Part shown: positions 1 through 64,000 of the stretch, in pieces | Position numbering within the stretch: position 1 is the stretch's first letter | How the letters are laid out: the number at the start of each line of letters is the position of its first letter | Assembly (NCBI RefSeq): GCF_054482525.1 | Contig: NZ_CM137006.1 | Strand: one strand, 5' to 3' | DNA: 64,000 nucleotides | Program-made: the position numbers and the translations under genes | Notes under the pieces: model-generated | Databases searched by the model: none | What the model was told of the DNA's origin: nothing | What the model saw: the letters and a program-made list of their open reading frames with translations, nothing else

Positions 1-226
1 CGGGCAGAACGCGGTAAGCCAGGCCAAACTGTTCCATGAAGCCGTTGGCTTAACCGGCATCACGCTAACGAAACTGGACGGCACGGCGAAAGGCGGGGTA
101 ATTTTCTCGGTGGCTGACCAGTTTGGTATCCCTATCCGCTACATTGGTGTCGGCGAACGTATTGAGGATTTGCGTCCGTTTAAGGCGGACGACTTTATAG
201 AGGCACTTTTTGCCCGAGAGGATTAA
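1..226 (+). CDS. ftsY: SRP receptor FtsY, C-terminal end (partial, runs off window start)
   Basis: Frame from position 2 translates ...GVGERIEDLRPFKADDFIEALFARED, TAA at 224-226, 2 nt before the ftsE ATG. Confidence 0.85.
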   Translation, partial: GQNAVSQAKLFHEAVGLTGITLTKLDGTAKGGVIFSVADQFGIPIRYIGVGERIEDLRPFKADDFIEALFARED

Positions 227-228
227 CA

Positions 229-897
229 ATGATTCGCTTTGAACATGTCAGCAAGGCTTATCTCGGTGGGAGACAGGCGCTGCAGGGCGTTACGTTCCAT
301 ATGCAGCCGGGTGAGATGGCGTTTCTGACCGGTCATTCCGGCGCAGGGAAAAGTACCCTCCTGAAGCTGATCTGTGGGATTGAGCGGCCCAGCGCCGGGA
401 AAATCTGGTTTAGCGGCCATGACATCACGCGTCTGAAAAACCGTGAAGTTCCGTTTCTGCGCCGCCAGATTGGCATGATTTTCCAGGATCACCATCTCCT
501 GATGGACCGTACTGTCTACGATAATGTGGCGATCCCGCTGATTATCGCCGGTGCCAGCGGTGACGATATTCGTCGCCGGGTGTCGGCGGCACTGGATAAA
601 GTCGGGCTACTGGACAAAGCGAAGAACTTCCCTATTCAACTTTCGGGCGGTGAACAACAGCGTGTTGGCATTGCCCGCGCGGTGGTGAACAAGCCCGCGG
701 TACTGCTGGCGGACGAACCGACTGGTAACCTGGACGACGCGTTGTCGGAAGGCATTTTACGTCTGTTTGAAGAGTTTAACCGCGTTGGGGTAACCGTATT
801 GATGGCAACGCACGACATCAACCTGATTTCACGGCGTTCCTATCGCATGCTCACCCTGAGCGATGGTCACTTGCATGGAGGCGTGGGCCATGAATAA
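229..897 (+). CDS. ftsE: cell division ABC transporter ATP-binding protein FtsE
   Basis: 222-aa ORF with Walker [10 protein letters not shown] and ABC signature LSGGEQQR; canonical length. Confidence 0.96.
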
Positions 898-1948
898 GCG
901 CGATGCAATCAATCATATTCGGCAGTTTGGCGGGCGTCTGGATCGCTTCCGTAAATCGGTCGGCGGCTCAGGCGACGGCGGTCGTAACGCGCCGAAACGC
1001 GCGAAATCCTCGCCAAAACCGGTAAATCGCAAAACCAACGTTTTCAACGAACAGGTGCGCTATGCCTTCCACGGCGCATTGCAGGATCTGAAAAGCAAAC
1101 CGTTCGCCACGTTTTTAACGGTGATGGTTATCGCCATCTCTCTGACGCTGCCCAGCGTCTGTTATATGGTGTACAAAAACGTTAACCAGGCGGCGACGCA
1201 GTATTATCCGTCACCGCAAATCACTGTTTATCTGCAAAAAACGCTGGACGATGACGCTGCTGCGGGCGTGGTGGCACAGTTGCAGGCCGAGCAAGGCGTG
1301 GAGAAAGTGAACTATCTTTCTCGTGAAGACGCGCTGGGCGAGTTCCGTAACTGGTCTGGTTTTGGTGGTGCGCTGGATATGCTGGAAGAAAACCCGCTTC
1401 CGGCAGTGGCGGTGGTGATCCCGAAACTCGATTTTCAGGGGACAGAATCACTGAATACGCTGCGTGATCGTATCACCCAGATCAACGGCATTGACGAAGT
1501 GCGGATGGATGACAGCTGGTTTGCCCGTCTGGCGGCGTTAACCGGGCTGGTCGGGCGCGTTTCCGCGATGATCGGCGTGTTGATGGTGGCAGCAGTGTTT
1601 CTCGTCATCGGCAACAGTGTGCGTCTGAGCATCTTTGCTCGCCGTGACTCCATTAACGTGCAGAAACTGATTGGTGCGACGGATGGATTCATCCTGCGCC
1701 CGTTCCTGTACGGAGGCGCATTGCTGGGATTTTCTGGCGCATTGCTGTCATTAATTTTGTCAGAAATTCTGGTACTGCGTTTGTCATCGGCGGTTGCGGA
1801 AGTGGCACAGGTTTTCGGAACAAAGTTTGATATCAATGGCTTATCGTTCGATGAATGCCTGCTGTTGCTGCTGGTATGCTCGATGATTGGCTGGGTGGCA
1901 GCGTGGCTTGCCACGGTACAACATTTACGCCACTTTACGCCTGAATAA
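890..1948 (+). CDS. ftsX: cell division ABC transporter permease-like protein FtsX
   Basis: Track ORF 863..1948 trimmed to [15 protein letters not shown] (352 aa); 8-nt overlap with ftsE. Confidence 0.93.
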
Positions 1949-2072
1949 TAAAAGCGTGTTATACTCTTTCCCTGCAATGGGTTCCGTAGCAGGGAAAGAG
2001 ACCCCGTTGTCTCTTCCCGGTATTTCATCTCTATGTCACATTTTGTGCGTAATTTATTCACAGCGTTGCATT

Positions 2073-2099
2073 GAACTTGTGGATAAAATCACTGTCTGA
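2073..2099 (+). promoter_or_regulatory. sigmaE-type promoter (GAACTT-N16-TCTGA) upstream of rpoH, overlapping a DnaA-box-like TGTGGATAA at 2079-2087
   Basis: Motif read directly from sequence; matches the known rpoH P3 arrangement from memory. Confidence 0.6.
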
Positions 2100-2192
2100 T
2101 AAAACAGTGAATGATAACCTCGTTGCTCTTAAGCTCTGGCACAGTTGTTGCTGCCACTGAAGCGCCAGAAGATATCGATTGAGAGGATTTGA

Positions 2193-3047
2193 ATGACTGA
2201 CAAAATGCAAAGTTTAGCTTTAGCCCCTGTTGGCAACCTGGATTCCTACATCCGGGCAGCTAACGCGTGGCCGATGTTGTCGGCTGACGAGGAGCGGGCG
2301 CTGGCTGAAAAGCTGCATTACCATGGCGATCTGGAAGCAGCTAAAACGCTGATCCTGTCTCACCTGCGGTTTGTTGTTCATATTGCTCGTAATTATGCGG
2401 GCTATGGCCTGCCACAGGCGGATTTGATTCAGGAAGGTAACATCGGCCTGATGAAAGCAGTGCGCCGTTTTAACCCGGAAGTGGGTGTGCGCCTGGTCTC
2501 CTTCGCCGTCCACTGGATCAAAGCAGAGATCCACGAATACGTTCTGCGTAACTGGCGTATCGTCAAAGTTGCGACCACCAAAGCGCAGCGCAAACTGTTC
2601 TTCAACCTGCGTAAAACCAAGCAGCGTCTGGGCTGGTTTAACCAGGATGAAGTCGAAATGGTGGCCCGTGAACTGGGCGTAACCAGCAAAGACGTACGTG
2701 AGATGGAGTCGCGTATGGCGGCACAGGACATGACCTTTGACCTGTCTTCCGACGACGATTCCGATAGCCAGCCGATGGCTCCGGTGCTCTATCTGCAGGA
2801 TAAATCATCTAACTTTGCTGACGGCATCGAAGATGATAACTGGGAAGAGCAGGCGGCAAACCGTCTGACCGACGCGATGCAAGGTCTGGACGAGCGTAGC
2901 CAGGATATCATCCGCGCGCGCTGGCTGGATGAAGACAACAAGTCCACGTTGCAGGAACTGGCTGACCGTTACGGTGTTTCCGCTGAGCGTGTGCGCCAGC
3001 TGGAAAAGAACGCGATGAAAAAACTTCGCGCTGCCATTGAAGCGTAA
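2193..3047 (+). CDS. rpoH: RNA polymerase heat-shock sigma factor sigma-32
   Basis: 284-aa [54 protein letters not shown]; canonical length. Confidence 0.97.
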
Positions 3048-3066
3048 TTTCCGCTACTCAGCAGAG

Positions 3067-3100
3067 AACCCTGGATGAGAATCCGGGGTTTTTGTTTTTT
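3067..3100 (+). terminator. rho-independent terminator after rpoH
   Basis: Stem aaccctgg / ccggggtt followed by a T-run (tttttgtttttt). Confidence 0.7.
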
Positions 3101-3318
3101 GGACCTCTGCAATAATCAGTTTCCCCCTCCGGCAAAACGCCAATCCCCACGCAGATTGTTAATAAACTGTCAAAATAGCTATTCCAATATCATAAAAATG
3201 GGGTATGTTTTAGCAGAGTATGCTGCTAAAGCACGGGTAGTCATGCATAAAACGAAATAAAGTGCTGAATCACAACACCACAACACACGTAATAACCAGA
3301 AGAATGGGGATTCTCAGG

Positions 3319-4422
3319 ATGAATATAAAGGGTAAAGCGTTACTGGCAGGATGTATCGCGCTGGCATTCAGCAATATGGCTCTGGCAGAAGATATTAAAG
3401 TCGCGGTCGTGGGCGCGATGTCTGGTCCGGTGGCCCAGTACGGTGACCAGGAGTTCACTGGCGCAGAGCAGGCAGTAGCGGATATCAATGCTAAAGGTGG
3501 TATCAAAGGCAACAAACTGCAAATCGTAAAATATGACGATGCCTGTGACCCGAAACAGGCGGTTGCGGTGGCGAACAAAGTCGTTAACGACGGCATTAAA
3601 TATGTGATTGGTCACCTCTGTTCTTCATCAACGCAGCCAGCGTCAGACATCTATGAAGATGAAGGCATTTTAATGATCACCCCAGCGGCAACCGCGCCGG
3701 AGCTGACCGCCCGTGGCTATCAGCTGATCCTGCGCACTACCGGCCTGGACTCCGACCAGGGGCCGACGGCGGCGAAATATATTCTTGAGAAAGTGAAACC
3801 GCAGCGTATTGCTATCGTCCACGACAAACAGCAGTACGGCGAAGGTCTGGCGCGTGCGGTGCAGGACGGCCTGAAGAAAGGCAATGCTAACGTGGTGTTC
3901 TTTGATGGTATCACCGCTGGGGAAAAAGATTTCTCAACGCTGGTGGCGCGTCTGAAAAAAGAGAATATCGACTTCGTTTACTACGGCGGTTATCACCCGG
4001 AAATGGGGCAGATCCTGCGTCAGGCACGCGCGGCAGGGCTGAAAACTCAGTTTATGGGGCCGGAAGGCGTAGCTAACGTCTCGCTGTCTAACATTGCGGG
4101 CGAATCAGCGGAAGGGCTGCTGGTGACCAAGCCGAAGAACTACGATCAGGTTCCGGCGAACAAACCCATTGTTGATGCGATCAAAGCGAAAAAACAGGAC
4201 CCAAGCGGCGCATTCGTTTGGACCACCTACGCCGCGCTGCAATCTTTGCAGGCGGGCCTGAATCAGTCTGACGATCCGGCAGAAATCGCCAAATACCTGA
4301 AAGCGAACTCCGTGGATACCGTGATGGGACCGCTGACCTGGGATGAGAAAGGCGATCTGAAAGGCTTTGAGTTCGGCGTATTTGACTGGCACGCCAACGG
4401 CACGGCGACCGATGCGAAGTAA
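3319..4422 (+). CDS. livJ: Leu/Ile/Val periplasmic binding protein LivJ
   Basis: Track ORF 3262..4422 trimmed to [23 protein letters not shown] signal peptide (367 aa). Confidence 0.93.
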
Positions 4423-4481
4423 TCATTAATCGGCAACTTTGGGTTGCCGCCAAATTGCTAATATCGAGTACGTTGCTTCAT

Positions 4482-4580
4482 GCCGGATGCGGCGTAAATG
4501 CCTTATCCGGCCTACAAAATCCAAAGAAATCAGTAAATTGCAACACACGTTGTAGGCCTGATAAGCGTAGCGCATCAGGC
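4482..4580. repeat. BIME: two inverted REP/PU copies (gccggatgcggcgtaaatgccttatccggcctac ... gtaggcctgataagcgtagcgcatcaggc)
   Basis: REP palindromes read directly. Confidence 0.8.
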
Positions 4581-4621
4581 AATTTCTCGTTGGTCATCAC
4601 TTTTGAAATCAAACTTTACGA

Positions 4622-5005
4622 TTAACGCTTCTCCCAGCCGCCCTGTTGTGCCGTAAACCCCAGTGCCTGCATAAACGCCGTCATCACACCGCGATCTTCC
4701 ACGCCTGCATCCGCCATCCACCAGCATGAAACGCCAGGATTGTTACGCAAAACCTCTTCCAGCAGATATTGCCCCACACCGCGACGGCGGGTGACTTCCC
4801 TAACACGCAGGGAATCCAGTGCGCCCTCCGTGCCGCTTAAGGTTACCCGCACGGCCGCGAGAAGGCGCTCGTTAAAACGCGCGGCGTAGATACGGTGGTT
4901 ATCGTCAACCTGTAACGAGGAAGGGGAATACTCCGGCCAGATCTTTTGCAGGTCAATCCGGTCCTGGTCGCTAAAGTTTTCTAATCGAATGATGGTCAGC
5001 TTCAT
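4622..5005 (-). CDS. panM: PanD maturation factor PanM (GNAT fold)
   Basis: 127-aa ORF MKLTIIRLENFSDQDRIDLQKIWPEYSP; located between livJ and livK as in K-12 (yhhK). Confidence 0.88.
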   Translation of the reverse strand: MKLTIIRLENFSDQDRIDLQKIWPEYSPSSLQVDDNHRIYAARFNERLLAAVRVTLSGTEGALDSLRVREVTRRRGVGQYLLEEVLRNNPGVSCWWMADAGVEDRGVMTAFMQALGFTAQQGGWEKR

Positions 5006-5185
5006 GGGGAACCCGTGTAAATCACAAAAGTGGAACCAGTGTAGCGAAATAATTTAATCGGAGGCTTTCTCTTTTTTAATTCTTTTGGCAGGTGATTAAT
5101 TTTTTAACAGCAATAATTACAAAGTTAAAACATTAGAGAATGAAAAATACCCAGCATAATCCCCTGAATGGTAGTGAATTATTCC

Positions 5186-5230
5186 GCCCTTTGTGCCGTT
5201 ATTTTATGCTGACAAAGGCACTTTTTTCTG
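5186..5230 (+). terminator. candidate stem-loop plus T-run in the livK upstream leader (possible attenuator)
   Basis: cctttgt ... acaaagg stem with long loop, followed by cttttttctg; weak. Confidence 0.25.
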
Positions 5231-5428
5231 TTTATCTATCAATAAATTCAGAATATTATCTGTTCTTAATCGACTGAAAAATAGGGGTTTTAATCGCTAT
5301 TATCACAAAATACTGCGCTAAACCCTTAATCAGACAGGCAAAAACAGTGCAGTATAAAAAAAGAACAGTCTGATTTGTTAACACATAAAAACAAAGCAAC
5401 ACAACATCACGAATGGGGATTTTTGACT

Positions 5429-6538
5429 ATGAAACGGAATGCGAAACCTATCATCGCAGGGATGATTGCACTGGCAATTTCACACACCGCTATGGCTGAC
5501 GATATTAAAGTCGCCGTTGTCGGCGCGATGTCCGGCCCGATTGCCCAGTGGGGCGATATGGAATTTAACGGCGCGCGTCAGGCGATTAAAGACATTAATG
5601 CCAAAGGGGGAATTAAAGGCGATAAGCTGGTTGGCATGGAATATGACGACGCCTGCGACCCGAAACAAGCCGTTGCGGTCGCCAACAAAATCGTTAACGA
5701 CGGCATTAAATACGTTATTGGGCACCTGTGTTCCTCCTCTACCCAACCTGCATCAGATATCTACGAAGACGAAGGTATTCTGATGATTTCGCCGGGAGCG
5801 ACCAACCCGGAGCTGACCCAACGCGGTTATCAATACATCATGCGTACTGCCGGGCTGGACTCTTCCCAGGGGCCAACGGCGGCAAAATACATTCTTGAGA
5901 CGGTGAAGCCCCAGCGCATCGCCATCATTCACGACAAACAACAGTATGGCGAAGGGCTGGCACGTTCGGTGCAGGACGGGCTGAAAGCGGCTAACGCCAA
6001 CGTCGTCTTCTTCGACGGCATTACCGCTGGCGAGAAAGATTTCTCCGCACTGATCGCTCGTCTGAAAAAAGAAAACATCGACTTCGTTTACTACGGCGGT
6101 TACTACCCGGAAATGGGGCAGATGCTGCGCCAGGCCCGTTCCGTTGGCCTGAAAACCCAGTTTATGGGGCCGGAAGGTGTGGGTAACGCATCATTGTCGA
6201 ACATTGCCGGTGATGCTGCCGAAGGCATGTTGGTCACTATGCCAAAACGCTATGACCAGGACCCGGCAAACCAGGGCATCGTTGATGCGCTGAAAGCAGA
6301 CAAGAAAGATCCGTCCGGGCCTTATGTCTGGATCACTTATGCGGCGGTGCAATCTCTGGCAACTGCCCTTGAGCGTACCGGCAGCGATGAGCCGCTGGCG
6401 CTGGTGAAAGATTTAAAAGCTAACGGTGCAAACACCGTGATTGGGCCGCTGAACTGGGATGAAAAAGGCGATCTTAAGGGATTTGATTTTGGTGTCTTCC
6501 AGTGGCACGCCGACGGTTCATCCACGGCAGCCAAGTGA
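5429..6538 (+). CDS. livK: leucine-specific periplasmic binding protein LivK
   Basis: Track ORF trimmed to [23 protein letters not shown] (369 aa); clear paralogue of the upstream livJ product. Confidence 0.93.
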
Positions 6539-6585
6539 TCATCCCACCGCCCGTGAAAAACGGGCGGGTTTAGAAAGGTTACCTT

Positions 6586-7512
6586 ATGTCTGAGCAGTTT
6601 TTGTATTTCTTGCAGCAGATGTTTAACGGCGTCACGCTGGGCAGTACCTACGCGCTGATAGCCATCGGCTACACCATGGTTTACGGCATTATCGGCATGA
6701 TCAACTTCGCCCACGGCGAGGTTTATATGATTGGCAGCTATGTCTCATTTATGATCATCGCCGCGCTGATGATGATGGGCATTGATACCGGCTGGCTACT
6801 GGTGGCGGCTGGATTCGTCGGCGCAATCGTCATTGCCAGCGCCTACGGCTGGAGTATCGAACGGGTAGCCTATCGCCCGGTGCGTAACTCTAAGCGCCTG
6901 ATTGCGCTCATCTCGGCAATCGGTATGTCCATCTTCCTGCAAAACTACGTCAGCCTGACCGAAGGTTCGCGCGACGTGGCGCTGCCGAGCCTGTTTAACG
7001 GTCAGTGGGTGGTGGGTCATAGCGAAAACTTCTCTGCCTCTATTACCACCATGCAGGCGGTGATCTGGATTGTTACTTTCCTCGCCATGCTGGCGCTGAC
7101 GATTTTCATTCGTTATTCCCGTATGGGGCGCGCCTGCCGTGCCTGCGCGGAAGATCTGAAAATGGCGAGTCTGCTTGGCATTAACACCGACCGGGTGATT
7201 GCGCTGACCTTTGTGATTGGCGCGGCGATGGCGGCGGTGGCGGGTGTGCTGCTCGGTCAGTTCTACGGCGTCATTAACCCCTACATCGGCTTTATGGCCG
7301 GGATGAAAGCCTTTACCGCTGCGGTGCTCGGTGGGATTGGCAGCATTCCGGGAGCGATGATTGGCGGCCTGATTCTGGGGATTGCGGAGGCGCTCTCTTC
7401 TGCCTATCTGAGTACGGAATATAAAGATGTGGTCTCATTCGCCCTGCTGATTCTGGTGTTGCTGGTGATGCCGACCGGTATTCTGGGTCGCCCGGAGGTA
7501 GAGAAAGTATGA
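6586..7512 (+). CDS. livH: branched-chain amino acid ABC permease LivH
   Basis: 308-aa polytopic ORF; operon position. Confidence 0.94.
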
Positions 7513-8786
7513 AACCGATGCATATTGCAATGGCGCTGCTTTCTGCCGCGATGTTCTTTGTCCTCGCTGGCGTCTTTATGGGCGTGCAACTGGAGCTGGA
7601 TGGCACCAAACTGGTGGTCGATAGCGCTTCGGATGTCCGTTGGCAGTGGGTGTTTATCGGCACGGCGGTGGTCTTTTTCTTCCAGCTTTTGCGACCGGCT
7701 TTCCAGAAAGGGTTGAAAAGCATTTCCGGACCGAAGTTTATTCTGCCCGCCATTGATGGCTCCACGGTGAAGCAAAAGCTGTTTCTCGTGGCGCTGCTGG
7801 TGCTTGCGGTGGCGTGGCCGTTTATGGTCTCACGCGGGACGGTGGATATCGCCACTCTGACCATGATCTACATTATTCTTGGTCTCGGGCTGAACGTGGT
7901 GGTAGGGCTTTCTGGTCTGCTGGTGCTCGGTTACGGCGGCTTTTACGCCATCGGCGCTTACACCTTTGCGCTGCTCAATCACTATTACGGTCTGGGGTTC
8001 TGGACCTGTCTGCCCATTGCCGGGTTAATGGCAGCGGCGGCGGGCTTCCTGCTCGGCTTCCCGGTGTTGCGTTTACGTGGCGACTATCTGGCGATCGTTA
8101 CCCTCGGTTTCGGCGAAATTGTGCGCATATTGCTGCTCAATAACACTGAAATCACCGGCGGCCCGAACGGAATCAGTCAGATCCCGAAACCGACGCTCTT
8201 CGGACTCGAGTTCAGCCGTACCGCCCGTGAAGGCGGCTGGGACACGTTCAGTAATTTCTTTGGCCTGAAATACGATCCCTCCGATCGCGTCATTTTCCTC
8301 TACCTGGTGGCGTTGCTGCTGGTGGTGTTAAGCCTGTTTGTCATTAACCGCCTGCTGCGGATGCCGTTGGGTCGTGCGTGGGAAGCGTTGCGTGAAGACG
8401 AAATTGCCTGCCGTTCGCTGGGCTTAAGCCCGCGTCGTATCAAGCTGACCGCCTTTACCATCAGCGCCGCGTTTGCCGGTTTTGCCGGAACGCTGTTTGC
8501 TGCGCGTCAGGGCTTTGTCAGCCCGGAATCCTTCACCTTTGCCGAATCAGCCTTTGTGCTGGCAATAGTGGTGCTCGGCGGTATGGGTTCGCAATTTGCA
8601 GTGATTCTGGCGGCAGTTCTGCTGGTGGTGTCGCGCGAATTGATGCGCGACTTTAACGAATACAGCATGTTAATGCTCGGTGGTTTGATGGTGCTGATGA
8701 TGATCTGGCGTCCGCAGGGCTTGCTGCCCATGACGCGCCCGCAACTCAAGCTGAAAAACGGCGCAGCGAAAGGAGAGCAGGCATGA
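7509..8786 (+). CDS. livM: branched-chain amino acid ABC permease LivM
   Basis: 425-aa ORF, ATGA overlap with livH. Confidence 0.94.
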
Positions 8787-9550
8787 GTCAGCCATTATTA
8801 TCTGTTAACGGCCTGATGATGCGCTTCGGCGGCCTGCTGGCGGTGAACAACGTCAATCTTGAACTGTACCCGCAGGAGATCGTCTCGTTAATCGGCCCTA
8901 ACGGTGCCGGAAAAACCACGGTCTTCAACTGCCTGACCGGATTCTACAAACCTACCGGCGGCACCATTTTACTGCGCGATCAGCATCTGGAAGGTTTACC
9001 GGGGCAGCAAATCGCCCGCATGGGCGTGGTGCGCACCTTCCAGCATGTGCGTCTGTTCCGTGAAATGACGGTGATTGAAAACCTGCTGGTGGCACAGCAT
9101 CAGCAACTGAAAACCGGGCTGTTCTCCGGCCTGTTGAAAACACCCTCTTTCCGTCGCGCCCAGAGTGAAGCACTCGACCGCGCCGCCACCTGGCTTGAGC
9201 GTATTGGTTTGCTGGAACACGCCAACCGCCAGGCGAGCAACCTGGCCTATGGCGACCAGCGTCGTCTGGAGATCGCCCGCTGCATGGTGACGCAGCCGGA
9301 GATTTTAATGCTCGACGAACCGGCAGCAGGTCTTAACCCAAAAGAGACGAAAGAGCTGGATGAGCTGATTGCCGAACTGCGTAACCATCACAACACCACT
9401 ATCTTGTTGATTGAACACGATATGAAGCTGGTGATGGGGATTTCAGACAGAATTTACGTGGTCAACCAGGGGACGCCGCTGGCAAACGGTACGCCGGAGC
9501 AGATCCGTAATAACCCGGACGTGATCCGTGCCTATTTAGGTGAGGCATAA
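8783..9550 (+). CDS. livG: branched-chain amino acid ABC ATPase LivG
   Basis: 255 aa, Walker [10 protein letters not shown]; ATGA overlap with livM. Confidence 0.95.
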
Positions 9551-9551
9551 G

Positions 9552-10265
9552 ATGGAAAAAGTCATGTTGTCCTTTGACAAAGTCAGCGCCCACTACGGCA
9601 AAATCCAGGCGCTGCATGAGGTGAGCCTGCATATCAATCAGGGCGAGATTGTCACCCTCATTGGCGCGAACGGCGCGGGGAAAACCACCTTGCTCGGCAC
9701 GTTATGCGGCGACCCACGCGCCACCAGCGGGCGAATTGTGTTTGATGATAAAGACATTACCGACTGGCAGACGGCGAAAATCATGCGCGAAGCGGTGGCG
9801 ATTGTCCCGGAAGGGCGTCGTGTTTTCTCGCGGATGACGGTGGAAGAGAACCTGGCGATGGGCGGTTTTTTTGCTGAACGTGACCAGTTCCAGGAACGCA
9901 TAAAGTGGGTGTATGAACTGTTTCCGCGTCTCCATGAACGCCGTGTTCAGCGGGCGGGCACCATGTCCGGCGGTGAGCAGCAGATGCTGGCGATTGGTCG
10001 CGCGCTGATGAGCAACCCGCGTTTATTGTTGCTTGATGAGCCATCGCTCGGTCTTGCGCCGATTATCATCCAGCAGATTTTCGACACCATCGAGCAGCTG
10101 CGCGAGCAGGGGATGACCATCTTCCTCGTCGAGCAGAACGCCAACCAGGCGCTAAAGCTGGCGGATCGCGGCTACGTGCTGGAAAACGGCCATGTTGTGC
10201 TCTCCGATACCGGCGATACGCTGCTGGCGAATGAAGCGGTGAGAAGTGCGTATTTAGGCGGGTAA
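9552..10265 (+). CDS. livF: branched-chain amino acid ABC ATPase LivF
   Basis: Track ORF 9540..10265 trimmed to MEKVMLSFDKVSAHYGKIQ (237 aa); Walker A GANGAGKTT. Confidence 0.93.
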   Translation: MEKVMLSFDKVSAHYGKIQALHEVSLHINQGEIVTLIGANGAGKTTLLGTLCGDPRATSGRIVFDDKDITDWQTAKIMREAVAIVPEGRRVFSRMTVEENLAMGGFFAERDQFQERIKWVYELFPRLHERRVQRAGTMSGGEQQMLAIGRALMSNPRLLLLDEPSLGLAPIIIQQIFDTIEQLREQGMTIFLVEQNANQALKLADRGYVLENGHVVLSDTGDTLLANEAVRSAYLGG

Positions 10266-10326
10266 TAACACGTTGATTGATAAGGAGTCAAAAGACTCCT
10301 TTGAGACAGGTGACAAATGTAAAATT

Positions 10327-10355
10327 GCCTGATGCGCTGCGCTTATCAGGCCTAC
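10327..10355. repeat. REP/PU element downstream of livF
   Basis: gcctgatgcgctgcgcttatcaggcctac. Confidence 0.75.
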
Positions 10356-10388
10356 TGGGTGAGTTGCAATATATTGAATTTGCACGAT

Positions 10389-10413
10389 CTTGTAGGCCGG
10401 ATAAGGCGTTTAC
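10389..10413. repeat. left half of a REP/PU split by the IS insertion (ends in TAC target duplication)
   Basis: gtaggccggataaggcgtttac immediately before the IS left end; right half gccgcatccggc follows the IS. Confidence 0.8.
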
Positions 10414-11321
<908 letters not shown>

Positions 11322-11845
11322 TCCAGGAGATGCTCCTGCATGGCTTTCAGATATGCATTTTCTGCGCGAAGATAACGCAGCTCATTCTTCATCTCTTCCG
11401 GCGTCATGTTTGCCTCGTTTTCATGGGTATCATCAGAACGGGTCATGCTTTTCTCCTTCCTGCGCCTGATAAAGGCCTCATTACCAGATTTGCGGTAGCC
11501 TTTTATCCAGTTTTTAACCGTGTTGTGGCTGGGAATGTTAAACCGGGCAGCTACCCGGGGTAGAGACTCAGAATGCCCGAGAGCATAAAGAACCACGCAA
11601 AGTTTATCTTCAGGAGAATAGCTACGCTTGTGTCTGCAATCCAGTGCCCGAGGACCGTGAAGAAGAAAAAGATTAATCCAGTGTGAGAGGCTGGTGTGAG
11701 AAAGTTGAAAGAGTTTTGCCGTAGAAATGATGCCTGCATGACCAGCCAGGTAGTGATTTACAGCGGCAAGTTTTACTTCAAATGAATGTTTCATAAACTG
11801 CACCTTCAGATGTCAGATTATGTCCAACATTTGGGGTGCAGTTCA

Positions 11846-11868
11846 TACGCCGCATCCGGCATGAAACG
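11846..11868. repeat. right half of the REP/PU split by the IS (starts with TAC duplication)
   Basis: tacgccgcatccggcatgaaacg. Confidence 0.8.
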
Positions 11869-11950
11869 ATGAGCAATCTGTAGAGTTTGATTCAGACCTT
11901 CTATTTTTCCCGCTTATCCGTGCCCCATCTCCCATTTTCCCTCACACGTA

Positions 11951-11979
11951 CCGTCACCGCCTTGTCATCTTTCTGACAC
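11951..11979 (+). promoter_or_regulatory. Pho-box-like direct repeats upstream of ugpB (ccgtcac / ttgtcat / ctgacac)
   Basis: CTGTCAT-type repeats at 11-bp spacing; the ugp operon is known to be PhoB-regulated. Confidence 0.55.
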
Positions 11980-12097
11980 CTTACTATCTTACAAATGTAA
12001 CAAAAAAGTTATTTTTCTGTAATTCGAGCATGTCATGTTACCCCGCGAGCATAAAACGCGTGAATTCGCGCATTCGGTACAACAAGAGAGATAAACG

Positions 12098-13414
12098 ATG
12101 AAACCGTTACATTATACAGCTTCAGCACTGGCGCTCGGACTGGCGTTAATGGGGAATGCACAGGCAGTGACGACCATTCCGTTCTGGCATTCTATGGAAG
12201 GGGAACTGGGTAAAGAGGTGGATTCTCTGGCCCAACGTTTTAACGCCGAAAACCCGGATTACAAAATTGTACCGACCTATAAAGGCAACTACGAACAGAA
12301 TTTAAGCGCGGGGATTGCCGCATTTCGTACCGGCAACGCGCCTGCTATTTTGCAGGTTTATGAAGTTGGCACCGCCACCATGATGGCGTCGAAGGCCATT
12401 AAACCGGTGTATGACGTGTTTAAAGAGGCGGGGATTCAGTTCGATGAGTCGCAGTTTGTGCCGACGGTTTCAGGCTACTACTCCGACAGCAAAACCGGCC
12501 ACTTACTCTCCCAGCCGTTCAACAGCTCGACTCCCGTTCTCTATTACAACAAAGACGCCTTCAAGAAAGCCGGTTTAGACCCGGATCAGCCGCCGAAAAC
12601 CTGGCAGGATCTGGCGGACTATGCCGCAAAACTGAAAGCCTCCGGTATGAAGTGCGGCTACGCCAGCGGCTGGCAGGGCTGGATCCAACTGGAAAACTTT
12701 AGCGCCTGGAACGGTCTGCCGTTTGCCAGCAAAAACAACGGCTTTGACGGCACAGACGCGGTGCTGGAGTTCAACAAGCCGGAGCAGGTGAAACACATCG
12801 CTATGCTCGAAGAGATGAACAAGAAGGGCGATTTCAGCTACGTCGGGCGTAAGGATGAATCCACTGAGAAGTTCTATAACGGTGATTGCGCGATGACCAC
12901 CGCCTCTTCCGGTTCTCTCGCCAACATTCGCGAGTACGCCAAATTTAACTACGGCGTAGGCATGATGCCTTACGACGCCGATGCGAAAGATGCGCCACAA
13001 AACGCCATTATCGGCGGAGCCAGCTTGTGGGTAATGCAGGGTAAAGATAAAGAAACTTATACGGGTGTGGCGAAGTTCCTCGACTTCCTCGCGAAGCCAG
13101 AAAACGCTGCCGAGTGGCATCAGAAAACTGGTTATCTGCCAATCACCAAAGCGGCGTATGACCTGACCCGTGAGCAGGGTTTTTATGAGAAAAACCCAGG
13201 GGCGGATACCGCGACGCGTCAGATGCTGAATAAGCCGCCGTTACCGTTCACCAAAGGGCTGCGTCTGGGCAACATGCCGCAGATCCGCGTGATTGTGGAT
13301 GAAGAGCTGGAGAGCGTGTGGACCGGTAAGAAGACGCCACAGCAGGCGCTGGATACCGCCGTTGAGCGTGGGAATCAGTTACTGCGCCGCTTTGAGCAGT
13401 CTACGAAGTCTTAA
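12098..13414 (+). CDS. ugpB: sn-glycerol-3-phosphate periplasmic binding protein UgpB
   Basis: 438-aa ORF with signal peptide [23 protein letters not shown]. Confidence 0.95.
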
Positions 13415-13420
13415 TTCTCT

Positions 13421-13567
13421 TACCCTCACCCTAACCCTCTCCCAAAGGGAGAGGGGACCGATCGGCGTGGTATCCAGGTGCCGTGTCGGTTTGCAACTTC
13501 GCTCGGTGGGAAAGTATGCACCGCCTTTCTCCCTCGCCCCTCTGGGGAGAGGGCCGGGGTGAGGGGA
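13421..13567. repeat. GC-rich nested inverted-repeat element between ugpB and ugpA (boxC/RSA-like intergenic repeat)
   Basis: ccctcaccc-ccctctccc-aaa-gggagaggg at the left edge mirrored by cccctctggggagaggg-ggggtgaggg at the right edge. Confidence 0.5.
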
Positions 13568-13589
13568 ACACAACACGAAGAGTTTAACT

Positions 13590-14477
13590 ATGTCATCATC
13601 CCGTCCGGTGTTCCGCTCGCGCTGGCTGCCCTATTTGCTGGTCGCGCCGCAGCTCATCATCACCGTTATCTTTTTTATCTGGCCTGCGGGCGAAGCGTTG
13701 TGGTACTCGCTGCAAAGCGTCGATCCGTTTGGTTTCTCCAGCCAGTTTGTCGGCCTGGATAACTTCGTCACGCTGTTTCATGACAGCTACTATCTCGACT
13801 CCTTCTGGACGACGATAAAATTCAGCACCTTTGTCACCGTCAGTGGTTTGCTGGTGTCGCTGTTCTTTGCGGCGCTGGTGGAGTACATCGTGCGCGGCAG
13901 CCGTTTCTATCAAACCTTGATGCTGCTGCCGTATGCCGTGGCTCCCGCCGTTGCCGCCGTATTGTGGATCTTCCTGTTTAACCCTGGTCGCGGGCTGATC
14001 ACCCATTTTCTCGCTGAGTTCGGCTACGACTGGAACCACGCGCAAAACAGCGGTCAGGCGATGTTTCTGGTGGTGTTTGCCTCGGTGTGGAAGCAAATCA
14101 GCTACAACTTCCTGTTCTTCTATGCCGCGCTGCAATCCATTCCCCGTTCGTTGATCGAAGCCGCAGCCATCGACGGTGCAGGCCCGATTCGCCGCTTCTT
14201 TAAGATTGCGCTGCCGCTTATCGCTCCGGTGAGTTTCTTCCTGCTGGTGGTGAACCTGGTATACGCCTTCTTCGACACCTTCCCGGTGATCGACGCCGCC
14301 ACGTCCGGCGGGCCGGTTCAGGCCACCACGACGCTGATTTATAAGATTTACCGCGAAGGCTTTACCGGACTGGATCTGGCTTCGTCTGCCGCGCAGTCGG
14401 TGGTGTTGATGTTCCTCGTCATCGTGCTGACGGTGGTGCAGTTCCGCTATGTTGAAAGCAAGGTGCGTTACCAATGA
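13590..14477 (+). CDS. ugpA: sn-glycerol-3-phosphate ABC permease UgpA
   Basis: 295-aa polytopic ORF. Confidence 0.94.
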
Positions 14478-15319
14478 TTGAGAACCGTCCGTGGCTGACA
14501 ATATTCAGCCATACCATGTTGATCCTCGGGATCGCGGTGATCCTCTTCCCGCTGTACGTGGCGTTTGTCGCGGCGACGCTGGATAAACAGGCCGTCTATG
14601 CCGCGCCGATGACGCTCATCCCCGGCACACATCTGCTGGAAAATATCCACAACATCTGGGTGAACGGGGTAGGCACGAATAGTGCGCCTTTCTGGCGGAT
14701 GTTGCTTAACAGCTTTGTGATGGCGTTCAGCATTACGCTCGGCAAAATTACCGTCTCGATGCTCTCGGCATTTGCCATTGTCTGGTTTCGTTTTCCGCTG
14801 CGTAACCTCTTCTTCTGGATGATTTTTATCACTCTGATGTTGCCGGTTGAAGTGCGTATTTTCCCGACGGTGGAAGTCATCGCCAATCTGAAGATGCTCG
14901 ACAGCTACGCCGGCTTAACGCTGCCGCTGATGGCCTCGGCGACCGCCACCTTCCTGTTCCGCCAGTTCTTTATGACGCTGCCGGATGAGCTGGTGGAAGC
15001 TGCGCGGATCGACGGCGCGTCACCAATGCGTTTCTTTTGCGACATCGTTTTTCCGCTGTCCAAAACCAATCTGGCGGCGCTGTTTGTGATCACCTTTATC
15101 TACGGCTGGAACCAGTATTTGTGGCCGTTGTTGATTATTACCGATGTGGATCTCGGCACCACCGTAGCAGGGATTAAAGGGATGATCGCCACAGGCGAAG
15201 GCACCACGGAATGGAACTCGGTGATGGCGGCGATGTTGTTAACCCTGATCCCACCAGTAGTGATTGTTTTAGTGATGCAGCGTGCCTTCGTGCGCGGCCT
15301 GGTCGATAGTGAGAAATAA
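14474..15319 (+). CDS. ugpE: sn-glycerol-3-phosphate ABC permease UgpE
   Basis: 281 aa; ATGA overlap with ugpA. Confidence 0.94.
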
Positions 15320-15320
15320 G

Positions 15321-16391
15321 ATGGCAGGACTGAAATTACAGGCAGTAACCAAAAGCTGGGATGGCAAAACCCAGGTCATTAAACCGCTGACCCTTGATGT
15401 GGCGGATGGCGAATTTATCGTGATGGTCGGGCCGTCTGGCTGCGGGAAATCGACGTTATTGCGAATGGTGGCCGGACTGGAGCGGGTAACGACGGGCGAT
15501 ATCTGGATCGACCGCAAGCGTGTCACCGAAATGGAGCCGAAAGATCGCGGGATTGCGATGGTGTTTCAGAACTACGCGCTTTATCCGCATATGAGCGTCG
15601 AAGAAAACATGGCGTGGGGGCTGAAAATTCGCGGCATGGGCAAGCAGCAAATTGCCGAGCGCGTTAAAGAAGCGGCGCGCATTCTGGAGCTGGACGGCCT
15701 GCTTAAGCGCCGCCCGCGTGAGCTATCTGGCGGTCAGCGTCAGCGTGTGGCGATGGGGCGTGCGATTGTGCGTGAGCCGGCAGTGTTCCTGTTTGATGAG
15801 CCGCTCTCTAACCTCGATGCCAAGCTGCGCGTACAGATGCGTCTTGAACTGCAACAGCTGCACCGTCGCCTGAAAACGACTTCACTCTACGTTACTCACG
15901 ATCAGGTTGAGGCGATGACGCTCGCCCAGCGAGTAATGGTGATGAACGGCGGCGTTGCCGAACAGATTGGCACGCCAGTTGAAGTCTACGAAAAGCCCGC
16001 CAGCCTGTTTGTGGCGAGTTTTATTGGCAGTCCGGCGATGAATCTGCTGACAGGCCGCGTGAATAATGAAGGCACGCATTTTGAACTGGACGGCGGTATC
16101 GTGCTACCGCTAAACGGTGGCTACCGTCAGTATGCCGGGCGTAAAATGACTCTCGGCATTCGCCCGGAACATATTGCGCTAAGCTCGCAGGCAGAAGGCG
16201 GCGTACCGCTGGTGATGGACACGCTGGAGATCCTCGGCGCTGATAATCTGGCGCACGGACGCTGGGGCGAACAGAAGCTGGTGGTGCGACTGGCGCATCA
16301 GGAGCGCCCGACGGCAGGCAGCACGCTGTGGCTGCATCTGCCGGAAAATCAGCTGCATCTTTTTGATGGTGAAACAGGACAACGAGTATGA
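15321..16391 (+). CDS. ugpC: sn-glycerol-3-phosphate ABC ATPase UgpC
   Basis: Track ORF 15282..16391 trimmed to [15 protein letters not shown] (356 aa); Walker [10 protein letters not shown]. Confidence 0.93.
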
Positions 16392-17131
16392 GTAACTGGC
16401 CTTATCCCCGCATCGTCGCCCATCGTGGCGGCGGTAAACTGGCCCCGGAAAACACCCTGGCGGCAATCGACGTGGGGGCAAAATACGGTCATAAGATGAT
16501 CGAATTTGACGCGAAGTTATCGAAAGATGGCGAGATCTTCCTGCTCCATGACGACAATCTCGAACGTACCAGCAACGGCTGGGGCGTCGCGGGTGAACTG
16601 AACTGGCAGGATTTACTGCGCGTGGATGCGGGCAGTTGGTACAGCAAAGCGTTTAAAGGTGAGCCGCTGCCGTTGCTTTCGCAGGTGGCGGAACGCTGTC
16701 GTGAACACGGGATGATGGCGAATATCGAAATCAAGCCCACCACTGGCACCGGGCCATTAACGGGCAAAATGGTGGCGCTGGCGGCACGCGAACTGTGGGC
16801 CGATATGACGCCGCCGCTGCTGTCATCGTTTGAGATTGATGCTTTAGAAGCTGCACAACAGGCTGCACCGGAACTGCCGCGCGGTTTGTTGTTGGATGAG
16901 TGGCGCGACGACTGGCGAGAACTGACCGCGCGACTGGGCTGCGTCTCTATTCATCTCAATCATAAGTTGCTTGATAAAGCGCGAGTGATGCAGTTGAAAG
17001 ACGCCGGATTACGGATTCTGGTTTATACCGTCAATAAACCCCAGCGCGCGGCAGAGTTGCTGCGCTGGGGCGTGGATTGCATCTGCACCGATGCGATTGA
17101 CGTGATTGGTCCGAACTTTACGGCCCAATAG
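16388..17131 (+). CDS. ugpQ: glycerophosphodiester phosphodiesterase UgpQ
   Basis: 247 aa; HR..G..PENT motif of the GDPD family. Confidence 0.93.
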
Positions 17132-17558
17132 TTTTCAACGGAATGTCAGGCTGCGGCGTGCTGGGCTGATTCAGCATGTCGCCGTTTCTCCTCTCCGGCA
17201 GCATATGCTGCTGATTCAACGAACTATCCGGATTACGGTTGCTGTTTAACATCCCGCCGTTGGTGTTGGGCAGCATTTGCTGCCGGGCGGGATTTCGCTC
17301 CCCCGGCTGCGACTGCAACACCCGCTGGGAGTTGTTGTTTATCTGGTTTTCTAAATGCTGCTGTTGCAGCTGCGTTTGCGTTTTCAGTTGCTGGTTCAGC
17401 ATCCCTTTTTGCTGGATTTGCTGCGTCTGCATTTGAGTCTGCATCCGCTGCTGGCTGGGGATCTGATATCCCGGCTGGTTGGGGTTGTTCAGAGTATTAA
17501 TGGGCTGTGCAAAGCCGACAAACGGCAGGAGTGCCGTAAGAATCAGAAGTCGTTTCAT
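17118..17558 (-). CDS. yhhA: Gln-rich secreted low-complexity protein YhhA
   Basis: 146-aa ORF with signal peptide [17 protein letters not shown] followed by Q-rich repeats; convergent overlap with ugpQ. Confidence 0.85.
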
Positions 17559-17677
17559 CGCGTATCCTCCTCTGAAGATATCCTTTAAGTTTACTCGCTT
17601 CCCGGCAAAACGATGATTAATTCAGAGTTATATACCAGGCTTAGCTGGGGTTGCCCCTTAATCTCTGGAGAATAACG

Positions 17678-19420
17678 ATGATAAAACCGACGTTTTTACG
17701 CCGGGTGGCCATTGCTGCTCTGCTCTCAGGAAGTTGTTTTAGCGCCGCCGCCGCGCCTCCTCCGCCACCTGTTTCTTATGGCGTGGAGGAAGATGTCTTC
17801 CATCCGGTACGCGCGAAACAGGGGATGGTGGCGTCTGTAGATGCTACTGCCACTCAGGTGGGGGTGGATATCCTCAAGGAGGGCGGGAATGCCGTTGATG
17901 CCGCCGTGGCTGTGGGCTACGCGCTGGCGGTAACGCATCCGCAGGCAGGGAATCTGGGCGGTGGTGGTTTTATGCTGATCCGCTCGAAAAATGGCAATAC
18001 CACCGCTATCGATTTCCGCGAAATGGCACCCGCCAAAGCGACCCGCGATATGTTCCTCGATGACCAGGGCAACCCGGACAGCAAAAAATCACTCACTTCG
18101 CATCTGGCCTCCGGTACGCCAGGTACGGTCGCAGGTTTCTCGCAGGCGCTGGAGAAGTACGGCACCATGCCGTTAAATAAAGTGGTGCAGCCGGCGTTTA
18201 AACTGGCACGCGATGGTTTTATCGTTAATGACGCGCTGGCTGACGATCTCAAAACCTACGGTAGCGAAGTGTTGCCGAATCACGAAAACAGCAAGGCTAT
18301 CTTCTGGAAAGAGGGCGCGCCGCTGAAAAAGGGCGACAAGCTGGTGCAGGCGAACCTGGCAAAGAGCCTGGAGATGATTGCCGAAAACGGCCCGGACGAA
18401 TTCTACAAAGGCACAATAGCGGAGCAGATCGCTCAGGAGATGCAGAAAAACGGTGGCTTGATCACTAAAGAAGATTTAGCGGCGTATAAAGCGGTCGAAC
18501 GTACACCGATTAGCGGCGAATATCGCGGGTATCAGGTTTACTCGATGCCACCGCCATCTTCCGGTGGGATTCATATCGTGCAGATCCTCAATATCCTGGA
18601 AAACTTCGATATGCAGAAATACGGCTTTGGCAGCGCCGATGCGATGCAAATCATGGCAGAAGCGGAGAAATACGCCTACGCCGACCGCTCGGAATATCTT
18701 GGCGATCCGGATTTTGTGAAAGTCCCGTGGCAGGCGCTGACCAATAAAGCCTATGCCAAATCTATTGCCGATCAAATCGATATCAATAAAGCGAAGCCAT
18801 CCAGCGAAATTCGCCCCGGCAAGCTTGCGCCTTATGAGAGTAATCAAACTACCCATTACTCAGTGGTGGATAAAGACGGCAACGCGGTAGCGGTGACCTA
18901 TACGCTGAACACCACCTTCGGTACGGGCATTGTCGCGGGTGATAGCGGTATTCTGCTTAATAACCAAATGGATGATTTCTCCGCCAAACCTGGCGTACCG
19001 AACGTTTACGGGCTGGTGGGCGGTGACGCCAACGCGGTCGGGCCGAATAAACGCCCGCTGTCGTCGATGTCCCCAACCATTGTGGTGAAAGACGGTAAAA
19101 CCTGGCTGGTTACCGGTAGCCCTGGCGGGAGCCGGATTATCACCACCGTGCTGCAAATGGTAGTGAATAGTATCGATTATGGCATGAACGTCGCCGAAGC
19201 GACCAATGCGCCGCGTTTCCACCATCAGTGGTTGCCGGACGAGCTGCGTGTCGAAAAAGGGTTTAGCCCGGATACGATCAAGCTGCTGGAAGCAAAAGGT
19301 CAGAAAGTGGCGCTGAAAGAGGCGATGGGCAGTACACAAAGCATTATGGTTGGGCCTGACGGTGAGCTGTACGGTGCATCTGACCCGCGCTCGGTAGATG
19401 ATTTAACGGCGGGGTATTAA
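17678..19420 (+). CDS. ggt: gamma-glutamyltranspeptidase
   Basis: Track ORF 17651..19420 trimmed to MIKPTFLRRVAIAALLSGSCFSAAAA (580 aa); conserved Thr-containing TTHYSV autoprocessing region. Confidence 0.94.
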   Translation: MIKPTFLRRVAIAALLSGSCFSAAAAPPPPPVSYGVEEDVFHPVRAKQGMVASVDATATQVGVDILKEGGNAVDAAVAVGYALAVTHPQAGNLGGGGFMLIRSKNGNTTAIDFREMAPAKATRDMFLDDQGNPDSKKSLTSHLASGTPGTVAGFSQALEKYGTMPLNKVVQPAFKLARDGFIVNDALADDLKTYGSEVLPNHENSKAIFWKEGAPLKKGDKLVQANLAKSLEMIAENGPDEFYKGTIAEQIAQEMQKNGGLITKEDLAAYKAVERTPISGEYRGYQVYSMPPPSSGGIHIVQILNILENFDMQKYGFGSADAMQIMAEAEKYAYADRSEYLGDPDFVKVPWQALTNKAYAKSIADQIDINKAKPSSEIRPGKLAPYESNQTTHYSVVDKDGNAVAVTYTLNTTFGTGIVAGDSGILLNNQMDDFSAKPGVPNVYGLVGGDANAVGPNKRPLSSMSPTIVVKDGKTWLVTGSPGGSRIITTVLQMVVNSIDYGMNVAEATNAPRFHHQWLPDELRVEKGFSPDTIKLLEAKGQKVALKEAMGSTQSIMVGPDGELYGASDPRSVDDLTAGY

Positions 19421-19426
19421 TATCTT

Positions 19427-19453
19427 AAGCCCTCTCCCGATAGGCGAGGGCTT
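19427..19453. terminator. hairpin between convergent ggt and yhhY (candidate bidirectional terminator)
   Basis: aagccctc ... gagggctt stem. Confidence 0.5.
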
Positions 19454-19480
19454 AAATGACAAACTTAGATTGCAAATTCT

Positions 19481-19969
19481 CTATTTCACCCGCGCCATAT
19501 AATACGCATCGACATATTCACCATTACGTAATGCGTACTTCTTGCCAGTCCCTTCAATCTCAAATCCAAATTTTTTATAGACCTTAATTGCTGGCGCGTT
19601 ATCGACGAACACCGTTAGCTCAATACGATCTACCCGCAACCAGTTGTCGCACATTTCAATCATCTCTCGCATCAGGGCGCTGGCGACGCCGCGATTCTTC
19701 CAACGGGAGTCGACACAAATACCAAAATCGGCAACATGACTGCGGCGTGGGCGCTGTTGCACGTCAATGGTGAGGTGACCCACGACGGTTCCATCAATAC
19801 AGGCAACTAACTGTTTGATGCCGGGACGATCGGCGAGTCGCTCCTGCCACATATGATCGGAAGGATGAGGCACCTGTAGTGTGTTGCAATACACCTCCGG
19901 CTGGGCGTGAATCTGCCTGATGGCCTCGTAATCGCGCGTTTCAGCATGGCGTATCACTATCTCACTCAT
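19481..19969 (-). CDS. yhhY: GNAT-family N-acetyltransferase YhhY
   Basis: Track ORF 19481..20047 trimmed to MSEIVIRHAETRDYEAIRQIHAQ (162 aa). Confidence 0.85.
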   Translation of the reverse strand: MSEIVIRHAETRDYEAIRQIHAQPEVYCNTLQVPHPSDHMWQERLADRPGIKQLVACIDGTVVGHLTIDVQQRPRRSHVADFGICVDSRWKNRGVASALMREMIEMCDNWLRVDRIELTVFVDNAPAIKVYKKFGFEIEGTGKKYALRNGEYVDAYYMARVK

Positions 19970-20061
19970 TCCTTTGTCCTCTTTGGGGTAAATGTCCCTT
20001 TCAACATCATTGACTTTCCAATGCGAGTCAAATGCATTTTTTTGCAAAAAGTGTTGGACAA

Positions 20062-20090
20062 GTGCGAATGAGAATGATTATTATTGTCTC
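20062..20090 (+). promoter_or_regulatory. Fur box overlapping the ryhB promoter
   Basis: aatgagaatgattattatt resembles the GATAATGATAATCATTATC consensus, immediately 5-prime of ryhB. Confidence 0.65.
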
Positions 20091-20180
20091 GCGATCAGGA
20101 AGACCCTCGCGGAGAACCTGAAAGCACGACATTGCTCACATTGCTTCCAGTATTACTTAGCCAGCCGGGTGCTGGCTTTT
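20091..20180 (+). ncRNA. ryhB: iron-responsive small RNA RyhB
   Basis: Sequence matches RyhB as recalled (gcgatcaggaagaccctcgcggagaacctgaaagcacgacattgctcacattgcttccag...); ends in intrinsic terminator ccagccgggtgctggctttttttt. Confidence 0.92.
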
Positions 20181-20301
20181 TTTTGATCTTTCGTTTTCAA
20201 TTTATCCACGGGAAGTGCTTGTGTTCGTTATGCGCACTCCAGTAGGAACCACGTCCGCTTTGCGCTAAGGTGTAAATAATCACCTTAAAAAGGACGAAAT
20301 C

Positions 20302-21339
20302 ATGGTCATCAACTGCGCCTTTATTGGCTTCGGCAAAAGCACCACCCGTTACCATCTGCCGTATGTACTTAACCGCAAGGATAGCTGGCATGTCGCGCAT
20401 ATTTTTCGCCGCCATGCGAAGCCGGAAGAACAGGCCCCCATTTACTCTCATATCCATTTCACCAGCGATCTCGACGAAGTACTAAACGATCCCGATGTTA
20501 AGCTGGTTGTGGTCTGCACCCATGCAGACAGCCACTTCGAGTACGCGAAGCGCGCGCTGGAAGCCGGGAAAAATGTGCTGGTCGAAAAACCGTTCACCCC
20601 GACGCTTGCGCAGGCGAAAGAGCTGTTTGCTCTGGCGAAAAGTAAAGGGCTGACCGTCACGCCATATCAGAATCGTCGCTTTGATTCCTGCTTCCTGACG
20701 GCGAAAAAAGCGATTGAAAGCGGCAAGCTGGGAGAGATTGTCGAAGTGGAAAGCCATTTTGACTATTACCGCCCGGTGGCAGAAACCAAACCTGGGCTGC
20801 CGCAGGATGGCGCGTTCTATGGCCTTGGTGTGCATACGATGGACCAGATTATTTCTCTGTTCGGTCGCCCGGATCACGTCGCTTATGACATCCGCAGCCT
20901 GCGTAATAAAGCCAATCCTGACGACACCTTTGAAGCGCAGCTGTTTTATGGCGACCTGAAAGCCATCGTCAAAACCAGCCATCTGGTGAAAATCGATTAT
21001 CCGAAATTTATCGTTCACGGTAAGAAAGGTTCGTTTATTAAATACGGTATCGACCAGCAGGAAACCAGCCTCAAGGCTAATATTATGCCGGGCGAACCGG
21101 GATTCGCGGCGGATGATTCGGTCGGTGTGCTGGAGTATGTCAATGACGAGGGCGTGACGGTCAGAGAAGAGATAAAGCCGGAGATGGGCGATTACGGGCG
21201 CGTTTATGATGCGTTGTATCAAACCATCACTAACGGTGCGCCAAATTACGTCAAGGAATCTGAAGTTCTTACCAATCTGGAAATCCTTGAACGAGGATTT
21301 GAGCAAGCCTCTCCCTCCACAGTGACTCTCGCGAAGTAA
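20302..21339 (+). CDS. yhhX: NAD(P)-dependent oxidoreductase YhhX (Gfo/Idh/MocA family)
   Basis: 345-aa ORF MVINCAFIGFGKSTTRYHLPYV. Confidence 0.9.
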   Translation: MVINCAFIGFGKSTTRYHLPYVLNRKDSWHVAHIFRRHAKPEEQAPIYSHIHFTSDLDEVLNDPDVKLVVVCTHADSHFEYAKRALEAGKNVLVEKPFTPTLAQAKELFALAKSKGLTVTPYQNRRFDSCFLTAKKAIESGKLGEIVEVESHFDYYRPVAETKPGLPQDGAFYGLGVHTMDQIISLFGRPDHVAYDIRSLRNKANPDDTFEAQLFYGDLKAIVKTSHLVKIDYPKFIVHGKKGSFIKYGIDQQETSLKANIMPGEPGFAADDSVGVLEYVNDEGVTVREEIKPEMGDYGRVYDALYQTITNGAPNYVKESEVLTNLEILERGFEQASPSTVTLAK

Positions 21340-21461
21340 GTTTGATGGCCCCTCGAATAGTTCAATTTTTTTGAACAGAGGGGTCAATTTTCACCCTCTA
21401 TCATCCCAGGCAGATCGGGTCCACACTAAGCCCATCGAAATCATTCAGGGGGCGAATACAA

Positions 21462-22157
21462 ATGATCTACTTACGCAAAGCAAATGAACGTGGCCATGCA
21501 AATCATGGCTGGCTGGACTCCTGGCATACTTTCTCTTTTGCCAACTATTACGATCCGAACTTTATGGGCTTCTCCGCGCTGCGCGTGATTAACGACGACG
21601 TGATTGAAGCAGGGCAGGGCTTCGGCACTCACCCGCATAAAGATATGGAAATTTTGACCTACGTGCTGGAAGGTACTGTTGAGCATCAGGACAGCATGGG
21701 CAATAAAGAGCAGGTTCCGGCGGGTGAGTTCCAGATTATGAGTGCGGGTACGGGTATTCGTCACTCAGAGTACAACCCAAGCAGCACCGAGCGTCTGCAT
21801 CTGTATCAAATCTGGATCATGCCGGAAGAAAACGGTATTACGCCGCGTTATGAACAGTGTCGCTTCGATGCCGTACAGGGCAAACAGCTGGTGCTCTCGC
21901 CGGATGCGCGAGATGGTTCGCTGAAAGTGCATCAGGATATGGAACTGTATCGTTGGGCATTGCTGAAAGATGAGCAGTCGGTGCATCAGATTGCCGCTGA
22001 ACGCCGCGTCTGGATCCAGGTGGTGAAAGGCAATGTCACCATTAACGGCGTGAAAGCCTCGACCAGCGATGGTCTGGCAATCTGGGATGAGCAGGCAATC
22101 TCCATTCATGCGGATAGCGACAGCGAAGTGTTACTGTTCGATCTGCCGCCGGTTTAA
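21462..22157 (+). CDS. yhhW: pirin-like quercetin 2,3-dioxygenase YhhW
   Basis: 231-aa ORF with cupin His motif (HPHKDMEILTYVLEG). Confidence 0.9.
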   Translation: MIYLRKANERGHANHGWLDSWHTFSFANYYDPNFMGFSALRVINDDVIEAGQGFGTHPHKDMEILTYVLEGTVEHQDSMGNKEQVPAGEFQIMSAGTGIRHSEYNPSSTERLHLYQIWIMPEENGITPRYEQCRFDAVQGKQLVLSPDARDGSLKVHQDMELYRWALLKDEQSVHQIAAERRVWIQVVKGNVTINGVKASTSDGLAIWDEQAISIHADSDSEVLLFDLPPV

Positions 22158-22380
22158 AACTCAACGGCATCTTTGAAGCCTGCCTTTTTGCAGGCTTCCT
22201 CGCTCGCTCCGGTCGCGTGCTGATGTACGCTTCCGGGGTTTTGCCGCGTCGTTAGCACAATGCGATGCAATTGATTTAGTGTATATCTAATAATTGTAAA
22301 CAAGCACTGTTTTCCCCGGGAAGGTTCTGATGCGTCCGTGTTAAACTAAGAGAATCTATCTCTTTTGTACCTTCAGGACG

Positions 22381-23376
22381 ATGAAAAAGAAAAGACCCGT
22401 ACTTCAGGATGTGGCTGACCGTGTAGGCGTGACCAAAATGACGGTCAGCCGCTTTTTGCGTAACCCGGAGCAGGTTTCCGTCGCTCTACGCGGCAAGATT
22501 GCCGCCGCTCTTGATGAACTGGGTTATATTCCCAATCGCGCACCCGATATCCTCTCTAACGCCACCAGCCGGGCGATTGGCGTCCTGTTACCTTCTCTCA
22601 CCAACCAGGTTTTCGCGGAAGTATTACGCGGAATCGAAAGCGTCACCGACGCGCACGGTTATCAGACCATGCTGGCCCACTACGGTTATAAACCGGAAAT
22701 GGAGCAAGAACGCCTCGAATCAATGCTCTCATGGAATATCGACGGACTGATCCTCACCGAACGTACCCACACGCCGCGCACCTTAAAGATGATTGAAGTG
22801 GCGGGGATTCCGGTGGTGGAGTTGATGGACAGCAAGTCGCCGTGCCTCGATATTGCCGTCGGTTTTGATAACTTTGAAGCGGCACGCCAGATGACCACCG
22901 CCATTATTGCTCGCGGGCATCGCCACATTGCCTATCTCGGCGCACGTCTCGACGAACGTACTATCATCAAACAGAAGGGATACGAACAGGCGATGCTGGA
23001 TGCAGGCCTGGTGCCATATAGCGTGATGGTTGAGCAATCTTCTTCTTACTCTTCCGGTATTGAACTGATTCGCCAGGCGAGGCGGGAATATCCGCAGCTG
23101 GATGGCGTGTTCTGTACTAATGATGACCTGGCGGTCGGCGCGGCGTTTGAATGCCAGCGTCTGGGGTTAAAAGTTCCTGACGATATGGCGATTGCCGGTT
23201 TCCATGGTCATGACATTGGTCAGGTGATGGAACCACGGTTGGCGAGCGTACTGACGCCGCGTGAGCGGATGGGCAGTATTGGCGCTGAACGCCTGCTGGC
23301 GCGTATTCGTGGCGAATCTGTGACACCGAAAATGTTAGATTTAGGTTTCACCTTGTCACCGGGCGGATCTATTTAA
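22381..23376 (+). CDS. gntR: gluconate repressor GntR (LacI family)
   Basis: 331-aa ORF with N-terminal HTH VLQDVADRVGVTKMTVSRFL. Confidence 0.94.
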   Translation: MKKKRPVLQDVADRVGVTKMTVSRFLRNPEQVSVALRGKIAAALDELGYIPNRAPDILSNATSRAIGVLLPSLTNQVFAEVLRGIESVTDAHGYQTMLAHYGYKPEMEQERLESMLSWNIDGLILTERTHTPRTLKMIEVAGIPVVELMDSKSPCLDIAVGFDNFEAARQMTTAIIARGHRHIAYLGARLDERTIIKQKGYEQAMLDAGLVPYSVMVEQSSSYSSGIELIRQARREYPQLDGVFCTNDDLAVGAAFECQRLGLKVPDDMAIAGFHGHDIGQVMEPRLASVLTPRERMGSIGAERLLARIRGESVTPKMLDLGFTLSPGGSI

Positions 23377-23456
23377 GCCCACAAATTTGAAGTAGCTCAC
23401 ACTTATACACTTAAGGCACGGATGGATATTGCTTCTGATATTGTCCGGCTGGACAA

Positions 23457-23485
23457 TGTTACCGATAACAGTTACCCGTAACATT
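23457..23485 (+). promoter_or_regulatory. GntR operator palindromes in the gntK promoter
   Basis: atgttaccgataacagttacccgtaacat. Confidence 0.7.
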
Positions 23486-23514
23486 TTTATTTCTTGTATT
23501 GTGGGGGCACCACT

Positions 23515-24042
23515 TTGAGCACGACTAACCATGATCACCACATTTACGTTCTGATGGGCGTCTCAGGCAGCGGCAAATCTGCGGTCGCCAGTGAAGTGGC
23601 GCATCAACTTCATGCCGCGTTTCTTGATGGCGATTTCCTCCATCCGCGCTGCAATATCGAAAAAATGGCGTCTGGCGAACCGCTGAATGACGACGATCGC
23701 AAACCGTGGTTGCAGGCGCTGAACGACGCCGCGTTTGCTATGCAGCGCACTAATAAAGTGTCGCTGATTGTCTGTTCTGCACTGAAAAAACACTATCGCG
23801 ACCTGCTACGCGCGGGTAATCCGAATCTCTCGTTCATCTACCTGAAAGGCGATTTTGATGTGATTGAAAACCGCCTGAAAGCGCGCAAAGGCCATTTCTT
23901 TAAAACCCAAATGTTGGTGACGCAGTTTGAAACGCTGCAGGAGCCGGGTGCGGACGAAACCGATGTACTGGTGGTAGATATCGATCAACCGCTGGAAGGT
24001 GTTGTGGCAAGCACCATTGAGGTTATTAAAAAAGGCAAATAA
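23515..24042 (+). CDS. gntK: thermoresistant gluconokinase GntK
   Basis: 175 aa from a TTG start (LSTTNHDHHIYVLMGVSGSGKSAV); track ORF began at an upstream ATG. Confidence 0.88.
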   Translation: MSTTNHDHHIYVLMGVSGSGKSAVASEVAHQLHAAFLDGDFLHPRCNIEKMASGEPLNDDDRKPWLQALNDAAFAMQRTNKVSLIVCSALKKHYRDLLRAGNPNLSFIYLKGDFDVIENRLKARKGHFFKTQMLVTQFETLQEPGADETDVLVVDIDQPLEGVVASTIEVIKKGK

Positions 24043-24045
24043 GTA

Positions 24046-25386
24046 GTGACTACATTAACGCTTGTTTTAACAGCAGTAGGGTCTGTTTTACTGCTGCTGT
24101 TTTTAGTCATGAAGGCGCGTATGCACGCTTTCCTGGCTTTGATGGTGGTGTCCATGGGGGCTGGCCTTTTTTCCGGTATGCCGCTCGATAAAATCGCAGC
24201 GACGATGGAAAAAGGGATGGGAGGCACCCTCGGCTTCCTGGCGGTGGTTGTCGCCCTGGGAGCTATGTTTGGCAAGATCTTACATGAAACCGGCGCAGTC
24301 GATCAGATTGCCGTCAAAATGCTCAAATCCTTCGGTCACAGCCGCGCACATTATGCCATCGGCCTTGCGGGGCTGGTTTGTGCACTACCGCTGTTCTTTG
24401 AAGTGGCGATTGTTCTGCTGATTAGCGTTGCTTTCTCAATGGCGCGCCACACCGGTACGAACCTGGTGAAGCTGGTAATCCCATTATTCGCAGGCGTGGC
24501 GGCCGCGGCTGCGTTCCTGGTGCCTGGACCAGCGCCAATGCTGCTGGCATCGCAGATGAATGCCGACTTTGGCTGGATGATCCTGATTGGCCTGTGTGCG
24601 GCAATTCCGGGAATGATTATTGCCGGGCCGCTGTGGGGTAATTTCATCAGCCGCTACGTGGAGTTGCATATTCCTGACGACATCAGCGAACCACATCTCG
24701 GTGAAGGCAAAATGCCGTCCTTCGGATTCAGCCTGTCGCTGATCCTGTTGCCACTGGTGCTGGTGGGGCTGAAAACCATTGCCGCGCGTTTTGTGCCAGA
24801 AGGCTCTACCGCTTACGAATGGTTCGAGTTTATTGGTCATCCGTTTACCGCGATTCTGGTTGCTTGTCTGGTAGCGATTTATGGCCTGGCAATGCGTCAG
24901 GGCATGCCAAAAGACAAAGTGATGGAGATTTGCGGTCACGCGCTGCAACCGGCGGGGATCATTCTGCTGGTGATTGGTGCAGGCGGCGTGTTCAAACAGG
25001 TGCTGGTTGACTCTGGCGTAGGTCCGGCACTGGGCGAAGCGTTAACCGGCATGGGCCTGCCGATTGCCATCACCTGCTTCGTGCTGGCAGCTGCAGTGCG
25101 CATCATTCAGGGTTCTGCCACCGTTGCCTGTTTAACGGCGGTGGGACTGGTGATGCCGGTTATTGAACAACTGAACTATTCCGGAGCGCAAATGGCGGCG
25201 CTGTCGATTTGTATCGCCGGTGGTTCGATTGTTGTCAGCCACGTTAACGACGCCGGTTTCTGGTTGTTCGGTAAATTTACCGGCGCGACTGAAGCCGAAA
25301 CACTGAAAACCTGGACCATGATGGAAACCATCCTCGGCACTGTCGGTGCCATCGTTGGGATGATTGCGTTCCAGCTGTTGAGTTAA
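24046..25386 (+). CDS. gntU: low-affinity gluconate transporter GntU
   Basis: 446-aa polytopic ORF starting at GTG (MTTLTLVLTAVGSVLLLLF). Confidence 0.9.
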   Translation: MTTLTLVLTAVGSVLLLLFLVMKARMHAFLALMVVSMGAGLFSGMPLDKIAATMEKGMGGTLGFLAVVVALGAMFGKILHETGAVDQIAVKMLKSFGHSRAHYAIGLAGLVCALPLFFEVAIVLLISVAFSMARHTGTNLVKLVIPLFAGVAAAAAFLVPGPAPMLLASQMNADFGWMILIGLCAAIPGMIIAGPLWGNFISRYVELHIPDDISEPHLGEGKMPSFGFSLSLILLPLVLVGLKTIAARFVPEGSTAYEWFEFIGHPFTAILVACLVAIYGLAMRQGMPKDKVMEICGHALQPAGIILLVIGAGGVFKQVLVDSGVGPALGEALTGMGLPIAITCFVLAAAVRIIQGSATVACLTAVGLVMPVIEQLNYSGAQMAALSICIAGGSIVVSHVNDAGFWLFGKFTGATEAETLKTWTMMETILGTVGAIVGMIAFQLLS

Positions 25387-25394
25387 GTTTGTTC

Positions 25395-25427
25395 GCCCGG
25401 TAGTTGTGACGCTACCGGGCTCTTTTC
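25395..25427 (+). terminator. rho-independent terminator after gntU
   Basis: gcccggtag ... ctaccgggc stem followed by tcttttcg. Confidence 0.6.
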
Positions 25428-25442
25428 GAAAAACTCTCCTCG

Positions 25443-26036
25443 TTACCCCTTCATCCACATTCGAATGCCGTCGAGGAACATCTGAGTTGCCATCATCACC
25501 AGAATCAATCCCATCAGGCGTTCAAGTGCGTTCACCCCTTTCTCGCCCAGCAGACGTAAAAATAGCGAAGACTGTAGCAGGATGACAAAGGTGCCGCCCC
25601 AGGCCAGTAGCAGAGCAATTACCAGATGTCCCATCTGATTCGGGTACTGATGAGACAACAACATCAGCGTGGCGAGAATAGTCGGCCCGGCGACTAACGG
25701 AATTGCCAACGGCACGATAAACGGCTCTTCACCTGCCGGAAGCCCGCTGCTATTTCCTGAAGCACTGGGGAAAATCATCTTAATGGCGATCAGAAACAGA
25801 ATGATGCCGCCAGAAATGGAGACGGTTTCTGCCCGCAGGCTAAGAAATGCCAGAATTTTCTCACCCGCAAACAGGAACACCAGCATCACCAGGAGAGCAA
25901 TAAGCAACTCTCGCACCATGATTGCCCGCCGTCTTTTCGGTTCAGTATGTTTCAGTACGGACATGAAAATAGGTAGGTTTCCGAGCGGATCCATAATCAG
26001 GATCAATAAAACTGCTGCAGAAATGATTTCATTCAT
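25443..26036 (-). CDS. yhgN: MarC-family inner membrane protein YhgN
   Basis: 197-aa ORF MNEIISAAVLLILIMDPLGNLPIF. Confidence 0.88.
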   Translation of the reverse strand: MNEIISAAVLLILIMDPLGNLPIFMSVLKHTEPKRRRAIMVRELLIALLVMLVFLFAGEKILAFLSLRAETVSISGGIILFLIAIKMIFPSASGNSSGLPAGEEPFIVPLAIPLVAGPTILATLMLLSHQYPNQMGHLVIALLLAWGGTFVILLQSSLFLRLLGEKGVNALERLMGLILVMMATQMFLDGIRMWMKG

Positions 26037-26227
26037 AACTCAAATTCCCTGATAATTGCCGCGGACTTTCTGCGTGCTAACAAAGCAGGATAAGTCGCAT
26101 TACTGATGGCTTCGCTATCATTGATTAATTTCACTTGCGACTTTGGCTGCTTTTTGTATGGTGAAAGATGTGCCAAGAGGAGACCGGCACATTTATACAG
26201 CACACATCTTTGCAGGAAAAAACGCTT

Positions 26228-27331
26228 ATGAAAAATGTTGGTTTTATCGGCTGGCGCGGTATGGTCGGCTCCGTTCTCATGCAACGCATGGTTGAAGAGC
26301 GCGACTTCGACGCCATTCGCCCTGTCTTCTTTTCTACTTCTCAGCTTGGTCAGGCTGCGCCGTCTTTTGGCGGAACCACTGGCACACTTCAGGATGCCTT
26401 TGATCTGGAGGCGCTAAAGGCCCTCGATATCATTGTGACCTGTCAGGGCGGCGATTATACCAACGAAATCTATCCAAAGCTTCGTGAAAGCGGATGGCAA
26501 GGTTACTGGATTGACGCAGCATCATCTCTGCGCATGAAAGATGACGCCATCATCATTCTTGACCCCGTCAATCAGGACGTCATTACCGACGGATTAAATA
26601 ATGGCATCAGGACTTTTGTTGGCGGTAACTGTACCGTAAGCCTGATGTTGATGTCGTTGGGTGGTTTATTCGCCAATGATCTTGTTGATTGGGTGTCCGT
26701 TGCAACCTACCAGGCCGCTTCCGGCGGTGGTGCGCGACATATGCGTGAGTTATTAACCCAGATGGGCCATCTGTATAGCCATGTGGCAGATGAACTCGCG
26801 ACCCCGTCCTCTGCTATTCTCGATATCGAACGCAAAGTCACAACCTTAACCCGTAGCGGTGAGCTGCCGGTGGATAACTTTGGCGTGCCGCTGGCGGGTA
26901 GCCTGATTCCGTGGATCGACAAACAGCTTGATAACGGTCAGAGCCGCGAAGAGTGGAAAGGGCAGGCGGAAACCAACAAGATCCTCAACACATCTTCCGT
27001 AATTCCGGTAGATGGTTTATGTGTGCGTGTCGGGGCATTGCGCTGCCACAGCCAGGCATTCACTATTAAATTGAAAAAAGATGTGTCTATTCCGACCGTG
27101 GAAGAACTGCTGGCTGCGCACAATCCGTGGGCGAAAGTCGTTCCGAACGATCGGGAAATCACTATGCGTGAGCTAACCCCAGCTGCCGTTACCGGCACGC
27201 TGACCACGCCGGTAGGCCGCCTGCGTAAGCTGAATATGGGACCAGAGTTCCTGTCAGCCTTTACCGTGGGCGACCAGCTGCTGTGGGGGGCCGCGGAGCC
27301 GCTACGTCGGATGCTTCGTCAACTGGCGTAA
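26228..27331 (+). CDS. asd: aspartate-semialdehyde dehydrogenase
   Basis: Track ORF 26168..27331 trimmed to [17 protein letters not shown] (367 aa). Confidence 0.94.
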
Positions 27332-27603
27332 TCTTTATTCATTAAATCTGGGGCGCGATGCCGCCCCTGTTAGTGCGTAATACAGGAGTAAGCGCAGATG
27401 TTTCATGATTTACCGGGAGTTAAATAGAGCATTGGCTATTCTTTAAGGGTGGCTGAATACATGAGTATTCACAGCCTTACCTGAAGTGAGGACGACGCAG
27501 AGAGGATGCACAGAGTGCTGCGCCGTTCAGGTCAAAAAAATGTCACAACCAGAAGTCAAAAATCCAGTTGGATGGGGTGACACAATAAAACAGGAAGACA
27601 AGC

Positions 27604-29790
27604 ATGTCCGATCGTATCGATAGAGACGTGATTAACGCGCTAATTGCAGGCCATTTTGCGGATCCTTTTTCCGTACTGGGAATGCATAAAACCACCGCGG
27701 GACTGGAAGTCCGTGCCCTTTTACCCGACGCTACCGATGTGTGGGTGATTGAACCGAAAACCGGGCGCAAACTCGCAAAACTGGAGTGTCTCGACTCCCG
27801 TGGATTCTTTAGCGGTGTCATTCCGCGACGTAAGAATTTTTTCCGCTATCAACTGGCTGTTGTCTGGCATGGTCAGCAAAACCTGATAGATGATCCTTAC
27901 CGTTTTGGTCCGCTAATCCAGGAAATGGATGCCTGGCTATTATCTGAAGGTACTCACCTGCGCCCGTATGAAACCTTAGGCGCGCATGCAGATACTATGG
28001 ATGGCGTCACAGGTACGCGTTTTTCTGTCTGGGCTCCAAACGCCCGTCGGGTCTCGGTGGTTGGGCAATTCAACTACTGGGACGGTCGCCGTCATCCGAT
28101 GCGCCTGCGTAAAGAGAGCGGCATCTGGGAACTGTTTATCCCTGGTGCGCATAACGGTCAGCTCTATAAATATGAGATGATTGATGCTAATGGCAACTTG
28201 CGTCTGAAGTCCGACCCTTATGCCTTCGAAGCGCAAATGCGCCCGGAAACCGCGTCTCTTATTTGCGGGCTACCGGAAAAGGTTGTGCAGACTGAAGAGC
28301 GCAAAAAAGCGAATCAGTTTGATGCGCCAATCTCTATTTATGAAGTTCACCTGGGCTCCTGGCGTCGCCACACCGACAACAATTTCTGGTTAAGCTACCG
28401 CGAGCTGGCCGATCAACTGGTGCCTTATGCTAAATGGATGGGCTTTACCCACCTCGAACTGCTGCCCATTAACGAGCATCCGTTCGATGGCAGTTGGGGT
28501 TATCAGCCAACCGGCCTGTATGCACCGACCCGCCGTTTTGGTACCCGCGACGACTTCCGTTATTTCATTGATGCCGCACACGCAGCTGGTCTGAACGTGA
28601 TTCTCGACTGGGTGCCAGGCCACTTCCCGACCGATGACTTTGCGCTTGCCGAATTTGATGGCACGAACTTGTATGAACACAGCGATCCGCGCGAAGGCTA
28701 TCATCAGGACTGGAATACGCTGATCTACAACTATGGTCGCCGTGAAGTCAGTAACTTCCTTGTCGGTAACGCGCTTTACTGGATTGAACGTTTTGGTATT
28801 GATGCGCTGCGCGTCGATGCGGTGGCGTCAATGATTTATCGCGACTACAGCCGTAAAGAGGGGGAGTGGATCCCGAACGAATTTGGCGGGCGCGAGAATC
28901 TTGAAGCGATTGAATTCTTGCGTAATACCAACCGTATTCTTGGTGAGCAGGTTTCCGGTGCGGTGACAATGGCGGAGGAGTCTACCGATTTCCCTGGCGT
29001 TTCTCGTCCGCAGGACATGGGCGGTCTGGGCTTCTGGTACAAGTGGAACCTAGGCTGGATGCATGACACCCTGGACTACATGAAGCTCGACCCGGTTTAT
29101 CGTCAGTATCATCACGATAAACTGACCTTCGGGATGCTCTACAACTACACTGAAAACTTCGTCCTGCCGTTGTCGCATGATGAAGTGGTCCACGGTAAAA
29201 AATCGATTCTCGACCGGATGCCGGGCGACGCATGGCAGAAATTCGCTAACCTGCGCGCCTACTACGGCTGGATGTGGGCATTCCCGGGCAAGAAATTGCT
29301 GTTCATGGGGAACGAATTTGCCCAGGGCCGCGAGTGGAACCATGACGCCAGCCTCGACTGGCATCTGTTGGAAGGCGGCGATAACTGGCACCACGGTGTC
29401 CAGCGTCTGGTGCGCGATCTGAACCTCACCTACCGCCACCATAAAGCAATGCATGAACTGGATTTTGACCCGTACGGCTTTGAATGGCTGGTGGTGGATG
29501 ACAAAGAACGCTCGGTGCTGATCTTTGTGCGTCGCGATAAAGAGGGTAACGAAATCATCGTTGCCAGTAACTTTACTCCGGTGCCGCGTCATGATTATCG
29601 CTTCGGCATTAACCAGCCGGGCAAATGGCGTGAAATCCTCAATACCGATTCCATGCACTATCACGGCAGTAATGCCGGCAATGGCGGCACGGTACACAGC
29701 GATGAGATTGCCAGCCACGGTCGTCAGCATTCACTAAGCCTGACACTACCACCGCTGGCCACTATCTGGCTGGTTCGGGAGGCAGAATGA
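27604..29790 (+). CDS. glgB: 1,4-alpha-glucan branching enzyme GlgB
   Basis: 728-aa [31 protein letters not shown]. Confidence 0.96.
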
Positions 29791-31760
29791 CACAACTCGC
29801 CATTGGCAAACCCGCACCCCTCGGCGCGCATTACGACGGTCAGGGCGTCAACTTCACACTTTTCTCCGCTCATGCCGAGCGGGTAGAACTGTGTATCTTT
29901 GACGCCAATGGCCAGGAACATCGCTATGACTTGCCAGGGCACAGTGGCGACATTTGGCACGGTTATCTGCCGGATGCGCGTCCGGGTTTGCGTTATGGTT
30001 ATCGCGTTCATGGCCCCTGGCAACCCGCCGAGGGGCATCGCTTTAACCCGGCGAAGTTGTTGATTGATCCTTGCGCGCGGCAAATTGACGGGGAATTTAA
30101 AGATAACCCGCTGCTGCACGCCGGTCATAATGAACCTGACTATCGCGACAACGCCGCCATTGCGCCGAAATGCGTAGTGGTGGTTGATCACTATGACTGG
30201 GAGGATGATGCTCCGCCGCGCACGCCGTGGGGCAGTACCATCATTTATGAAGCCCATGTCAAAGGATTAACGTACCTGCACCCGGAGATCCCGGTCGAGA
30301 TCCGTGGCACTTATAAAGCCCTGGGGCATCCGGTGATGATCAACTATTTGAAACAGTTGGGCATTACCGCGCTGGAACTGCTGCCGGTGGCGCAGTTTGC
30401 CAGCGAACCACGCCTGCAACGTATGGGTCTAAGTAACTACTGGGGTTATAACCCGGTGGCGATGTTTGCGCTGCATCCGGCGTATGCCTGCTCCCCAGAA
30501 ACGGCGCTGGATGAGTTTCGCGATGCAATCAAAGCACTGCATAAAGCGGGTATCGAAGTCATTCTTGATATCGTGCTCAACCATAGTGCGGAACTGGACC
30601 TCGACGGCCCGTTATTCTCTCTGCGTGGGATCGACAACCGTAGCTATTATTGGATAAGAGAAGACGGCAATTATCACAACTGGACCGGTTGTGGCAACAC
30701 GCTCAATTTGAGTCATCCGGCGGTGGTGGATTATGCCAGCGCCTGCCTGCGTTATTGGGTAGAAACCTGCCACGTCGATGGTTTCCGCTTTGATCTGGCG
30801 GCAGTCATGGGCCGTACGCCAGAGTTCCGTCAGGATGCGCCGTTGTTTACCGCTATCCAGAACTGCCCGGTGCTCTCGCAGGTGAAGTTAATTGCTGAAC
30901 CGTGGGATATTGCTCCTGGTGGTTATCAGGTGGGAAATTTCCCGCCGCTGTTTGCCGAGTGGAACGATCATTTCCGCGATGCTGCCCGTCGTTTCTGGCT
31001 TCATTATGATTTGCCTCTGGGGGCGTTTGCCGGGCGTTTTGCTGCCTCCAGCGATGTTTTTAAACGTAATGGTCGTCTGCCGAGTGCCGCGATTAATCTC
31101 GTCACCGCGCATGACGGTTTTACGCTTCGCGACTGCGTTTGCTTCAACCATAAACATAATGAAGCAAACGGAGAAGAAAATCGCGACGGGACCAACAACA
31201 ATTACAGTAACAATCATGGTAAAGAAGGGTTAGGCGGTACTCTTGACCTGGTTGAACGGCGTCGCGACAGCATTCACGCCCTGTTAACAACGTTGTTGCT
31301 CTCCCAGGGTACGCCGATGTTACTGGCCGGTGACGAACATGGTCACAGCCAGCATGGCAATAACAATGCCTACTGTCAGGATAACCAATTAACCTGGTTG
31401 GACTGGTCGCAGGCAAGCAGTGGTTTAACCGCATTTACCGCCGCGTTAATCCATCTGCGCAAGCGCATTCCCGCTTTGGTGGAGAATCGCTGGTGGGAAG
31501 AAGGCGACGGCAATGTCCGTTGGCTAAATCGATATGCTCAACCTTTAAGCACGGATGAGTGGCAAAACGGGCCGAAACAGCTGCAAATTCTGCTCTCGGA
31601 TCGCTTTTTGATCGCAATTAACGCCACGCTTGAGGTAACAGAGATTGTTTTACCTGCTGGGGAGTGGCACGCCATTCCCCCATTCGCTGGAGAGGATAAC
31701 CCAGTGATTACGGCTGTCTGGCAGGGACCTGCACACGGATTGTGTGTGTTCCAGAGATGA
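29787..31760 (+). CDS. glgX: glycogen debranching enzyme GlgX
   Basis: 657 aa; ATGA overlap with glgB. Confidence 0.95.
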
Positions 31761-31777
31761 TAAAAAAGGAGTTAGTC

Positions 31778-33073
31778 ATGGTTAGTTTAGAGAAGAACGA
31801 TCACTTAATGTTGGCGCGCCAGCTGCCATTGAAATCTGTTGCCCTGATACTGGCGGGAGGACGTGGTACCCGCCTGAAGGATTTAACCAATAAGCGAGCA
31901 AAACCGGCCGTACACTTCGGCGGTAAGTTCCGCATTATCGACTTTGCGCTGTCTAACTGCATCAACTCCGGGATCCGTCGTATGGGCGTGATCACCCAGT
32001 ACCAGTCCCACACTCTGGTGCAGCACATTCAGCGCGGCTGGTCATTCTTCAATGAAGAAATGAACGAGTTTGTCGATCTGCTGCCAGCACAGCAGAGAAT
32101 GAAAGGGGAAAACTGGTATCGCGGCACCGCAGATGCAGTTACCCAAAACCTCGACATTATCCGCCGTTATAAAGCGGAATACGTGGTGATCCTGGCGGGC
32201 GACCATATCTACAAGCAAGACTACTCGCGTATGCTTATCGACCACGTCGAAAAAGGCGCACGTTGCACCGTTGCTTGTATGCCAGTACCGATTGAAGAAG
32301 CCTCCGCATTTGGCGTTATGGCGGTTGATGAGAACGATAAAATTATCGAATTCGTTGAAAAACCAGCTAACCCGCCGTCAATGCCGAACGATCCGAGCAA
32401 ATCTCTGGCGAGTATGGGTATCTACGTCTTTGACGCCGACTATCTGTATGAACTGCTGGAAGAAGACGATCGCGATGAGAACTCCAGCCACGACTTTGGC
32501 AAAGATTTGATTCCCAAGATCACCGAAGCCGGTCTGGCCTATGCGCACCCGTTCCCGCTCTCTTGCGTACAATCCGACCCGGATGCCGAGCCGTACTGGC
32601 GCGATGTGGGTACGCTGGAAGCTTACTGGAAAGCGAACCTCGATCTGGCCTCTGTGGTGCCAGAACTGGATATGTACGATCGCAATTGGCCAATTCGCAC
32701 CTACAATGAATCATTACCGCCAGCGAAATTCGTGCAGGATCGCTCCGGTAGCCACGGGATGACCCTTAACTCACTGGTATCCGGCGGTTGTGTGATCTCC
32801 GGTTCGGTGGTGGTGCAGTCCGTTCTGTTCTCGCGCGTTCGCGTGAATTCATTCTGCAACATTGATTCCGCCGTATTGTTACCGGAAGTATGGGTAGGTC
32901 GCTCGTGCCGTCTGCGCCGCTGCGTCATCGATCGTGCTTGTGTTATTCCGGAAGGCATGGTGATTGGTGAAAACGCAGAGGAAGATGCACGTCGTTTCTA
33001 TCGTTCAGAAGAAGGCATCGTGCTGGTAACGCGCGAAATGCTACGGAAGTTAGGGCATAAACAGGAGCGATAA
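31778..33073 (+). CDS. glgC: glucose-1-phosphate adenylyltransferase GlgC
   Basis: Track ORF 31742..33073 trimmed to [33 protein letters not shown] (431 aa). Confidence 0.94.
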
Positions 33074-34506
33074 TGCAGGTTTTACATGTATGTTCAGAGA
33101 TGTTCCCGCTGCTTAAAACCGGCGGTCTGGCTGATGTTATTGGGGCATTACCCGCAGCACAAATCGCAGACGGCGTTGACGCTCGCGTACTGTTGCCTGC
33201 ATTTCCCGATATTCGCCGTGGCGTGACCGATGCGCAGGTAGTATCCCGTCGTGATACCTTCGCCGGACATATCACGCTGTTGTTCGGTCATTACAACGGG
33301 GTTGGCATTTACCTGATTGACGCGCCGCATCTCTATGATCGTCCGGGAAGCCCGTATCACGATACCAACTTATTTGCCTATACCGACAACGTATTGCGTT
33401 TTGCGCTGCTGGGGTGGGTTGGGGCAGAAATGGCCAGCGGGCTTGACCCATTCTGGCGTCCTGATGTGGTGCATGCGCACGACTGGCATGCAGGCCTTGC
33501 GCCTGCGTATCTGGCGGCGCGCGGGCGTCCGGCGAAGTCGGTGTTTACTGTGCACAACCTGGCCTATCAAGGCATGTTTTATGCACATCACATGAATGAC
33601 ATCCAATTGCCATGGTCATTCTTTAATATTCATGGGCTGGAATTCAACGGACAAATCTCTTTTCTGAAGGCCGGTCTGTACTATGCCGATCACATTACGG
33701 CAGTCAGTCCAACCTACGCTCGCGAGATCACCGAACCGCAGTTTGCCTACGGTATGGAAGGTCTGTTGCAACAGCGTCACCGTGAAGGGCGTCTTTCCGG
33801 CGTACTGAACGGCGTGGACGAGAAAATCTGGAGTCCAGAGACGGACTTACTGTTGGCCTCGCGTTACACCCGCGATACGTTGGAAGATAAAGCGGAAAAT
33901 AAGCGCCAGTTACAAATCGCAATGGGGCTTAAGGTTGACGATAAAGTGCCGCTTTTTGCAGTGGTGAGCCGTCTGACCAGCCAGAAAGGTCTCGACCTGG
34001 TGCTGGAGGCCTTACCGGGTCTTCTGGAGCAGGGCGGGCAACTGGCGCTACTCGGCGCGGGCGATCCGGTGCTGCAGGAAGGTTTCCTTGCGGCGGCAGC
34101 GGAATACCCCGGCCAGGTGGGCGTTCAGATTGGCTATCACGAAGCATTTTCGCATCGCATTATGGGCGGCGCGGACGTCATTCTGGTGCCCAGCCGTTTT
34201 GAACCGTGCGGCTTAACGCAACTTTATGGATTGAAGTACGGTACGCTGCCGTTAGTGCGGCGCACCGGTGGGCTTGCTGATACGGTTTCTGACTGTTCTC
34301 TTGAGAACCTTGCAGATGGCGTCGCCAGTGGGTTTGTCTTTGAAGATAGTAATGCCTGGTCGCTGTTACGTGCTATTCGACGTGCTTTTGTACTGTGGTC
34401 CCGTCCTTCACTGTGGCGGTTTGTGCAACGTCAGGCTATGGCAATGGATTTTAGCTGGCAGGTCGCGGCGAAGTCGTACCGTGAGCTTTACTATCGCTTG
34501 AAATAG
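33073..34506 (+). CDS. glgA: glycogen synthase GlgA
   Basis: 477-aa [25 protein letters not shown]; 1-nt overlap with the glgC stop. Confidence 0.96.
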
Positions 34507-36972
<2,466 letters not shown>

Positions 36973-36988
36973 TTTTACTAATAAATAG

Positions 36989-37017
36989 AACGGGGCCAAA
37001 GGGTCCCGTTTTTTTCG
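36989..37017 (+). terminator. rho-independent terminator after glgP
   Basis: aacggggcc aaa gggtcccgtt followed by tttttttcg. Confidence 0.7.
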
Positions 37018-37087
37018 CCATCATTTCGGAAAAGTGTCCAGAAGGGGCAAGGGGACTCGGGGAGTATAATTTCGCCATTCAGAAAGA

Positions 37088-37381
37088 ATGGAAAGAATAA
37101 TGCAAAACAGAAAATGGATTTTGACCTCGCTGGTAATGACTTTTTTCGGCATCCCCATTCTGGCGCAGTTTTTGGCGGCGGTTATTGCCATGCTGGGGGC
37201 CGGGCTTGCCGCTATTCTTGAGTTTTGCAATTTACTCTTAACGCCAACAATTTATCTTCTACTCAACGTCTTTATGCTGACGCTGGGCGCATTACTGCTA
37301 TTTTTCTCTGGGCGAGTGGGTAATGTGTCTGAGTTTTGTTACGTTGGGAATAATGGCGTGGGCTTTGCGGTAATTCCCTGA
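37088..37381 (+). CDS. small hydrophobic hypothetical protein (yzgL-like position between glgP and glpD)
   Basis: 97-aa ORF MERIMQNRKWILTSLVMTFFGIPILAQFLAAVIAMLGAG; no motif recognised. Confidence 0.35.
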   Translation: MERIMQNRKWILTSLVMTFFGIPILAQFLAAVIAMLGAGLAAILEFCNLLLTPTIYLLLNVFMLTLGALLLFFSGRVGNVSEFCYVGNNGVGFAVIP

Positions 37382-37424
37382 ATTAAAAAGTAGGTTAGAT
37401 TTTTGACAAAGTGCGCTTTGTCCA

Positions 37425-37522
37425 TGCCGGATGCGACGTGAACGTCTTATTGGCCTACAAAATCATGCAAATTCAATACATTGCATAAGCCACGTAGGCC
37501 TGATAAGCGTAGCGCATCAGGC
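37425..37522. repeat. BIME: two inverted REP/PU copies
   Basis: gccggatgcgacgtgaacgtcttattggcctac ... gtaggcctgataagcgtagcgcatcaggc. Confidence 0.8.
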
Positions 37523-37585
37523 AATTTTGTATTTGTCATCAGTCTCAGACCAGATCGAAATCTGACCTGACCACCTTACGTTAAA

Positions 37586-39091
37586 TCACGACGCCAGCGA
37601 CAACTTCTGCTGCGTATACTCCACCAGCCACTGACTCACACGAGATTGTTGATCCGCATTCAGCCACATGCCTTGTTTTGTGCGACGCCACAGGGCATCG
37701 TCGGCGCGGCGGACCCATTCGTGATCCACCAGGTATTTCAGTTCCGCTTCGTAGAACTCATGACCGAAATCCTCCCCGAGGTCGCTTACCGTCCCCGCAT
37801 TGCCGAGCAGCAGCTCGCTGTTGCTGCCGTAAGTGCGTGCGTAATGACGCGCCAGCGATTCAGTCAGGAATGGATAGCGACGGCGCAGACGAGCTGCGTA
37901 ATCGTCGCGGTCGCCTTCAATGGCACCACCCGGCAGTACGCTCTCTTTCGTCCATGCCGGGCCAATGCCCTGATAATACGGCGTCAGTTTTTCCAGCGCA
38001 TGTTCCGCCAGTTTGCGGTAGGTGGTCAACTTACCGCCGAATACCGACAGCAGCGGTGCTTTGCCGTTTTCATCATGGATATCAAGGGTGTAATCACGGG
38101 TAATAGCCTGCGGCGAGTCGGACTCATCATCACACAGCGGACGCACACCGGAGTAGGTCCAGACGATATCATCACGGCTTAGCTGCTTTTTAAAGTGCGT
38201 GTTATACACTTTCAGCAGGTAATTGATTTCACTCTCTTCAATCTTCACTGCTTTTGGATCACCTTTGTATTCCACATCGGTGGTGCCGATGATGGAAAAC
38301 TCGTCCATCCACGGGATCACGAAGACAATACGTTTATCTTCGTTTTGCAGAATGTAGGCCTGCTTTTGTGTATGCACACGCGGCACCACAATATGGCTGC
38401 CTTTGATCAGGCGAATGCCATAAGGTGAGGGTAGATGCATCCCGTCGTCGAAGAACTGCTTCACCCACGGGCCGGTGGCGTTCACGAGGCCGCGCGCTTG
38501 CCAGCTATATTTTTTGCCGGTATCGATATCTTCCGCTTCCACAATCCACAGGCCGTTTTCGCGGCGAGCAGAAGTGGCACGAGTACGGGTAAGCACTTCA
38601 CCGCCTTTACGCACCACCATCTGGGCGTTGGCGAGTACCAGACGGGCGTCGTCTACCCAACAGTCGGAATATTCGAATCCGCGCTTAATTTCCGGTTTTA
38701 ACACTGAATTTGCGCCAAAACGCAAACCGGTTGATCCCGGTAGGCTGGTGCGTTTACCCAGATGATCGTACATAAACAGACCAATCCGAATCATCCACGC
38801 CGGGCGCAGATGCGGACGATGCGGCAGGCGAAAACGCATCGGGAAGGCGATATGCGGGGCCATTTTCAGTAGCACTTCACGTTCAGCCAGCGCCTCGCTG
38901 ACCAGGCGGAATTCATAGTGCTCAAGGTAGCGCAGGCCACCGTGAATGAGTTTTGAACTGGCGGAAGAGGTCGCGCAAGCGAGATCCTGCGCCTCCAGCA
39001 TCAGCACGGATAAACCGCGTCCAGCGGCGTCTGCCGCGATACCAGCACCATTGATGCCGCCACCTATCACAATCAGATCTTTGGTTTCCAT
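37586..39091 (-). CDS. glpD: aerobic glycerol-3-phosphate dehydrogenase GlpD
   Basis: Track ORF trimmed to METKDLIVIGGGINGAGIAADAAGRG (501 aa), FAD-binding GxGxxG. Confidence 0.94.
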   Translation of the reverse strand: METKDLIVIGGGINGAGIAADAAGRGLSVLMLEAQDLACATSSASSKLIHGGLRYLEHYEFRLVSEALAEREVLLKMAPHIAFPMRFRLPHRPHLRPAWMIRIGLFMYDHLGKRTSLPGSTGLRFGANSVLKPEIKRGFEYSDCWVDDARLVLANAQMVVRKGGEVLTRTRATSARRENGLWIVEAEDIDTGKKYSWQARGLVNATGPWVKQFFDDGMHLPSPYGIRLIKGSHIVVPRVHTQKQAYILQNEDKRIVFVIPWMDEFSIIGTTDVEYKGDPKAVKIEESEINYLLKVYNTHFKKQLSRDDIVWTYSGVRPLCDDESDSPQAITRDYTLDIHDENGKAPLLSVFGGKLTTYRKLAEHALEKLTPYYQGIGPAWTKESVLPGGAIEGDRDDYAARLRRRYPFLTESLARHYARTYGSNSELLLGNAGTVSDLGEDFGHEFYEAELKYLVDHEWVRRADDALWRRTKQGMWLNADQQSRVSQWLVEYTQQKLSLAS

Positions 39092-39124
39092 GCTGCCCTC
39101 ATTCACTTTCGTTAAAGCTCACAA

Positions 39125-39142
39125 ATGTTCGTTATCGAACAT
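39125..39142. promoter_or_regulatory. GlpR operator-like palindrome in the glpD/glpE divergent control region
   Basis: atgttcgttatcgaacat near-perfect palindrome. Confidence 0.55.
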
Positions 39143-39202
39143 ATTAGCAAAGAATCGCGCTTTAGGTAACATTGAAAAAACATTTTAGAGTGATATGTAT
39201 AA

Positions 39203-39607
<405 letters not shown>

Positions 39608-39639
39608 CGCTTTATACTGTCCCCTTTTGTGTGGAATAA

Positions 39640-40482
<843 letters not shown>

Positions 40483-40498
40483 TTCCAGGGATTTATAA

Positions 40499-41257
40499 AT
40501 GAAACAAACACAACGTCACAACGGTATTATCGAACTGGTTAAACAGCAGGGTTATGTCAGTACCGAGGAACTGGTGGAGCACTTCTCCGTCAGCCCGCAG
40601 ACTATTCGTCGCGACCTCAACGAGCTGGCAGAGCAAAACCTGATCCTGCGGCATCATGGCGGTGCGGCGCTGCCTTCCAGTTCGGTTAACACGCCTTGGC
40701 ACGATCGTAAAGCCACCCAGACCGAAGAAAAAGAGCGGATTGCCCGCAAAGTGGCGGAGCAAATCCCCAATGGCTCAACGCTGTTTATCGATATTGGCAC
40801 CACGCCGGAAGCGGTGGCGCACGCGCTGCTCAATCACAGCAATTTGCGCATTGTGACTAACAATCTCAACGTCGCTAACACGCTGATGGTAAAAGAGGAT
40901 TTCCGTATTATTCTCGCCGGTGGCGAATTACGCAGCCGCGATGGCGGGATCATTGGCGAAGCGACACTCGATTTTATCTCCCAGTTCCGCCTTGATTTCG
41001 GCATTCTGGGGATCAGCGGCATCGATAGCGACGGCTCGTTGCTGGAATTCGATTACCACGAAGTTCGCACCAAACGCGCTATTATTGAAAACTCGCGCCA
41101 CGTTATGCTGGTTGTCGATCACTCGAAATTTGGCCGTAACGCGATGGTCAATATGGGGAGCATCAGCATGGTTGATGCTGTCTACACCGACGCCCCGCCG
41201 CCAGTAAGCGTCATGCAGGTGCTGACGGACCATCATATTCAACTGGAGCTGTGCTGA
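40499..41257 (+). CDS. glpR: glycerol-3-phosphate regulon repressor GlpR (DeoR family)
   Basis: 252-aa ORF MKQTQRHNGIIELVKQQGYVSTEELVEHFSVSPQTIRRDL. Confidence 0.94.
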   Translation: MKQTQRHNGIIELVKQQGYVSTEELVEHFSVSPQTIRRDLNELAEQNLILRHHGGAALPSSSVNTPWHDRKATQTEEKERIARKVAEQIPNGSTLFIDIGTTPEAVAHALLNHSNLRIVTNNLNVANTLMVKEDFRIILAGGELRSRDGGIIGEATLDFISQFRLDFGILGISGIDSDGSLLEFDYHEVRTKRAIIENSRHVMLVVDHSKFGRNAMVNMGSISMVDAVYTDAPPPVSVMQVLTDHHIQLELC

Positions 41258-42837
41258 TCCTGCACGGCTTCCCACGTCAGACCAAAACGCGCCAGGTATT
41301 TGCGTAGCCGATCTGCGTCGTTGACGCTGGCTTTGCCCTGGCGCGAAACATCAAAAAGCTGGCGACCGGCAGCAGAAAGCGATTTTGCCTGGCGGCAGAT
41401 GGCTATTACGTGTTCCAGTTGCAGCCGATCAAAGAGGTCGATGTTTTCTGCCTCAGCGCCCAGCAGTTGCGTAATCGCGGAGGGGCGACTCTCCTGCCAG
41501 TTATAGCGCAGACGGTTTATCTCATCTTCTACGGTTTCCAGAGTAATGCACCCGCTATCGGCAAAGGTTGCCATCCGCGTGACGCTGGCAGAAAGTTCTC
41601 GAAAGTTACCGCGCCATGTTGCCTGGGGAGATGTCGCAAAAGCCAGCCAGGCGCGCCGTGCTTCGGTGTTAAAACGCACGCTGTCGCCGGTGAGTGAGGC
41701 GTGGCGCTCCACTTCATAATCCAGGTTAGGTTCAATATCTTCCTGGCGCTGGCGCAGTCCCGGCAGGGTGAAGGTCCAGAGATTGATCCGCGCGTACAGA
41801 TCTTCGCGAAATTTGCCTTCAGCAACCAGCTGGCGCAAATCGCGCACCGTTCCGGCGATCAGCTGAAAATCACTGCTCACCTGGCGATCGCTGCCAAATG
41901 GGTAAAAGGTTTTCTCTTCAATGGCTTTCAGCAACATCGCCTGTTCGTCTGCGCCCAGTTCGCCAATCTCATCAAGAAACAACATGCCACCGTTGGCGCT
42001 GCGTAATAATCCTTCACGAGATTCCCGCGCCCCGGTAAACGCGCCTTTCACATGACCAAACAGCGTCGACATGGCGGTATCGCCGCGCAGGGTGGCGCAG
42101 TTCACTTCCACAAACGCGCCGCTAAACTGATGCCGCGCCTGTTTTAATTCGAAGATGCGTCGTGCCAGAAACGACTTGCCCGCACCGGTCGGGCCGTTAA
42201 GCAGGATCGGTGCGCGGGATTTGATCGCCACTTTTTCGATCTGCTCAATCATGCGGTTGAAGTGGGGGTTGCGTGTGGCAATGCCGGATTTGAGGAAGTC
42301 GAGGGTTTGCTGGCGTTCCTCGGCAAAGCGGCTGGCGATGGCGTTATAACGGCTTAAATCGAGATCGATAATCGTCACTTCACCTGCGCCGCGCGGTTGT
42401 TCTTTTTTGCGCGGTGGTGAAGATTGTATCAACCGGGCGGGTAGATAACGCGCTTCTGCCAGCAGAAACCAGCAAATCTGCGCGACGTGGGTACCGGTGG
42501 TGATGTGAATTAAATAGTCTTCTTTTTCTGGCTGGAACGCGTAACCACGGGCGAAATCATGCAGGCAGGCGTAAACCTCTTCGAAATCCCACGGGTTATG
42601 CAGTTCTATCTCAACGCCCACCACTTCTGTTTCTGGCGAAACGCTGGCGATATCGCGTTTAAGCGTTTCGAATAGCGAGCGCGAGCGGGCGTCATGCAAC
42701 AATTCCAGCCGATCGATAACTAACGATTCTTGCTGGCATAGACAGAGTGTCGGACGCCATTTTGACCAGCGCTGACTGCCGCGCCCGGCATAATCCAGCA
42801 CCGTTCCGACAAAACCAAAAGCCACTGTTTTACGCAT
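41239..42837 (-). CDS. rtcR: sigma54-dependent transcriptional activator RtcR
   Basis: 532 aa; AAA+ core GPTGAGKSFLARRI and GAFTGA motif; convergent overlap with glpR. Confidence 0.94.
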   Translation of the reverse strand: MRKTVAFGFVGTVLDYAGRGSQRWSKWRPTLCLCQQESLVIDRLELLHDARSRSLFETLKRDIASVSPETEVVGVEIELHNPWDFEEVYACLHDFARGYAFQPEKEDYLIHITTGTHVAQICWFLLAEARYLPARLIQSSPPRKKEQPRGAGEVTIIDLDLSRYNAIASRFAEERQQTLDFLKSGIATRNPHFNRMIEQIEKVAIKSRAPILLNGPTGAGKSFLARRIFELKQARHQFSGAFVEVNCATLRGDTAMSTLFGHVKGAFTGARESREGLLRSANGGMLFLDEIGELGADEQAMLLKAIEEKTFYPFGSDRQVSSDFQLIAGTVRDLRQLVAEGKFREDLYARINLWTFTLPGLRQRQEDIEPNLDYEVERHASLTGDSVRFNTEARRAWLAFATSPQATWRGNFRELSASVTRMATFADSGCITLETVEDEINRLRYNWQESRPSAITQLLGAEAENIDLFDRLQLEHVIAICRQAKSLSAAGRQLFDVSRQGKASVNDADRLRKYLARFGLTWEAVQDQHSSS

Positions 42838-42970
42838 CTTAGATATCCTTATAAAAGACGATATTTCATTATCGGTAAATTGGCTTTGCGGGAAATCTCC
42901 GTTTACGGACGTAAAGATTTAATCTGTTAAAAACAATGAATTAAAAAATTAAGCTGCTTAATTAATTTTC

Positions 42971-42986
42971 TGGAACGACGGTTGCA
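42971..42986 (+). promoter_or_regulatory. sigma54 (-24/-12) promoter for rtcBA
   Basis: TGGAACGACGGTTGCA: GG and GC elements separated by 10 nt, about 40 nt upstream of rtcB. Confidence 0.75.
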
Positions 42987-43024
42987 ATTATCAGGACAGC
43001 AAACAACGAAAAGAGAAAAACAAA

Positions 43025-44251
43025 ATGAATTACGAATTACTGACCACTGAAAATGCCCCGGTAAAAATGTGGACCAAAGGCGTACCGGTAGAGGCCGATG
43101 CACGTCAGCAACTTATTAATACGGCGAAGATGCCGTTTATTTTCAAACATATTGCGGTAATGCCTGATGTACACCTGGGTAAAGGTTCCACCATTGGTAG
43201 CGTGATCCCGACCAAAGGGGCGATTATTCCGGCGGCGGTGGGCGTGGATATCGGTTGTGGAATGAACGCGCTGCGTACCGCGTTAACGGCGGCAGACCTG
43301 CCTGAAAACCTGGCGGAACTGCGTCAGGCGATTGAAACAGCCGTGCCGCACGGGCGTACTACCGGACGTTGTAAACGTGATAAAGGCGCATGGGAAAATC
43401 CGCCTGTTAACGTCGATGCGAAATGGGCTGAGCTGGAAGCCGGTTATCAGTGGTTAACGCAAAAATATCCCCGTTTCCTTAACACTAACAACTATAAACA
43501 CCTGGGAACGCTGGGAACGGGTAACCACTTTATTGAAATCTGCCTTGATGAATCGGACCAGGTGTGGATTATGCTGCACTCCGGTTCACGCGGAATCGGT
43601 AATGCCATCGGAACTTACTTTATCGATCTGGCGCAAAAAGAGATGCAGGAAACGCTTGAAACATTGCCGTCGCGTGATCTGGCGTACTTTATGGAAGGTA
43701 CGGAATACTTTGATGATTACCTGAAAGCCGTGGCCTGGGCGCAGCTTTTTGCCAGCCTTAACCGCGATGCGATGATGGAAAACGTGGTAACGGCGTTGCA
43801 GAGCATTACGCAGAAAACGGTCAGACAGCCACAAACGCTGGCGATGGAAGAGATCAACTGTCACCACAACTATGTGCAAAAAGAACAGCACTTTGGTGAA
43901 GAGATCTACGTGACGCGTAAAGGCGCGGTGTCTGCGCGTGCTGGTCAATATGGAATTATTCCCGGTTCGATGGGGGCGAAGAGCTTTATCGTCCGTGGGC
44001 TGGGAAATGAAGAGTCGTTCTGTTCGTGCAGCCACGGTGCCGGGCGGGTTATGAGCCGTACCAAAGCGAAAAAACTGTTCAGCGTGGAAGATCAAATTCG
44101 TGCCACCGCGCATGTGGAATGCCGTAAAGATGCCGAAGTGATCGACGAAATCCCGATGGCGTATAAAGATATTGATGCGGTGATGGCGGCACAAAGCGAT
44201 CTGGTGGAAGTTATCTACACCCTGCGTCAGGTGGTGTGCGTAAAAGGATAA
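43025..44251 (+). CDS. rtcB: RNA-splicing ligase RtcB
   Basis: 408-aa ORF MNYELLTTENAPVKMWTKGVPVEADARQQLINTAKMPFIFKHIAVMPDVHLGKGSTIG. Confidence 0.95.
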   Translation: MNYELLTTENAPVKMWTKGVPVEADARQQLINTAKMPFIFKHIAVMPDVHLGKGSTIGSVIPTKGAIIPAAVGVDIGCGMNALRTALTAADLPENLAELRQAIETAVPHGRTTGRCKRDKGAWENPPVNVDAKWAELEAGYQWLTQKYPRFLNTNNYKHLGTLGTGNHFIEICLDESDQVWIMLHSGSRGIGNAIGTYFIDLAQKEMQETLETLPSRDLAYFMEGTEYFDDYLKAVAWAQLFASLNRDAMMENVVTALQSITQKTVRQPQTLAMEEINCHHNYVQKEQHFGEEIYVTRKGAVSARAGQYGIIPGSMGAKSFIVRGLGNEESFCSCSHGAGRVMSRTKAKKLFSVEDQIRATAHVECRKDAEVIDEIPMAYKDIDAVMAAQSDLVEVIYTLRQVVCVKG

Positions 44252-45271
<1,020 letters not shown>

Positions 45272-45283
45272 TATAAAGATGTA

Positions 45284-45309
45284 AGCCGGATCCAATGCAT
45301 TATCCGGCT
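45284..45309. terminator. hairpin between convergent rtcA and malT
   Basis: agccggat ... atccggct stem. Confidence 0.4.
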
Positions 45310-45313
45310 AAAC

Positions 45314-48025
<2,712 letters not shown>

Positions 48026-48539
48026 TCACTTCACTGTGGAAAATGAGGAAATATTATTTTTTTTGCGCTTCGTAATTAATGGTTATAAGGTCGGCCAGAA
48101 ACCTTTCTAATGCAAGCGATGACGTTTTTTTATGTGTCTGAATTTGCACTCTGTCACAATTCCAAATCTTTATTAATGACTCACCTAAAACGACGCTGAT
48201 ACAGCGTGAATGCTGGGTTGTACGGTATTTCCCTTATGTTCATCAGATTCATTTAAGCAAGGGTTTCTTCTTCATTCCTGATGAAAGTGCTATCTAAAAA
48301 GATGATCTTAATAAATCTATTAAGAATGAGATGGAGCACACTGGATATTTTACTTATGAAACTGTTTCACTCCTTTACTTAATTTATAGAGTTACCTTCC
48401 GCTTTTTGAAAATACGCAACGGCCATTTTTTGCACTTAGATACAGATTTTCTGCGCTGTATGGCATTGATTTGCTGCTAATCCTGTGGTTTGCACTAGCT
48501 TTAAGTGGTCGAGATCACATTTCCTTGCTCATCCCCGCA

Positions 48540-48590
48540 ACTCCTCCCTGCCTAATCCCCCGCAGGATGAGGAAGGTCAACATCGAGCCT
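48540..48590 (+). promoter_or_regulatory. malPQ promoter region with MalT-box-like GGAGGA/GGATGA motifs
   Basis: tcctcc ... ggatgagg motifs about 60-100 nt upstream of malP. Confidence 0.4.
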
Positions 48591-48617
48591 GGCAAACTAG
48601 CGATAACGTTGTGTTGA

Positions 48618-51035
<2,418 letters not shown>

Positions 51036-51044
51036 GGAAGCTCG

Positions 51045-53126
51045 ATGGAAAGCAAACGTCTGGATAATGCCGCGCTGGCGGCGGGGATTAGCCCCAATTA
51101 CATCAATGCCCACGGTAAACCGCAGTCGATTAGCGCCGAAACCAAACGGCGTTTGCTTGACGCGATGCATCAACGTACCGCCACGAAAGTGGCGGTAACG
51201 CCAGTCCCGAATGTCATGGTTTATACCAGCGGCAAAAAAATGCCGATGGTGGTGGAGGGCAGCGGCGAATATAGCTGGCTGCTGACCACCGAAGAAGGAA
51301 CGCAGTACAAAGGCCATGTAACGGGGGGCAAAGCGTTCAATCTACCGACGAAGCTGCCGGAAGGTTATCACACGCTGACACTCACCCAGGACGACCAGCG
51401 CGCGCATTGCCGGGTGATTGTCGCCCCGAAACGCTGTTACGAACCGCAGGCGTTGCTGAACAAACAAAAGCTGTGGGGTGCCTGCGTTCAGCTTTATACG
51501 CTGCGATCGGAAAAAAACTGGGGTATTGGGGATTTTGGCGATCTCAAAGCGATGCTGGTGGATGTGGCAAAACGTGGCGGGTCGTTCATCGGTCTGAACC
51601 CGATTCATGCGCTCTATCCGGCAAATCCGGAAAGTGCCAGCCCGTATAGCCCGTCTTCTCGCCGTTGGCTGAATGTGATTTATATCGACGTTAACGCCGT
51701 TGAAGATTTCCATCTTAGCGAAGAGGCTCAGGCCTGGTGGAAGTTGCCGACCACGCAACAGACGCTGCAACAGGCGCGGGATGCCGACTGGGTCGATTAC
51801 TCCACGGTTACCGCCCTAAAAATGACAGCATTACGAATGGCGTGGAAAGGTTTCGCGCAACGTGATGATGAACAGATGGCCGCGTTTCGCCAGTTTGTTG
51901 CAGAGCAAGGCGACAGCCTGTTCTGGCAGGCGGCGTTTGACGCACTACATGCCCAGCAAGTGAAAGAGGACGAAATGCGCTGGGGCTGGCCTGCATGGCC
52001 AGAGATGTATCAGAACGTGGATTCACCAGAAGTGCGCCAGTTCTGCGAAGAACATCGTGATGACGTCGATTTTTATCTCTGGTTGCAGTGGCTGGCTTAC
52101 AGCCAGTTTGCCGCCTGCTGGGAGATAAGCCAGGGCTATGAAATGCCGATTGGCTTGTATCGTGACCTGGCCGTTGGTGTAGCAGAGGGTGGAGCAGAAA
52201 CCTGGTGCGACCGGGAGTTGTATTGTCTGAAAGCGTCGGTTGGCGCACCGCCGGATATCCTCGGCCCGTTGGGGCAGAACTGGGGATTGCCGCCAATGGA
52301 CCCGCATATCATCACCGCGCGTGCCTATGAACCGTTTATCGAGCTGTTGCGCGCCAATATGCAAAACTGCGGCGCATTACGAATTGACCATGTGATGTCG
52401 ATGCTGCGTTTGTGGTGGATACCGTATGGCGAGACGGCGGATCAGGGCGCGTATGTACACTATCCGGTGGATGATCTGCTCTCGATTCTGGCACTCGAAA
52501 GTAAACGTCATCGCTGCATGGTGATTGGTGAAGATCTCGGCACGGTACCGGTAGAGATTGTCGGTAAGCTGCGCAGCAGTGGTGTGTACTCCTACAAAGT
52601 GCTCTATTTCGAAAACGACCACGAGAAGACGTTCCGTGCACCGAAAGCGTATCCGGAGCAGTCGATGGCGGTTGCGGCGACACACGACCTGCCAACGCTG
52701 CGTGGTTACTGGGAGAGCGGGGATCTAACGCTGGGTAAAACCCTGGGGTTGTATCCGGATGAAGTGGTACTGCGCGGTCTGTATCAGGATCGCGAACTGG
52801 CGAAGCAAGGACTACTGGATGCACTGCATAAATATGGTTGTCTGCCAAAACGTGCCGGGCATAAGGCATCGTTGATGTCGATGACGCCGACGCTTAATCG
52901 TGGTTTGCAGCGCTACATTGCCGACAGTAACAGTGCTCTGTTAGGACTACAGCCGGAAGACTGGCTGGATATGGCGGAACCGGTGAATATTCCTGGCACC
53001 AGTTACCAGTATAAAAACTGGCGACGCAAGCTTTCCGCAACGCTTGAGTCGATGTTTGCCGATGATGGCGTGAACAAGTTGCTGAAGGATTTGGACAGAC
53101 GGCGCAGAGCGGCAGCGAAGAAGTAG
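51045..53126 (+). CDS. malQ: 4-alpha-glucanotransferase (amylomaltase) MalQ
   Basis: 693-aa ORF MESKRLDNAALAAGISPNYINAHGKPQS. Confidence 0.95.
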   Translation: MESKRLDNAALAAGISPNYINAHGKPQSISAETKRRLLDAMHQRTATKVAVTPVPNVMVYTSGKKMPMVVEGSGEYSWLLTTEEGTQYKGHVTGGKAFNLPTKLPEGYHTLTLTQDDQRAHCRVIVAPKRCYEPQALLNKQKLWGACVQLYTLRSEKNWGIGDFGDLKAMLVDVAKRGGSFIGLNPIHALYPANPESASPYSPSSRRWLNVIYIDVNAVEDFHLSEEAQAWWKLPTTQQTLQQARDADWVDYSTVTALKMTALRMAWKGFAQRDDEQMAAFRQFVAEQGDSLFWQAAFDALHAQQVKEDEMRWGWPAWPEMYQNVDSPEVRQFCEEHRDDVDFYLWLQWLAYSQFAACWEISQGYEMPIGLYRDLAVGVAEGGAETWCDRELYCLKASVGAPPDILGPLGQNWGLPPMDPHIITARAYEPFIELLRANMQNCGALRIDHVMSMLRLWWIPYGETADQGAYVHYPVDDLLSILALESKRHRCMVIGEDLGTVPVEIVGKLRSSGVYSYKVLYFENDHEKTFRAPKAYPEQSMAVAATHDLPTLRGYWESGDLTLGKTLGLYPDEVVLRGLYQDRELAKQGLLDALHKYGCLPKRAGHKASLMSMTPTLNRGLQRYIADSNSALLGLQPEDWLDMAEPVNIPGTSYQYKNWRRKLSATLESMFADDGVNKLLKDLDRRRRAAAKK

Positions 53127-53141
53127 TAGGGTGCGGTTGAT

Positions 53142-53162
53142 GCCGGATGCGATGCATCCGGC
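53142..53162. repeat. REP-like perfect palindrome between convergent malQ and gntT
   Basis: gccggatgcgatgcatccggc. Confidence 0.7.
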
Positions 53163-53173
53163 AGTCAGTGTTA

Positions 53174-54490
53174 TCAAATCACCATATTCAGCAGCAGACA
53201 GCCTACCAGACCGCACACCGAGATAATGGTTTCCAGCATCGACCAGGATTTGATGGTCTCGCCGATAGTCAGGTTAAAGTACTCTTTGAACAGCCAGAAG
53301 CCCGGATCGTTCACATGAGAGAAAATCACACTACCGGAACCAACCGCAATAACCATCAGCTCCGGGCTAACACCCGTCGTTGCAATCAGCGGTGCCGCGA
53401 TACCACCCGCAGTGATTGCCGCAACGGTTGCGGAACCCAGCGCGATACGCAGTACGGCAGCAATCGACCAGGCCATCAGCAGCGGAGAAATGTTGGTTTC
53501 GTGCATCATGGAAGCAATGTATTTGTCCACGCCGCTGTCTACCAGCACCTGCTTGAACGCACCGCCACCACCGATAATCAACAGCATCATCGCAATGATT
53601 TTGATGGAAGAAACCAGCGTGTCGTTAATCTGATCCATTGAACGACCACGGTTTAGACCAAAGGTGAACATCGCAATCAGCACGGCAATCAGCGTTGCCA
53701 TTACCGGGTCACCGAGGAACTCCGCTACCGGCAGGAAAGCGTGACCTTTCGGCAGGATCATTTCGGCAATCGCACGCATCGCCATCAGTACAACCGGCAC
53801 CAGAGAGGTCCAGACGCTGACGCCAAAGCTCGGCATCTCTTCTTCGCTGAAGGTTTTCGCGCTGTAGAGACCTTCCGGAATTGGCTTATCGATACCTTTC
53901 AACACGCGAGCGTAAACCGGACCGGCGAGAATCACGGTCGGGATTGCCAGAATAGTACCGTACAGCAGGGTTTTACCCATATCGGCATTGAAAATGGTGG
54001 CAATCGCAGTCGGACCCGGATGCGGTGGCAGGAAGCCGTGGGTTACAGACAGTGCAGCCGCCATTGGTACACCAACATACAGCAGTGGAATATTCGCGGA
54101 AGCCGCGATGGTAAACACCAGCGGCAGCATCAGCACGAAACCCACTTCATAGAACAGGGCAAAACCAACGGTAAAACCGGTCAGTACCACCGCCCACTGG
54201 ATGTGTTTTTTACCAAATTTAGCAATCAGCGTGGTGGCGATACGTTGTGCGCCACCGCAGTCTGCCAGCATTTTGCCCAGCATTGCGCCAAAACCCATGA
54301 TCAGGGCAAGGCTACCGAGCGTTCCGCCGACACCGGCTTTGATGGAGCCAATAACTTTATCCAGCGGCATTCCTTGCATTAATCCAACAGCAAGCGCCAC
54401 GAGGACGAGAGCGATGAAGCCGTTCATTTTGAAACGGATCATCAGGAGCAACAACAAGATTACACCGATAGCAACAATGACTAATGGCAT
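53174..54490 (-). CDS. gntT: high-affinity gluconate transporter GntT
   Basis: 438-aa polytopic ORF, paralogue of gntU in the same window. Confidence 0.93.
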   Translation of the reverse strand: MPLVIVAIGVILLLLLMIRFKMNGFIALVLVALAVGLMQGMPLDKVIGSIKAGVGGTLGSLALIMGFGAMLGKMLADCGGAQRIATTLIAKFGKKHIQWAVVLTGFTVGFALFYEVGFVLMLPLVFTIAASANIPLLYVGVPMAAALSVTHGFLPPHPGPTAIATIFNADMGKTLLYGTILAIPTVILAGPVYARVLKGIDKPIPEGLYSAKTFSEEEMPSFGVSVWTSLVPVVLMAMRAIAEMILPKGHAFLPVAEFLGDPVMATLIAVLIAMFTFGLNRGRSMDQINDTLVSSIKIIAMMLLIIGGGGAFKQVLVDSGVDKYIASMMHETNISPLLMAWSIAAVLRIALGSATVAAITAGGIAAPLIATTGVSPELMVIAVGSGSVIFSHVNDPGFWLFKEYFNLTIGETIKSWSMLETIISVCGLVGCLLLNMVI

Positions 54491-54644
54491 GATTTACCTG
54501 GCCTTTCATTTGTTATGGGTAACGTCAATTTTCTGACGACAAACTCTAATTATCCCAATCGGGAACAGAGATATTGCGGCACCACGACTGATACCCACTA
54601 AAACTAATTATTGTAGTCAGATGTCAGGAGTATGTTTGGTACCC

Positions 54645-54666
54645 ATGTGAATGATACGGGTAACAT
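54645..54666. promoter_or_regulatory. GntR operator in the gntT promoter
   Basis: atgtgaatgatacgggtaacat shares the ATGTTACCCGT half-site with the gntK operator. Confidence 0.65.
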
Positions 54667-54794
54667 CTGGCGTTTGAGAATCACCAGAGCGGGGTAAATT
54701 TAAATTATGAGAGGTTGGTCATATTATCGCGGGGAAACGAAGGGAGGGATTTGCCAAAGCAATGCTGCGCCAACGTCTGGCACATGTTCAACGT

Positions 54795-54849
<55 letters not shown>

Positions 54850-54850
54850 T

Positions 54851-55426
54851 TTAGTAGTAGGAGTGCTCGCCGCGCTGGTGTTCGGTGAGATCGCGCACAC
54901 CTTTCAGCTCCGGGAATTCGTTCAGCAGCTGCTTCTCGATCCCTTCTTTCAGCGTCACATCTACCATAGAACAACCGTTACAGCCGCCGCCAAATTGCAG
55001 AATGGCGTAACCGTCTTCGGTGATTTCCATCAGCGAAACGCGACCACCGTGACCAGCAAGCTGTGGGTTGATCTGCGACTGCAGCATATACTCCACGCGC
55101 TCCATCAGCGGTGCATCGTCTGCGACTTTACGCATTTTGGCGTTAGGCGCTTTCAGCGTTAACTGGGAACCCAACTGGTCTGTAACAAAGTCGATCTCTG
55201 CATCTTCCAGGTAAGGAGCGCTTAACTCATCAACATACGCGGTCAGCAGGTCAAATTTCAGGGCAGTGTCGGTGGCTTCCACAGCGTCCGGCGGACAATA
55301 AGAAACGCCACATTCAGCGTTAGGCGTGCCAGGGTTAATCACAAATACGCGGATTTGTGTCCCTTCTTCCTGATTTGCCAGCAGTTTGGCAAAGTGCGCT
55401 TGTGCAGCATCGGAAATACGGATCAT
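54851..55426 (-). CDS. nfuA: Fe-S cluster carrier protein NfuA
   Basis: 191 aa; C-terminal CxxC ([19 protein letters not shown]). Confidence 0.94.
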
Positions 55427-55484
55427 AGTAATGGCCTAATAGTTGACTATTTTAGTTGGTTATAATACGCCCATCATCGAGGCT

Positions 55485-56976
<1,492 letters not shown>

Positions 56977-57004
56977 GCAGCTTTTGAAATGGCGAGACAG
57001 AATT

Positions 57005-57178
57005 TTACTGACTCGCCGCAGCCAACTCTTCTTCTGACACCCCGGTAAAACGCATGATGTCCGCAAGAGGGACTCCGGATTACAGCATTCTTTTGGCGAT
57101 ATCCAGGGCTTCCAGGCGTCGACCCAATAAATAACCAATCAGGTAACTAATAAGATATTCTCTTTCTGCATCTGTCAT
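57005..57178 (-). pseudogene. duplicated Rpn C-terminal tail ORF (32 codons, in-frame TAA, then 24 more codons), own SD
   Basis: MTDAEREYLISYLIGYLLGRRLEALDIAKRML-stop-SGVPLADIMRFTGVSEEELAAASQ parallels the last 54 aa of the upstream rpnA product; AAAGGA 8 nt before its ATG; TAA at 57080-57082. Confidence 0.5.
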
Positions 57179-57195
57179 TAAAACCATCCTTTACG

Positions 57196-57360
57196 TTATT
57201 GATGATTTATTTCAGCAAGGTCTTCAACCGTCAGGCTGGTAAATCGCAGAACGTCCTCAAGAGAAACTCCGGCGTCCAGCATGGTTTTGGCAATATTTAG
57301 GGCGTTGGTACGTATACCTTTCTGAAACCCTTCCTGCCGCAATCTTTCCGCAATAGTCAT
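57196..57360 (-). CDS. candidate intragenic small protein (RpnS-like) from an internal in-frame start within rpnA
   Basis: Internal ATG at 57358-57360 preceded by a consensus AAGGAG SD (57367-57372) inside the coding sequence; would give [54 protein letters not shown] (54 aa). Confidence 0.45.
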
Positions 57361-58089
57361 TAAACTCTCCTTGTGTTTGGGTGAACGTTCGGCAACGCCG
57401 TCGATAAAATCGTTAAAACGTACCGCATCGCCGGTTTGCAAGATGTAATTAAACAGCCCTTTGATTTGTCTGTCATTAGCGTATCCACTACTTAATAAGC
57501 AGGCCATTTGCTCTACCAGCCCCATCAGATCGCGTTGACGGATATGTTTTTGAATTAACTCCAGCAGCGCCATGCGTCGGTGCTGCATGATTTCATCATC
57601 AGGCATGACGGTGACATCAATCAGCGGAAATGCAGAGGCATAAAGCTGCCTTGCCAGGTTGGGATCGGCAAAACAATCCAGCCAACACAGCGAATAGGGA
57701 TAGGGGCTTTCAATACCGTGGTAAAACAACAATGGTACCACCATCGGCAACGTTTTGTATCCGGCATCAAGGTGATTTTGCATTGCGGCAATGGCGTAAC
57801 GCATCATGCGAAATGCGATCAGTTTGTTTGAGGTGCTTTGATGTTCAATCAGACAATAGATATATCCTGGTCCTTGTTCCGTTTTCACCGACCACAGCAC
57901 GTCGGAATAGCTTTCACGCAGATCGTCATCAATAAAGCTGCTCGACTCCAGCTTGAGGGTTTTCATATCACAGAGCGCGTGAATGGGTGCCGGTAAATGA
58001 AACGCAAGAAAATCGCGTGCCGTCTCCGGTTGGCGTAAAAAGAGTTTGAACAGCGCATCGTGTGGGGTGGAACTCTGCTTTTTGCTCAT
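57196..58089 (-). CDS. rpnA: recombination-promoting nuclease RpnA (YhgA-like, PD-(D/E)xK transposase_31 family)
   Basis: 297-aa [36 protein letters not shown]; between bioH and feoC as yhgA is in K-12. Confidence 0.85.
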
Positions 58090-58238
58090 GGCGTTCCTTC
58101 ACCTGTTATTTGAATGCCGCGACTCTACGCGCCACTCCACACCTGTGCATTAGCCAGTTTTCATCCCTGCGAGACGCTTTCAGAGGAACTTACGTCGCGC
58201 TGCAAGAATTGCATTTTTATGGAAAGCCGAACGCAAAA

Positions 58239-58269
58239 AAGCCCGGATGCAAACGCATACCGGGCTTTT
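58239..58269. terminator. bidirectional rho-independent terminator between rpnA promoter side and feoC end
   Basis: aaaaaagcccgg ... ccgggcttttc stem flanked by A-run and T-run. Confidence 0.65.
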
Positions 58270-58291
58270 CAAAACAGGCGATGGAGTATGG

Positions 58292-58528
58292 TTAACGCAG
58301 CGCCCACCACTCGCGCAGACAGACTTTGCCTTCCGGGCAGCTTTTACAACTGCCAGAGAGGCAGCCGTCAGGTTCTTCCTGAATCCGCACGGCTTTGCCC
58401 ATGCTTTCCAGCTGTTGCAGCATGGCGTTAATCATTGGCTGCGGCGTGTTCAATGTCTGGCTTATCTGGGCCGCTTCCATACGGCCCCGTAACGCCAGCA
58501 AATCACGTACCTGAATAAGTGAAGCCAT
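58292..58528 (-). CDS. feoC: ferrous iron transport protein FeoC
   Basis: Track ORF trimmed to [24 protein letters not shown] (78 aa); C-terminal Cys cluster. Confidence 0.9.
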
Positions 58529-60849
58529 TAATGGCAATCACCGGTGGTGCTGGCTGCGCAGCAACTGCTTACCGATTTGCGCGTTGCCAGCAGTTCGATA
58601 TTCACCCGGCTACGCGCGCGGCGCAGCAGACCGATAACCACGATGTTAAACAGGATAACCGCCAGAATGCACACCAGGCTGTAAGTTGGATGCTGGCTGT
58701 AGCTGGCGACTTGATAGAACAATGTTGCCAGCGAGTAAGCGATATTCAGCCCCCACAGGATGGAGAAGCCCATCCAGCCACGGCTTGATTCACGGGCGAT
58801 AGCCCCCATCACCGAGATGCACGGTACGTACAGCAGGACGAAAATCAGGTAGCTGTATGCGGCAGCTGCGCTACCGAATTTCTGATCCATCACACCCATC
58901 GCCCCGGTACCCATTTCGCCGTCGCCTTTGCTCGCTTCAATGGGGTTCATCAGTACGCTAAGGCTGAAGGTGTCTTTCAGGCTCTGCCAGGTTTCATCTA
59001 CCGCACTGAACAGCTCTTCACCGAGGTTAAATTCCGCCGGATTGAACTCTTCGTCCTGAATATTTTCTGCGGTGTAGAGGGTGTTGAGCGTACCCACTAC
59101 CACTTCTTTCGCCATGGCACCTGTAAACAGGCCAACCGTTGCCTGCCAGTTATCTTCATGCACGCCAATTGGCTTGAAGACCGGGGTGATCACCCGGCTG
59201 ACGGACGCCAGCGCCGAGTCGTTGATGTTATCGACGATTCTCCCGCTCAGCGAGAAGCTGTTGAAAGCGCTCAGGAAAATGCTGACGATGATAATCACTT
59301 TACCAGCACGCAGAACGAAGCCTTTCAGACGCTGCCAGGTCTGGATAATCAGGCTTTTAACGTGTGGTACATGATAGACCGGCAACTCCATGACAAACGG
59401 CGTCGCTTCACCGCGCATGATGGTGTACTTGAGCATCAGGCCAGTCAGCACCGCCATCACGATACCCAGCATATACAGCGAGAAGACCGCCAGCGCACCG
59501 TTCTGCCCGAAGAAAGCAGCCGCAAATACTGCGAAGATAGCCAGACGCGCGCCGCAGGACATAAACGGTGCCATCATGATGGTCATCAGACGTTCACGCG
59601 GTGCATCAAGCGTACGTGCGCCCATTACCGACGGTACGTTACAACCGAAACCAACGATCAGCGGTACAAAGGATTTCCCCGGCAAGCCCAGCGCCTGCAT
59701 CAGACGGTCCATCACAAACGCCGCACGCGCCATATATCCGGAGTCCTCAAGGAAGGAGAGGAACAGGTACATCATGCCGATCTGCGGCACCAGTGGCAGC
59801 ACGGTGTTAATACCGCCGCCCAGGCCCTGGGCGAGGAAGATAGTCAGCCAGTCCGGGAAGTGGAGCGTGTAGCCAATCCACTGAATACCATGCACAAATA
59901 GCGCCACGGAGCCGACGTCAAACAGCGGCTGTAACGCCCCGCCGATGTTGATAGCCAGCAGGAACATCAGGTACATCACAAAGAGGAAAATCGGCAGACC
60001 GAGGAAACGGTTGAGCACGATTTTATCTACCGCAGTGGTGAAACGGCTGGGTTCTGCCGTCAGGGTGTTGCTTACCACATCACAGATGGCAGCAATGCAC
60101 TGGTAACGCGCATCGGCAATGTGCAGCGCCGGATCGTCCATCTCATTACGCAGACGGGCGAGGGCGGCATCAAGATGCTGCGACGCTTCACCGGCGTAGG
60201 CGCGGCTGTAGATATCGCCTTCCAGCATTTGCAGGCCCAGCCAGCGACGTTGTTTCAGCGGGATGTCGGAAGGCATCACTTTTGCCAGTGAATCTGCTTC
60301 GTTGAGCAGCGGCTGTGCGTAATGCACCAGTTCCACATTCTCGTTAGCTTTATAGCGATCAATCGCCAGCTTGAGCGCTTCAATACCGCGACCACGGGTT
60401 GAAACCAGCGGGATCACCGGGCAGCCAAGACGTGCCGACAGAGCATCAATTTCAATGCGAATATTTTGCTTCTCGGCAATGTCGAGCATGTTCAGCGCCA
60501 CGATGCAGGGAATGCCGAGCTCCAGCAGTTGTAGCGTCAGGTACAGGTTACGCTCAAGGTTAGACGCATCCACCACGTTAATCAGCAGGTCAGCGTCGCC
60601 ACTCAAAATGTAGTGACAGGCGATTTGCTCATCGAGCGAGGTCTGCGATGAGATGGTGGTCAGAGAATAGGTGCCGGGCAGGTCCACCAGCGTGACTTGA
60701 TGATCGGTGGTGGAGAATTGCCCTTCTTTACGTTCGACGGTAACGCCAGCCCAGTTACCTACACGCTGACGTGCGCCAGTGAGCTGGTTAAATAAGGTTG
60801 TCTTGCCAGAATTTGGATTACCAATTAAGCCAATGGTTAATTTTTTCAT
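58528..60849 (-). CDS. feoB: ferrous iron transporter FeoB (GTPase plus permease)
   Basis: Track ORF trimmed to [25 protein letters not shown] (773 aa). Confidence 0.95.
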
Positions 60850-60865
60850 TGTTGTTATCACCGTA

Positions 60866-61093
60866 TTAACAGGAAACCGCTTCCACTTCTAATAAGGCCA
60901 GATCTTTTTTGCGTAATACCAGGCTCACACGACGGGTTTCGATATGAATGGGGTCGCCGAGTGGAGCGACGCGCACCACATTAAAAGAGGAGCCAGGTAA
61001 CATGCCTAGAGAAAGCAGTTTTTGGCGATATGCCGGGCTGATTTCACGGGAAAAGCCAGTGATTTTCCACGCAGTATCTGGAGTGTATTGCAT
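60866..61093 (-). CDS. feoA: ferrous iron transport protein FeoA
   Basis: 75-aa [40 protein letters not shown]. Confidence 0.93.
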
Positions 61094-61179
61094 AGGTGCC
61101 TACTTGTTTCTCATTAACTGGATAACTACCTCATGGGGCGTTTGACAGCGACATGAGACCAGATGATTTGCCAACGAAG

Positions 61180-61300
61180 GAGAGATTAAATAATCAACAA
61201 CACAATGATAATGAGAATGGTTTCTATCAGCAATACTTAAAATGTGTGCGAATGTTGGTTTGAATAATAATCTGACTCAATGTTGATGTGGCTCAAGGTT
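61180..61300 (-). promoter_or_regulatory. feoABC control region with Fur-box-like and FNR-like motifs
   Basis: AT-rich region with aatgataatgagaatgg and TTGATgtggCTCAA upstream of feoA. Confidence 0.4.
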
Positions 61301-61423
61301 ATATCGCAGCGAAAATATAATTCGAATAGCGAATTACCAGGACTGGTTAATGTTTTATTAAGGTTTCAGTTGTTAATGAAGTGATAAATATTAACGGGAT
61401 ATATTGAGAGTTTGGTTGTGGAA

Positions 61424-61449
61424 TAAAAAGGCCGGAGATATTCTCCGGC
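61424..61449 (-). terminator. rho-independent terminator after tex
   Basis: gccggagatattctccggc hairpin followed on the minus strand by a T-run. Confidence 0.65.
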
Positions 61450-61477
61450 ACTTTTATGTCAGGCAAGGCGTTCGTTG

Positions 61478-61507
61478 CCAGATGCGGCGTGAACGCCTTA
61501 TCTGGCA
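61478..61507. repeat. REP/PU element downstream of tex
   Basis: gccagatgcggcgtgaacgccttatctggc. Confidence 0.7.
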
Positions 61508-61532
61508 GGTTTACGTTTGTCTATCAGGGCGT

Positions 61533-63854
61533 TTAACGTTTTTTGCCCATTGCCGCCGCCAGCGCATCCATCATCGCGCTGTTACCGGCAGGCTGCGCTT
61601 CACGCCCACGCGGTTTGGCTGCCGGGCGGTTGTTTTGCGGACGTTCATTCCCGCCGCCGCGACGAGCGTTGGTTTCGCCAGGCTGCTCGTCCAGACGCAT
61701 AGTCAGGGCGATACGTTTACGCTGAAGATCCACTTCCAGCACTTTCACCTTCACAATGTCGCCCGCTTTCACCACGGTATGCGGATCTTCCACAAACTTA
61801 TTCGACAATGAAGAGATGTGAACCAGGCCGTCCTGATGCACGCCAATATCGACAAACGCGCCAAAGTTGGTGACGTTGGTCACCGCGCCTTCGAGGATCA
61901 TACCCGGTTGCAGGTCGTTCATTGTCTCGACGCCATCAGCAAACTGAGCGGTTTTAAATTCCGGACGCGGATCGCGACCCGGTTTTTCCAGCTCTTTGAT
62001 GATGTCAGTTACTGTCGGCACACCGAATTTCTCATCAGTAAAGTCAGACGCTTTCAGGTTACGCAGCTCGCTGCTGTTACCCATCAGATCTTTCAGTGCC
62101 TGCTGTGTTGCTGCCAGAATGCGTTCCACCACCGGATAGGCTTCCGGGTGAACGGTAGAGGCGTCCAGCGGGTTATCGCCGTGGTTAATACGCAGGAAGC
62201 CCGCACACTGCTCGAAGGCTTTCGGCCCCAGACGGCTCACTTTCAGCAGTTGCTGACGGTTCTGGAACTGACCGTTCTCATCGCGCCAGGCCACGATGTT
62301 TTGCGCCATCATGCGCGTCAGGCCCGCCACGCGGGTTAACAGCGGAACAGAAGCGGTGTTGAGATCGACGCCAACAGCGTTTACGCAGTCTTCTACTACT
62401 GCATCCAGTTTGCGGGCCAGCTGCGTCTGGCTGACGTCATGCTGATACTGACCTACGCCGATAGATTTCGGATCGATTTTCACCAGCTCCGCCAGCGGAT
62501 CCTGCAAACGACGGGCGATAGATACCGCGCCACGCAGCGAAACGTCGAGATCCGGGAACTCCTGCGCTGCCAGCTCGGAAGCCGAGTAAACCGACGCGCC
62601 AGCTTCGCTGACGATCACTTTCTGCGCGGTCACTTTCGGGAACTGCTTCTGCACGTCGAGATAGAAACGCTCAGTTTCGCGGGAAGCTGTACCGTTACCG
62701 ATCGCCACCAGTTCAACATTATGCTTTTCACACAGGGCAGCAACGGTCATCGCTGCTTTTGCGGCTTGTCCGGTGTGCGGGTAAATGGTATCGGTCGCCA
62801 CCAGTTTGCCAGTGGCATCGACCACCGCTACTTTTACCCCGGTACGCAGGCCCGGATCGAGGCCCATCGTTGCACGCAGTCCGGCTGGGGCCGCCATCAG
62901 CAGATCGTGCAGGTTACGGGCAAAGACGTTGATTGCTTCATCTTCCGCGCGTTCGCGCACGGTGCCCATCAGTTCGGTTTCCAGATGCATCAGCACCTTG
63001 ATGCGCCACGTCCAGCTCACCACGCCTTTGCGCCAGCTATCCGCCGGGGCATTGTTCAGGCGCAGGCCGAGATGATCCATAATGATTTGCTCGCAATAGC
63101 TCTCTTTTGGCGGCTCATCGAACTGCGGATCGGCATTCAGCGAAAGCTGGAGTACGCCTTCGTTACGCCCACGGAACATCGCCAGCGCGCGGTGAGAAGG
63201 CACCGTTGACAGCGGTTCGTGATGATCGAAATAGTCGCGGAATTTCGCCCCTTCCTCTTCTTTACCACTCACCACCGTAGAAACTAAATGCGCATTCTTC
63301 CACAGATAATCACGTACTTTTGCCAGCAGCGCGGCATCTTCGGCAAACCGTTCCATCAGGATATAGCGCGCGCCGTCCAGCGCGGCTTTGGTATCTGCCA
63401 CGCCTTTATCGGCATCAACATATTGTGCAGCCGCGACTTCTGGCGTGTGTGACGGATCGCTCCACAGCAGGTCAGCCAACGGCTCAAGCCCTGCTTCAAT
63501 GGCGATTTGCCCGCGGGTGCGGCGTTTAGGTTTGTAGGGCAGGTAGAGGTCTTCGAGTTCGGTTTTGCTTAAGGTGGCGTTGATGGCATTCGCCAGATCA
63601 TCAGTGAGTTTGCCTTGCTCGGAAATGGATTTGAGGATCGCCTGACGTCTCTCTTCCAGCTCGCGCAGATAGCTCAGACGCGTTTCCAGATTACGCAGCT
63701 GCGTGTCATCCAGACCGCCGGTAATTTCCTTACGATAACGTGCGATAAACGGCACGGTATTCCCTTCGTCAAGCAGGCGAACGGCAGCGTCAACCTGTTC
63801 CGGGCGCGCCTGAATTTCACCCGCAATAATGCGGCAGAACGAATCATTCATCAT
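61533..63854 (-). CDS. tex: transcription accessory protein Tex (YhgF; S1 domain)
   Basis: 773-aa [46 protein letters not shown]. Confidence 0.94.
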
Positions 63855-63950
63855 GGTTTGAGTTCATCTTTTCGGATCAAAAATCAGGGGATAGTTATAC
63901 GGACTGGCTGGCAAAAATGCCAGCCATCGGCAGGAGGTTAAGACTCTTCC

Positions 63951-64000
63951 TTACGGTTTCACGTACTCGATAGCATTCACATACCAGCTCGCTTCCCCGG
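63951..64000 (-). CDS. greB: transcription elongation factor GreB, C-terminal end (partial, runs off window end)
   Basis: Minus-strand frame ends ...GEASWYVNAIEYVKP-stop at 63951-63953; position next to tex as in K-12. Confidence 0.55.
   Translation of the reverse strand, partial: GEASWYVNAIEYVKP

What the first reader, a model, noticed from the sequence alone, without database searches (positions are those of the whole stretch)
11306..11322. Canonical -1 programmed frameshift heptamer A_AAA_AAG joining orfA to orfB
In the orfA frame the codons read gaA AAA AAG (LEKKR). Slipping by -1 there continues directly into the orfB frame (..APGAGEKTKVIRSLR.. and on to the DDE domain). This is the hallmark OrfAB transframe transposase arrangement and suggests the element is intact.
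Basis: seen in the sequence. Interest (0 to 1): 0.3.

Follow-up and report, generated by a model that had tools for sequence, protein, structure and literature searches.

The report
IS1397 transposase programmed frameshift site
This is the slippery A-AAA-AAG site where ribosomes are expected to slip back one base and fuse the two reading frames of the E. coli insertion sequence IS1397 into its 449-residue transposase. It is real and intact, but ordinary, because public genomes already annotate it as a programmed frameshift.

Summary
On the minus strand, the heptamer A_AAA_AAG (window 11321-11315) lies in phase with orfA (…LLEKKRQE…). The -1 frame runs from it without a stop for 291 codons, through a complete DDE domain, to TAA at 10448-10446.

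The element is a complete 1432-bp IS1397 (IS3 family), window 10414-11845. It has 25-nt terminal inverted repeats and a 3-bp target duplication (TAC). It sits in the loop of a REP palindrome between livF and ugpB, which is the known IS1397 target.

The element is 100% identical to copies in many E. coli genomes. RefSeq annotates these as "IS1397 family transposase, programmed frameshift". My fused 449-aa product is an exact match to NCBI proteins, so the feature is already known.

Added detail:
- In an eight-member IS1397 clade, GGAAAAAAAGCGCC is invariant and synonymous-site conservation peaks at the site.
- An SD-like GGAG lies 12 nt upstream in 7 of 8 members.
- A modest hairpin (-13.9 kcal/mol) starts 3 nt downstream. 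It is compatible with the clade but has no covariation support.
- About 60 IS150-like relatives carry the heptamer 9 codons further 5' (AYLKK), followed by a 10-bp long-range stem with strong covariation. IS1397 lacks that stem.

The efficiency of the shift is untested.

The parts
10414..11845 (-). Complete IS1397 copy, 1432 bp
   Evidence: 100% identical over its full length to RefSeq-annotated IS1397 copies. The boundaries come from the inverted repeats and from the K-12 empty site.
11821..11845 (-). Left terminal inverted repeat (IRL), TGAACTGCACCCCAAATGTTGGACA
   Evidence: Inverted pair I1, 25 nt, 84% complementary.
10414..10438 (-). Right terminal inverted repeat (IRR)
10411..10413 (.). 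Target-site duplication TAC, copy 1, in the loop of a REP palindrome
   Evidence: The K-12 empty site reads GCGTTTAC|GCCGCATCC with a single TAC. The REP arms lie at 10396-10409 and 11847-11860 (pair I6).
11846..11848 (.). Target-site duplication TAC, copy 2
11273..11794 (-). orfA, 173 aa including the HTH and leucine-zipper-like region, from ATG 11794 to TGA 11275-11273
   Evidence: 99% identical to an E. coli protein cluster of 2287 members.
11333..11336 (-). [quoted passage not shown]
   Evidence: It lies within the 6-17 nt interval used by Sharma et al. 2014 (PMC4066793). It is present at the same spacing in 7 of 8 IS1397-clade members and 40 of 63 IS150-like relatives. The Q and E codons CAG GAG are identical in every member that keeps those residues.
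11315..11321 (-). Slippery heptamer A_AAA_AAG, the -1 frameshift site
   Evidence: GGAAAAAAAGCGCC is invariant in 8 clade members that share only 51-86% protein identity.
11301..11311 (-). 5' arm (CAGGAGCUGGA) of the predicted downstream hairpin; it starts 3 nt after the heptamer
   Evidence: Predicted at every window length tested, about -13.9 kcal/mol. 82% of cells are paired in the clade against 29-44% in slid controls, but there is no covariation.
11274..11284 (-). 3' arm (UCCGGAGCCUG) of the predicted hairpin; it overlaps the orfA stop codon
10446..11315 (-). orfB frame as read after the shift: 289 codons plus stop, with HTH_21 and the DDE catalytic core
   Evidence: Open frame. Domains rve, rve_2 and HTH_21. 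D295 lies at 10913-10911, D355 at 10733-10731 and E391 at 10625-10623. The spacings are 60 and 36 residues, with K at E+7. The frame has no start codon upstream of GTG 11168.

Best explanation
The site is the programmed -1 ribosomal frameshift signal of an intact IS1397 (IS3 family, IS150-like subgroup).

Most ribosomes that translate orfA from ATG 11794 read through GAA AAA AAG and terminate at TGA 11275-11273. This gives the 173-aa OrfA. A fraction slip back one base while the two tRNA-Lys decode AAA AAG, re-pairing on A AA.A AA. These ribosomes continue in the orfB frame to TAA 10448-10446. The result is the 449-aa OrfAB transposase: the N-terminal DNA-binding region of OrfA fused to the HTH_21 and DDE core.

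Shown directly from sequence and comparison:
- the heptamer, its phase and the open frames;
- the end-to-end family match of the fused product;
- nucleotide-level conservation of the site.

Inferred:
- that slippage is ribosomal;
- that the GGAG 12 nt upstream (pairing with 16S rRNA) and the hairpin starting 3 nt downstream raise its frequency;
- that the OrfA:OrfAB ratio limits transposition, as in other IS3 members.
For: - Heptamer and frames. The heptamer is in phase and the -1 frame is open for 291 codons. The chance expectation is 0.006-0.013.
- Fused product. The 449-aa fusion hits NF033516 transpos_IS3 over 1-369/369 at E 8e-116 and the expected Pfam domains.
- Public annotation. RefSeq annotates identical DNA as an IS1397 transposase with a programmed frameshift. 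My junction (…LLEKK|APGAGEK…) exactly matches NCBI proteins on 71 contigs.
- orfB needs the shift. The orfB frame has no start codon for 49 codons after the junction, so that stretch can only be made by the shift.
- Conservation. In 8 clade members (median 63% protein identity), GGAAAAAAAGCGCC is invariant. Synonymous-codon identity peaks at residues 148-175, at 0.87 against a background of 0.51. This is the best of 232 windows. The 15 informative codons just upstream, where only one frame is translated, give 0.77, with P<1e-5 by resampling.
- Stimulators. The SD-like GGAG and the hairpin both meet the published empirical criteria for frameshift stimulators (PMC4066793).
- Motif strength. A_AAA_AAG is among the most efficient motifs in E. 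coli. Together with A_AAA_AAA it accounts for 72% of the heptamers in IS1 and IS3 family elements (PMC4066793).
Against: - No experiment on IS1397 frameshifting could be read; the original papers are not in the library.
- The downstream hairpin has no covariation support. Its spacer of 3 nt is at the short end of the accepted range. The 131-nt region folds no better than shuffled sequence (z -0.8).
- Two other local helices use the same repeated C(A/U)GGAG / CUCCUG segments and are kept about as well. The actual RNA conformation is therefore undetermined.
- Conservation downstream of the heptamer is confounded, because both frames code there.
Confidence: 0.86

Rival explanations
1. OrfAB is made by transcriptional slippage rather than by ribosomal slippage. 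RNA polymerase adds one extra A in the run of seven A (window 11322-11316). Normal translation of that A8 mRNA then gives the same protein (…E K K A P G…).
For: - The run is exactly seven A.
- In the IS3-family element IS1447, seven A were reported sufficient for transcriptional slippage, next to an RNA stem-loop (PMC6211511).
- IS1397 has a small hairpin, CAGGAG-CAU-CUCCUG, just 5' of the run (-8.0 kcal/mol). It is 81% kept in the clade.
- The protein product would be identical, so the annotation cannot discriminate.
Against: - The run is A7 followed by G in all 8 clade members and is never longer. The same paper states that nine A or T is the generally accepted minimum.
- The heptamer is in the phase that ribosomal slippage requires.
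- A GGAG at a fixed 12-nt spacing is conserved. This matters to the ribosome, not to the polymerase.
- A_AAA_AAG is a highly efficient ribosomal shift motif in E. coli.
- The upstream hairpin shows no covariation.
Confidence: 0.07
2. The shift happens at the second A-run, 21 nt downstream (GAG AAA AAA CGA, window 11302-11291), rather than at A_AAA_AAG. The fusion would be in the same frame but with the linker …KKRQELEKK(T)K….
For: - It lies inside the 109-nt overlap and is A-rich.
- Slippage of the A-site tRNA-Lys alone on A_AAA is conceivable.
- The segment GAGAAAAA is also conserved in the clade.
Against: - In the orfA phase it reads G_AAA_AAA, so the P-site tRNA could not re-pair fully. It is not an X_XXY_YYZ heptamer in phase.
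- One clade member, L096, reads GAGACAAAAC there, which breaks the run.
- NCBI's curated junction is at the first site.
- It lies in the loop of the predicted hairpin and has no structure 3' of it at a suitable distance.
Confidence: 0.03
3. The copy is inert. The two ORFs and the heptamer are a fossil of an IS that no longer expresses a fused transposase in this genome.
For: - Only 1707 of the 3485 E. coli genomes with IS1397 matches hold a near-complete copy, so many places are remnants.
- This insertion is fixed in a small lineage of about 10 genomes.
- No sigma-70-like promoter was picked up by the simple scan on the minus strand in or near IRL.
Against: - This copy has no stop, indel or substitution relative to copies found identically in dozens of unrelated genomes, typically 5-8 places per genome among the 25 best-matching genomes listed.
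- The inverted repeats, the duplication and the DDE triad are all intact.
- A truly decayed relative (L099: A8 run, premature stop, split orfB) looks quite different.
- From memory, not from a paper I could read here: IS1397 was shown to transpose into REPs in E. coli K-12 (Clement et al. 1999, J Bacteriol 181:6929).
Confidence: 0.04

Closest known systems
IS1397 itself (E. coli; IS3 family; inserts into REP/palindromic units)
   Same: - 100% nucleotide identity over 1432 bp to RefSeq-annotated IS1397 copies.
- The same programmed-frameshift CDS of 449 aa.
- Insertion in a REP loop with a 3-bp duplication, the target behaviour summarised for IS1397 in PMC1525189.
   Different: Nothing in the element itself differs. 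Only the insertion site (the livF-ugpB spacer) is particular: it is shared with about 10 of 5426 complete E. coli genomes, including PCN033.
IS150 and IS150-like elements (the frameshift signal studied by Vogele et al. 1991, cited in PMC4066793)
   Same: - Same family and domain order.
- Same A_AAA_AAG heptamer in the C-terminal coiled-coil region of OrfA.
- Same GGAG 12 nt upstream in 40 of 63 relatives.
- 45-57% protein identity.
   Different: - In about 60 relatives the heptamer is in the codons Y-L-K-K (AYLKKL). In IS1397 that position reads CTG AAA GCC (Y-L-K-A), and the heptamer is 9 codons (27 nt) further 3' at L-E-K-K.
- The relatives have a 10-bp long-range stem. It starts 6-7 nt after the heptamer and closes just after the orfA stop. 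It is 97.3% paired, 5 pairs show compensatory changes, and 0 of 500 shuffles reach the observed value.
- IS1397 has no equivalent of that stem. It has only a shorter local hairpin without covariation.
dnaX (E. coli DNA polymerase III tau/gamma) -1 frameshift signal
   Same: A_AAA_AAG heptamer with an upstream SD-like element about 10-12 nt away and a downstream hairpin. This three-part architecture is described in PMC4066793 and known from the literature.
   Different: - In dnaX the shift leads to early termination (gamma), not to a long fusion.
- The dnaX hairpin is strong and experimentally proven. The IS1397 hairpin is modest and unproven.
IS911 / IS3 frameshift signals
   Same: OrfA, OrfB and OrfAB organisation, a -1 shift on an A-rich motif, and stimulators on one or both sides (PMC4066793).
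   Different: - From memory: IS911 uses a branched structure and IS3 a pseudoknot with an A_AAG tetramer.
- No pseudoknot or branched structure was found here. No Rfam family matches the region.

Membership tests
IS3 family insertion sequence | Two consecutive, partly overlapping ORFs, with orfB in the -1 frame relative to orfA | tested here: met
   orfA spans 11794-11273. The orfB frame is open from 11384 to 10446. The overlap is 109 nt.
IS3 family insertion sequence | The fused product matches the IS3 transposase profile and carries a DDE (rve) core with K/R seven residues after E | tested here: met
   NF033516 at 387 bits against a cut-off of 160, covering 1-369/369. rve and rve_2 domains. 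D295, D355 and E391 with spacings of 60 and 36, and K398.
IS3 family insertion sequence | Terminal inverted repeats that begin with 5'-TG and a 3-4 bp target duplication | tested here: met
   Inverted repeats of 25 nt starting TGAAC… at both ends. TAC is duplicated relative to the K-12 empty site.
IS1397 (named element) | Near-identity of DNA to the named element | tested here: met
   100% over 1432 bp to many records annotated IS1397. The ISfinder reference sequence itself was not available.
IS1397 (named element) | Insertion into the central part of a REP / palindromic unit | tested here: met
   The flanks GCCGGATAAGGCGTTTAC and TACGCCGCATCCGGC are the two halves of a single REP that is intact in K-12. 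This target behaviour is summarised in PMC1525189.
Programmed -1 ribosomal frameshift signal (criteria of Sharma et al. 2014, PMC4066793) | X_XXZ_ZZN motif, in phase, in the overlap of two ORFs and conserved among homologues | tested here: met
   A_AAA_AAG is in phase and invariant in 8 of 8 clade members. Synonymous-site conservation peaks at the site.
Programmed -1 ribosomal frameshift signal (criteria of Sharma et al. 2014, PMC4066793) | [quoted passage not shown] | tested here: met
   GGAG at 12 nt in 7 of 8. Criteria are quoted.
Programmed -1 ribosomal frameshift signal (criteria of Sharma et al. 2014, PMC4066793) | Hairpin that starts 4-10 nt after the motif, opens with G-C/C-G plus at least 3 further pairs, and has dG of at least 7.6 kcal/mol | tested here: inconclusive
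   The IS1397 hairpin starts at the 4th nt after the motif (the edge of the range) with C-G, A-U, G-C, G-C, at -13.9 kcal/mol. In the clade only the outer 4 pairs are kept, and there is no covariation.
Programmed -1 ribosomal frameshift signal | Demonstrated production of a trans-frame protein at this site | not testable with these tools
   This needs a reporter assay or mass spectrometry. The original IS1397 papers could not be read.
IS150-type frameshift cassette (heptamer at AYLKK plus long-range stem closing after the orfA stop) | Heptamer in the Y-L-K-K codons, with a 10-bp stem GCCUUrGUUCA…UGAAyUrAGGC that starts 6-7 nt downstream | tested here: not met
   IS1397 reads TAT CTG AAA GCC at that position, and the heptamer is 27 nt further 3'. 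The stem is proven by covariation in 33 relatives but is absent from the IS1397 clade.

The most novel reading that the evidence does not exclude
In the IS1397 clade (IS1397, a Pantoea plasmid element, an Erwinia element and five metagenomic relatives), the whole upstream module GGAG-N11-A_AAA_AAG sits 27 nt further 3' than in the IS150-like majority. The strongly covarying long-range stem-loop of those relatives has been given up.

Frameshifting in this REP-targeting lineage would then rest on the heptamer, the SD-like element and at most a short local hairpin. That may set a different, probably lower, OrfAB:OrfA ratio.

The displacement itself is directly observed. What is uncertain is whether it is undescribed and whether it changes frameshift efficiency.
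Probability: 0.3. Interest if true: 0.3.

Novelty: already known. Interest (0 to 1): 0.12.

Why it matters
It matters little beyond correct annotation. It confirms that this window carries a complete, probably active IS1397 whose transposase depends on recoding. Gene callers will therefore split it into two ORFs unless the frameshift is modelled.

The comparative by-product is of modest interest to people who study recoding. It gives a clean natural example of a frameshift site that has moved within an overlap window, keeping the SD-like spacer but losing the ancestral-type stem-loop. It also gives a well-supported covariation model for the IS150-type stimulatory stem.

Tried and rejected
- Original papers. 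I tried to read the IS1397 papers (PMC94167, PMC95333, PMC169884). They are not held, so experimental statements about IS1397 rest on secondary sources (PMC1525189) or on memory.
- Rfam. A permissive scan of 10300-12000 found no frameshift-element family, only sub-threshold REP-related hits.
- Genome scan. Clade members had to be found through an OrfA protein search plus contig look-ups.
- Ancestral stem. I considered that the IS150-type stem is retained in IS1397, with its 5' arm upstream of the new heptamer. An upstream segment can pair with the same 3' segment (78% of cells). However, it is not at the homologous codons, shows no covariation, and would be unwound before the ribosome reaches the heptamer. 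Rejected as a stimulator.
- Duplication origin. I considered that the new heptamer arose by a 21-nt duplication (LEKKRQE / LEKKRKS). The gap-free alignment with relatives (…QEKEK… against …LEKKR…) makes point mutation in an already A-rich Glu/Lys stretch the simpler account. This was not tested further.
- Indexing slip. The first hairpin count for the upstream helix was mis-indexed and was repeated correctly.
- Thermodynamic significance.

Full report
**Observation.** The feature lies on the minus strand. Reading the reverse complement of window 11366-11260 gives …GCA TAT CTG AAA GCC ATG CAG GAG CAT CTC CTG GAA AAA AAG CGC CAG GAG CTG GAG AAA AAA CGA AAG TCA TCC GGA GCC TGA. This is the C-terminus of a 173-aa ORF (…AYLKAMQEHLLEKKRQELEKKRKSSGA*) that starts at ATG 11794. 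The heptamer A_AAA_AAG therefore occupies 11321-11315 and is in the X_XXY_YYZ phase of that ORF. Translation in the -1 frame from 11321 gives KKAPGAGEKTKVIRSLRCGH… and runs 291 codons without a stop to TAA at 10448-10446. The two frames overlap over 109 nt, and this is the only in-phase slippery heptamer in the overlap. An in-phase A_AAA_AAG in 36 codons is expected 0.006 times from the window's own k-mer frequency. It occurs in 1.3% of codon shuffles of orfA. Only the predicted size needs correction: the fusion has 160 + 289 = 449 residues.

**What the element is.** The ORF pair lies inside a 1432-bp unit (10414-11845) bounded by 25-nt inverted repeats that begin TGAACTG…. This unit is 100% identical over its full length to sequences in many complete E. 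coli genomes. The 449-aa protein I built by slipping at A_AAA_AAG is an exact match to NCBI proteins of that name seen on 71 contigs, so the public annotation uses the same junction. The fusion matches the NCBIfam IS3-transposase model from its first to its last position (E 8e-116). It also matches HTH_28, HTH_21, rve and rve_2 in Pfam. The catalytic residues are D295, D355 and E391, with spacings of 60 and 36 residues and a lysine seven residues after E.

**Insertion site.** Alignment with E. coli K-12 shows the empty site GCGTTTAC|GCCGCATCC in the loop of a REP palindrome between livF and ugpB. The IS is flanked by a duplicated TAC (REP arms). Insertion into REPs is the reported hallmark of IS1397 (PMC1525189). 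This particular insertion is shared by about ten of 5426 complete genomes, among them strain PCN033 at 100% identity. Matches to IS1397 occur in 3485 genomes, but near-complete copies occur in only 1707.

**Is the site functional?** No experiment could be consulted, because the original IS1397 papers are not in the library. I therefore used comparison. A protein search with OrfA, followed by contig look-ups, gave seven relatives with 53-59% OrfA identity. A tblastn search of plasmids added a Pantoea element. Seven of these eight carry both frames intact. Together with IS1397 they form an eight-member set with median 63% identity of the fused protein.
- In all eight, GGAAAAAAAGCGCC is invariant.
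- Among codons for conserved residues, pairwise codon identity averages 0.51 across the gene. It rises to 0.87 in the window of residues 151-171, which is the best of 232 windows, and all the top windows centre on the site.
- The 15 informative codons immediately upstream of the slip, where only orfA is translated, average 0.77 (resampling P<1e-5). This argues for selection on the RNA or DNA sequence itself.
- The orfB frame has no start codon between the upstream stop and GTG 11168, so its first 49 codons can only be expressed through the shift.
- The eighth relative (L099) has an A8 run, a premature stop and a split orfB. It shows what real decay looks like.

**Stimulators.** Sharma et al. 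2014 (PMC4066793) give empirical criteria. [quoted passage not shown] The other is a hairpin that starts 4-10 nt after the motif, opens with G-C or C-G plus at least three more pairs, and has at least 7.6 kcal/mol.
- SD-like element. IS1397 has GGAG (11336-11333) 12 nt before the second base. Seven of eight clade members have it at that exact spacing. The Q and E codons that form it are CAG GAG in every member that keeps those residues.
- Downstream hairpin. CAGGAGCUGGA (11311-11301) can pair with UCCGGAGCCUG (11284-11274, overlapping the orfA stop) to give nine pairs around a tandem A.G/G.A. RNAfold finds this hairpin at every window length from 45 to 120 nt, at about -13.9 kcal/mol. It starts at the fourth nucleotide after the motif, which is the edge of the accepted range.
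- Support for the hairpin in the clade. 82% of cells pair, against 29-44% in slid controls. The shuffling control is not exceeded, and only the outer four pairs, made of doubly coding and nearly invariant sequence, are kept. RNAalifold gives a covariation term of essentially zero.
- Competing helices. The region contains three copies of C(A/U)GGAG and its complement CUCCUG, so other helices are possible. One is a hairpin just upstream (-8.0 kcal/mol). Another is a perfect 7-bp helix that encloses the A-run (-10.1 kcal/mol). A third pairs an upstream segment with the same 3' arm. Each is kept in 75-81% of cells without covariation.
- Overall. The 131-nt region is not more stable than shuffled sequence (z -0.8). 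I conclude that the SD-like element is reasonably supported and that the downstream hairpin is plausible but unproven.

**Comparison with relatives.** The plasmid search and the genome scan gave about 70 two-frame relatives at 38-57% identity.
- Heptamer position. In about 60 of them the in-phase A_AAA_AAG (or A_AAA_AAA) lies in the codons for Y-L-K-K of the motif AYLKKL. In IS1397 and its clade that position reads CTG AAA GCC (Y-L-K-A). The heptamer is nine codons (27 nt) further 3', at L-E-K-K. The linker between KK and the conserved L-R of the orfB frame is correspondingly 13 residues instead of 22.
- SD-like spacing. GGAG is found 12 nt upstream in 40 of 63 of those relatives as well. The spacing of SD-like element to heptamer is therefore the same, although the module sits elsewhere.
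- Stem-loop. The IS150-like relatives have a 10-bp stem that starts 6-7 nt after the heptamer and closes just after the orfA stop. It appears in nearly every individual fold. In a 33-sequence alignment it is 97.3% paired, five pairs show compensatory changes, and none of 500 shuffles reaches the observed values. This is presumably the stem-loop known for IS150 (Vogele et al. 1991, cited in PMC4066793). The IS1397 clade has nothing equivalent.
- Direction of change. The tree was not rooted, so I describe a displacement and not a direction of change.

**Rivals.**
- Transcriptional slippage. Adding one A in the A7 run would give an identical protein. Seven A sufficed in IS1447 (PMC6211511). Against it: the run is A7G in all eight members and never longer, nine is the usual minimum, the heptamer is in the ribosomal phase, and a ribosome-relevant GGAG is conserved. 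I give this rival 0.07.
- Second A-run. A shift at GAG AAA AAA CGA is out of phase for tandem slippage, and the run is broken in one clade member. I give it 0.03.
- Inert fossil copy. This is contradicted by perfect identity to widespread multi-copy sequences and by intact ends and catalytic residues. I give it 0.04.

**Verdict.** The finding is correct, and the interpretation (a -1 programmed frameshift that joins orfA and orfB of an intact IS3-family element) is supported. The feature is already known and annotated.
- identification of the element as IS1397 in its characteristic REP target;
- exact coordinates for all parts;
- comparative evidence for selection on the site;
- support for an SD-like stimulator;
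- a negative result on covariation for the hairpin;
- the observation that the IS1397 lineage carries the frameshift module at a different place from its IS150-like relatives and lacks their proven stem-loop.

Noticed in passing
window 10335-10413 and 11846-11860: The livF-ugpB spacer holds a BIME-like pair of REP palindromes. IS1397 splits the distal one in its loop, and the REP is intact in K-12. The region gives sub-threshold Rfam hits to the REP-derived sRNA families ES036 and naRNA4.
   Followed up: partly
window 13415-13575 (ugpB-ugpA spacer): There are two GC-rich segments in inverted orientation: CCCTCACCCTAACCCTCTCCCAAAGGGAGAGGGGAC and CCCTCGCCCCTCTGGGGAGAGGGCCGGGGTGAGGGG. Each is itself palindromic. 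They look like a class of enterobacterial intergenic repeat.
   Followed up: no
window 11338-11306 (minus strand): The A-run is embedded in repeated C(A/U)GGAG / CUCCUG segments. One helix is the hairpin CAGGAG-CAU-CUCCUG (11338-11324, -8.0 kcal/mol). Another is a perfect 7-bp helix, CUCCUGG (11329-11323) with CCAGGAG (11312-11306), that puts the heptamer in its loop (-10.1 kcal/mol). Both are kept in 75-81% of clade cells without covariation. Their role is unknown.
   Followed up: partly
L005-L092 (alignment A3): IS150-like relatives share a long-range 10-bp stem, GCCUUrGUUCA…UGAAyUrAGGC, that starts 6-7 nt after A_AAA_AAG and closes just after the orfA stop. It has strong covariation: 97.3% paired, 5 compensatory pairs, 0 of 500 shuffles. 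No Rfam family matched the corresponding region of IS1397. The relatives themselves were not scanned.
   Followed up: yes
L013, L014, L017, L053, L056 (Pseudomonas spp.): These relatives, at 38-43% identity, appear to encode the whole transposase in one uninterrupted ORF of 1380-1434 nt, so no frameshift is needed. The AYLKK motif was not found in them.
   Followed up: no
L074:~1 kb and L085 (Pseudomonas endophytica / P. saliphila): At the IS150-type position these read CTA AAG GAG. This is an in-phase A_AAG tetramer rather than a heptamer.
   Followed up: partly
L099:1764-1880 (metagenome contig): This is a decayed member of the IS1397 clade. The run is A8 (GGAAAAAAAACGCC), orfA ends prematurely, and orfB is split into fragments.
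   Followed up: partly
E. coli genome collection: IS1397-like DNA occurs in 3485 of 5426 complete genomes, but only 1707 hold a copy that covers at least 80% of the element. Almost all places are chromosomal (7605 against 7 on plasmids). This fits a REP-restricted target.
   Followed up: no

Follow-up and report, generated by a model that had tools for sequence, protein, structure and literature searches.

An inverted BoxC pair in the ugpB-ugpA spacer of Escherichia coli, at the position where most genomes carry a REP pair

Within the window, a stretch of 64,000 nucleotides (NCBI RefSeq assembly GCF_054482525.1, contig NZ_CM137006.1), two genes of the ugp operon lie side by side on the plus strand: ugpB (12098..13414), which encodes the periplasmic sn-glycerol-3-phosphate binding protein, and the permease gene ugpA (13590..14477). 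Both were taken from the list of open reading frames and from the RefSeq annotation of CFSAN018748, whose ugpB region is identical. The ugpB stop codon TAA occupies positions 13412-13414 and ugpA starts at 13590, which leaves a spacer of 175 bp. An earlier inspection of the letters alone (the sequence-only reading) had described this spacer as almost entirely a symmetric inverted-repeat structure, and the description proved accurate: all motifs that it quoted are present, and 13423-13565 consists of two inverted modules on either side of a core, which measures 75 nt rather than the ~100 bp that had been estimated. A repeat search returned inverted arms of 42 nt at 13415-13456 and 13532-13573 (71% complementary, 75 nt apart), as well as a perfect local hairpin, CCCTCTCCC-AAA-GGGAGAGGG, at 13435-13455. 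The GC content is 65% in the element and 53% in the window. Considering the absence of regularly spaced direct repeats, the remark that the element is not CRISPR-like holds as well.

BoxC is a dispersed, G/C-rich intergenic repeat of the Enterobacteriaceae, and its naming, together with that of the PIT element, reportedly goes back to Bergler and Bachellier in the 1990s and to Hoyne and Maher in 2000. Under the later name TM_ECO the family has the consensus CCCTCNCCC-N3-6-GGGNGAGGG-N3-GGGNGAGGG, and its units are of type A when the second loop reads TTA and of type B when it reads CCG (Holder et al. 2015, PMC4666352). According to the same study, K-12 contains 23 units, and at five sites these form inverted pairs, each made up of one A and one B. 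The HPG1 and HPG2 motifs of Kaplan et al. (2016, PMC5100583) represent the same family; they often occur as pairs on opposite strands and have a C-rich 5' flank that is conserved. In Petrillo et al. (2008) BoxC figures among the known stem-loop families of E. coli, with a length of 56 bp and 32 copies. The consensus, searched as CCCTCNCCCN3-6GGGNGAGGGN3GGGNGAGGG, matched exactly at two places, 13423-13455 on the minus strand and 13531-13565 on the plus strand, and nowhere else in the 64 kb; in dinucleotide shuffles of the window the number of matches expected by chance was 0.00. The second loop reads TTA in the left unit (TAA on the plus strand) and CCG in the right unit, which makes the former a type A unit and the latter a type B unit with a mismatch. 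Membership of the family is thus apparent from the consensus, the loops, the inverted A and B pairing, the multi-copy termini and the intergenic site, and the spacer element is an inverted BoxC pair (PIT element, TM_ECO, HPG1/HPG2) of one type A and one type B unit. The suggestion that it was a boxC-like, small structured intergenic repeat was therefore correct, because both ends match the BoxC consensus exactly. Given that it is a textbook pair, a canonical member of the family in a known configuration, the ugp element is of a kind that was already known and adds no new one. Holder et al. count 63 TM loci; within the portion of their supplements that was searched, neither ugp nor the two exact unit sequences were found.

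From left to right, an 8-nt flank, TTCTCTTA (13415..13422, plus strand), separates the ugpB stop codon from the element and is weakly complementary to 13566-13573. The type A unit (13423..13455, minus strand) reads CCCTCACCC-TAA-CCCTCTCCC-AAA-GGGAGAGGG on the plus strand, with the complement of the third repeat at 13423-13431 and next to it the perfect hairpin, of 9 bp. It is followed by the inner extension GACCGATCGGCG (13456..13467, plus strand), which is conserved in the family beside the hairpin side of type A units, as judged from the K-12 copies and from other genera: the motif recurs in the K-12 lldD-trmL copy, on the outside of the four inward K-12 pairs and in the ugp alleles of other genera. 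The adjoining part of the core (13468..13519, plus strand) is specific to the locus, with no repeats elsewhere according to the genome matches and no significant structure when folded alone. Then comes a second inner extension, ACCGCCTTTCT (13520..13530, plus strand), with the TTTCT that is conserved in the family 5' of type B hairpins. The type B unit itself (13531..13565, plus strand) is an exact consensus match with one stem mismatch, CCCTCGCCC-CTCTG-GGGAGAGGG-CCG-GGGTGAGGG, and constitutes a canonical G-quadruplex motif on the mRNA strand; in a scan for G4 patterns both units were recovered as canonical motifs. The right flank (13566..13589, plus strand), single-stranded in the centroid fold, contains a putative ugpA Shine-Dalgarno sequence, GAAGAG, at 13577-13582, 7 nt before the ATG, and has a homologous counterpart in the Kluyvera BoxC allele described below.

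The five K-12 pairs were scanned and showed two arrangements. Those in hrpB-mrcB, upstream of fepB, in ygfF-gcvP and downstream of alx are inward, with the order B then A, the third repeats facing each other and 18-29 nt between the units. The pair in lldD-trmL is the only outward one, with the third repeats outermost, the hairpins innermost and a core of 59 nt. On the far side of each hairpin there is a conserved extension, TTTCT 5' of the B-type and GAC(C/T)G..CGG.GC 3' of the A-type. In inward pairs the extensions are on the outer side, in outward pairs they are enclosed between the units. The window pair is in the rarer, outward arrangement and has lldD-trmL as its nearest relative, with near-identical units and extensions and a divergent core. 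It is like the K-12 copies in its consensus ends, in having A and B on opposite strands, in its intergenic location and in being polymorphic among strains; it differs in that K-12 has no BoxC at the ugp locus and in that its core of 75 nt is longer than that of any K-12 pair. With HPG1/HPG2 it shares the sequence family, although Kaplan et al. (PMC5100583) read the G-rich strand as a G4 switch, whereas in the window G4 stands for a motif only.

Of the 5426 complete E. coli genomes, 4508 contain partial matches to the 161-nt element, at a median of 3 and a maximum of 8 places per genome. The view of the element as a repeat with other copies in the genome thus stood for its termini, but not for the element as a whole, which is not repeated: the 74-nt core (13457-13530) was recovered from 317 of the 5426 genomes, in one place each, always on the chromosome and only at ugp. 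A query that included both coding flanks was covered for at least 80% in 317 genomes, the same number as for the core, and the K-12 spacer with its flanks was covered for at least 80% in 5105. On the basis of these counts, 317 genomes with a BoxC allele versus 5105 with a REP allele, the ugpB-ugpA spacer of E. coli is dimorphic rather than uniformly conserved, and the BoxC allele is in the minority (~6%). The K-12 spacer measures 97 bp, is unrelated in sequence and consists of an inverted REP pair that forms a 24-bp hairpin (-49.4 kcal/mol, z = -6.7), which starts 9 nt past the stop codon. Carriers of the BoxC allele include PCN033, one ST38 strain and one ST70 strain, and a variant of it occurs in strain N3, with a deletion of 7 nt in the right hairpin arm and other sequence in place of part of the core. 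In E. coli SCPM-O-B-8794 (L010, ~1401-1500) a third spacer allele was observed, a REP pair of 100 bp. Its left REP is more like that of Citrobacter youngae than that of K-12, while the UgpA of this strain is 100% identical to the window protein.

Through most of ugpB and ugpA the window diverges from K-12 by 0-5% per 100 nt, in the last ~100 nt of ugpB by 9% and in the spacer by ~40% (gapped). Over the last 30 nt of ugpB the window differs from E. cloacae at 1 position and from K-12 at 3, too few sites to be given weight. The recent import of a large foreign segment was ruled out, the remaining coding flanks being far closer to E. coli than to other genera. Further downstream, a stretch of ugpC (15409-15800) shows 10-11% nucleotide divergence from K-12 and from N3, compared to 0-5% in the rest of the operon; this stretch may be a recombination tract.

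The spacer RNA was predicted to fold with a minimum free energy of -83.9 kcal/mol, against a shuffle mean of -63.9 (z = -4.8), and 0 of 200 dinucleotide shuffles were as stable, in line with the structured character that had been read from the letters. The core folded alone yielded z = -0.54, by which the possibility that it forms an independent structured RNA was ruled out. A pairing between CUCUU at 13417-13421 and AAGAG at 13578-13582 appeared in the minimum free energy structure only and was absent from the centroid structure. The predicted hairpin is long and very stable and leaves the ribosome-binding region of ugpA free. Scans of 13415-13589 returned no sigma-70-like promoter and, on either strand, no terminator-like site (a hairpin followed by a T-run). 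When the covariance models of Rfam 15 were run over 12000-15000 at E <= 1, no family reached its gathering score; the sole match, at chance level, was to whalefall-1, whose gathering score is 37 and which reached 17.7 bits (E = 0.34).

To extend the comparison to other species, one genome per species was scanned with UgpA, which gave 80 loci, and the spacers were cut from the ugpB stop to the ugpA start. An outward pair with A on the left and B on the right was found in the ugp spacer of at least six other Enterobacteriaceae lineages: a Pseudocitrobacter MAG (L012), Pluralibacter sp. UBA7423 (L017), Kluyvera genomosp. 1 (L020), Superficieibacter electus (L024), Enterobacteriaceae RIT691, in which the right arm is one nt short (L025), and Enterobacter cloacae DSM 26481 (L049). 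In the BoxC alleles of these six lineages the left unit lies 9-15 nt past the ugpB stop, and in five of the six the right unit ends 22-30 nt before the ATG, the exception being L025, whose right unit was unmatched by the scan. Between the two units lie 21 to 209 nt, and where the core is longer it is made up of tandemly repeated copies of a hairpin with its extensions, most clearly so in Superficieibacter and visibly in Kluyvera and Pluralibacter. In Superficieibacter (L024, ~1193-1500) the core comprises two tandem units of ~120 nt, each with a hairpin remnant, GACAGTCCGGCGC, ~90 nt and GGTTTTCT, and Kluyvera (L020) and Pluralibacter UBA7423 (L017) have shorter versions of this pattern. Within the BoxC family an internal module can apparently be amplified in tandem, and there appears to be a modular grammar, in which a hairpin is combined with TTTCT or a third repeat on the left and with GACNGNNCGGNGC or a third repeat on the right.

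Other species carry REP pairs in the spacer, among them E. albertii, Pseudocitrobacter faecalis, several Citrobacter species, Pseudescherichia and Cedecea. Both allele classes were found within Escherichia and within Pseudocitrobacter, in the latter case in different species. A hybrid was encountered in Leclercia adecarboxylata (L022, ~1346-1500), where a single type A BoxC unit with a degenerate third repeat, CCCTCATCC, lies between the two REP units of a BIME, which suggests that BoxC units may insert into or recombine with REP clusters. The spacers of Enterobacter BIGb0383 and Pluralibacter gergoviae contain collapsed hairpins that resemble BoxC remnants and that fit the 'palindrome effect' deletions described by Holder et al. 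(PMC4666352). Most of the spacers are structured: among 75 species with spacers of at least 30 nt around 85% had z < -2, and the median z in the Enterobacterales was -3.7 (both against mononucleotide shuffles). The distance from the ugpB stop to the start of the main structured domain is no more than 15 nt in 41 of the 49 Enterobacterales. Like the window element, the BoxC alleles of E. cloacae and Pseudocitrobacter fold into a single long hairpin with the outer third repeats at its base; their z is ~ -7. The stem sequences of the BoxC alleles are nearly invariant across genera and, because of this near-invariance, offer essentially no covariation that could prove an RNA helix. The sole paired change, from CCCTCACCC/GGGTGAGGG to CCCTCTCCC/GGGAGAGGG, an A/T to T/A change in the third repeats, was found in Pluralibacter UBA7423 (L017) and, by eye, in RIT691 (L025); a triplex requirement or gene conversion would account for it equally well. 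The invariance of the stems could reflect a constraint on the DNA sequence or concerted evolution.

Among the other known repeat systems, REP/BIME elements as in the K-12 ugp spacer and in malE-malF are alike in several respects. They have the same position, ~9 nt past the ugpB stop codon with the ribosome-binding site left free, the same build of two inverted units that form one long hairpin, and a presumed role as intercistronic mRNA stabiliser that would be shared. The window hairpin is stronger (-84 versus -49 kcal/mol) and the sequences are unrelated. Identity with REP was rejected, as the palindrome of the GCCGGATG...CATCCGGC type that characterizes REP (PU) is lacking and the alignment with the K-12 spacer stops at the coding flanks. 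REP elements are mobilised by enzymes of the RAYT family; for BoxC we know of no mobilising enzyme or cognate transposase. MITEs such as ERIC/IRU, Correia and RU-1/2/3 resemble the ugp element in being shorter than 200 bp, in having terminal inverted repeats (in the window the 42-nt arms given above), an intergenic location and a long stem-loop, and in varying by presence and absence. The flanks TAATTCTCTTA and GAACACAACACG share no direct repeat that would point to a target-site duplication and, because the core is single-copy and such a duplication is absent, a full-length MITE was ruled out. The RU-1, RU-2 and RU-3 of Delihas (2007) correspond to ERIC, YPAL and a REP-based repeat, and identity with these was likewise rejected, as they are not BoxC. 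RSA (BEE95), a 152-bp enterobacterial repeat, is similar in size (~150 bp) and intergenic.

Given its structure and position, we infer a REP-like function for the ugp BoxC pair. The pair sits where a strong intercistronic hairpin is maintained, and there is in our estimation an even chance that it protects the ugpB mRNA in the manner of a REP element and decouples it from ugpAEC. In the polycistronic ugp mRNA the C-rich left unit would pair with the G-rich right unit to form a hairpin of around -84 kcal/mol, extending from 8-11 nt past the ugpB stop to 24 nt before the ugpA AUG and sparing the ribosome-binding site. The role of this hairpin would be that of the REP hairpin in most E. coli, namely to block 3'-to-5' exonucleases, so that the ugpB segment would outlive ugpAEC and more binding protein than permease would be made. 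An effect on mRNA stability or polarity had also been suggested by the sequence-only reading, and the conserved structure at the site supports it indirectly. REP elements are reported to act as stabilisers in malE-malF, in work ascribed to Newbury et al. in Cell in 1987. Considering that the hairpin is so close to the stop codon, a modulation of ugpB translation termination is possible in addition; REP elements within 15 nt of stop codons are said to affect translation, as Liang, Rudd and Deutscher are credited with showing in Mol Cell in 2015. At the DNA level, hairpin, triplex, G4 or cruciform forms may arise, and the literature ties such forms to local instability, which would explain the variable core length and the variable allele. 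A literature search on REP elements or mRNA stability at ugp returned nothing usable. Several points count against a REP-like function: hairpins are frequent downstream of a first cistron, for a variety of reasons; the nearly invariant stems offer no covariation in favour of an RNA helix; the z-scores of the 75 spacers come from mononucleotide shuffles; and PIT elements showed neither promoter nor terminator activity in tests, while TM_ECO positions bear no relation to gene function or ORF distance (PMC4666352). More tentative, and in our opinion rather doubtful, is the wider notion that the ugpB-ugpA spacer represents an old, cross-genus dimorphism in which REP and BoxC hairpins are interchangeable alleles.

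The most serious alternative is that the pair is a neutral or selfish repeat without a role in ugp, at a hairpin-rich intergenic site that tolerates or attracts repeats, the dimorphism and the variable core length then being a matter of the instability of such sequences. We regard this as possible, though less likely than not. It agrees with the observation that BoxC loci are unusually variable among E. coli strains, with no function established (PMC4666352). The cores moreover expand, contract and collapse, as seen in the tandem duplications (L024, L020, L017) and the collapsed remnants (L021, L027), the Leclercia unit between two REPs suggests insertion into existing repeats rather than selection for BoxC, and the type of ribosome-binding-site flank and the type of element are not strictly linked across genera. 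A neutral repeat would, however, hardly be expected to keep the same position and orientation in seven lineages (the window included), with A on the left in all of them and 9-15 nt past the stop, and with a type B or B-like right unit 22-30 nt before the ATG in six of the seven (where measurable). Neither does it account for a spacer site that is essentially never empty in Enterobacteriaceae and for significant structure in 85% of species.

A further explanation places the significance of the element in the DNA: a non-B structure, be it an intrastrand triplex, a G-quadruplex/hairpin switch or a cruciform, which is recognised by a protein or disturbs replication or transcription, the ugp position being incidental. 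We consider this unlikely, even though the sequence itself, beyond its pairing, is invariant across genera, both window units are canonical G4 motifs and every pair combines A and B, which gives a 3x3 mismatch bubble in any cruciform. Experiments on the family agree with it: for oligonucleotides of the TM_ECO consensus, Holder et al. present evidence of triplex formation from CD and NMR and from a DMS footprinting assay in vivo (PMC4666352), and the HPG motifs undergo a K+/Mg2+-dependent switch between G4 and hairpin, as followed by CD (PMC5100583). Neither a binding protein nor an in vivo phenotype has, however, been reported for BoxC (PMC4666352), and the unrelated REP elements or simple hairpins at the same site in other strains and species are left unexplained. 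That the element serves as an intra-operon terminator or attenuator, giving polarity between ugpB and ugpAEC, is highly improbable. It would suit this reading that the first cistron is directly followed by a GC-rich hairpin of great stability, and in Pluralibacter gergoviae the spacer has a short hairpin followed by TTTTT; in the window, however, on neither strand is the hairpin followed by a T-run (GGGGAACACAACACG lies downstream), and the spacer contained no terminator-like site. In addition, Holder et al. cite Hoyne and Maher for PIT elements without promoter or terminator activity and without an effect on RNA polymerase or reverse transcriptase (PMC4666352).

What the locus adds to the description of the family is the precise allelic replacement of REP by BoxC within an operon, at a position that is conserved across genera, and a modular core that can be expanded in tandem. 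The replacement amounts to a natural experiment on BoxC function, considering that REP-type stabilisers are the classical explanation for an excess of binding protein over permease at such positions in operons. If REP and BoxC were interchangeable, a BoxC pair would be equivalent to REP in function, as an intercistronic stabiliser or decoupler of mRNA, and BoxC would gain a function after thirty years. The long, short, collapsed and hybrid forms in the various genera also provide material on how BoxC grows, shrinks and spreads.

Two other features of the window touch on the same types of sequence. A hairpin, gccctctcccgataggcgagggc, lies at 19429-19451, just past the end of an open reading frame (probably ggt), and resembles the stem of the BoxC hairpin. 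A second BoxC copy at 19430-19450 was ruled out because the third repeat is absent from this simple hairpin, which is probably an ordinary terminator-type stem-loop. Upstream of ugpB, the window contains a copy of IS1397 (IS3 family; 10393-11862, with ORFs at 10446-11168 and 11273-11803 on the minus strand) within a REP unit of the livF-ugpB BIME. IS1397 targets the loops of REP elements, and the junctions here read gtaggccggataaggcgttta / IS / acgccgcatccggcatg. The region is 100% identical to that of PCN033 and SCU-102. In strain N3 (L091, 834-1429) a toxin-antitoxin pair of the phd/doc type occupies the livF-ugpB gap where the window has IS1397, making this gap a second variable spot. Pho-regulated expression might be influenced by the insertion, which is situated 5' of the ugp promoter region and ~240 bp before the ugpB ATG.

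What the first reader, a model, noticed from the sequence alone, without database searches (positions are those of the whole stretch)
17118..17558. yhhA encodes a signal-peptide protein dominated by Gln-rich low-complexity repeats
The product is almost entirely Q/N/P-rich repeats ([27 protein letters not shown]) after a cleavable signal peptide. The underlying CAG/CTG repetition makes the locus a plausible site of length polymorphism; function is unknown.
Basis: seen in the sequence. Interest (0 to 1): 0.2.

Follow-up and report, generated by a model that had tools for sequence, protein, structure and literature searches.

The report
yhhA: exported Gln-rich stress protein
This is the already-annotated E. 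coli gene yhhA, which encodes a small exported glutamine-rich protein of unknown function; its glutamine-rich part is strongly conserved, not an unstable repeat, and the gene has the same length in about 99.9% of strains, so the finding is ordinary.

Summary
The ORF is real and lies exactly at 17118-17558 on the minus strand (146 aa). It is yhhA (Pfam DUF2756, NCBIfam PRK10350), between ugpQ and ggt. The signal peptide is well supported: a K/R n-region, a 13-residue hydrophobic core, and Ala at -1 in 53 of 53 homologues. Gln enrichment is real (22% of the mature protein; Q+N 36%). "Almost entirely repeats" and "CAG/CTG repetition" are overstated. Tandem Repeats Finder finds nothing, the longest CAG run is 2 units, only residues 35-72 are low-entropy, and internal repeats do not clearly beat shuffles. 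Length is essentially fixed. 5,424 of 5,426 complete E. coli genomes carry the gene, all 98 sampled full-coverage matches have the reference length, and at most about 0.2% can carry indels. Rare in-frame alleles do exist (27 distinct events, 96-163 aa). They are tandem duplications, or deletions between short dispersed direct repeats. The Gln-rich segment is the conserved core of the family: no non-synonymous changes among four E. coli alleles despite high synonymous divergence, invariant residues across genera, and a predicted long polar helix. Published data place the gene in general-stress and stationary-phase responses. The function remains unknown, and the gene is already known.

The parts
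17118..17558 (-). yhhA coding sequence (146 codons plus stop at 17118-17120)
   Evidence: ORF list; Pfam DUF2756 E = 1.1e-60; NCBIfam PRK10350 equivalog, 265 bits against a cut-off of 136; identical RefSeq sequence annotated yhhA.
17508..17558 (-). Signal peptide, residues 1-17 ([17 protein letters not shown]), with predicted SPase I cleavage between A17 and Q18
   Evidence: n-region K2/R3 and hydrophobic core at residues 4-16. In 53 homologues, position -1 is always Ala, position -3 is only A/S/C/V/G, and +1 Gln and +2 Pro are invariant, while the h-region varies but stays hydrophobic. No Cys, so no lipobox; no twin-arginine motif. Inferred from sequence rules; no SignalP run and no experiment.
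17460..17507 (-). Conserved mature N-terminal segment, residues 18-33 ([16 protein letters not shown])
   Evidence: Invariant Q18, P19, N21, N24, N25, P26 and N27 across 53 sequences; non-helical in the model.
17313..17459 (-). Gln-rich core, residues 34-82, predicted as a single long polar helix; contains the only low-entropy stretch (residues 35-72, nt 17343-17456) and most of the rare indel junctions
   Evidence: AlphaFold2 helix H34-82, pLDDT mostly ~68-76. Invariant residues across genera in A3: P34, Q37, R38, M43, Q46, Q47, K51, G52, M53, L54, Q56, Q61, Q65-Q67. The same core is kept in distant 87-117 aa relatives. No non-synonymous change in codons 30-85 in any of six E. coli allele pairs, despite pS 0.10-0.45. 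Entropy mask. Indel positions.
17121..17312 (-). C-terminal tail, residues 83-146, predicted disordered. Islands of conservation ([15 protein letters not shown], NGxML, [12 protein letters not shown]) are separated by variable, indel-rich linkers
   Evidence: pLDDT about 47-56 with no secondary structure. Conservation by block is 0.86-0.88 for the motifs against 0.34-0.63 for the linkers. The tail is absent from distant family members.
17565..17570 (-). Shine-Dalgarno sequence GGAGGA, 6 nt upstream of the ATG
   Evidence: Read directly from the sequence.
17559..17677 (.). 119-bp divergent intergenic region between yhhA and ggt, which must hold the yhhA promoter
   Evidence: Coordinates. The sigma-70 consensus scan found no site. 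A genomic SELEX study reports a sigma-S holoenzyme binding peak in the ggt/yhhA spacer of K-12 (PMC5493296). The promoter position was not mapped here.
17118..17131 (.). 14-nt convergent overlap of the 3' ends of yhhA and ugpQ
   Evidence: ORF coordinates; the same overlap is annotated in RefSeq genomes. yhhA-ugpQ is listed among convergent overlapping transcript pairs ('excludons') in PMC12288877.
17153..17182 (+). Terminator-like hairpin 22 nt downstream of the ugpQ stop codon, lying inside yhhA codons
   Evidence: Terminator scan: 13-pair stem with 7 G-C pairs, weak T tract. RNA fold -27.4 kcal/mol, z = -2.96, and 0 of 200 shuffles fold as well. Its function as the ugp operon terminator is inferred.

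Best explanation
yhhA is a genuine, expressed core gene of E. coli and related Enterobacteriaceae.

SHOWN OR STRONGLY SUPPORTED. It encodes a 146-aa precursor with a classical Sec signal peptide, predicted to be cut by signal peptidase I after Ala17. This would release a 129-aa, Cys-free, very hydrophilic protein into the periplasm. The mature protein has three parts:
- a short conserved Asn/Pro-rich N-terminus (residues 18-33);
- a Gln-rich segment (residues 34-82) predicted to form one long polar helix, which is the ancestral, sequence-conserved core of the DUF2756 family;
- a disordered tail (residues 83-146) with a few conserved short motifs, present only in the Enterobacteriaceae branch.

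The Gln-rich DNA is not a tandem repeat and not a contingency locus. Its short dispersed direct repeats occasionally cause in-frame duplications or deletions. These alleles stay at about 0.1% while the amino-acid sequence is held constant, so purifying selection acts on both sequence and length.

INFERRED. Published data include sigma-S holoenzyme binding in its promoter region, induction at entry to stationary phase, after acid shift, under LolCDE inhibition and across multiple stresses, and detection by proteomics alongside small periplasmic stress proteins. From these and the architecture, I infer that YhhA is a non-enzymatic envelope component of the general stress response. It would act by binding a partner through its polar helix and short tail motifs. 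The partner and the biochemical activity are unknown.
For: - Gene and family.
- Signal peptide: composition; cleavage-site conservation with Ala at -1 in 53/53, only small residues at -3, and invariant Q+1/P+2.
- Core gene: present in 5,424 of 5,426 complete genomes, always chromosomal.
- Purifying selection: 14 synonymous and 0 non-synonymous differences between the window and K-12 alleles; 0 non-synonymous changes in codons 30-85 in six pairs, with pS up to 0.45; many invariant Gln, Met and Asn residues across genera.
- Core of the family: distant 87-117 aa members keep the signal peptide plus the Gln-rich helix ending QRVLxSQPG, and remain 23-34% Gln.
- Structure: helix 34-82, the rest disordered.
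- Not a repeat locus.
- Fixed length.
- Rare indels at short repeats.
- Expression and regulation from papers: PMC5493296, PMC2241611, PMC2270276, PMC7824302, PMC5105897, PMC9501238.
- Protein detected: PMC9731836, PMC9927464, PMC4265081.
Against: - Export and cleavage rest on sequence rules and conservation only. No signal-peptide predictor or experiment was available.
- The structural model has modest confidence (mean pLDDT 59, pTM 0.26). The helix is not amphipathic and has no heptad periodicity, so how it would bind anything is unclear.
- The functional part (a stress-response binding protein) rests on expression correlations in transcriptome and proteome tables. No paper found reports a phenotype.
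- The sigma-70 scan found no promoter, and I did not map a sigma-S promoter.
- Rare alleles with large deletions (down to 96 aa) exist in isolates, so the full-length protein is not essential for viability.
Confidence: 0.7

Rival explanations
1. One reading: the Gln-codon repetition makes yhhA a length-polymorphic (contingency-like) locus whose product varies in length between strains.
For: 27 distinct in-frame indel events (96-163 aa) occur among E. coli sequences, mostly in the Gln-rich segment. The same 51-nt deletion lies on two SNP backgrounds. Length differs between species, from 122 to 160 aa.
Against: There is no tandem repeat and the longest CAG run is 2 units. At least 99.8% of 5,424 complete genomes have the 441-bp allele, and only 3 carry any known variant junction. 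Contingency loci show frequent, reversible, often frame-shifting changes in long homopolymer or short-unit tracts, and none is present here.
Confidence: 0.05
2. YhhA is a type III secreted effector of pathogenic E. coli whose clustered S/TQ and QS/T motifs mimic substrates of host ATM-family kinases (proposed in preprint 10.1101/364117).
For: [quoted passage not shown] I count 7 S/TQ and 4 QS/T motifs.
Against: The cited source could not be traced: the preprint's reference list is not held, and no paper in the library supports the claim. The protein has a conserved cleavable Sec signal peptide, which type III effectors lack. The gene is present in 5,424 of 5,426 E. coli genomes, including K-12, BL21 and MC4100 laboratory strains without a LEE type III system, and in many non-pathogenic genera. 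S/TQ motifs are expected by chance in a protein that is 22% Gln and 12% Ser+Thr.
Confidence: 0.03
3. YhhA is an exported prion-like or self-assembling Q/N-rich protein that forms amyloid, a gel or a condensate in the periplasm or on the cell surface.
For: It has 36 Q+N in an 80-residue window. That exceeds the threshold of 30 per 80 that I recall from Michelitsch and Weissman 2000 (from memory, not checked in a paper here). Gln-richness is conserved across the whole family. Much of the protein is predicted disordered.
Against: Prion-like domains usually tolerate sequence scrambling and evolve quickly. Here the exact sequence is conserved, with invariant residues across genera and no non-synonymous changes in E. 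coli. The segment is predicted helical, not beta-prone. No paper links yhhA to aggregation.
Confidence: 0.08
4. YhhA works with one of its neighbours: the periplasmic gamma-glutamyltranspeptidase Ggt (divergent, shared 119-bp control region) or the Ugp glycerophosphodiester system (convergent, overlapping ugpQ).
For: The ggt-yhhA-ugpQ arrangement is kept in E. coli and in some distant relatives (L009 and L012). Ggt and, by prediction, YhhA are both periplasmic. The yhhA and ugpQ transcripts overlap.
Against: ggt is absent next to the homologue in L010, and both neighbours are absent in L013. From general enzymology, Ggt needs a free gamma-glutamyl amino acid moiety, which protein-bound Gln does not provide (not tested here). 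Synteny within one bacterial family is weak evidence for a functional link.
Confidence: 0.07
5. The conserved Met residues (five ML[N/P] motifs plus MQTQMQTQ) make YhhA a periplasmic Cu(I)/Ag(I) or oxidant buffer, in the manner of Met/His-rich disordered proteins such as SilE and PcoE.
For: M43, M53, M119 and M128 are invariant, and M103 nearly so, among 53 close homologues. The protein is induced by several stresses.
Against: There are only 7 Met and 2 His in 129 residues. Met content falls to 1-3 in many distant family members while Gln-richness persists. A Pfam scan at E <= 1 found no metal-resistance family.
Confidence: 0.04

Closest known systems
YhhA / DUF2756 (Pfam PF10956; NCBIfam NF007675, PRK10350) of Escherichia coli K-12
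   Same: It is the same gene. The protein is 100% identical to the K-12-type allele. It matches the HMMs over their full length and has the same ugpQ-yhhA-ggt context.
   Different: Only 14 synonymous nucleotide differences from the K-12-type allele. The window allele is identical to that of strain PCN033, and only 5 genomes are >=99% identical to it.
Small sigma-S or envelope-stress induced periplasmic proteins of E. coli with no enzymatic domain (for example YmgD, ZraP, PsiF and Spy, which are listed alongside YhhA in proteomic tables)
   Same: Small size, Sec signal peptide, stress or stationary-phase induction, and co-detection in the same proteomic lists.
   Different: No sequence relationship: the Pfam scan at E <= 1 gives only DUF2756 plus two noise hits, and there is no solved relative. 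Extreme Gln content and the single predicted polar helix are specific to YhhA.
Eukaryotic Q/N-rich (prion-like) domains
   Same: Composition: 36 Q+N in 80 residues, with low sequence entropy over residues 35-72.
   Different: YhhA is exported by Sec, is conserved at the level of exact sequence, and is predicted helical. No self-propagating behaviour is known.
Trinucleotide-repeat and contingency loci
   Same: Gln codons are mostly CAG, and rare in-frame length changes occur.
   Different: No tandem array is present. Indels arise between dispersed repeats with only 3-9 nt of exact identity at the junctions read, and they stay at roughly 0.1% frequency.

Membership tests
DUF2756 / YhhA family (PF10956; NF007675) | HMM match above the curated cut-off over the full model | tested here: met
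   Pfam 202.9 bits against a cut-off of 21, model positions 1-105 of 105. NCBIfam equivalog 265 bits against a cut-off of 136, positions 1-145 of 145.
Sec-dependent, signal peptidase I-cleaved secretory protein | Positively charged n-region, hydrophobic h-region of about 10-15 residues, and small residues at -3 and -1 (not Pro at +1) | tested here: met
   K2/R3; h-region at residues 4-16; G15 at -3, A17 at -1, Q18 at +1. In 53 homologues, -1 is always Ala and -3 is only A/S/C/V/G. Applied by rule, not by a trained predictor.
Sec-dependent, signal peptidase I-cleaved secretory protein | Demonstrated export and cleavage | not testable with these tools
   Only indirect support: YhhA appears with periplasmic and outer-membrane proteins in proteomic lists (PMC9731836).
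Bacterial lipoprotein (signal peptidase II) | Lipobox with an invariant Cys at +1 | tested here: not met
   The E. coli protein has no Cys at all.
Tat-exported protein | Twin-arginine motif (S/T-R-R-x-F-L-K) in the n-region | tested here: not met
   The n-region is MKR, with no RR. In homologues, position 2 is K in 52 of 53 sequences.
Trinucleotide tandem repeat / contingency locus | A tandem array of several identical short units | tested here: not met
   TRF gave 0 rows at minimum score 30. The longest runs are CAG x2 and AAC x3.
Trinucleotide tandem repeat / contingency locus | Frequent length variation among strains | tested here: not met
   98 of 98 sampled full-coverage hits have the reference length. 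At most about 10 of 5,424 genomes can carry an indel, and 3 are confirmed.
Q/N-rich (prion-like) domain | At least 30 Gln+Asn in an 80-residue window (criterion recalled from Michelitsch and Weissman 2000, not re-read here) | tested here: met
   36 Q+N in residues 21-100.
Q/N-rich (prion-like) domain | Self-propagating aggregation or amyloid formation | not testable with these tools
   No experiment is available. Predicted helix and exact-sequence conservation argue against it.
Type III secretion effector | Distribution tied to strains with a virulence type III system, and no cleavable Sec signal | tested here: not met
   Present in 5,424 of 5,426 E. coli genomes, including K-12, BL21(DE3) and MC4100. 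Conserved Sec cleavage site.
Type III secretion effector | Type III-dependent secretion or translocation shown experimentally | not tested
   Asserted in preprint 10.1101/364117, but the source could not be traced.
Canonical coiled coil / amphipathic helix | Heptad (3.5-residue) hydrophobic periodicity or a high hydrophobic moment | tested here: not met
   Hydrophobic moment of 0.11 equals the shuffle mean (47% of shuffles are at least as high). The strongest hydrophobic period is about 5.1 residues, not 3.5-3.6.
Hydrophilins (criteria recalled from Garay-Arroyo et al. 2000: Gly > 6% and mean hydrophilicity > 1) | Gly above 6% and hydrophilicity above 1 | tested here: not met
   Gly is 7 of the 128-129 mature residues (about 5.5%), below the threshold. 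GRAVY is -1.39, so hydrophilicity is met.
Sigma-S (RpoS) general stress regulon | rpoS-dependent transcription from a sigma-S promoter | not tested
   Literature only: a sigma-S holoenzyme SELEX peak in the ggt/yhhA spacer (PMC5493296) and co-induction with rpoS (PMC2241611). No promoter was mapped here.

The most novel reading that the evidence does not exclude
YhhA could be a rare bacterial example of an exported Q/N-rich protein whose polar Gln helix self-associates, through Gln side-chain hydrogen bonding, into a higher-order assembly in the stationary-phase periplasm (a gel-like or condensate-like protective matrix). Length would be tightly selected because assembly depends on helix register. 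This would explain three things together: extreme Gln content, exact-sequence conservation, and the purging of recurrent duplications and deletions.
Probability: 0.06. Interest if true: 0.6.

Novelty: already known. Interest (0 to 1): 0.12.

Why it matters
It matters little for discovery, because yhhA is an annotated core gene in a recognised family of unknown function. Three modest points are worth keeping.

1. Low complexity does not mean unconstrained. The Gln-rich stretch is held constant at the amino-acid level while its synonymous sites diverge two- to three-fold faster than the regional baseline in two of three allele pairs.

2. Length is also conserved. Short dispersed repeats keep producing in-frame duplications and deletions, yet these stay near 0.1%. 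That gives a natural series of length alleles (96-163 aa) that could be used to probe function.

3. YhhA remains one of the few conserved, stress-induced, apparently periplasmic E. coli proteins with no phenotype. A published claim that it is a type III effector conflicts with its signal peptide and its universal distribution.

Tried and rejected
- Tandem-repeat detection (TRF, lowest threshold) and triplet-run counting found nothing, so the CAG/CTG repeat idea was rejected.
- Internal protein repeats: the self-alignment was only marginally above shuffles, so it was not pursued.
- Rfam scan of 16000-18500 at E <= 1: no RNA family.
- Sigma-70 promoter scan: no site. A manual look at the spacer gave only weak -10-like candidates, which I do not report as a promoter.
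- PDB sequence-profile search: no relative at E <= 1. I did not run fold searches because a single moderate-confidence helix gives meaningless matches.
- Amphipathic helix and coiled coil: rejected on hydrophobic moment and periodicity.
- Met-motif metal or oxidant buffer: weakened because Met is not conserved in distant members.
- Functional coupling to ggt: weakened by loci that lack ggt.
- Tracing the 'validated EPEC effector' statement: the preprint's reference list is not held, and a search for the EPEC secretome study found no paper supporting the claim.
- One paper's 'yhhZ/yhhA operon' (PMC12428005) refers to a different locus (probably a slip for yrhA) and is irrelevant.
- My own errors, corrected: I first placed the ggt start at 17690; it is the ATG at 17678. 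The first two protein alignments (A1, A2) used 17118-17555 and so lacked Met1, which shifts their residue numbers by one; A3 uses the correct coordinates.
- I did not run the costly genome contigs or metagenome scans, because the taxonomic range was clear enough.
Full report
WHAT IS THERE. Positions 17118..17558 on the minus strand hold an ATG-initiated ORF of 146 codons. A strong GGAGGA Shine-Dalgarno sequence lies 6 nt upstream of the ATG. The product matches Pfam DUF2756 (E = 1.1e-60, full model) and the NCBIfam equivalog PRK10350 (265 bits against a cut-off of 136). An identical sequence in RefSeq is annotated 'yhhA: DUF2756 family protein'.

The neighbourhood is the standard E. coli one:
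- ugpE, ugpC and ugpQ (16388..17131) lie on the plus strand.
- yhhA converges on ugpQ, and their 3' ends overlap by 14 nt.
- ggt (17678..19420) diverges from yhhA across a 119-bp spacer.

COMPOSITION AND 'REPEATS'. After the predicted signal peptide the protein is 22% Gln, 36% Gln+Asn and 47% Gln+Asn+Pro. It has no Cys or Trp and a single Ala.
- The Gln excess over the four neighbouring genes (3.6% Gln) has binomial P = 1.8e-15.
- Its best 80-residue window holds 36 Q+N. No other of the 152 open frames of >=100 codons in this 64-kb window exceeds 20.

The description 'almost entirely ... repeats' does not hold. An entropy filter marks only residues 35-72 (38 of 146 residues). The best internal self-alignment is z = 2.2 above composition-preserving shuffles, and 6 of 200 shuffles reach it. 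What recurs is a short motif, ML[N/P], five times.

At DNA level there is no tandem repeat. TRF returns nothing at its lowest threshold. The longest CAG run is two units and the longest triplet run is AAC x3, although 22 of 29 Gln codons are CAG. Only dispersed, imperfect direct repeats of 13-17 nt are present.

SIGNAL PEPTIDE. The N-terminus [17 protein letters not shown]|QP has the three regions of a Sec signal peptide:
- a basic n-region;
- a 13-residue hydrophobic core;
- small residues at -3 (Gly) and -1 (Ala).

It has no lipobox Cys and no twin-arginine motif. In 53 homologues the h-region varies but stays hydrophobic. Position -1 is Ala in all 53, position -3 is only A/S/C/V/G, and Gln+1 and Pro+2 are invariant. 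That is the expected signature of a conserved signal peptidase I site. No trained predictor or experiment was available, so export remains a strong inference.

Against 5,426 complete E. coli genomes, the gene is found in 5,424, always on the chromosome.
- All 39 evenly sampled full-length hits span exactly 441 bp in one ungapped piece.
- The one truncated case, strain A16, has a deletion that removes the 3' ends of both yhhA and ugpQ.
- Using only the 165-nt Gln-rich segment of the common K-12-type allele, 5,422 genomes cover at least 80% of it. All 59 sampled full-coverage rows span exactly 165 nt, and only 4 genomes fall in the 80-90% identity band expected for an indel.
- The 3' segment shows no sign of indels at all.

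So at most about 0.2% of finished genomes can carry a length variant.

The much larger protein collection does contain rare E. coli alleles of 96 to 163 aa. Aligned to the reference, they amount to 27 distinct in-frame events. Most lie within residues ~30-80, and a few deletions extend to residue ~115. The signal peptide and the last 30 residues are untouched. All five insertions are perfect tandem duplications of the adjoining 9-17 residues.

I fetched the DNA of three variants. All sit in the normal ggt-yhhA-ugpQ context, and two of the three recur in several independent assemblies (P0002 on 5 contigs, P0022 on 15; P0092 on 2). Their junctions are as follows:
- The 51-nt deletion lies between imperfect copies of a ~10-nt sequence (GCAGACKCAG and GCAAACGCAG). 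It is found on two different SNP backgrounds.
- The 150-nt deletion lies between two perfect CAGCAGCAT copies.
- The 33-nt insertion is a head-to-tail duplication.

A single query made of all 27 novel junctions matched only three finished genomes. These are three CDC Shiga-toxin strains that share the 30-nt [10 protein letters not shown] duplication. The annotated 471-bp gene in one of them translates to an intact 156-aa protein.

My reading is that short dispersed repeats cause occasional slippage or microhomology-mediated events, and that these alleles do not spread. Two caveats apply. Frameshifting events would not have been retrieved as full-length proteins, so 'all in-frame' is partly an ascertainment effect. 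Also, about half of the variant alleles are known only from metagenome or read-archive assemblies.

Between species, length ranges from 122 to 160 aa among the 53 aligned homologues, mostly through indels in the C-terminal half.

THE GLN-RICH SEGMENT IS THE CONSERVED CORE.
- The window allele and the K-12-type allele differ at 14 synonymous and 0 non-synonymous sites.
- Across four alleles (six pairs), codons 30-85 never change an amino acid, although their pS reaches 0.25-0.45 in five of the six pairs.
- Across genera, residues 18-80 are 82-87% conserved by column. Invariant positions in A3 include A17, Q18, P19, N21, N24-N27, P34, Q37, R38, M43, Q46, Q47, K51-L54, Q56, Q61 and Q65-Q67.
- A profile search of 1.84 billion representative proteins finds only 80 matches, many of them fragments. 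The family is therefore small and narrow.
- The more distant full-length members (87-117 aa) retain the signal peptide, the 'NPSQQRMQxQM' start and a Gln-rich stretch ending 'QRVLxSQPG'. They are 23-34% Gln and lack the C-terminal tail.

AlphaFold2 with the 53-sequence alignment predicts one long helix over residues 34-82 (pLDDT mostly ~68-76), with everything else unstructured (mean pLDDT 59, pTM 0.26). The helix is not amphipathic, since its hydrophobic moment equals the shuffle mean. Its hydrophobic residues recur about every 5.1 residues rather than every 3.5. No solved structure is related by sequence.

REGULATION AND EXPRESSION (FROM PAPERS, NOT TESTED HERE).
- A genomic SELEX study reports sigma-S holoenzyme binding in the ggt/yhhA spacer (PMC5493296).
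- yhhA rises with rpoS at the transition to stationary phase in O157:H7 (PMC2241611).
- It rises after rapid acid shift (PMC2270276; PMC7824302).
- It rises 5.6- to 9.9-fold on LolCDE inhibition, together with colanic-acid and general-stress genes (PMC5105897).
- It rises across several stress types in a meta-analysis (PMC9501238).
- The protein itself is detected by mass spectrometry in E. coli and Salmonella (PMC9731836; PMC9927464; PMC4265081).
- yhhA-ugpQ is listed among convergent overlapping transcript pairs (PMC12288877).

My sigma-70 scan found no promoter, and Rfam found no RNA family. No paper reports a phenotype.

MOST LIKELY MECHANISM. Shown or strongly supported: yhhA is a real, expressed, core, vertically inherited gene. 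Its product has a conserved Sec signal peptide, and its Gln-rich part is under strong purifying selection for both sequence and length. Inferred: the mature protein is a small periplasmic, non-enzymatic component of the general and envelope stress response. It would act by binding a partner through a polar helix and a few conserved tail motifs. The partner and the activity are unknown. I put about 0.9 on export, about 0.6 on a stress-related envelope role, and no more than 0.3 on any specific biochemical mode.

RIVALS.
- The contingency-locus reading fails on the absence of a tandem tract and on near-invariant length.
- The type III effector proposal (preprint 10.1101/364117) conflicts with the cleavable Sec signal and with the gene's presence in essentially every E. 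coli, laboratory strains included. Its cited evidence could not be traced.
- A prion-like assembly is compositionally allowed, but exact-sequence conservation and the predicted helix do not favour it.
- A functional link to ggt or ugp is weakened by homologues that lack those neighbours.
- A Met-based metal or oxidant buffer is weakened because Met is not conserved in distant members.

AN UNEXPLAINED DETAIL. Whole-gene synonymous divergence (pS 0.12-0.15) equals that of ugpE, ugpC and ugpQ (0.14-0.17), but it is unevenly spread within yhhA.
- pS is 0.25-0.42 in codons 30-85. Fisher P against the neighbouring genes is 2e-4, 0.13 and 0.015 for the three pairs.
- pS is zero in codons 86-146 among three alleles.
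- The population data agree. The Gln-rich segment is >=99% identical to K-12 in 47% of genomes and 90-95% identical in about 600. The 3' segment is >=99% identical in 79% and never below 95%.

The quiet 3' part contains a stable hairpin (17153-17182; -27.4 kcal/mol, z = -3.0) placed 22 nt after the ugpQ stop codon. It is plausibly the ugp operon terminator, and the same region holds the 14-nt overlap with ugpQ. Nucleic-acid constraints, a recombination mosaic, or conversion among the short repeats could each contribute. I did not resolve this.

VERDICT. The object is an already known gene of unknown function, and interest is low.

Noticed in passing
window 17313-17459 versus 17121-17312 (yhhA codons 30-85 versus 86-146): Synonymous diversity is very uneven inside yhhA. 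pS is 0.25-0.42 in the Gln-rich segment (two to three times the regional baseline of 0.14-0.17) with no amino-acid change. It is zero across codons 86-146 among three alleles. Identity bands from 5,400 genomes show the same contrast.
   Followed up: partly
window 17153-17182 (+): A stable terminator-like hairpin (-27.4 kcal/mol, z = -3.0, weak U tract) lies 22 nt after the ugpQ stop codon, inside yhhA codons. It may be the ugp operon terminator, and may constrain synonymous sites of yhhA.
   Followed up: partly
window 17118-17131: yhhA and ugpQ overlap convergently by 14 nt, so neither gene has room for its own terminator outside the other's coding sequence. The pair is listed among overlapping convergent transcripts in PMC12288877.
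   Followed up: partly
window about 17741-17770 (ggt codons about 22-31, GCCGCCGCCGCGCCTCCTCCGCCACCT): The neighbouring ggt has a 9-nt indel in the Ala/Pro-rich end of its signal peptide. It is 580 aa in the window and K-12-type strains and 577 aa in strain SaT040, and a 581-aa form was seen in other assemblies. In this small sample ggt varies in length more visibly than yhhA.
   Followed up: partly
window 17651 versus 17678: The mechanical ORF list starts ggt at an upstream TTG (17651). The annotated start that matches K-12 is the ATG at 17678 (MIKPTFLRR...).
   Followed up: yes
L001 (E. coli strain A16, NZ_CP028758.1), locus 3001-3817: This strain has a deletion that removes the 3' ends of both yhhA and ugpQ. 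ugpE and ugpA are also annotated as frameshifted, so the whole ugp-yhhA region looks decayed in this otter isolate.
   Followed up: no
L004/L006 versus L005, positions 1501-1890: The same 51-nt yhhA deletion (129-aa allele) occurs on two different SNP backgrounds. This suggests either recurrent mutation at the same short repeats or transfer by recombination.
   Followed up: partly
L014 (E. coli 2013C-4187), positions 471-941; also NZ_CP027555.1 and NZ_CP027338.1: Three finished CDC Shiga-toxin E. coli genomes share a 156-aa YhhA with a tandem [10 protein letters not shown] duplication. They are probably one clone.
   Followed up: partly
L013, positions 4001-4288: The most distant DUF2756 member examined (95 aa) is not next to ugpQ or ggt. 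Its neighbours match ppiA, yhhQ, tusA, an HSP20 gene, yhhN and yhhL by Pfam family, which from memory lie in the same general chromosomal region as in E. coli.
   Followed up: no
window 17118-17558: The window's yhhA allele is 100% identical only to strain PCN033, and only 5 of 5,424 genomes are >=99% identical to it. The window therefore comes from PCN033 or a very close relative.
   Followed up: no

Follow-up and report, generated by a model that had tools for sequence, protein, structure and literature searches.

The window analysed here, a stretch of 64,000 nucleotides, is 100% identical in BLAST comparison to the chromosome of Escherichia coli PCN033 (NZ_CP006632.1), a porcine ExPEC strain of serogroup O11 and phylogroup D (PMC4578781). 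The gene ggt, encoding gamma-glutamyltransferase, occupies positions 17678-19420 on the plus strand (PCN033 annotation, positions 4979-6721 of record L002, and the ORF list), ends in a TAA stop codon at 19418-19420, and forms the left flank of a variable site. The right flank is the yhhY gene at 19481-19969 on the minus strand (PCN033 annotation), with a TAG stop codon at 19481-19483 (ORF list); it encodes a GNAT N-acetyltransferase that matches the Pfam family Acetyltransf_1 (E = 2.8e-19). The two genes are convergent and lie tail to tail, separated by exactly 60 bp (19421-19480, assigned to neither strand) in which no ORF could be identified. The original prediction, that only a 60-bp hairpin-bearing spacer separates ggt from yhhY, is thus confirmed, as this spacer contains an inverted repeat.

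The inverted repeat, TTAAGCCCTCTCC-CGATA-GGCGAGGGCTTAA, lies directly 3' of the ggt stop codon at 19425-19455 (no strand assigned), and was identified both as a repeat and from folds. Its arms (19425-19437 and 19443-19455) are 13 nt long, 92% complementary, and enclose a 5-nt loop. As RNA the hairpin has a predicted folding energy of about -18 to -19 kcal/mol, with z-scores against dinucleotide shuffles, in an 80-nt context, of -2.1 for the plus strand and -2.7 for the minus strand. It is more than a chance structure, since five other Escherichia lineages have kept it despite changes in sequence. A GC-rich hairpin between two convergent stop codons, with a structure conserved across Escherichia, is what bidirectional intrinsic terminators of convergent genes have in common with it. 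The hairpin of the window differs from these, however, in having no T-run 3' of the stem on either strand (the tails are TTAAATGA on the plus strand and TTAAGATA on the minus strand), and the consensus terminator scan made no call at the ggt-yhhY spacer. Hence the predicted bidirectional hairpin stands as a stable fold with 13-nt arms, but a bidirectional terminator is not established, because a U-tract is absent on both strands. For the transcripts of ggt and yhhY, which converge here, the hairpin would most likely serve as a 3'-end stabiliser or a weak terminator. Rfam models, searched against 19300-20400, gave no match in the spacer and identified only the RyhB sRNA, between yhhY and yhhX (20120-20184, plus strand; RF00057, 83 bits). 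The terminator scan places the intrinsic terminator of RyhB at 20159-20177, and a promoter-like site upstream of ryhB (20055-20084) lies in the stretch where a Fur box is expected.

The same two flanking genes are 3454 bp apart in E. coli K-12 MG1655 (b3442-b3446), where the gene order is yhhY, yhhZ, yrhA (split by IS1E, i.e. insA6/insB6), yrhD, yrhB and ggt. The K-12 map given in the original prediction (yhhZ, yrhA, an IS1 copy and yrhB between yhhY and ggt) is thus correct, with only the tiny yrhD omitted. The yhhZ-yrhAB segment appears as 'Gist34' in an earlier list of predicted genomic islands (PMC3309015). It occupies the same chromosomal site between the same flanking genes, of which the window carries the alternative, unoccupied allele, differing from the K-12 islet in the absence of any cargo, in its ancestral 60-bp spacer and in a different allele of the ggt-proximal hairpin. 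In BLAST alignments the homology of ggt to K-12 stops exactly at the stop codon (19420), and on the yhhY side the homology to occupied alleles restarts at about 19478, at the stop codon. Searches with blastn-short for the 60-bp spacer gave no match above 10 nt in the K-12 and yrhB-only alleles, and none above 10 nt to its right half in the alleles of K-12, L004, L003 and O157. The islet has a GC content of 29-35%, compared to 50-58% in its flanks; no GC dip is seen at the ggt-yhhY site of the window, and a tblastn search of all 64 kb found no copy of the site cargos anywhere.

Occupancy of the site was counted over 5426 complete E. coli genomes, with classes defined by BLAST coverage thresholds. 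The yhhZ islet is present in 3806 of these (about 70%), near full length in 3777. A different cargo of 1855 bp, encoding a 303-residue DUF4225 protein, is found in 343 genomes (6%), namely O157:H7 and relatives, and all copies are at least 99% identical. In another 233 genomes (4%) only yrhB is present, in a 435-bp insert that includes 98 bp found in no other allele, so that at least three different cargos use the ggt-yhhY site. The empty junction of the window type was detected in 903 of the 5426 genomes (by matches covering 80% or more of a junction query of 140 bp), and a second, hybrid empty allele, that of strain GPEC1185, in about 83 (819 full-length matches minus 736 low-identity matches to the window type). 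When the overlap of both searches is allowed for, about 970 genomes (about 17-18%) carry an empty allele. Together these classes add up to about 5350 genomes, leaving about 1% unclassified. Similar proportions were obtained in a systematic sample of 59 genomes searched with 20 kb (9 empty, 2 yrhB-only, 4 DUF4225 and about 44 islet), in which the class assignment was partly inferred from span lengths. Direct adjacency of ggt and yhhY in K-12 and in most strains, which would speak against a variable segment, is thus contradicted by the counts of 903 for the junction and 3806 for yhhZ, and the K-12 alignment and tabulation of occupants proposed along with the original prediction yielded a 3454-bp islet and several alternative cargos, respectively. 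Secondary decay of the islet is common, e.g. by IS1E in yrhA (K-12), IS3 in yrhB (strain CD45) and IS1B in yhhZ; in strain F1267 an IS1A-mediated deletion has taken the 5' end of yhhZ together with the 3' end of yhhY. As such this is an ordinary and already known variable islet site in a well-studied species, of which about 80% of strains have small toxin/immunity cassettes of horizontal origin at this position. That the islet was collapsed or lost in the assembly of PCN033 is hardly credible, as the junction is shared by 903 independently assembled complete genomes and by outgroup species, and a 20-kb stretch of the window is 100% identical in strain SCU-102.

The cargos encode different kinds of toxin and immunity proteins. 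YhhZ matches the Pfam family T6SS_HCP (E = 1.3e-12) and, weakly and below threshold, HNH; YrhB matches Imm35 (E = 1.2e-22); and YrhA, the gene of which overlaps yhhZ by 4 bp, has no Pfam match. YhhZ has been described as an 'evolved Hcp' with a degenerate HNH domain (Blondel 2009, PMC2907695) and placed in group 32 of the His-Me finger proteins (PMC5714182), and Hcp-ET proteins are T6SS antibacterial effectors (reviewed in PMC6730261). DUF4225 is an experimentally demonstrated T6SS antibacterial toxin domain (Jana et al. 2022, PMC9765294). On the basis of these Hcp-HNH, Imm35 and DUF4225 assignments, all cargos of the ggt-yhhY site consist of interbacterial toxin/immunity genes. By its domains YhhZ is similar to the orphan 'evolved Hcp'/Hcp-ET effector-immunity modules, and a module of this putative type is what about 70% of E. 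coli carry at the site, whereas it is absent from the window. The DUF4225 toxin is the alternative cargo of the O157 lineage and relatives at the same site (343 genomes), likewise absent from the window; its E. coli copy differs from the known system in having no adjacent hcp gene and no obvious immunity gene on the same strand. In O157 strain AR-0430 about 730 bp between ggt and the DUF4225 gene (L047, positions 9318-10050) are unannotated and contain an ORF of 138 residues on the opposite strand, probably encoding a membrane-associated protein, which overlaps the 3' end of the DUF4225 gene and is annotated as hypothetical in strain APEC37. No integrase or recombinase was found in the cargo annotations, which contain only toxin/immunity genes and secondary IS1 or IS3 elements, and no terminal direct or inverted repeats were found at the islet ends. 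The features by which att sites and mobile islands are recognised, i.e. a cargo-encoded recombinase and flanking direct repeats, are thus lacking at this site.

A YhhY scan with one genome per species gave 40 loci for comparison outside the E. coli genomes counted above. In E. whittamii, E. albertii and Escherichia sp. E1V33, and in the species representatives titled 'E. coli E69' and 'SCPM-O-B-8794', ggt and yhhY adjoin each other tail to tail, 34-122 bp apart, and the same adjacency (34-122 bp) was found in about 30 genomes of Citrobacter, Enterobacter, Lelliottia, Klebsiella, Pluralibacter and related genera. Only one of the 40 loci has yhhZ, and this is a mislabelled metagenome-assembled genome that is plainly E. 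coli (L007). The contig concerned (CABHOW010000200.1, titled 'Flavihumibacter sp.') carries E. coli yhhX-yhhY-yhhZ-yrhA, with amino acid identities to E. coli of 99-100% for yhhX-yhhY and 95-97% for yhhZ-yrhA; similarly, a contig titled 'Chryseobacterium sp. 18061' (L031, CACSKA010000004.1) carries an Enterobacter-like yhhX-yhhY-ggt-yhhA locus, and both probably represent contamination or mis-binning in public assemblies. The spacer of the window, hairpin included, shares 56 of 60 identical columns with that of E69, 53 of 60 with E1V33, 53 of 62 with E. albertii and 47 of 70 with E. whittamii. Since the outgroups have ggt adjoining yhhY, with homologous spacers in Escherichia, the empty form is ancestral and represents the original arrangement of the Enterobacteriaceae, in which ggt and yhhY are convergent neighbours throughout. 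The prediction that this strain has the unoccupied form of the site is accordingly supported both by the occupied site in K-12 and by the outgroup-type spacer found here. Taken together, sequence comparison makes it very probable that the 60-bp spacer of the window represents the unoccupied and ancestral allele at an intergenic hotspot with multiple alleles.

An alternative would be that a K-12-like ancestor lost the yhhZ-yrhB islet by deletion or excision and so acquired the empty site. The IS-mediated deletion of strain F1267 offers a precedent for this, but the alternative is very improbable. The right part of the spacer (19451-19480, no strand assigned; TTAAATGACAAACTTAGATTGCAAATTCT) is present in the window, in L006, in the hybrid allele of GPEC1185 (L049) and in outgroup Escherichia, among them E. 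albertii, E69 and E1V33, and has been replaced by cargo in all occupied alleles. These 29-30 bp could not be recreated by a deletion, and therefore the empty allele does not derive from loss of the islet. Moreover, the hairpin of the window is of the outgroup type and not of the K-12 type, and no scar, IS remnant or repeat is seen in the spacer. Simple excision of the islet is thereby effectively refuted.

The position of insertion can be read from the empty allele of GPEC1185, which is a natural hybrid consisting of the ggt stop codon, a hairpin of the K-12 type (GGTTAGCGGCCCTCTTCGTGGGAAGAGGGC), the ancestral right half of the spacer (TTAAATGACAAACTTATATTGCAAATTCT) and yhhY. It follows first that the hairpins of the K-12 type (GGCCCTCTTC-GTGG-GAAGAGGGCC) and the window type are alleles of one element at one position. 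Secondly, the cargo starts immediately 3' of the hairpin, between 19450 and 19451 of the window. Finally, the cargo runs to the yhhY stop codon, so that only about 29-30 bp of ancestral spacer have been replaced. This allelism was judged from individual folds and from the hybrid allele rather than from the RNAalifold consensus of ten hairpin alleles, which is weak (-7.4 kcal/mol) because MAFFT set the K-12-type hairpin out of register. On the ggt side the occupied alleles differ from the window in acquiring a T-run: the first bases of the cargo, TATTTTGT or TGTTTTCTT, place one after the hairpin which is absent from the ancestral allele. Inserted DNA may in this way turn the hairpin into a canonical ggt terminator in occupied alleles. 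Compared to the original prediction, these analyses add the ancestral polarity of the site, its true insertion point, its multiple cargos and the absence of a U-tract on both strands of the hairpin.

The yhhY gene of GPEC1185 (L049, positions 9122-9610) is itself divergent, with about 82% nucleotide and 84.6% amino acid identity to the yhhY of other E. coli strains. It is farther from these than yhhY of E. albertii is, and about 81% identical to all Escherichia outgroups, which suggests a xenologous replacement in that lineage.

The flanks of the site show a mosaic pattern of similarity. The window region from about 12000 to 20000 (ugpBAECQ-yhhA-ggt-yhhY) has an unusually high and patchy divergence, with identities in 250-bp windows ranging from 91 to 100% between E. 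coli strains, while the region at 25.4-29.4 kb (yhgN-asd-glgB), by contrast, is 99-100% identical. Over most of its length ggt is 93.5-96% identical between E. coli strains, a within-species divergence that approaches the level of E. albertii. One of its 5' segments, on the other hand, reaches 99.8% identity in the comparison of the window with strain 50579417 (L004), which carries the islet. Identity to this strain is 99-100% at 17421-18920 and from 19921 onwards, but only 93.6-98% over the intervening patch of some 1 kb, in which the site lies. Such a patch would fit the exchange of a whole allele by homologous recombination in ggt and yhhY; it is, however, weak evidence for any specific exchange, because the whole ugp-ggt-yhhY stretch is patchily mosaic. 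Sliding-window identity between PCN033 and L004 is likewise mosaic across the whole region, including the islet (92-100% between strains), and favours neither direction of exchange.

One history compatible with this pattern is that the yhhZ islet was once present in the PCN033 lineage, and that homologous recombination with a donor whose site was empty then restored the empty allele. Judged by the flanks (99-100% identity over the 5' two-thirds of ggt and from 19921), L004 is the closest sampled relative of PCN033 and yet bears the islet, the drop in identity is centred on the site, and the exact 1.6-kb allele of PCN033 is rare, with only five genomes at least 99% identical. An exchange is equally possible in the lineage of L004, as import of the islet, and the divergent patch is not unique in a region that is mosaic throughout. 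We consider regain of the empty allele a possible but rather unlikely course of events; the allele of PCN033 is of the ancestral type either way.

The alleles with the yhhZ islet and with the DUF4225 cargo of O157 have only the first 36 bp in common, and the left ends of these two unrelated cassettes fall on one and the same nucleotide, directly 3' of the hairpin. This raises the question whether the hairpin is an active, structure-specific capture point for unrelated toxin/immunity cassettes, either att-like or by targeting of a palindrome of the REP/BIME type. The palindrome motif itself is overrepresented: the loose pattern CCCTCNC-N3-12-GNGAGGG occurs three times in the 64-kb window (at 13435, 13531 and 19430), compared to 0.04 expected occurrences, and also in the ggt-yhhY spacer of other genera. 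Cargos, however, have no integrase or transposase of their own, and neither flanking direct repeats nor target duplications are present. Moreover, both junctions coincide with limits of functional constraint, one where the hairpin ends and the other at the stop codon of yhhY, and recombination in the flanks combined with purifying selection would give the same pattern. Targeted capture, for which the shared left junction is the one positive indication, therefore seems to us improbable; if true, it would give orphan T6SS effector modules a way of integrating at palindromes without any recombinase encoded by the cargo.

Two of the three motif occurrences belong to a pair of GC-rich palindromes in the ugpB-ugpA intergenic region (window about 13420-13575), CCCTCACCCTAACCCTCTCCCAAAGGGAGAGGGG and, downstream of it, CCCTCGCCCCTCTGGGGAGAGGGCCGGGGTGAGGGG. 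They share their core with the ggt-yhhY hairpin and with the spacers of Enterobacter and Lelliottia, and about 170 bp of this palindrome region are missing in L004 and L006. The ugpB-ugpA palindromes are possibly a BoxC-like or MITE-like repeat, and the ggt-yhhY palindrome may also resemble the BoxC-like repeated extragenic family. BoxC has been listed among the stem-loop repeat families (PMC2267715).

Two further variable sites were observed in the window. The livF-ugpB intergenic region (about 10414-11850) contains a copy of IS1397, of the IS3 family, with its transposase at 10446-11794 on the minus strand. IS1397 targets REP/BIME palindromes. The same site holds a gene for a TPR protein in O157, Z0117EC0051 and APEC37, a Phd/Doc toxin-antitoxin pair in GPEC1185, and nothing in K-12-like strains. 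A third variable site, still within 6 kb, is the gntU-yhgN intergenic region (25387-25442). PCN033 and K-12 have nothing inserted there, but many genomes (Z135-3, 23AR0762, Z0117EC0051, APEC37) carry a module of about 3.4 kb with two genes, encoding a RecQ-family helicase (with a weak C-terminal match to phosphoribosyltransferases) and, overlapping it, a protein with a DprA/SLOG domain; the helicase is frameshifted in O157. This module looks like a defence-type system.

Returning to the ggt-yhhY site, the reading that we prefer, i.e. an ancestral empty allele filled by different cargos, can be put as follows. Within E. coli, the 29-30 bp that separate the hairpin from the stop codon of yhhY have given way to AT-rich foreign cassettes. 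Each cassette would have entered once, by illegitimate recombination, the one basis for a single entry being that the cargo junctions are identical in unrelated strains. The insertion position is presumably neutral, since it is downstream of both ggt and yhhY. The islet is old, as its copies are 92-100% identical between strains, and all alleles, including the empty one, would subsequently have passed from one lineage to another through homologous recombination within the conserved flanking genes. Integrases, att repeats and target duplications would play no part in this process.

Chromosomal integration hotspots between conserved core genes of E. coli are a concept that reportedly goes back to Touchon et al. 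2009 and Oliveira et al. 2017. The ggt-yhhY site resembles such hotspots in its conserved flanks, in its several low-GC cargos, in the empty allele that still segregates and in its mosaic flanks. It differs from them in being very small (cargos of 0.4-3.5 kb), in holding toxin/immunity genes only, and in having no tRNA gene, integrase or prophage.

The site is a textbook case rather than a discovery, and leaves current understanding unchallenged. It provides a clean and small example of a long-lived presence/absence polymorphism, in which about 18% of genomes carry the ancestral empty allele, the cargo comes in three alternative forms and mobility genes are lacking. It could be used as a marker for typing, or for neutral insertions 3' of two convergent genes. 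For PCN033 it means that both the YhhZ/YrhA/YrhB module (an Hcp-HNH toxin, a putative immunity protein and Imm35) and the DUF4225 cassette are missing at a locus where most E. coli carry cargo, and this absence could affect the susceptibility of the strain to contact-dependent competition, or its armament for it.

Follow-up and report, generated by a model that had tools for sequence, protein, structure and literature searches.

What occupies the gap between two oppositely oriented reading frames near position 20,100 of this stretch of DNA (64,000 nucleotides, referred to as the window): a working small RNA gene, the leader of the downstream gene, or a decayed copy? Between a minus-strand open reading frame that extends to 19969 and a plus-strand open reading frame that starts at 20302, the sequence reads GCGATCAGGAAGACCCTCGCGGAGAACCTGAAAGCACGACATTGCTCACATTGCTTCCAGTATTACTTAGCCAGCCGGGTGCTGGC, then eight T. 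A sequence-only reading had recognised this as the small RNA RyhB, situated between yhhY and yhhX. We scanned the whole 64-kb window against Rfam 15 at gathering thresholds. The RyhB family (RF00057) scored 83.1 bits at 20120-20184 on the plus strand (gathering score 55; E 3.6e-14 over all 64 kb), so that the Infernal match stood well above the curated threshold. It spanned positions 1-67 of the 67-position model and was not truncated. RF00057 matched once in the 64 kb, giving no second RyhB copy or paralogue there, and a permissive scan of 19900-20400 (E<=1) returned no other Rfam family. Window positions 20091-20184 (+) are almost certainly E. coli ryhB, the gene for a trans-acting, Hfq-dependent sRNA of ~90-95 nt that is repressed by Fur and spares iron. 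The window's second above-gathering Rfam match was ES036 (RF02751) at 37459-37501 (+), with 46.8 bits against 37.6 (E 2.3e-6). This match lies in the glgP-glpD intergenic region, ~85 nt past the 3' end of glpD and on the strand opposite glpD, and adjoins a fragmentary pseudogene, annotated by PGAP as phosphate ABC transporter substrate-binding protein.

In the curated MG1655 record, the ncRNA gene ryhB (b4451, 'small regulatory RNA RyhB') is annotated at 3580922..3581016 and is flanked by yhhX and yhhY. When the window was aligned to K-12, all bases were identical from upstream of the -35 hexamer through the terminator stem. The ends of the annotated K-12 gene mapped to 20091 (5') and 20184 (3'), which gives a ryhB transcript at 20091..20184 (+), aligned to b4451 throughout, with RF00057 covering 20120-20184. 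Positions 20091-20119, the initial 29 nt of the RNA, lie outside the Rfam model; we assign them to ryhB because they are identical to the K-12 gene. The sole difference within the gene is the length of the terminator T-tract, 8 T at 20177-20184 compared with 9 in K-12. The Rfam score, the base-for-base agreement with the K-12 gene and the shared gene order together bear out the identification of RyhB at this place. The length of 90 nt initially proposed for it needs adjustment, as the annotated RNA reaches the end of the T-tract and is thus up to 94 nt long here and 95 nt in K-12. Likewise, the span first given for the locus, 20062-20185, places it correctly but is slightly off at its edges: the -35 hexamer (20055-20060) falls just outside its start, and 20185 lies 1 nt beyond the T-tract. 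Judged by its sequence, ryhB in this window is an intact, ordinary and already known gene, and none of our results conflicts with this identification.

The gene is close to universal in the species. Of 5,426 complete E. coli genomes, 5,424 contained the 501 bases around ryhB, without exception in the chromosome and with 100% identity in PCN033 and others; as a rule the complete-genome search found the locus once per genome. The matches numbered 5,432 places in those 5,424 genomes, with up to 3 places in a few of them, and the region was absent from the remaining 2. PCN033 is nearly identical to the window, with a gapless alignment over window positions 1-40400 at 99.985% identity. RefSeq/PGAP annotation is blank at ryhB in PCN033 and in all 30 sampled genomes, K-12 BW2952 being one of these, and among the records compared only curated MG1655 carries the ryhB ncRNA. 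The expectation that no CDS track would reveal the gene was therefore accurate (blank in PCN033 and in 30/30 sampled genomes). Listing ryhB is useful because PGAP-style annotation leaves its position blank, and an interpretation of iron, TCA-cycle and oxidative-stress phenotypes of the strain needs the intact regulator and its Fur operator to be known. RyhB is among the best-studied bacterial sRNAs, and the present copy has little significance beyond complete annotation.

The neighbours of ryhB are yhhY (N-acetyltransferase; 19481..19969, minus strand), which lies upstream and is divergent, and yhhX (oxidoreductase; 20302..21339, plus strand), which starts 117 nt past the terminator. Both were assigned from the PCN033 and K-12 annotations, yhhY also from its open reading frame. 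The order yhhY-ryhB-yhhX is the same as in K-12 and in the nearly identical PCN033. Further out, ggt and yhhY are convergent and 60 bp apart (19421-19480), in the window as in PCN033. Between livF and ugpB, at ~10446-11794 (-), the gapless alignment and the PCN033 annotation place the transposase of IS1397, an IS3-family element, with a programmed frameshift.

The same-strand position of yhhX raises the alternative that ryhB and yhhX form an operon, in which the Fur-controlled promoter would serve mainly the yhhX mRNA, RyhB would be its 5' leader and the terminator a leaky attenuator. In keeping with such an arrangement, a simple scan of 19900-20400 found no separate promoter-like site for yhhX in the ryhB-yhhX spacer (20186-20301), nor any besides the ryhB promoter in the region scanned. 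Compared with K-12, the spacer has two substitutions and a 1-nt indel. On plasmids, ~20% of transcription reads through the K-12 ryhB terminator (PMC4509938), and ryhB 'seems to be co-transcribed' with yhhX, as was suggested, not demonstrated, in the same paper. Iron limitation raises yhhX expression, an effect that disappears when ryhB is deleted together with the promoter (PMC8896160, which likewise suggests, but does not show, transcription of yhhX from the ryhB promoter); the Fur site itself was originally assigned to yhhX (PMC2189734). However, termination is ~80% efficient and becomes higher under stress, and read-through products lose Hfq binding, which makes the terminated sRNA the active regulator (PMC4509938). 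Gene order also speaks against a mainly yhhX-directed promoter, since yhhX follows the conserved RyhB core only in Enterobacteriaceae proper (~24 of ~114 loci), but the sRNA, accompanied by its Fur box and terminator, occurs in a much broader range of genera. We regard it as highly improbable that the locus is chiefly a yhhX operon. The operon reading complements the sRNA reading and does not replace the sRNA; yhhX may receive read-through from the ryhB promoter.

Within the gene, it is the terminator tract in which the window differs from K-12. The terminator scan, the predicted fold and the Rfam structure line agreed on a Rho-independent terminator at 20159..20184 (+), which with its long U-tail is the Hfq-binding module of class I sRNAs. 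In the hairpin (20159-20177), 7 pairs, 5 of them G-C, close a 5-nt loop, and a run of 8 T comes next at 20177-20184, in accordance with the GC hairpin and U-tract that the sequence-only reading had placed at the 3' end. The same search gave a second terminator-like site at 20207-20223, which we rejected: its stem is weak (3 G-C), its T-tail is poor, and such sites occur at about chance frequency (2 found versus 0.6 expected).

Could one T fewer have turned the gene into a decayed or silent relic, impaired in its terminator and Hfq tail? The K-12 RNA is 95 nt long with a 9-U tail (PMC4509938), and poly(U) length affects both Hfq binding and termination (PMC4509938, PMC5558911). Against this, all other promoter, operator and RNA bases are identical to those of the functional K-12 gene. 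The exact 66-nt stretch 20130-20195, which includes the 8-T tract, occurred at 100% identity in 438 of 5,424 complete E. coli genomes (~8%); in sampled rows, most other genomes matched at 98.5% over a 67-nt span, as K-12 does, which corresponds to one extra base. Among 116 core-sharing loci of other species, the longest downstream T-run was most commonly 8 (46 loci), with 9 in second place (37 loci). SgrS is functional with a tail of 8 U (PMC4509938), and the terminators of Hfq-binding sRNAs typically carry 'seven or more' T (PMC5558911), a range into which the 8 T of the window fall. We discount a decayed copy because the gene is identical to the functional allele, and we give the relic reading hardly any credence. 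The 8-T allele is instead a common natural variant, normal for the family because it is found in 438 genomes, is the commonest run in the 116 loci and lies within the range of Hfq-binding sRNAs, and its length is within the functional range. We consider it unlikely that the 8-T allele measurably alters how much RyhB is terminated and binds Hfq relative to how much transcription reads through into yhhX. If it did, both the strength of iron sparing and Fur-dependent yhhX expression would be tuned otherwise than in strains with the K-12-type 9 T.

Upstream of the intact ryhB gene, a consensus scan of 19900-20400 found a single sigma-70-like promoter, with the -35 hexamer TGGACA at 20055..20060 (+), an 18-nt spacer and the -10 hexamer TATTAT at 20079..20084 (+), together 10/12 matches. 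The -35 hexamer is identical in K-12, and the -10 hexamer lies 7 nt upstream of the mapped 5' end at 20091. A Fur-box-like motif had been reported in front of the RNA, and we located it at 20070-20088, where 16/19 positions agree with the 19-bp consensus GATAATGATAATCATTATC. A match to this consensus with at most 3 mismatches occurred once in the 64 kb and in 0/100 shuffles. Under the 7-1-7 model, the box reads as two overlapping sites 6 bp apart, at 20069-20083 (2 mismatches) and 20075-20089 (3 mismatches), which together define a Fur operator at 20069..20089 (no strand assigned) that is identical in K-12. The stronger 7-1-7 site is centred at 20076, or -15 relative to 20091. A 25.2-bit Fur site at -15 of ryhB, one of four clustered 'right in front of' the gene, was shifted with purified Fur (PMC2189734), and the predicted centre of the site in the window agrees with this gel-shift-confirmed position. 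The operator covers the -10 hexamer and stops 2 nt short of the transcription start, as is usual where a repressor acts by occlusion.

The notion that this Fur box serves chiefly the divergent yhhY and overlaps the ryhB promoter incidentally draws on the yhhY start codon (19969), ~100 bp from the box, and on the ~50 loci, spread over many genera, in which a yhhY homologue is no more than a few hundred bases away from the core. It has next to no probability, given that the operator covers the ryhB -10 hexamer and leaves 2 nt to the start in the classic repression geometry, that a Fur box also accompanies RyhB copies without yhhY (second copies, and those of Aeromonas and Vibrionaceae), and that Fur repression at this site is attributed to ryhB in the literature (PMC2189734).

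We examined the predicted structure of the RNA and its pairing potential. In the minimum-free-energy fold, nt 1-20 (20091..20110, +) form a 5' stem-loop that is specific to the Escherichia lineage. The conserved core, nt 34-61 (20124..20151, +), is predicted to be largely single-stranded and holds the target-pairing seed; the mean predicted unpaired probability of the core/seed region was ~0.67. Within it, the 9-mer GACAUUGCU (nt 38-46; 20128..20136, +) is a perfect Watson-Crick complement of positions -4..+5 of sodB (AGCAAUGUC), across the AUG, with the sodB leader sequence taken from K-12. Among 2000 dinucleotide shuffles, a complement of at least 9 nt arose anywhere in 47 and over the AUG in 7. 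The core-only duplex with sodB had a predicted energy of -19.3 kcal/mol, compared with -12.0 +/- 2.7 for shuffles, and was attained by 13/1000 of these. The published RyhB/sodB duplex comprises 9 nt of either RNA, with Hfq-dependent repression of ~12-fold (PMC1807950), and the complementarity predicted here agrees with it.

The exact-complement and core-only duplex tests were used in place of a full-length RNAduplex calculation. With the whole RNA (94 nt), RNAduplex ignored intramolecular structure and returned a long, spurious duplex with sodB, and 79/500 shuffles did as well. We also rejected the stability of the whole-RNA fold as evidence, as it was no greater than that of shuffles (z = -0.51). 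Such a result is to be expected when much of an sRNA is a long single-stranded seed, and it provides no independent support. As for coding capacity, no open reading frame of 20 or more aa starts inside 20091-20184, those that overlap this interval begin upstream of the transcription start, and on reading the sequence we found no ATG in the ryhB transcript. RyhB is not known to encode a peptide, and the transcript of the window is predicted to be non-coding.

Release of Fur at low iron, binding of Hfq to the hairpin and U-tail and RNase E-dependent decay of targets are established for the RyhB family. For the present strain, we infer expression and its dependence on Fur, iron and Hfq from the identity to the K-12 gene and from the literature. 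When iron is sufficient, Fe2+-Fur would occupy the operator at 20069-20089, over the -10 hexamer, and block the sigma-70 promoter. Under iron scarcity, Fur would leave the operator, and RyhB would be transcribed from 20091 as far as the terminator with its hairpin and 8 U. Together with the AU-rich stretch preceding them, the hairpin and the U-tail would make up the Hfq-binding module, and Hfq would present the single-stranded core (nt 34-61) to targets such as the sodB and sdhCDAB mRNAs, which encode non-essential iron proteins. On sodB, nt 38-46 would pair with -4..+5 over the start codon, with a block of translation and RNase E-dependent decay as the expected outcome, and iron would be spared.

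We searched the core in a collection of species-representative genomes. The exact 28-nt core (20124-20151) was present in at least 120 loci, in Enterobacterales, Aeromonas, Photobacterium, Aliivibrio and Salinivibrio, and 116 of the copies had enough flanking sequence for comparison. A Fur box with at least 14/19 matches was found within 80 nt upstream in 110/116 loci, compared with 8/580 random 80-nt windows from the same loci, and a terminator was found downstream in 105/116. The 33 nt on the 5' side of the core were poorly conserved, reaching at least 70% ungapped identity to E. coli in 12/116. The Rfam model has its 5' boundary where it does because these 33 nt diverge across genera. Yersinia, Serratia, Photorhabdus, Pantoea, Pectobacterium and others each have two copies of the core. 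In two Salinivibrio species, two exact 28-nt cores were found in tandem, ~300 nt apart on the same strand (L064, 10919-11253; L084, 11696-12029), a local duplication unlike the dispersed two copies of Yersinia, Serratia and Photorhabdus.

Among known systems, the closest counterpart is K-12 MG1655 ryhB (b4451; SraI; RF00057), which has the same hexamers, Fur operator, 5' end, body, seed, terminator hairpin and yhhY/yhhX neighbours. It differs in its terminator tract, with 9 T where the window has 8. The two regions also differ beyond yhhY: K-12 carries a ~3.4-kb island, yhhZ (putative endonuclease)-yrhA::IS1E-yrhD-yrhB, between yhhY and ggt, which is absent from the window and from PCN033. With respect to read-through, the SgrS-setA pair is similar in that SgrS is likewise an Hfq sRNA induced by stress, whose intrinsic terminator is leaky and precedes a same-strand gene (PMC4509938); co-transcription of SgrS and setA has been demonstrated, whereas that of ryhB and yhhX has been suggested. 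Other gammaproteobacterial RyhBs, including those of two-copy genera and the longer Vibrio RyhB, share the 28-nt core, the upstream Fur box and a terminator with 7-10 T. They diverge in the 5' part, the spacing between core and terminator, the copy number and the neighbours, and the window has the single-copy, Enterobacteriaceae-type arrangement.

Follow-up and report, generated by a model that had tools for sequence, protein, structure and literature searches.

Work on the GntI regulon of Escherichia coli (gntR, gntKU and gntT) and on its operators goes back to the late 1990s. The gntR gene is expressed constitutively. GntT and GntU are the high- and low-affinity gluconate transporters of Gnt-I, respectively (gene table, PMC6199705), and the same naming by affinity appears in source names. 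At gntKU, GntR sites that overlap at a spacing of about 13 bp have been described as functional and conserved (PMC4052901, citing Tsunedomi 2003a), while the idn sites are also recognised by GntR (PMC4052901). These operator sequences already serve as synthetic-biology parts. In human cells, ATGTTACCGATAACAG was used as a site through which GntR responds to gluconate, the published consensus ATGTTACCCGTAACAT also gives gluconate-responsive GntR binding, and the response is abolished by deletion of the site or by a 2-bp insertion at its centre (PMC10450161). In a cell-free purified circuit, ATGTTACCCGTATCAT was used as the "16bp E. coli GntR operator"; gluconate relieves the repression, and the TATCAT within this sequence serves as the -10 hexamer (bioRxiv 10.1101/2023.01.10.523462).

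Here we describe four sites of this kind in a 64-kb stretch of E. coli DNA and conclude that they are almost certainly operators of the GntI gluconate regulon, bound by GntR. As GntR operators of gntK and gntT they are real, conserved and already known, to the point of being textbook knowledge. The main value of the analysis lies in correct annotation: a half-site attributed to both promoters is not shared, the operator is 16 bp long, and a second gntT operator is added.

Gluconate genes of the window

The window (the whole stretch of DNA that was analysed, 64,000 bases) is the reverse complement of positions 3,728,206-3,792,205 of E. coli PCN033, with 8 mismatches. Its segment 22300-25400 is 100% identical to that strain; among 5,426 complete genomes of E. 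coli, 5,424 match this segment. The gntRKU segment shows 95-99% identity to most E. coli genomes. The gene assignments below rest on open reading frames, the PCN033 RefSeq annotation and Pfam, except for nfuA, which is taken from the RefSeq annotation.

22381-23376, plus strand: gntR, gluconate repressor of the LacI/GalR family
23515-24042, plus strand: gntK, gluconokinase, with a TTG start
24046-25386, plus strand: gntU, Gnt-I low-affinity gluconate permease
53174-54490, minus strand: gntT, Gnt-I high-affinity gluconate permease
54851-55426, minus strand: nfuA

The repressor is encoded by a 331-aa ORF with a LacI HTH domain (PF00356) and a sugar-binding Peripla_BP_1/3 domain (PF00532/PF13377), and the GntR-type winged helix (PF00392) gave no Pfam match in this protein. 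It is a member of the LacI/GalR family and shares only its name with the GntR protein family, so that the name misleads about the protein family. GntK is a P-loop kinase by Pfam, and both permeases match GntP_permease (561 bits for GntU, 629 bits for GntT). The gntK and gntU genes lie directly downstream of gntR, and gntU begins 3 bp past gntK, which suggests that the two are co-transcribed and places gntU under the control of the gntK promoter only. With gntT 31 kb from gntRKU and on the opposite strand, the window holds, as the first-pass annotation had proposed, the repressor together with its high- and low-affinity transporter targets, gntU being reached through the gntK promoter.

Near gntT, neither nfuA (Fe-S biogenesis protein) nor gntX (55485-56168, minus strand) has a product annotated with a gluconate function; despite its gnt name, gntX is annotated as a DNA utilization protein. 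A matrix scan of the window (described below) gave no GntR-type site upstream of either gene.

Several other features were recorded in the window. The small RNA RyhB lies at 20120-20184 (plus strand) between yhhX and yhhY (Rfam RF00057, 83 bits, full length), and a match to the ES036 (CssrF) sRNA family lies at 37459-37501 (plus strand; 46.8 bits against an Rfam gathering score of 37.6). The latter sits between the 3' end of glpD and a pseudogene fragment of a phosphate ABC transporter substrate-binding protein, annotated at 37097-37318 (plus strand) between glgP and glpD. An IS1397 (IS3-family) transposase gene with a programmed frameshift occupies 10446-11794 (minus strand) between ugpB and livF. 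K-12 is not known to carry an IS1397 at this position, and the element is probably a strain-specific insertion.

Two overlapping operators at the gntKU promoter

The motif common to the gntK and gntT loci is the 16-bp ATGTTA-N4-TAACAT. Upstream of gntK, the 29-mer atgttaccgataacagttacccgtaacat had been assigned to 23457-23485 and read as a single palindromic operator. The sequence is present, although one base upstream of that assignment, at 23456-23484, and it is loosely palindromic (24 of 29 bases self-complementary) but made up of two overlapping operators. These, termed A and B, share 3 bp, and their centres are 13 bp apart. The features of this region are as follows, with mismatches of operators counted against the 16-bp consensus and matrix ranks taken over the whole window.

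23386-23401 (centre 23393.5), no strand assigned: CRP-like site TTTGAAGTAGCTCACA, 1 mismatch to TGTGA-N6-TCACA
23429-23434 and 23452-23457, plus strand: putative gntK core promoter, -35 TTGCTT and -10 GACAAT with a 17-bp spacer
23456-23471, no strand assigned: gntK operator A, ATGTTACCGATAACAG, 1 mismatch, matrix score 18.1, rank 3
23469-23484, no strand assigned: gntK operator B, CAGTTACCCGTAACAT, 2 mismatches, matrix score 16.5, rank 4

Conservation was assessed in 79 distinct sequences upstream of gntK, drawn from about 80 species of Enterobacteriaceae. Mean identity across these sequences is 0.95 in the operator block (23456-23484), 0.72 just upstream of it and 0.49 in the adjacent downstream leader. 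The 14-bp core of operator A is invariant in 77 sequences, and 75 contain the full composite ATGTTACCGATAAC[A/T]GTTACCCGTAACA with the 13-bp register unchanged; even its "spacer" bases are fixed across Enterobacteriaceae. Of the four exceptions, three carry one to three base substitutions and one has the element displaced by an insertion. Variation within the block is concentrated at two positions: 23470, the symmetry axis of the composite, which is A or T, and 23484, the last base of operator B, which is A in 67 of the 75 intact composites and T in 6, Escherichia among them.

A generic sigma-70 scan called no plus-strand gntK promoter, because the hexamers TTGCTT and GACAAT match only 7 of 12 positions. 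The two hexamers and their 17-bp spacing are kept in 77 of the 79 sequences, with variable bases in the spacer. This arrangement would place transcription initiation near 23464-23465, with operators A and B spanning roughly -9 to +20, and points to a weak, probably CRP-dependent promoter. The CRP-like site has a mean identity of 0.84 across the 79 upstream regions, and an identical sequence has been listed, by weight matrix, as a potential gntKU CRP site (PMC2395238). Counted from the putative start, its centre would lie near -71.5, and class I CRP-dependent promoters were defined here by TGTGA-N6-TCACA centred near -61.5 or -71.5.

The 29-bp composite may represent a distinct operator class on which GntR binds in a non-canonical way, a reading that we regard as unlikely. 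Two dimers might sit on faces of the DNA that are almost perpendicular to each other, with distortion of the DNA, or they might use alternative registers that exclude one another. Such a binding mode has already been remarked on as unexplained in roughly 110 operons regulated by LacI-family proteins (PMC4052901).

We consider it very unlikely that the block instead acts as one long palindrome, be it a cruciform, an RNA leader hairpin or the site of one larger complex. Its self-complementarity would suit this, as would the position of its main variable base on the axis at 23470 and the argument that dimers 13 bp apart cannot interact, for which an unusual binding mode was suggested (PMC4052901). 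However, either 16-bp half is scored as a GntR site by itself, operator A suffices without B for GntR binding that responds to gluconate (PMC10450161), and gntT uses well-separated single sites with the same motif. The hairpin version finds no support in the predicted RNA fold, which is unremarkable (-5.4 kcal/mol, z=-0.63), 56 of 200 shuffled sequences folding equally well or better.

Two separated operators at gntT

At gntT, the string atgtgaatgatacgggtaacat was found at 54645-54666, exactly where the first-pass annotation had placed it. The GntR operator within it is real but comprises 16 of the 22 bases: these 16 form operator O1, invariant in all four Enterobacteriaceae sequences compared, while bases 54645-54650 are not conserved. 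A second operator, O2, absent from that annotation, lies in the leader just ahead of the ribosome-binding site, 35 bp before the gntT start codon and 141 bp downstream of O1.

54708-54723 (centre 54715.5), no strand assigned: CRP-like site, 2 mismatches to TGTGA-N6-TCACA
54651-54680, minus strand: promoter-like site from the sigma-70 scan (9 of 12 positions), -35 TTCTCA at 54680-54675, 18-bp spacer, -10 TATCAT at 54656-54651
54651-54666, minus strand: gntT operator O1, ATGTTACCCGTATCAT on the gene strand and ATGATACGGGTAACAT on the plus strand, 1 mismatch, matrix score 20.4, rank 1
54510-54525, minus strand: gntT operator O2, ACGTTACCCATAACAA on the gene strand and TTGTTATGGGTAACGT on the plus strand, 2 mismatches, matrix score 20.0, rank 2

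The final six bases of O1 are the predicted -10 hexamer TATCAT, and different genera also keep the -35 block GGTGATTCTC. Both half-sites of the CRP-like site are conserved in the four-genus alignment, and its centre would lie at about -71.5 from the putative transcription start, predicted near 54644. O1 and O2 stand out as conserved islands in upstream DNA that has otherwise diverged among gntT orthologues. Both are identical in the gntT loci of P0010, whose protein is 93% identical, and P0015 (source name Kosakonia); in the locus of P0030 (named Shimwellia), O1 is likewise unaltered, and O2 carries a single change at its centre.

Orthologues of gntT named Pantoea, Yersinia and Brenneria carry two GntR-type sites 14 bp apart upstream of the gene. 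In these loci (L091, L092 and L093, respectively), which fall outside the core Enterobacteriaceae sequences, the closely spaced pair replaces the 141-bp arrangement of O1 and O2. It lies about 127-141 bp upstream of gntT in L091 and about 185-216 bp upstream in L092 and L093 (Brenneria izadpanahii CP050854.1). A gntK-like kinase gene is divergently oriented to gntT in L092 and L093, and one operator pair may therefore serve both genes.

Between nfuA and the gntT promoter we also noted a REP-like imperfect palindrome, gcccgatgcgacgctaaagcgtcatttcgggcctac, at about 54797-54835, which is absent from the other genera of the alignment; it is followed by a terminator-like hairpin at 54784-54766.

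Specificity of the motif in the window

The gntK and gntT promoters had been linked by the half-site ATGTTACCCGT, said to occur in both. This is incorrect, as only gntT has the word (54656-54666, minus strand), where it gives the single match in the whole window when one mismatch is allowed; the nearest words at gntK, ATGTTACCGAT and CAGTTACCCGT, each differ from it at 2 positions. The longest word common to the two intergenic regions is instead the 10-mer GTTACCCGTA, which is included in the 16-bp motif (P=0.084 by shuffling), and the best pair of 16-mers, AGTTACCCGTAACATT and TGTTACCCGTATCATT, agrees at 14 of 16 positions (P=0.019). The pairwise likeness of the two promoters is, by itself, marginal.

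The signal is stronger at the level of the motif. With up to 2 mismatches, ATGTTA-N4-TAACAT has five matches in the 64 kb against 1.8 expected, and four of the five are in the gntK and gntT promoters, where they fit the operator pattern with 1, 2, 1 and 2 mismatches in A, B, O1 and O2, respectively. At 3 mismatches, the 24 matches in the window are indistinguishable from the 18.2 expected by chance. The fifth 2-mismatch match, GTGATATGTATAACAT at 39190-39205 between glpD and glpE, was set aside as a chance occurrence, as it scored 9.25 (rank 14) with the weight matrix described next.

Since the consensus was originally derived from these same gluconate genes, we built a weight matrix from sites outside the window to lessen the circularity. 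The training set comprised three consensus matches of K-12, two at edd and one at idnD/idnK (ATGTTACCGGTAAAAT, TTGTTACGCGTAACAA and ATGTTACGCATAACGT), chosen by a consensus scan; we take these to be GntR/IdnR sites, a status that PMC4052901 supports for idn. The four sites took ranks 1-4 of the 64 kb, with scores of 20.4, 20.0, 18.1 and 16.5, against a next score of 14.0 and a mean best score of 13.3 in simulated windows. Only 0.065 sites scoring at least 16.45 were expected in 64 kb, and four were observed, all of them in the gntR-gntK and nfuA-gntT intergenic regions. Moreover, a matrix trained on either promoter finds the sites of the other as its best matches beyond the training sites. The next-best matches of the outside-trained matrix, at 4740 (in panM) and 11112 (in IS1397), are inside the null range and were rejected. 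The same scan found no GntR-type site upstream of gntR and thus no evidence of autoregulation, which fits its constitutive expression.

The weight-matrix scan that the first-pass annotation had proposed as a check on a common GntR motif at gntK and gntT thus bears out that motif: similarity between the promoters is borderline when only the pair is compared and highly non-random when the motif is scored, and a simple matrix cleanly separates four real sites from the background of the window. All four are also phylogenetic footprints across Enterobacteriaceae.

The closest paralogue of GntR is IdnR, and the two overlap in DNA specificity and have sites in common (PMC4052901; PMC2395238), the idnD/K site resembles those of the window, and a matrix derived in part from it scores the window sites highly. 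These points would suit sites that mainly serve IdnR/GntH or another LacI-family protein, with GntR secondary, a reading to which we attach very little probability. The annotated gntR gene lies directly upstream of the gntK operators, GntR alone suffices with these operators in heterologous settings without IdnR, both in human cells and in a purified cell-free system, and cross-binding by GntH adds to GntR control without replacing it. Exclusive control of the sites by IdnR/GntH is therefore unlikely.

A merely coincidental resemblance of AT-rich promoter DNA with no common factor, to which the weak pairwise statistics and the chance-level scan at 3 mismatches might point, is effectively refuted by the four top matches of the outside-trained matrix against 0.065 expected, by the conservation of all four sites as islands across genera and by published constructs in which precisely these sequences act as operators for GntR.

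A model for GntR control of the two transcription units

Nothing met in the analysis contradicts the assignment of the four sites to the GntI regulon. The observation of the first-pass annotation is partly confirmed, and its biological interpretation is supported. In the model that we propose, GntR, a dimeric repressor of the LacI family, would bind the 16-bp ATGTTA-N4-TAACAT sites. At gntKU, operators A and B would cover the putative -10 hexamer and transcription start, so that GntR on these sites would block the polymerase. The predicted -10 hexamer of gntT lies within O1, and GntR bound there would exclude RNA polymerase, with O2 as an auxiliary operator in the leader that may loop with O1. 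Peekhaus and Conway are said to have found in 1998 that both gntT operators are required for full repression, and to have proposed looping.

Gluconate would bind GntR and cause it to leave the DNA, a step for which both the binding and the gluconate response are taken from the published work. At each promoter, the CRP-like site some 71 bp ahead of the putative start would add catabolite control through activation by CRP-cAMP. A single, constitutively expressed repressor could in this way co-induce two separate transcription units that between them encode the kinase and both transporters.

Comparison with known systems

The window agrees closely with the GntI regulon of E. coli K-12. Its ATGTTACCGATAACAG and ATGTTACCCGTATCAT are identical to K-12 GntI operators (Porco 1997, Izu 1997, Peekhaus and Conway 1998 and Tsunedomi 2003a, as cited in PMC10450161 and PMC4052901), and the gene order, the sequence of the CRP-like site and the overlapping gntKU pair with its 13-bp spacing are the same. 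We found no substantive difference between the two, although the strain of the window is PCN033-like and not K-12. Elsewhere in E. coli, the sites at edd and idnD/idnK have the same motif as those of the window, with the idn site also used by IdnR.

The GntR family in the sense of Bacillus subtilis GntR (PF00392) has the same name and the same role as a gluconate repressor, but differs in fold and in operator type. Solved DNA complexes of LacI-family proteins offer no counterpart of the 13-bp spacing at gntK, which does not correspond to a whole number of helical turns (PMC4052901). In other respects, the sites of the window resemble the LacI/GalR operators (lacO, galO and the purF operator), with a 16-bp palindrome, half-sites of the GTTAC/GTAAC type, a dimeric HTH-plus-hinge repressor and release by a small-molecule inducer, and the auxiliary downstream operator of gntT, 141 bp from O1, recalls the looping of lac and gal.

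Follow-up and report, generated by a model that had tools for sequence, protein, structure and literature searches.

A rare A at position -23 in the sigma-54 promoter of the Escherichia coli rtcBA operon, with candidate RtcR enhancer and IHF sites upstream

Within a window of 64,000 nucleotides of Escherichia coli DNA (contig NZ_CM137006.1 of assembly GCF_054482525.1), the sequence at positions 42971-42986 is PrtcBA, the known sigma-54 promoter of the RNA-repair operon rtcBA and the positional orthologue of the promoter found in E. coli K-12. The module formed by rtcR, sigma-54 and rtcBA has been textbook material since 1998, the year in which Genschik et al. are said to have described the K-12 promoter, and because the module is so long known the promoter call in itself is of little import. 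The additions that we can make to it are only these: a rare allele at -23 with a predicted weakening of the promoter, and candidates for the RtcR enhancer and the IHF site. To the reading as a whole, in which PrtcBA, served by these candidate upstream elements, would be weakened by its TGGAAC hexamer and yet remain an RtcR-dependent unit, we assign a probability of about 0.85.

The rtcBA promoter and the genes around it

The gene neighbourhood in the window runs glpG-glpR-rtcR / rtcB-rtcA / malT, and the features on which the argument rests are the following.

41239-42837, minus strand: rtcR, 532 amino acids, intact; a sigma-54 enhancer-binding activator with a CARF sensor, an AAA+ domain and a C-terminal HTH
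42971-42986, plus strand: the rtcBA sigma-54 -24/-12 promoter, TGGAACGACGGTTGCA, that is, TGGAAC-GACGG-TTGCA
42997, plus strand: predicted transcription start (C42997, with A42996 at -1), giving a 28-nt leader to the rtcB ATG at 43025
43025-44251, plus strand: rtcB, RNA ligase, 408 amino acids, intact; named RNA-splicing ligase RtcB by RefSeq on the identical PCN033 sequence
44255-45271, plus strand: rtcA, RNA 3'-terminal phosphate cyclase, 338 amino acids

A preliminary description of this DNA had proposed a sigma-54 element here, divergent from rtcR and upstream of rtcB and rtcA, with exact spacing between a -24 GG and a -12 GC. The gene assignments bear out this placement: the rtcR product matches the NCBIfam RtcR equivalog NF038308 over residues 1-527 (849 bits, cut-off 650), the rtcA product matches NF003247 (772 bits), and the rtcB product, whose NCBIfam RtcB-family matches all fall under the curated cut-offs, is identified by the RefSeq annotation of the PCN033 sequence, which also covers rtcR and rtcA. 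(For rtcA, 44255 is the annotated start; an in-frame ATG lies at 44252.) The spacing likewise stands, with GG at 42972-42973 and GC at 42984-42985 in the canonical GG-N10-GC geometry. What the description overlooked is that the -24 hexamer is TGGAAC and not the reference TGGCAC. The promoter lies 134 nt from the divergent rtcR start, and the cognate AAA+ activator is present at full length. The predicted start follows the rule of PMC4591121 (the C of the GC doublet plus 12 nt, which equals the motif centre plus 19 nt), and A42996/C42997 are compatible with the ApC primer used at -1/+1 of native PrtcBA (PMC9650030). No Rfam family matches in 42600-43300.

Alignment with K-12 MG1655 shows that the rtcR-rtcB intergenic region is 97% identical and that the promoter stands in the same place. 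The K-12 site, CTGGCACGACGGTTGCA, is ChIP-seq peak OS35, with an occupancy score of 17 (Bonocora et al. 2015, PMC4591121); its predicted start likewise lies 28 nt before rtcB, and the same study marks the site as having experimental confirmation in EcoCyc (PMC4591121). Transcription of rtcBA from this sigma-54 promoter is activated by the divergently encoded RtcR, with an upstream activating sequence (UAS) and an IHF site (Kotta-Loizou et al. 2022, PMC9650030).

The same arrangement recurs well beyond E. coli. An RtcR protein scan with one genome per species returned 29 loci, from Escherichia, Klebsiella, Intestinirhabdus, Superficieibacter, Iodobacter, Accumulibacter, Pseudomonas, Verrucomicrobia and Desulfobacterota, and 26 of them were scored with the sigma-54 matrix. 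In about 20 of the 26, the best sigma-54 match upstream of rtcR is divergent in strand, stands 128-198 nt away from the rtcR start and in every case begins TGGCA(C/T); another locus has it at 414 nt. The promoter has thus been kept at the same place from Proteobacteria to Verrucomicrobia and Desulfobacterota, which indicates that the module is ancient and its layout fixed. Because the K-12 promoter is experimentally confirmed and RtcR loci have a promoter in the same place, the window site is known biology, as had been said from the outset of this compact pairing of an RtcR activator with its sigma-54 target (K-12 OS35, PMC4591121; PMC9650030). In the Intestinirhabdus, Superficieibacter (about 2 kb) and Pseudomonas loci, a gap of about 1.7-2 kb separates the sigma-54 promoter from rtcB, consistent with a putative insertion of the Salmonella rsr/Y-RNA type.

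An A at position -23 in a single E. coli lineage

The departure from the reference hexamer lies at 42974, position -23, where the window has A and K-12 has C. A 501-bp query across the rtcR-rtcB junction finds matches in 4,856 of 5,426 complete E. coli genomes and none in the other 570; the only 100% identities are with PCN033, SCU-102 and 19KM1776. Since these three carriers are pig, human and dog isolates and are identical across 22 kb, the A is genuine, not an artefact of sequencing. Counting exact 32-mers over the same 5,426 genomes, at an E-value limit that exact matches alone pass, gives 3 genomes for the A allele and 4,492 for the C allele; 55-nt megablast queries had failed to separate the alleles, since mismatched genomes still matched. 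Some other 32-mer is found in about 360 locus-bearing genomes, and three that were sampled differ at -30, with the core unchanged.

Strains 7/2 and VCSW5, which are 99% identical over 501 bp and stand closest to the lineage among genomes that do not belong to it, have C at position -23. The base is also C in four other Escherichia species, in three other enterobacterial genera and in three divergent E. coli strains, and it is C in all 27 other E. coli and orthologous loci compared. Judged from these genome comparisons, the A is a lineage-specific substitution, and this rare allele is an addition to the known promoter.

The change may instead be functionally neutral, the promoter working as in K-12 and the A being one of many lineage-specific changes, a reading that we regard as rather unlikely and that draws on the divergence of the lineage. 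The next-best complete genomes are 98.5% identical to the carriers over 22 kb, so that SCU-102, 19KM1776 and PCN033 stand about 1.5% away from every other complete genome; with a lineage so well separated, a single change within 16 bp would not by itself be surprising under drift. The intergenic region holds two lineage-private changes in 187 bp, at 42974 and 42926, a number that matches the background divergence.

Predicted effect of the A at -23

Examination of published sigma-54 sites weighs against neutrality, in that the C at -23, invariant in every other sequence compared, is also invariant in all the intergenic promoters of two species: it is present in 28 of 28 Salmonella promoters and in 70 of 70 across two published sets, with A in none of 42 intergenic-sense and none of 8 intergenic-antisense sites of E. 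coli. Over all 135 bound E. coli sites, the base is C in 99, T in 26, A in 10 and G in none. The ten A sites are all intragenic and have occupancy scores of 1-2, compared with a median of 5 for C sites (Mann-Whitney p = 6e-4). When log occupancy in the K-12 ChIP-seq data is regressed on the score of the rest of the site, A has 0.21 times the occupancy of C, or 0.37-0.43 times when an intragenic indicator is added or the regression is confined to intragenic sites. No confidence interval includes 1, and the estimates are correlations taken from other sites in another strain, with ChIP scores truncated at the peak-calling threshold. A literature search found no direct mutational data for a C-to-A change at -23.

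Because A sites show about 2.5-5-fold lower occupancy in K-12 ChIP-seq, the A at -23 is predicted to lower sigma-54 occupancy of PrtcBA by a like factor, and the promoter is probably weakened, not dead. Several observations temper this prediction and lean back towards neutrality. A base other than C stands at -23 in 36 of the 135 bound sites, and the strong K. oxytoca nifH promoter has T at this position (PMC12096077); the window site is otherwise intact, its GG and GC doublets included. Moreover, activator-driven output may be insensitive to closed-complex occupancy, in which case the change would be neutral.

At the other extreme, the promoter could be effectively silenced, leaving rtcBA cryptic in this lineage, at the initial stage in the loss of a dispensable system; we consider this decidedly improbable. 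The native rtcBA promoter is already "very weak in vitro" (PMC9650030), so that a several-fold loss could leave near-silence. With our main sigma-54 matrix, built from 28 Salmonella intergenic promoters (PMC3844500, Table 3) with the orthologous rsr site excluded, the window site scores 13.95 bits, under the 16.3-23.4 span of its validated training promoters, and the C allele would score 19.6; with an E. coli 134-site matrix it reaches the 19th percentile among bound sites. Of the E. coli sites that have A at -23, all ten stand at the detection threshold. In addition, about a tenth of E. coli strains, the 570 genomes that lack a junction match, appear to have no rtc locus or a much altered one, so that the locus appears dispensable in the species. 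These points are met by TGGAAC sites that are bound in vivo, at ftsQ (ratio 7.6) and rumA (5.5) in Salmonella and at rlmD, ettA, bioB and others in E. coli. Furthermore, RtcR, RtcB and RtcA are intact, with few substitutions relative to K-12 (4 in the first 244 amino acids of RtcR, 1 in RtcB and 12 in RtcA), which argues against decay of the system, and the allele is common to the pig, human and dog isolates, which indicates that it has persisted alongside intact rtc genes.

Weight-matrix scans of the window

A simple pattern search is a poor guide to sigma-54 sites in this DNA. The window contains 8 copies of the consensus TGG-N8-TTGCW where 6.2 +/- 2.4 would be expected, and 29 of 100 shuffles have at least 8; because the pattern does not discriminate, weight matrices were used instead. 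In a matrix scan of the kind that the preliminary description had proposed as a check, the 42971 site comes first of 127,966 window positions (28-promoter Salmonella matrix). With a 69-site matrix, the best three positions are 42971 (rtcB), 33570 (inside glgA) and 2137 (upstream of rpoH), and they are exactly the window's three K-12 sigma-54 ChIP-seq peak sites, OS35, IS43 and OS36 (PMC4591121), a coincidence that validates the scan. The two sites outside the rtc locus are as follows.

33570-33587, plus strand: intragenic sigma-54 site inside glgA (33073-34506), AGGCATGTTTTATGCACA; second-best matrix score
2137-2152, plus strand: rpoH sigma-54 promoter, upstream of rpoH (2193-3047), TGGCACAGTTGTTGCT; third-best matrix score

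The rpoH sequence is identical to the K-12 sigma-54-dependent rpoH promoter, site OS36 (PMC4591121), and the glgA site is conserved as IS43 in K-12 (occupancy score 49) and as STM3535 in Salmonella.

That the rtcBA motif is a chance match, with rtcBA transcribed from a sigma-70 promoter or by read-through, is highly improbable: the unremarkable frequency of the simple pattern and the RtcR-independent increases in rtcBA expression under certain stimuli, possibly through alternative promoters (PMC9650030), would fit it, but the site has the first matrix rank in the window and the orthologous position of a confirmed, ChIP-bound promoter, the element is conserved across phyla, no sigma-70-like hexamer pair was found on either strand of 42700-43150, read-through into rtcBA is impossible because the upstream gene is divergent, and the idea is already contradicted for the K-12 allele.

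Two further motifs were observed inside rtcB. An antisense sigma-54-like sequence, CGGCACGGCTGTTTCAAT (43348-43331, minus strand; 10.9-13.9 bits), is directed towards rtcR and is probably a chance match, since the high-stringency set of K-12 ChIP-seq sites does not include it. At 43121-43136 on the plus strand, about 100 nt into the gene, a terminator-like hairpin precedes a T-rich run; it is also probably due to chance, with one found against 0.6 expected in shuffles.

Candidate enhancer and IHF site upstream of the promoter

Cross-genus alignment of the divergent spacer reveals two conserved islands, namely the -24/-12 core and the 40 nt that adjoin rtcR. The preliminary description had pointed to 42840-42970 as the place to look for activator sites, and inspection of that stretch yields two candidates.

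42842-42874, no strand assigned: candidate RtcR enhancer (UAS), a cluster of GATA/TATC half-sites that adjoins the rtcR start
42931-42943, plus strand: IHF-like core AAACAATGAATTA, one mismatch to WATCAANNNNTTR, centred at about -60, between enhancer and promoter

The candidate enhancer, with half-sites at 42842-42847, 42860-42863 and 42870-42873, contains a palindrome, CGATA-N6-TATCG, at 42859-42874 (custom script), centred at about -130 from the rtcBA start. Across nine aligned sequences from four enterobacterial genera, the arms of this palindrome are invariant and its spacer is variable, and the next 90 nt or so diverge. In 17 taxa, GATA/TATC tetramers number 41 in the 65 nt beside rtcR, compared with 12.4 +/- 3.4 in shuffles, and their density is about ten-fold higher there than distally (3.7 versus 0.35 per 100 nt). 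This pattern of conservation suggests that the cluster is likely the RtcR enhancer. E. coli NRG857C, E5 and ZLWT have CGAGA in place of CGATA in the left arm (window 42859-42863); the same strains have G instead of A at about -30 (42964), with an unchanged -24/-12 core.

Part of this conservation could have another source. The right arm reads GATAAT on the sense strand of rtcR (42873-42868) and so may double as the rtcR -10 element; it could also be the rtcR -10 hexamer instead of part of an enhancer. Since no sigma-70-like promoter was found in 42700-43150, this weak GATAAT candidate is the one assignment available for an rtcR promoter. The conserved island also includes the ribosome-binding region of rtcR, and the candidate enhancer overlaps the region of the rtcR translation start and the putative rtcR promoter.

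The identification of AAACAATGAATTA as a candidate IHF site draws on its recurrence at RtcR loci. A perfect WATCAANNNNTTR, in the same orientation and 17-29 nt before the TGG, is found in 6 of 17 taxa, compared with 0.19 expected, and the Escherichia IHF-like copies lie 27 nt before the TGG. The lineage-private position 42926, which is G in the window, A in the nearest relatives and T in K-12, lies 5 nt upstream of the core. "The rtc IHF binding site" is mentioned without a sequence in PMC9650030. For the UAS and IHF sequences, the supplements of that paper name a construct and give none, and PMC9879122 and PMC7790460 define no enhancer. The GATA/TATC cluster thus offers a concrete candidate for the RtcR DNA-binding site that PMC9650030 mentions without specifying.

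Two other elements of the spacer deserve mention. A 17-bp palindrome, AATTAAGCTGCTTAATT (42947-42963), was rejected as a regulatory site because K-12, with T at the equivalent of 42961, has an imperfect version of it and because its conservation does not extend beyond E. coli; this element, AATTAAGC-T-GCTTAATT, comes after the IHF-like site and before the -24 region and is perfect only in the carrier lineage and its relatives. Closer to rtcR, AAATCTCCGTTTACGGAC (42893-42910), which contains CCGT-TT-ACGG, is shared by every Escherichia species in the comparison, including E. whittamii, whose flanking sequence has diverged, and is not conserved in other genera; it may belong to the rtcR promoter or form a second site for a protein.

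Proposed mechanism

Following the K-12 and Salmonella literature, RNA polymerase-sigma-54 would bind PrtcBA as a closed complex while the divergently encoded RtcR occupies the upstream enhancer, for which the GATA/TATC cluster and palindrome at 42842-42874, centred at about -130, are the candidates. Self-inhibition of RtcR by its CARF domain would be relieved by a damaged-tRNA signal and RtcA/RtcB, after which the RtcR AAA+ ring would hydrolyse ATP. With DNA bending by IHF, presumably at 42931-42943, the closed complex would be remodelled for a start at about 42997. In this scheme, the C-to-A change that creates TGGAAC would reduce sigma-54 occupancy several-fold, most likely without abolishing it, and the operon in the carrier strain would be weaker than the reference and still RtcR-dependent.

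A more specific claim, which we advance tentatively and at somewhat less than even odds, is that PCN033, SCU-102 and 19KM1776 carry a natural down-mutation, with several-fold less sigma-54 at the promoter and a blunted Rtc induction, and that the GATA/TATC cluster is an RtcR enhancer conserved across phyla. If this is true, the lineage would carry a natural hypomorphic form of the Rtc system, which is reported to influence tolerance to ribosome-targeting antibiotics; one report ties it to survival under such drugs (PMC12606134). The A at -23 would also serve as a natural allele with which to gauge the share of an otherwise invariant C in sigma-54 promoter strength, and it could reveal whether Rtc inducibility varies among E. 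coli lineages.

Comparison with known systems

The closest counterpart of the window site is the K-12 rtcBA promoter itself (rtcBp). The two share the locus, the gene order glpR-rtcR / rtcB-rtcA-malT, the position, the 28 nt from predicted start to rtcB and 15 of 16 core bases, and their flanks are identical from -22 through the ATG. They differ in that the window has A for C at 42974 (-23), A for T at 42961 and, in the vicinity of the IHF-like site, G for T at 42926, as well as in a 1-nt indel not far from this last position.

In Salmonella Typhimurium, the orthologous promoter drives rsr-yrlBA-rtcBA (STM3521; PMC3844500, PMC7790460) and, like that of the window, is RtcR-dependent, uses sigma-54, is divergent from rtcR and has a closely similar core. 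This promoter, TGGCACGCTGGTTGCAAT, is induced 71-fold by a constitutive activator (PMC3844500). It serves rsr and Y-RNA genes that precede rtcBA, whereas in the window rtcB follows directly, and it has C at -23 where the window has A.

A third point of reference is the E. coli pspF-pspA pair, in which an activator gene likewise lies beside its sigma-54 target, the enhancer overlaps the activator's own promoter and an IHF site lies between. The rtc locus shares this compact divergent layout, with a candidate enhancer that adjoins or overlaps the activator start and an IHF-like site between enhancer and -24/-12 element. That RtcR might control its own gene through the enhancer is no more than a suggestion. 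The two activators are different members of their family and part ways in how they are controlled: PspF lacks a sensor domain and is kept in check by PspA, whereas RtcR senses through its CARF domain.
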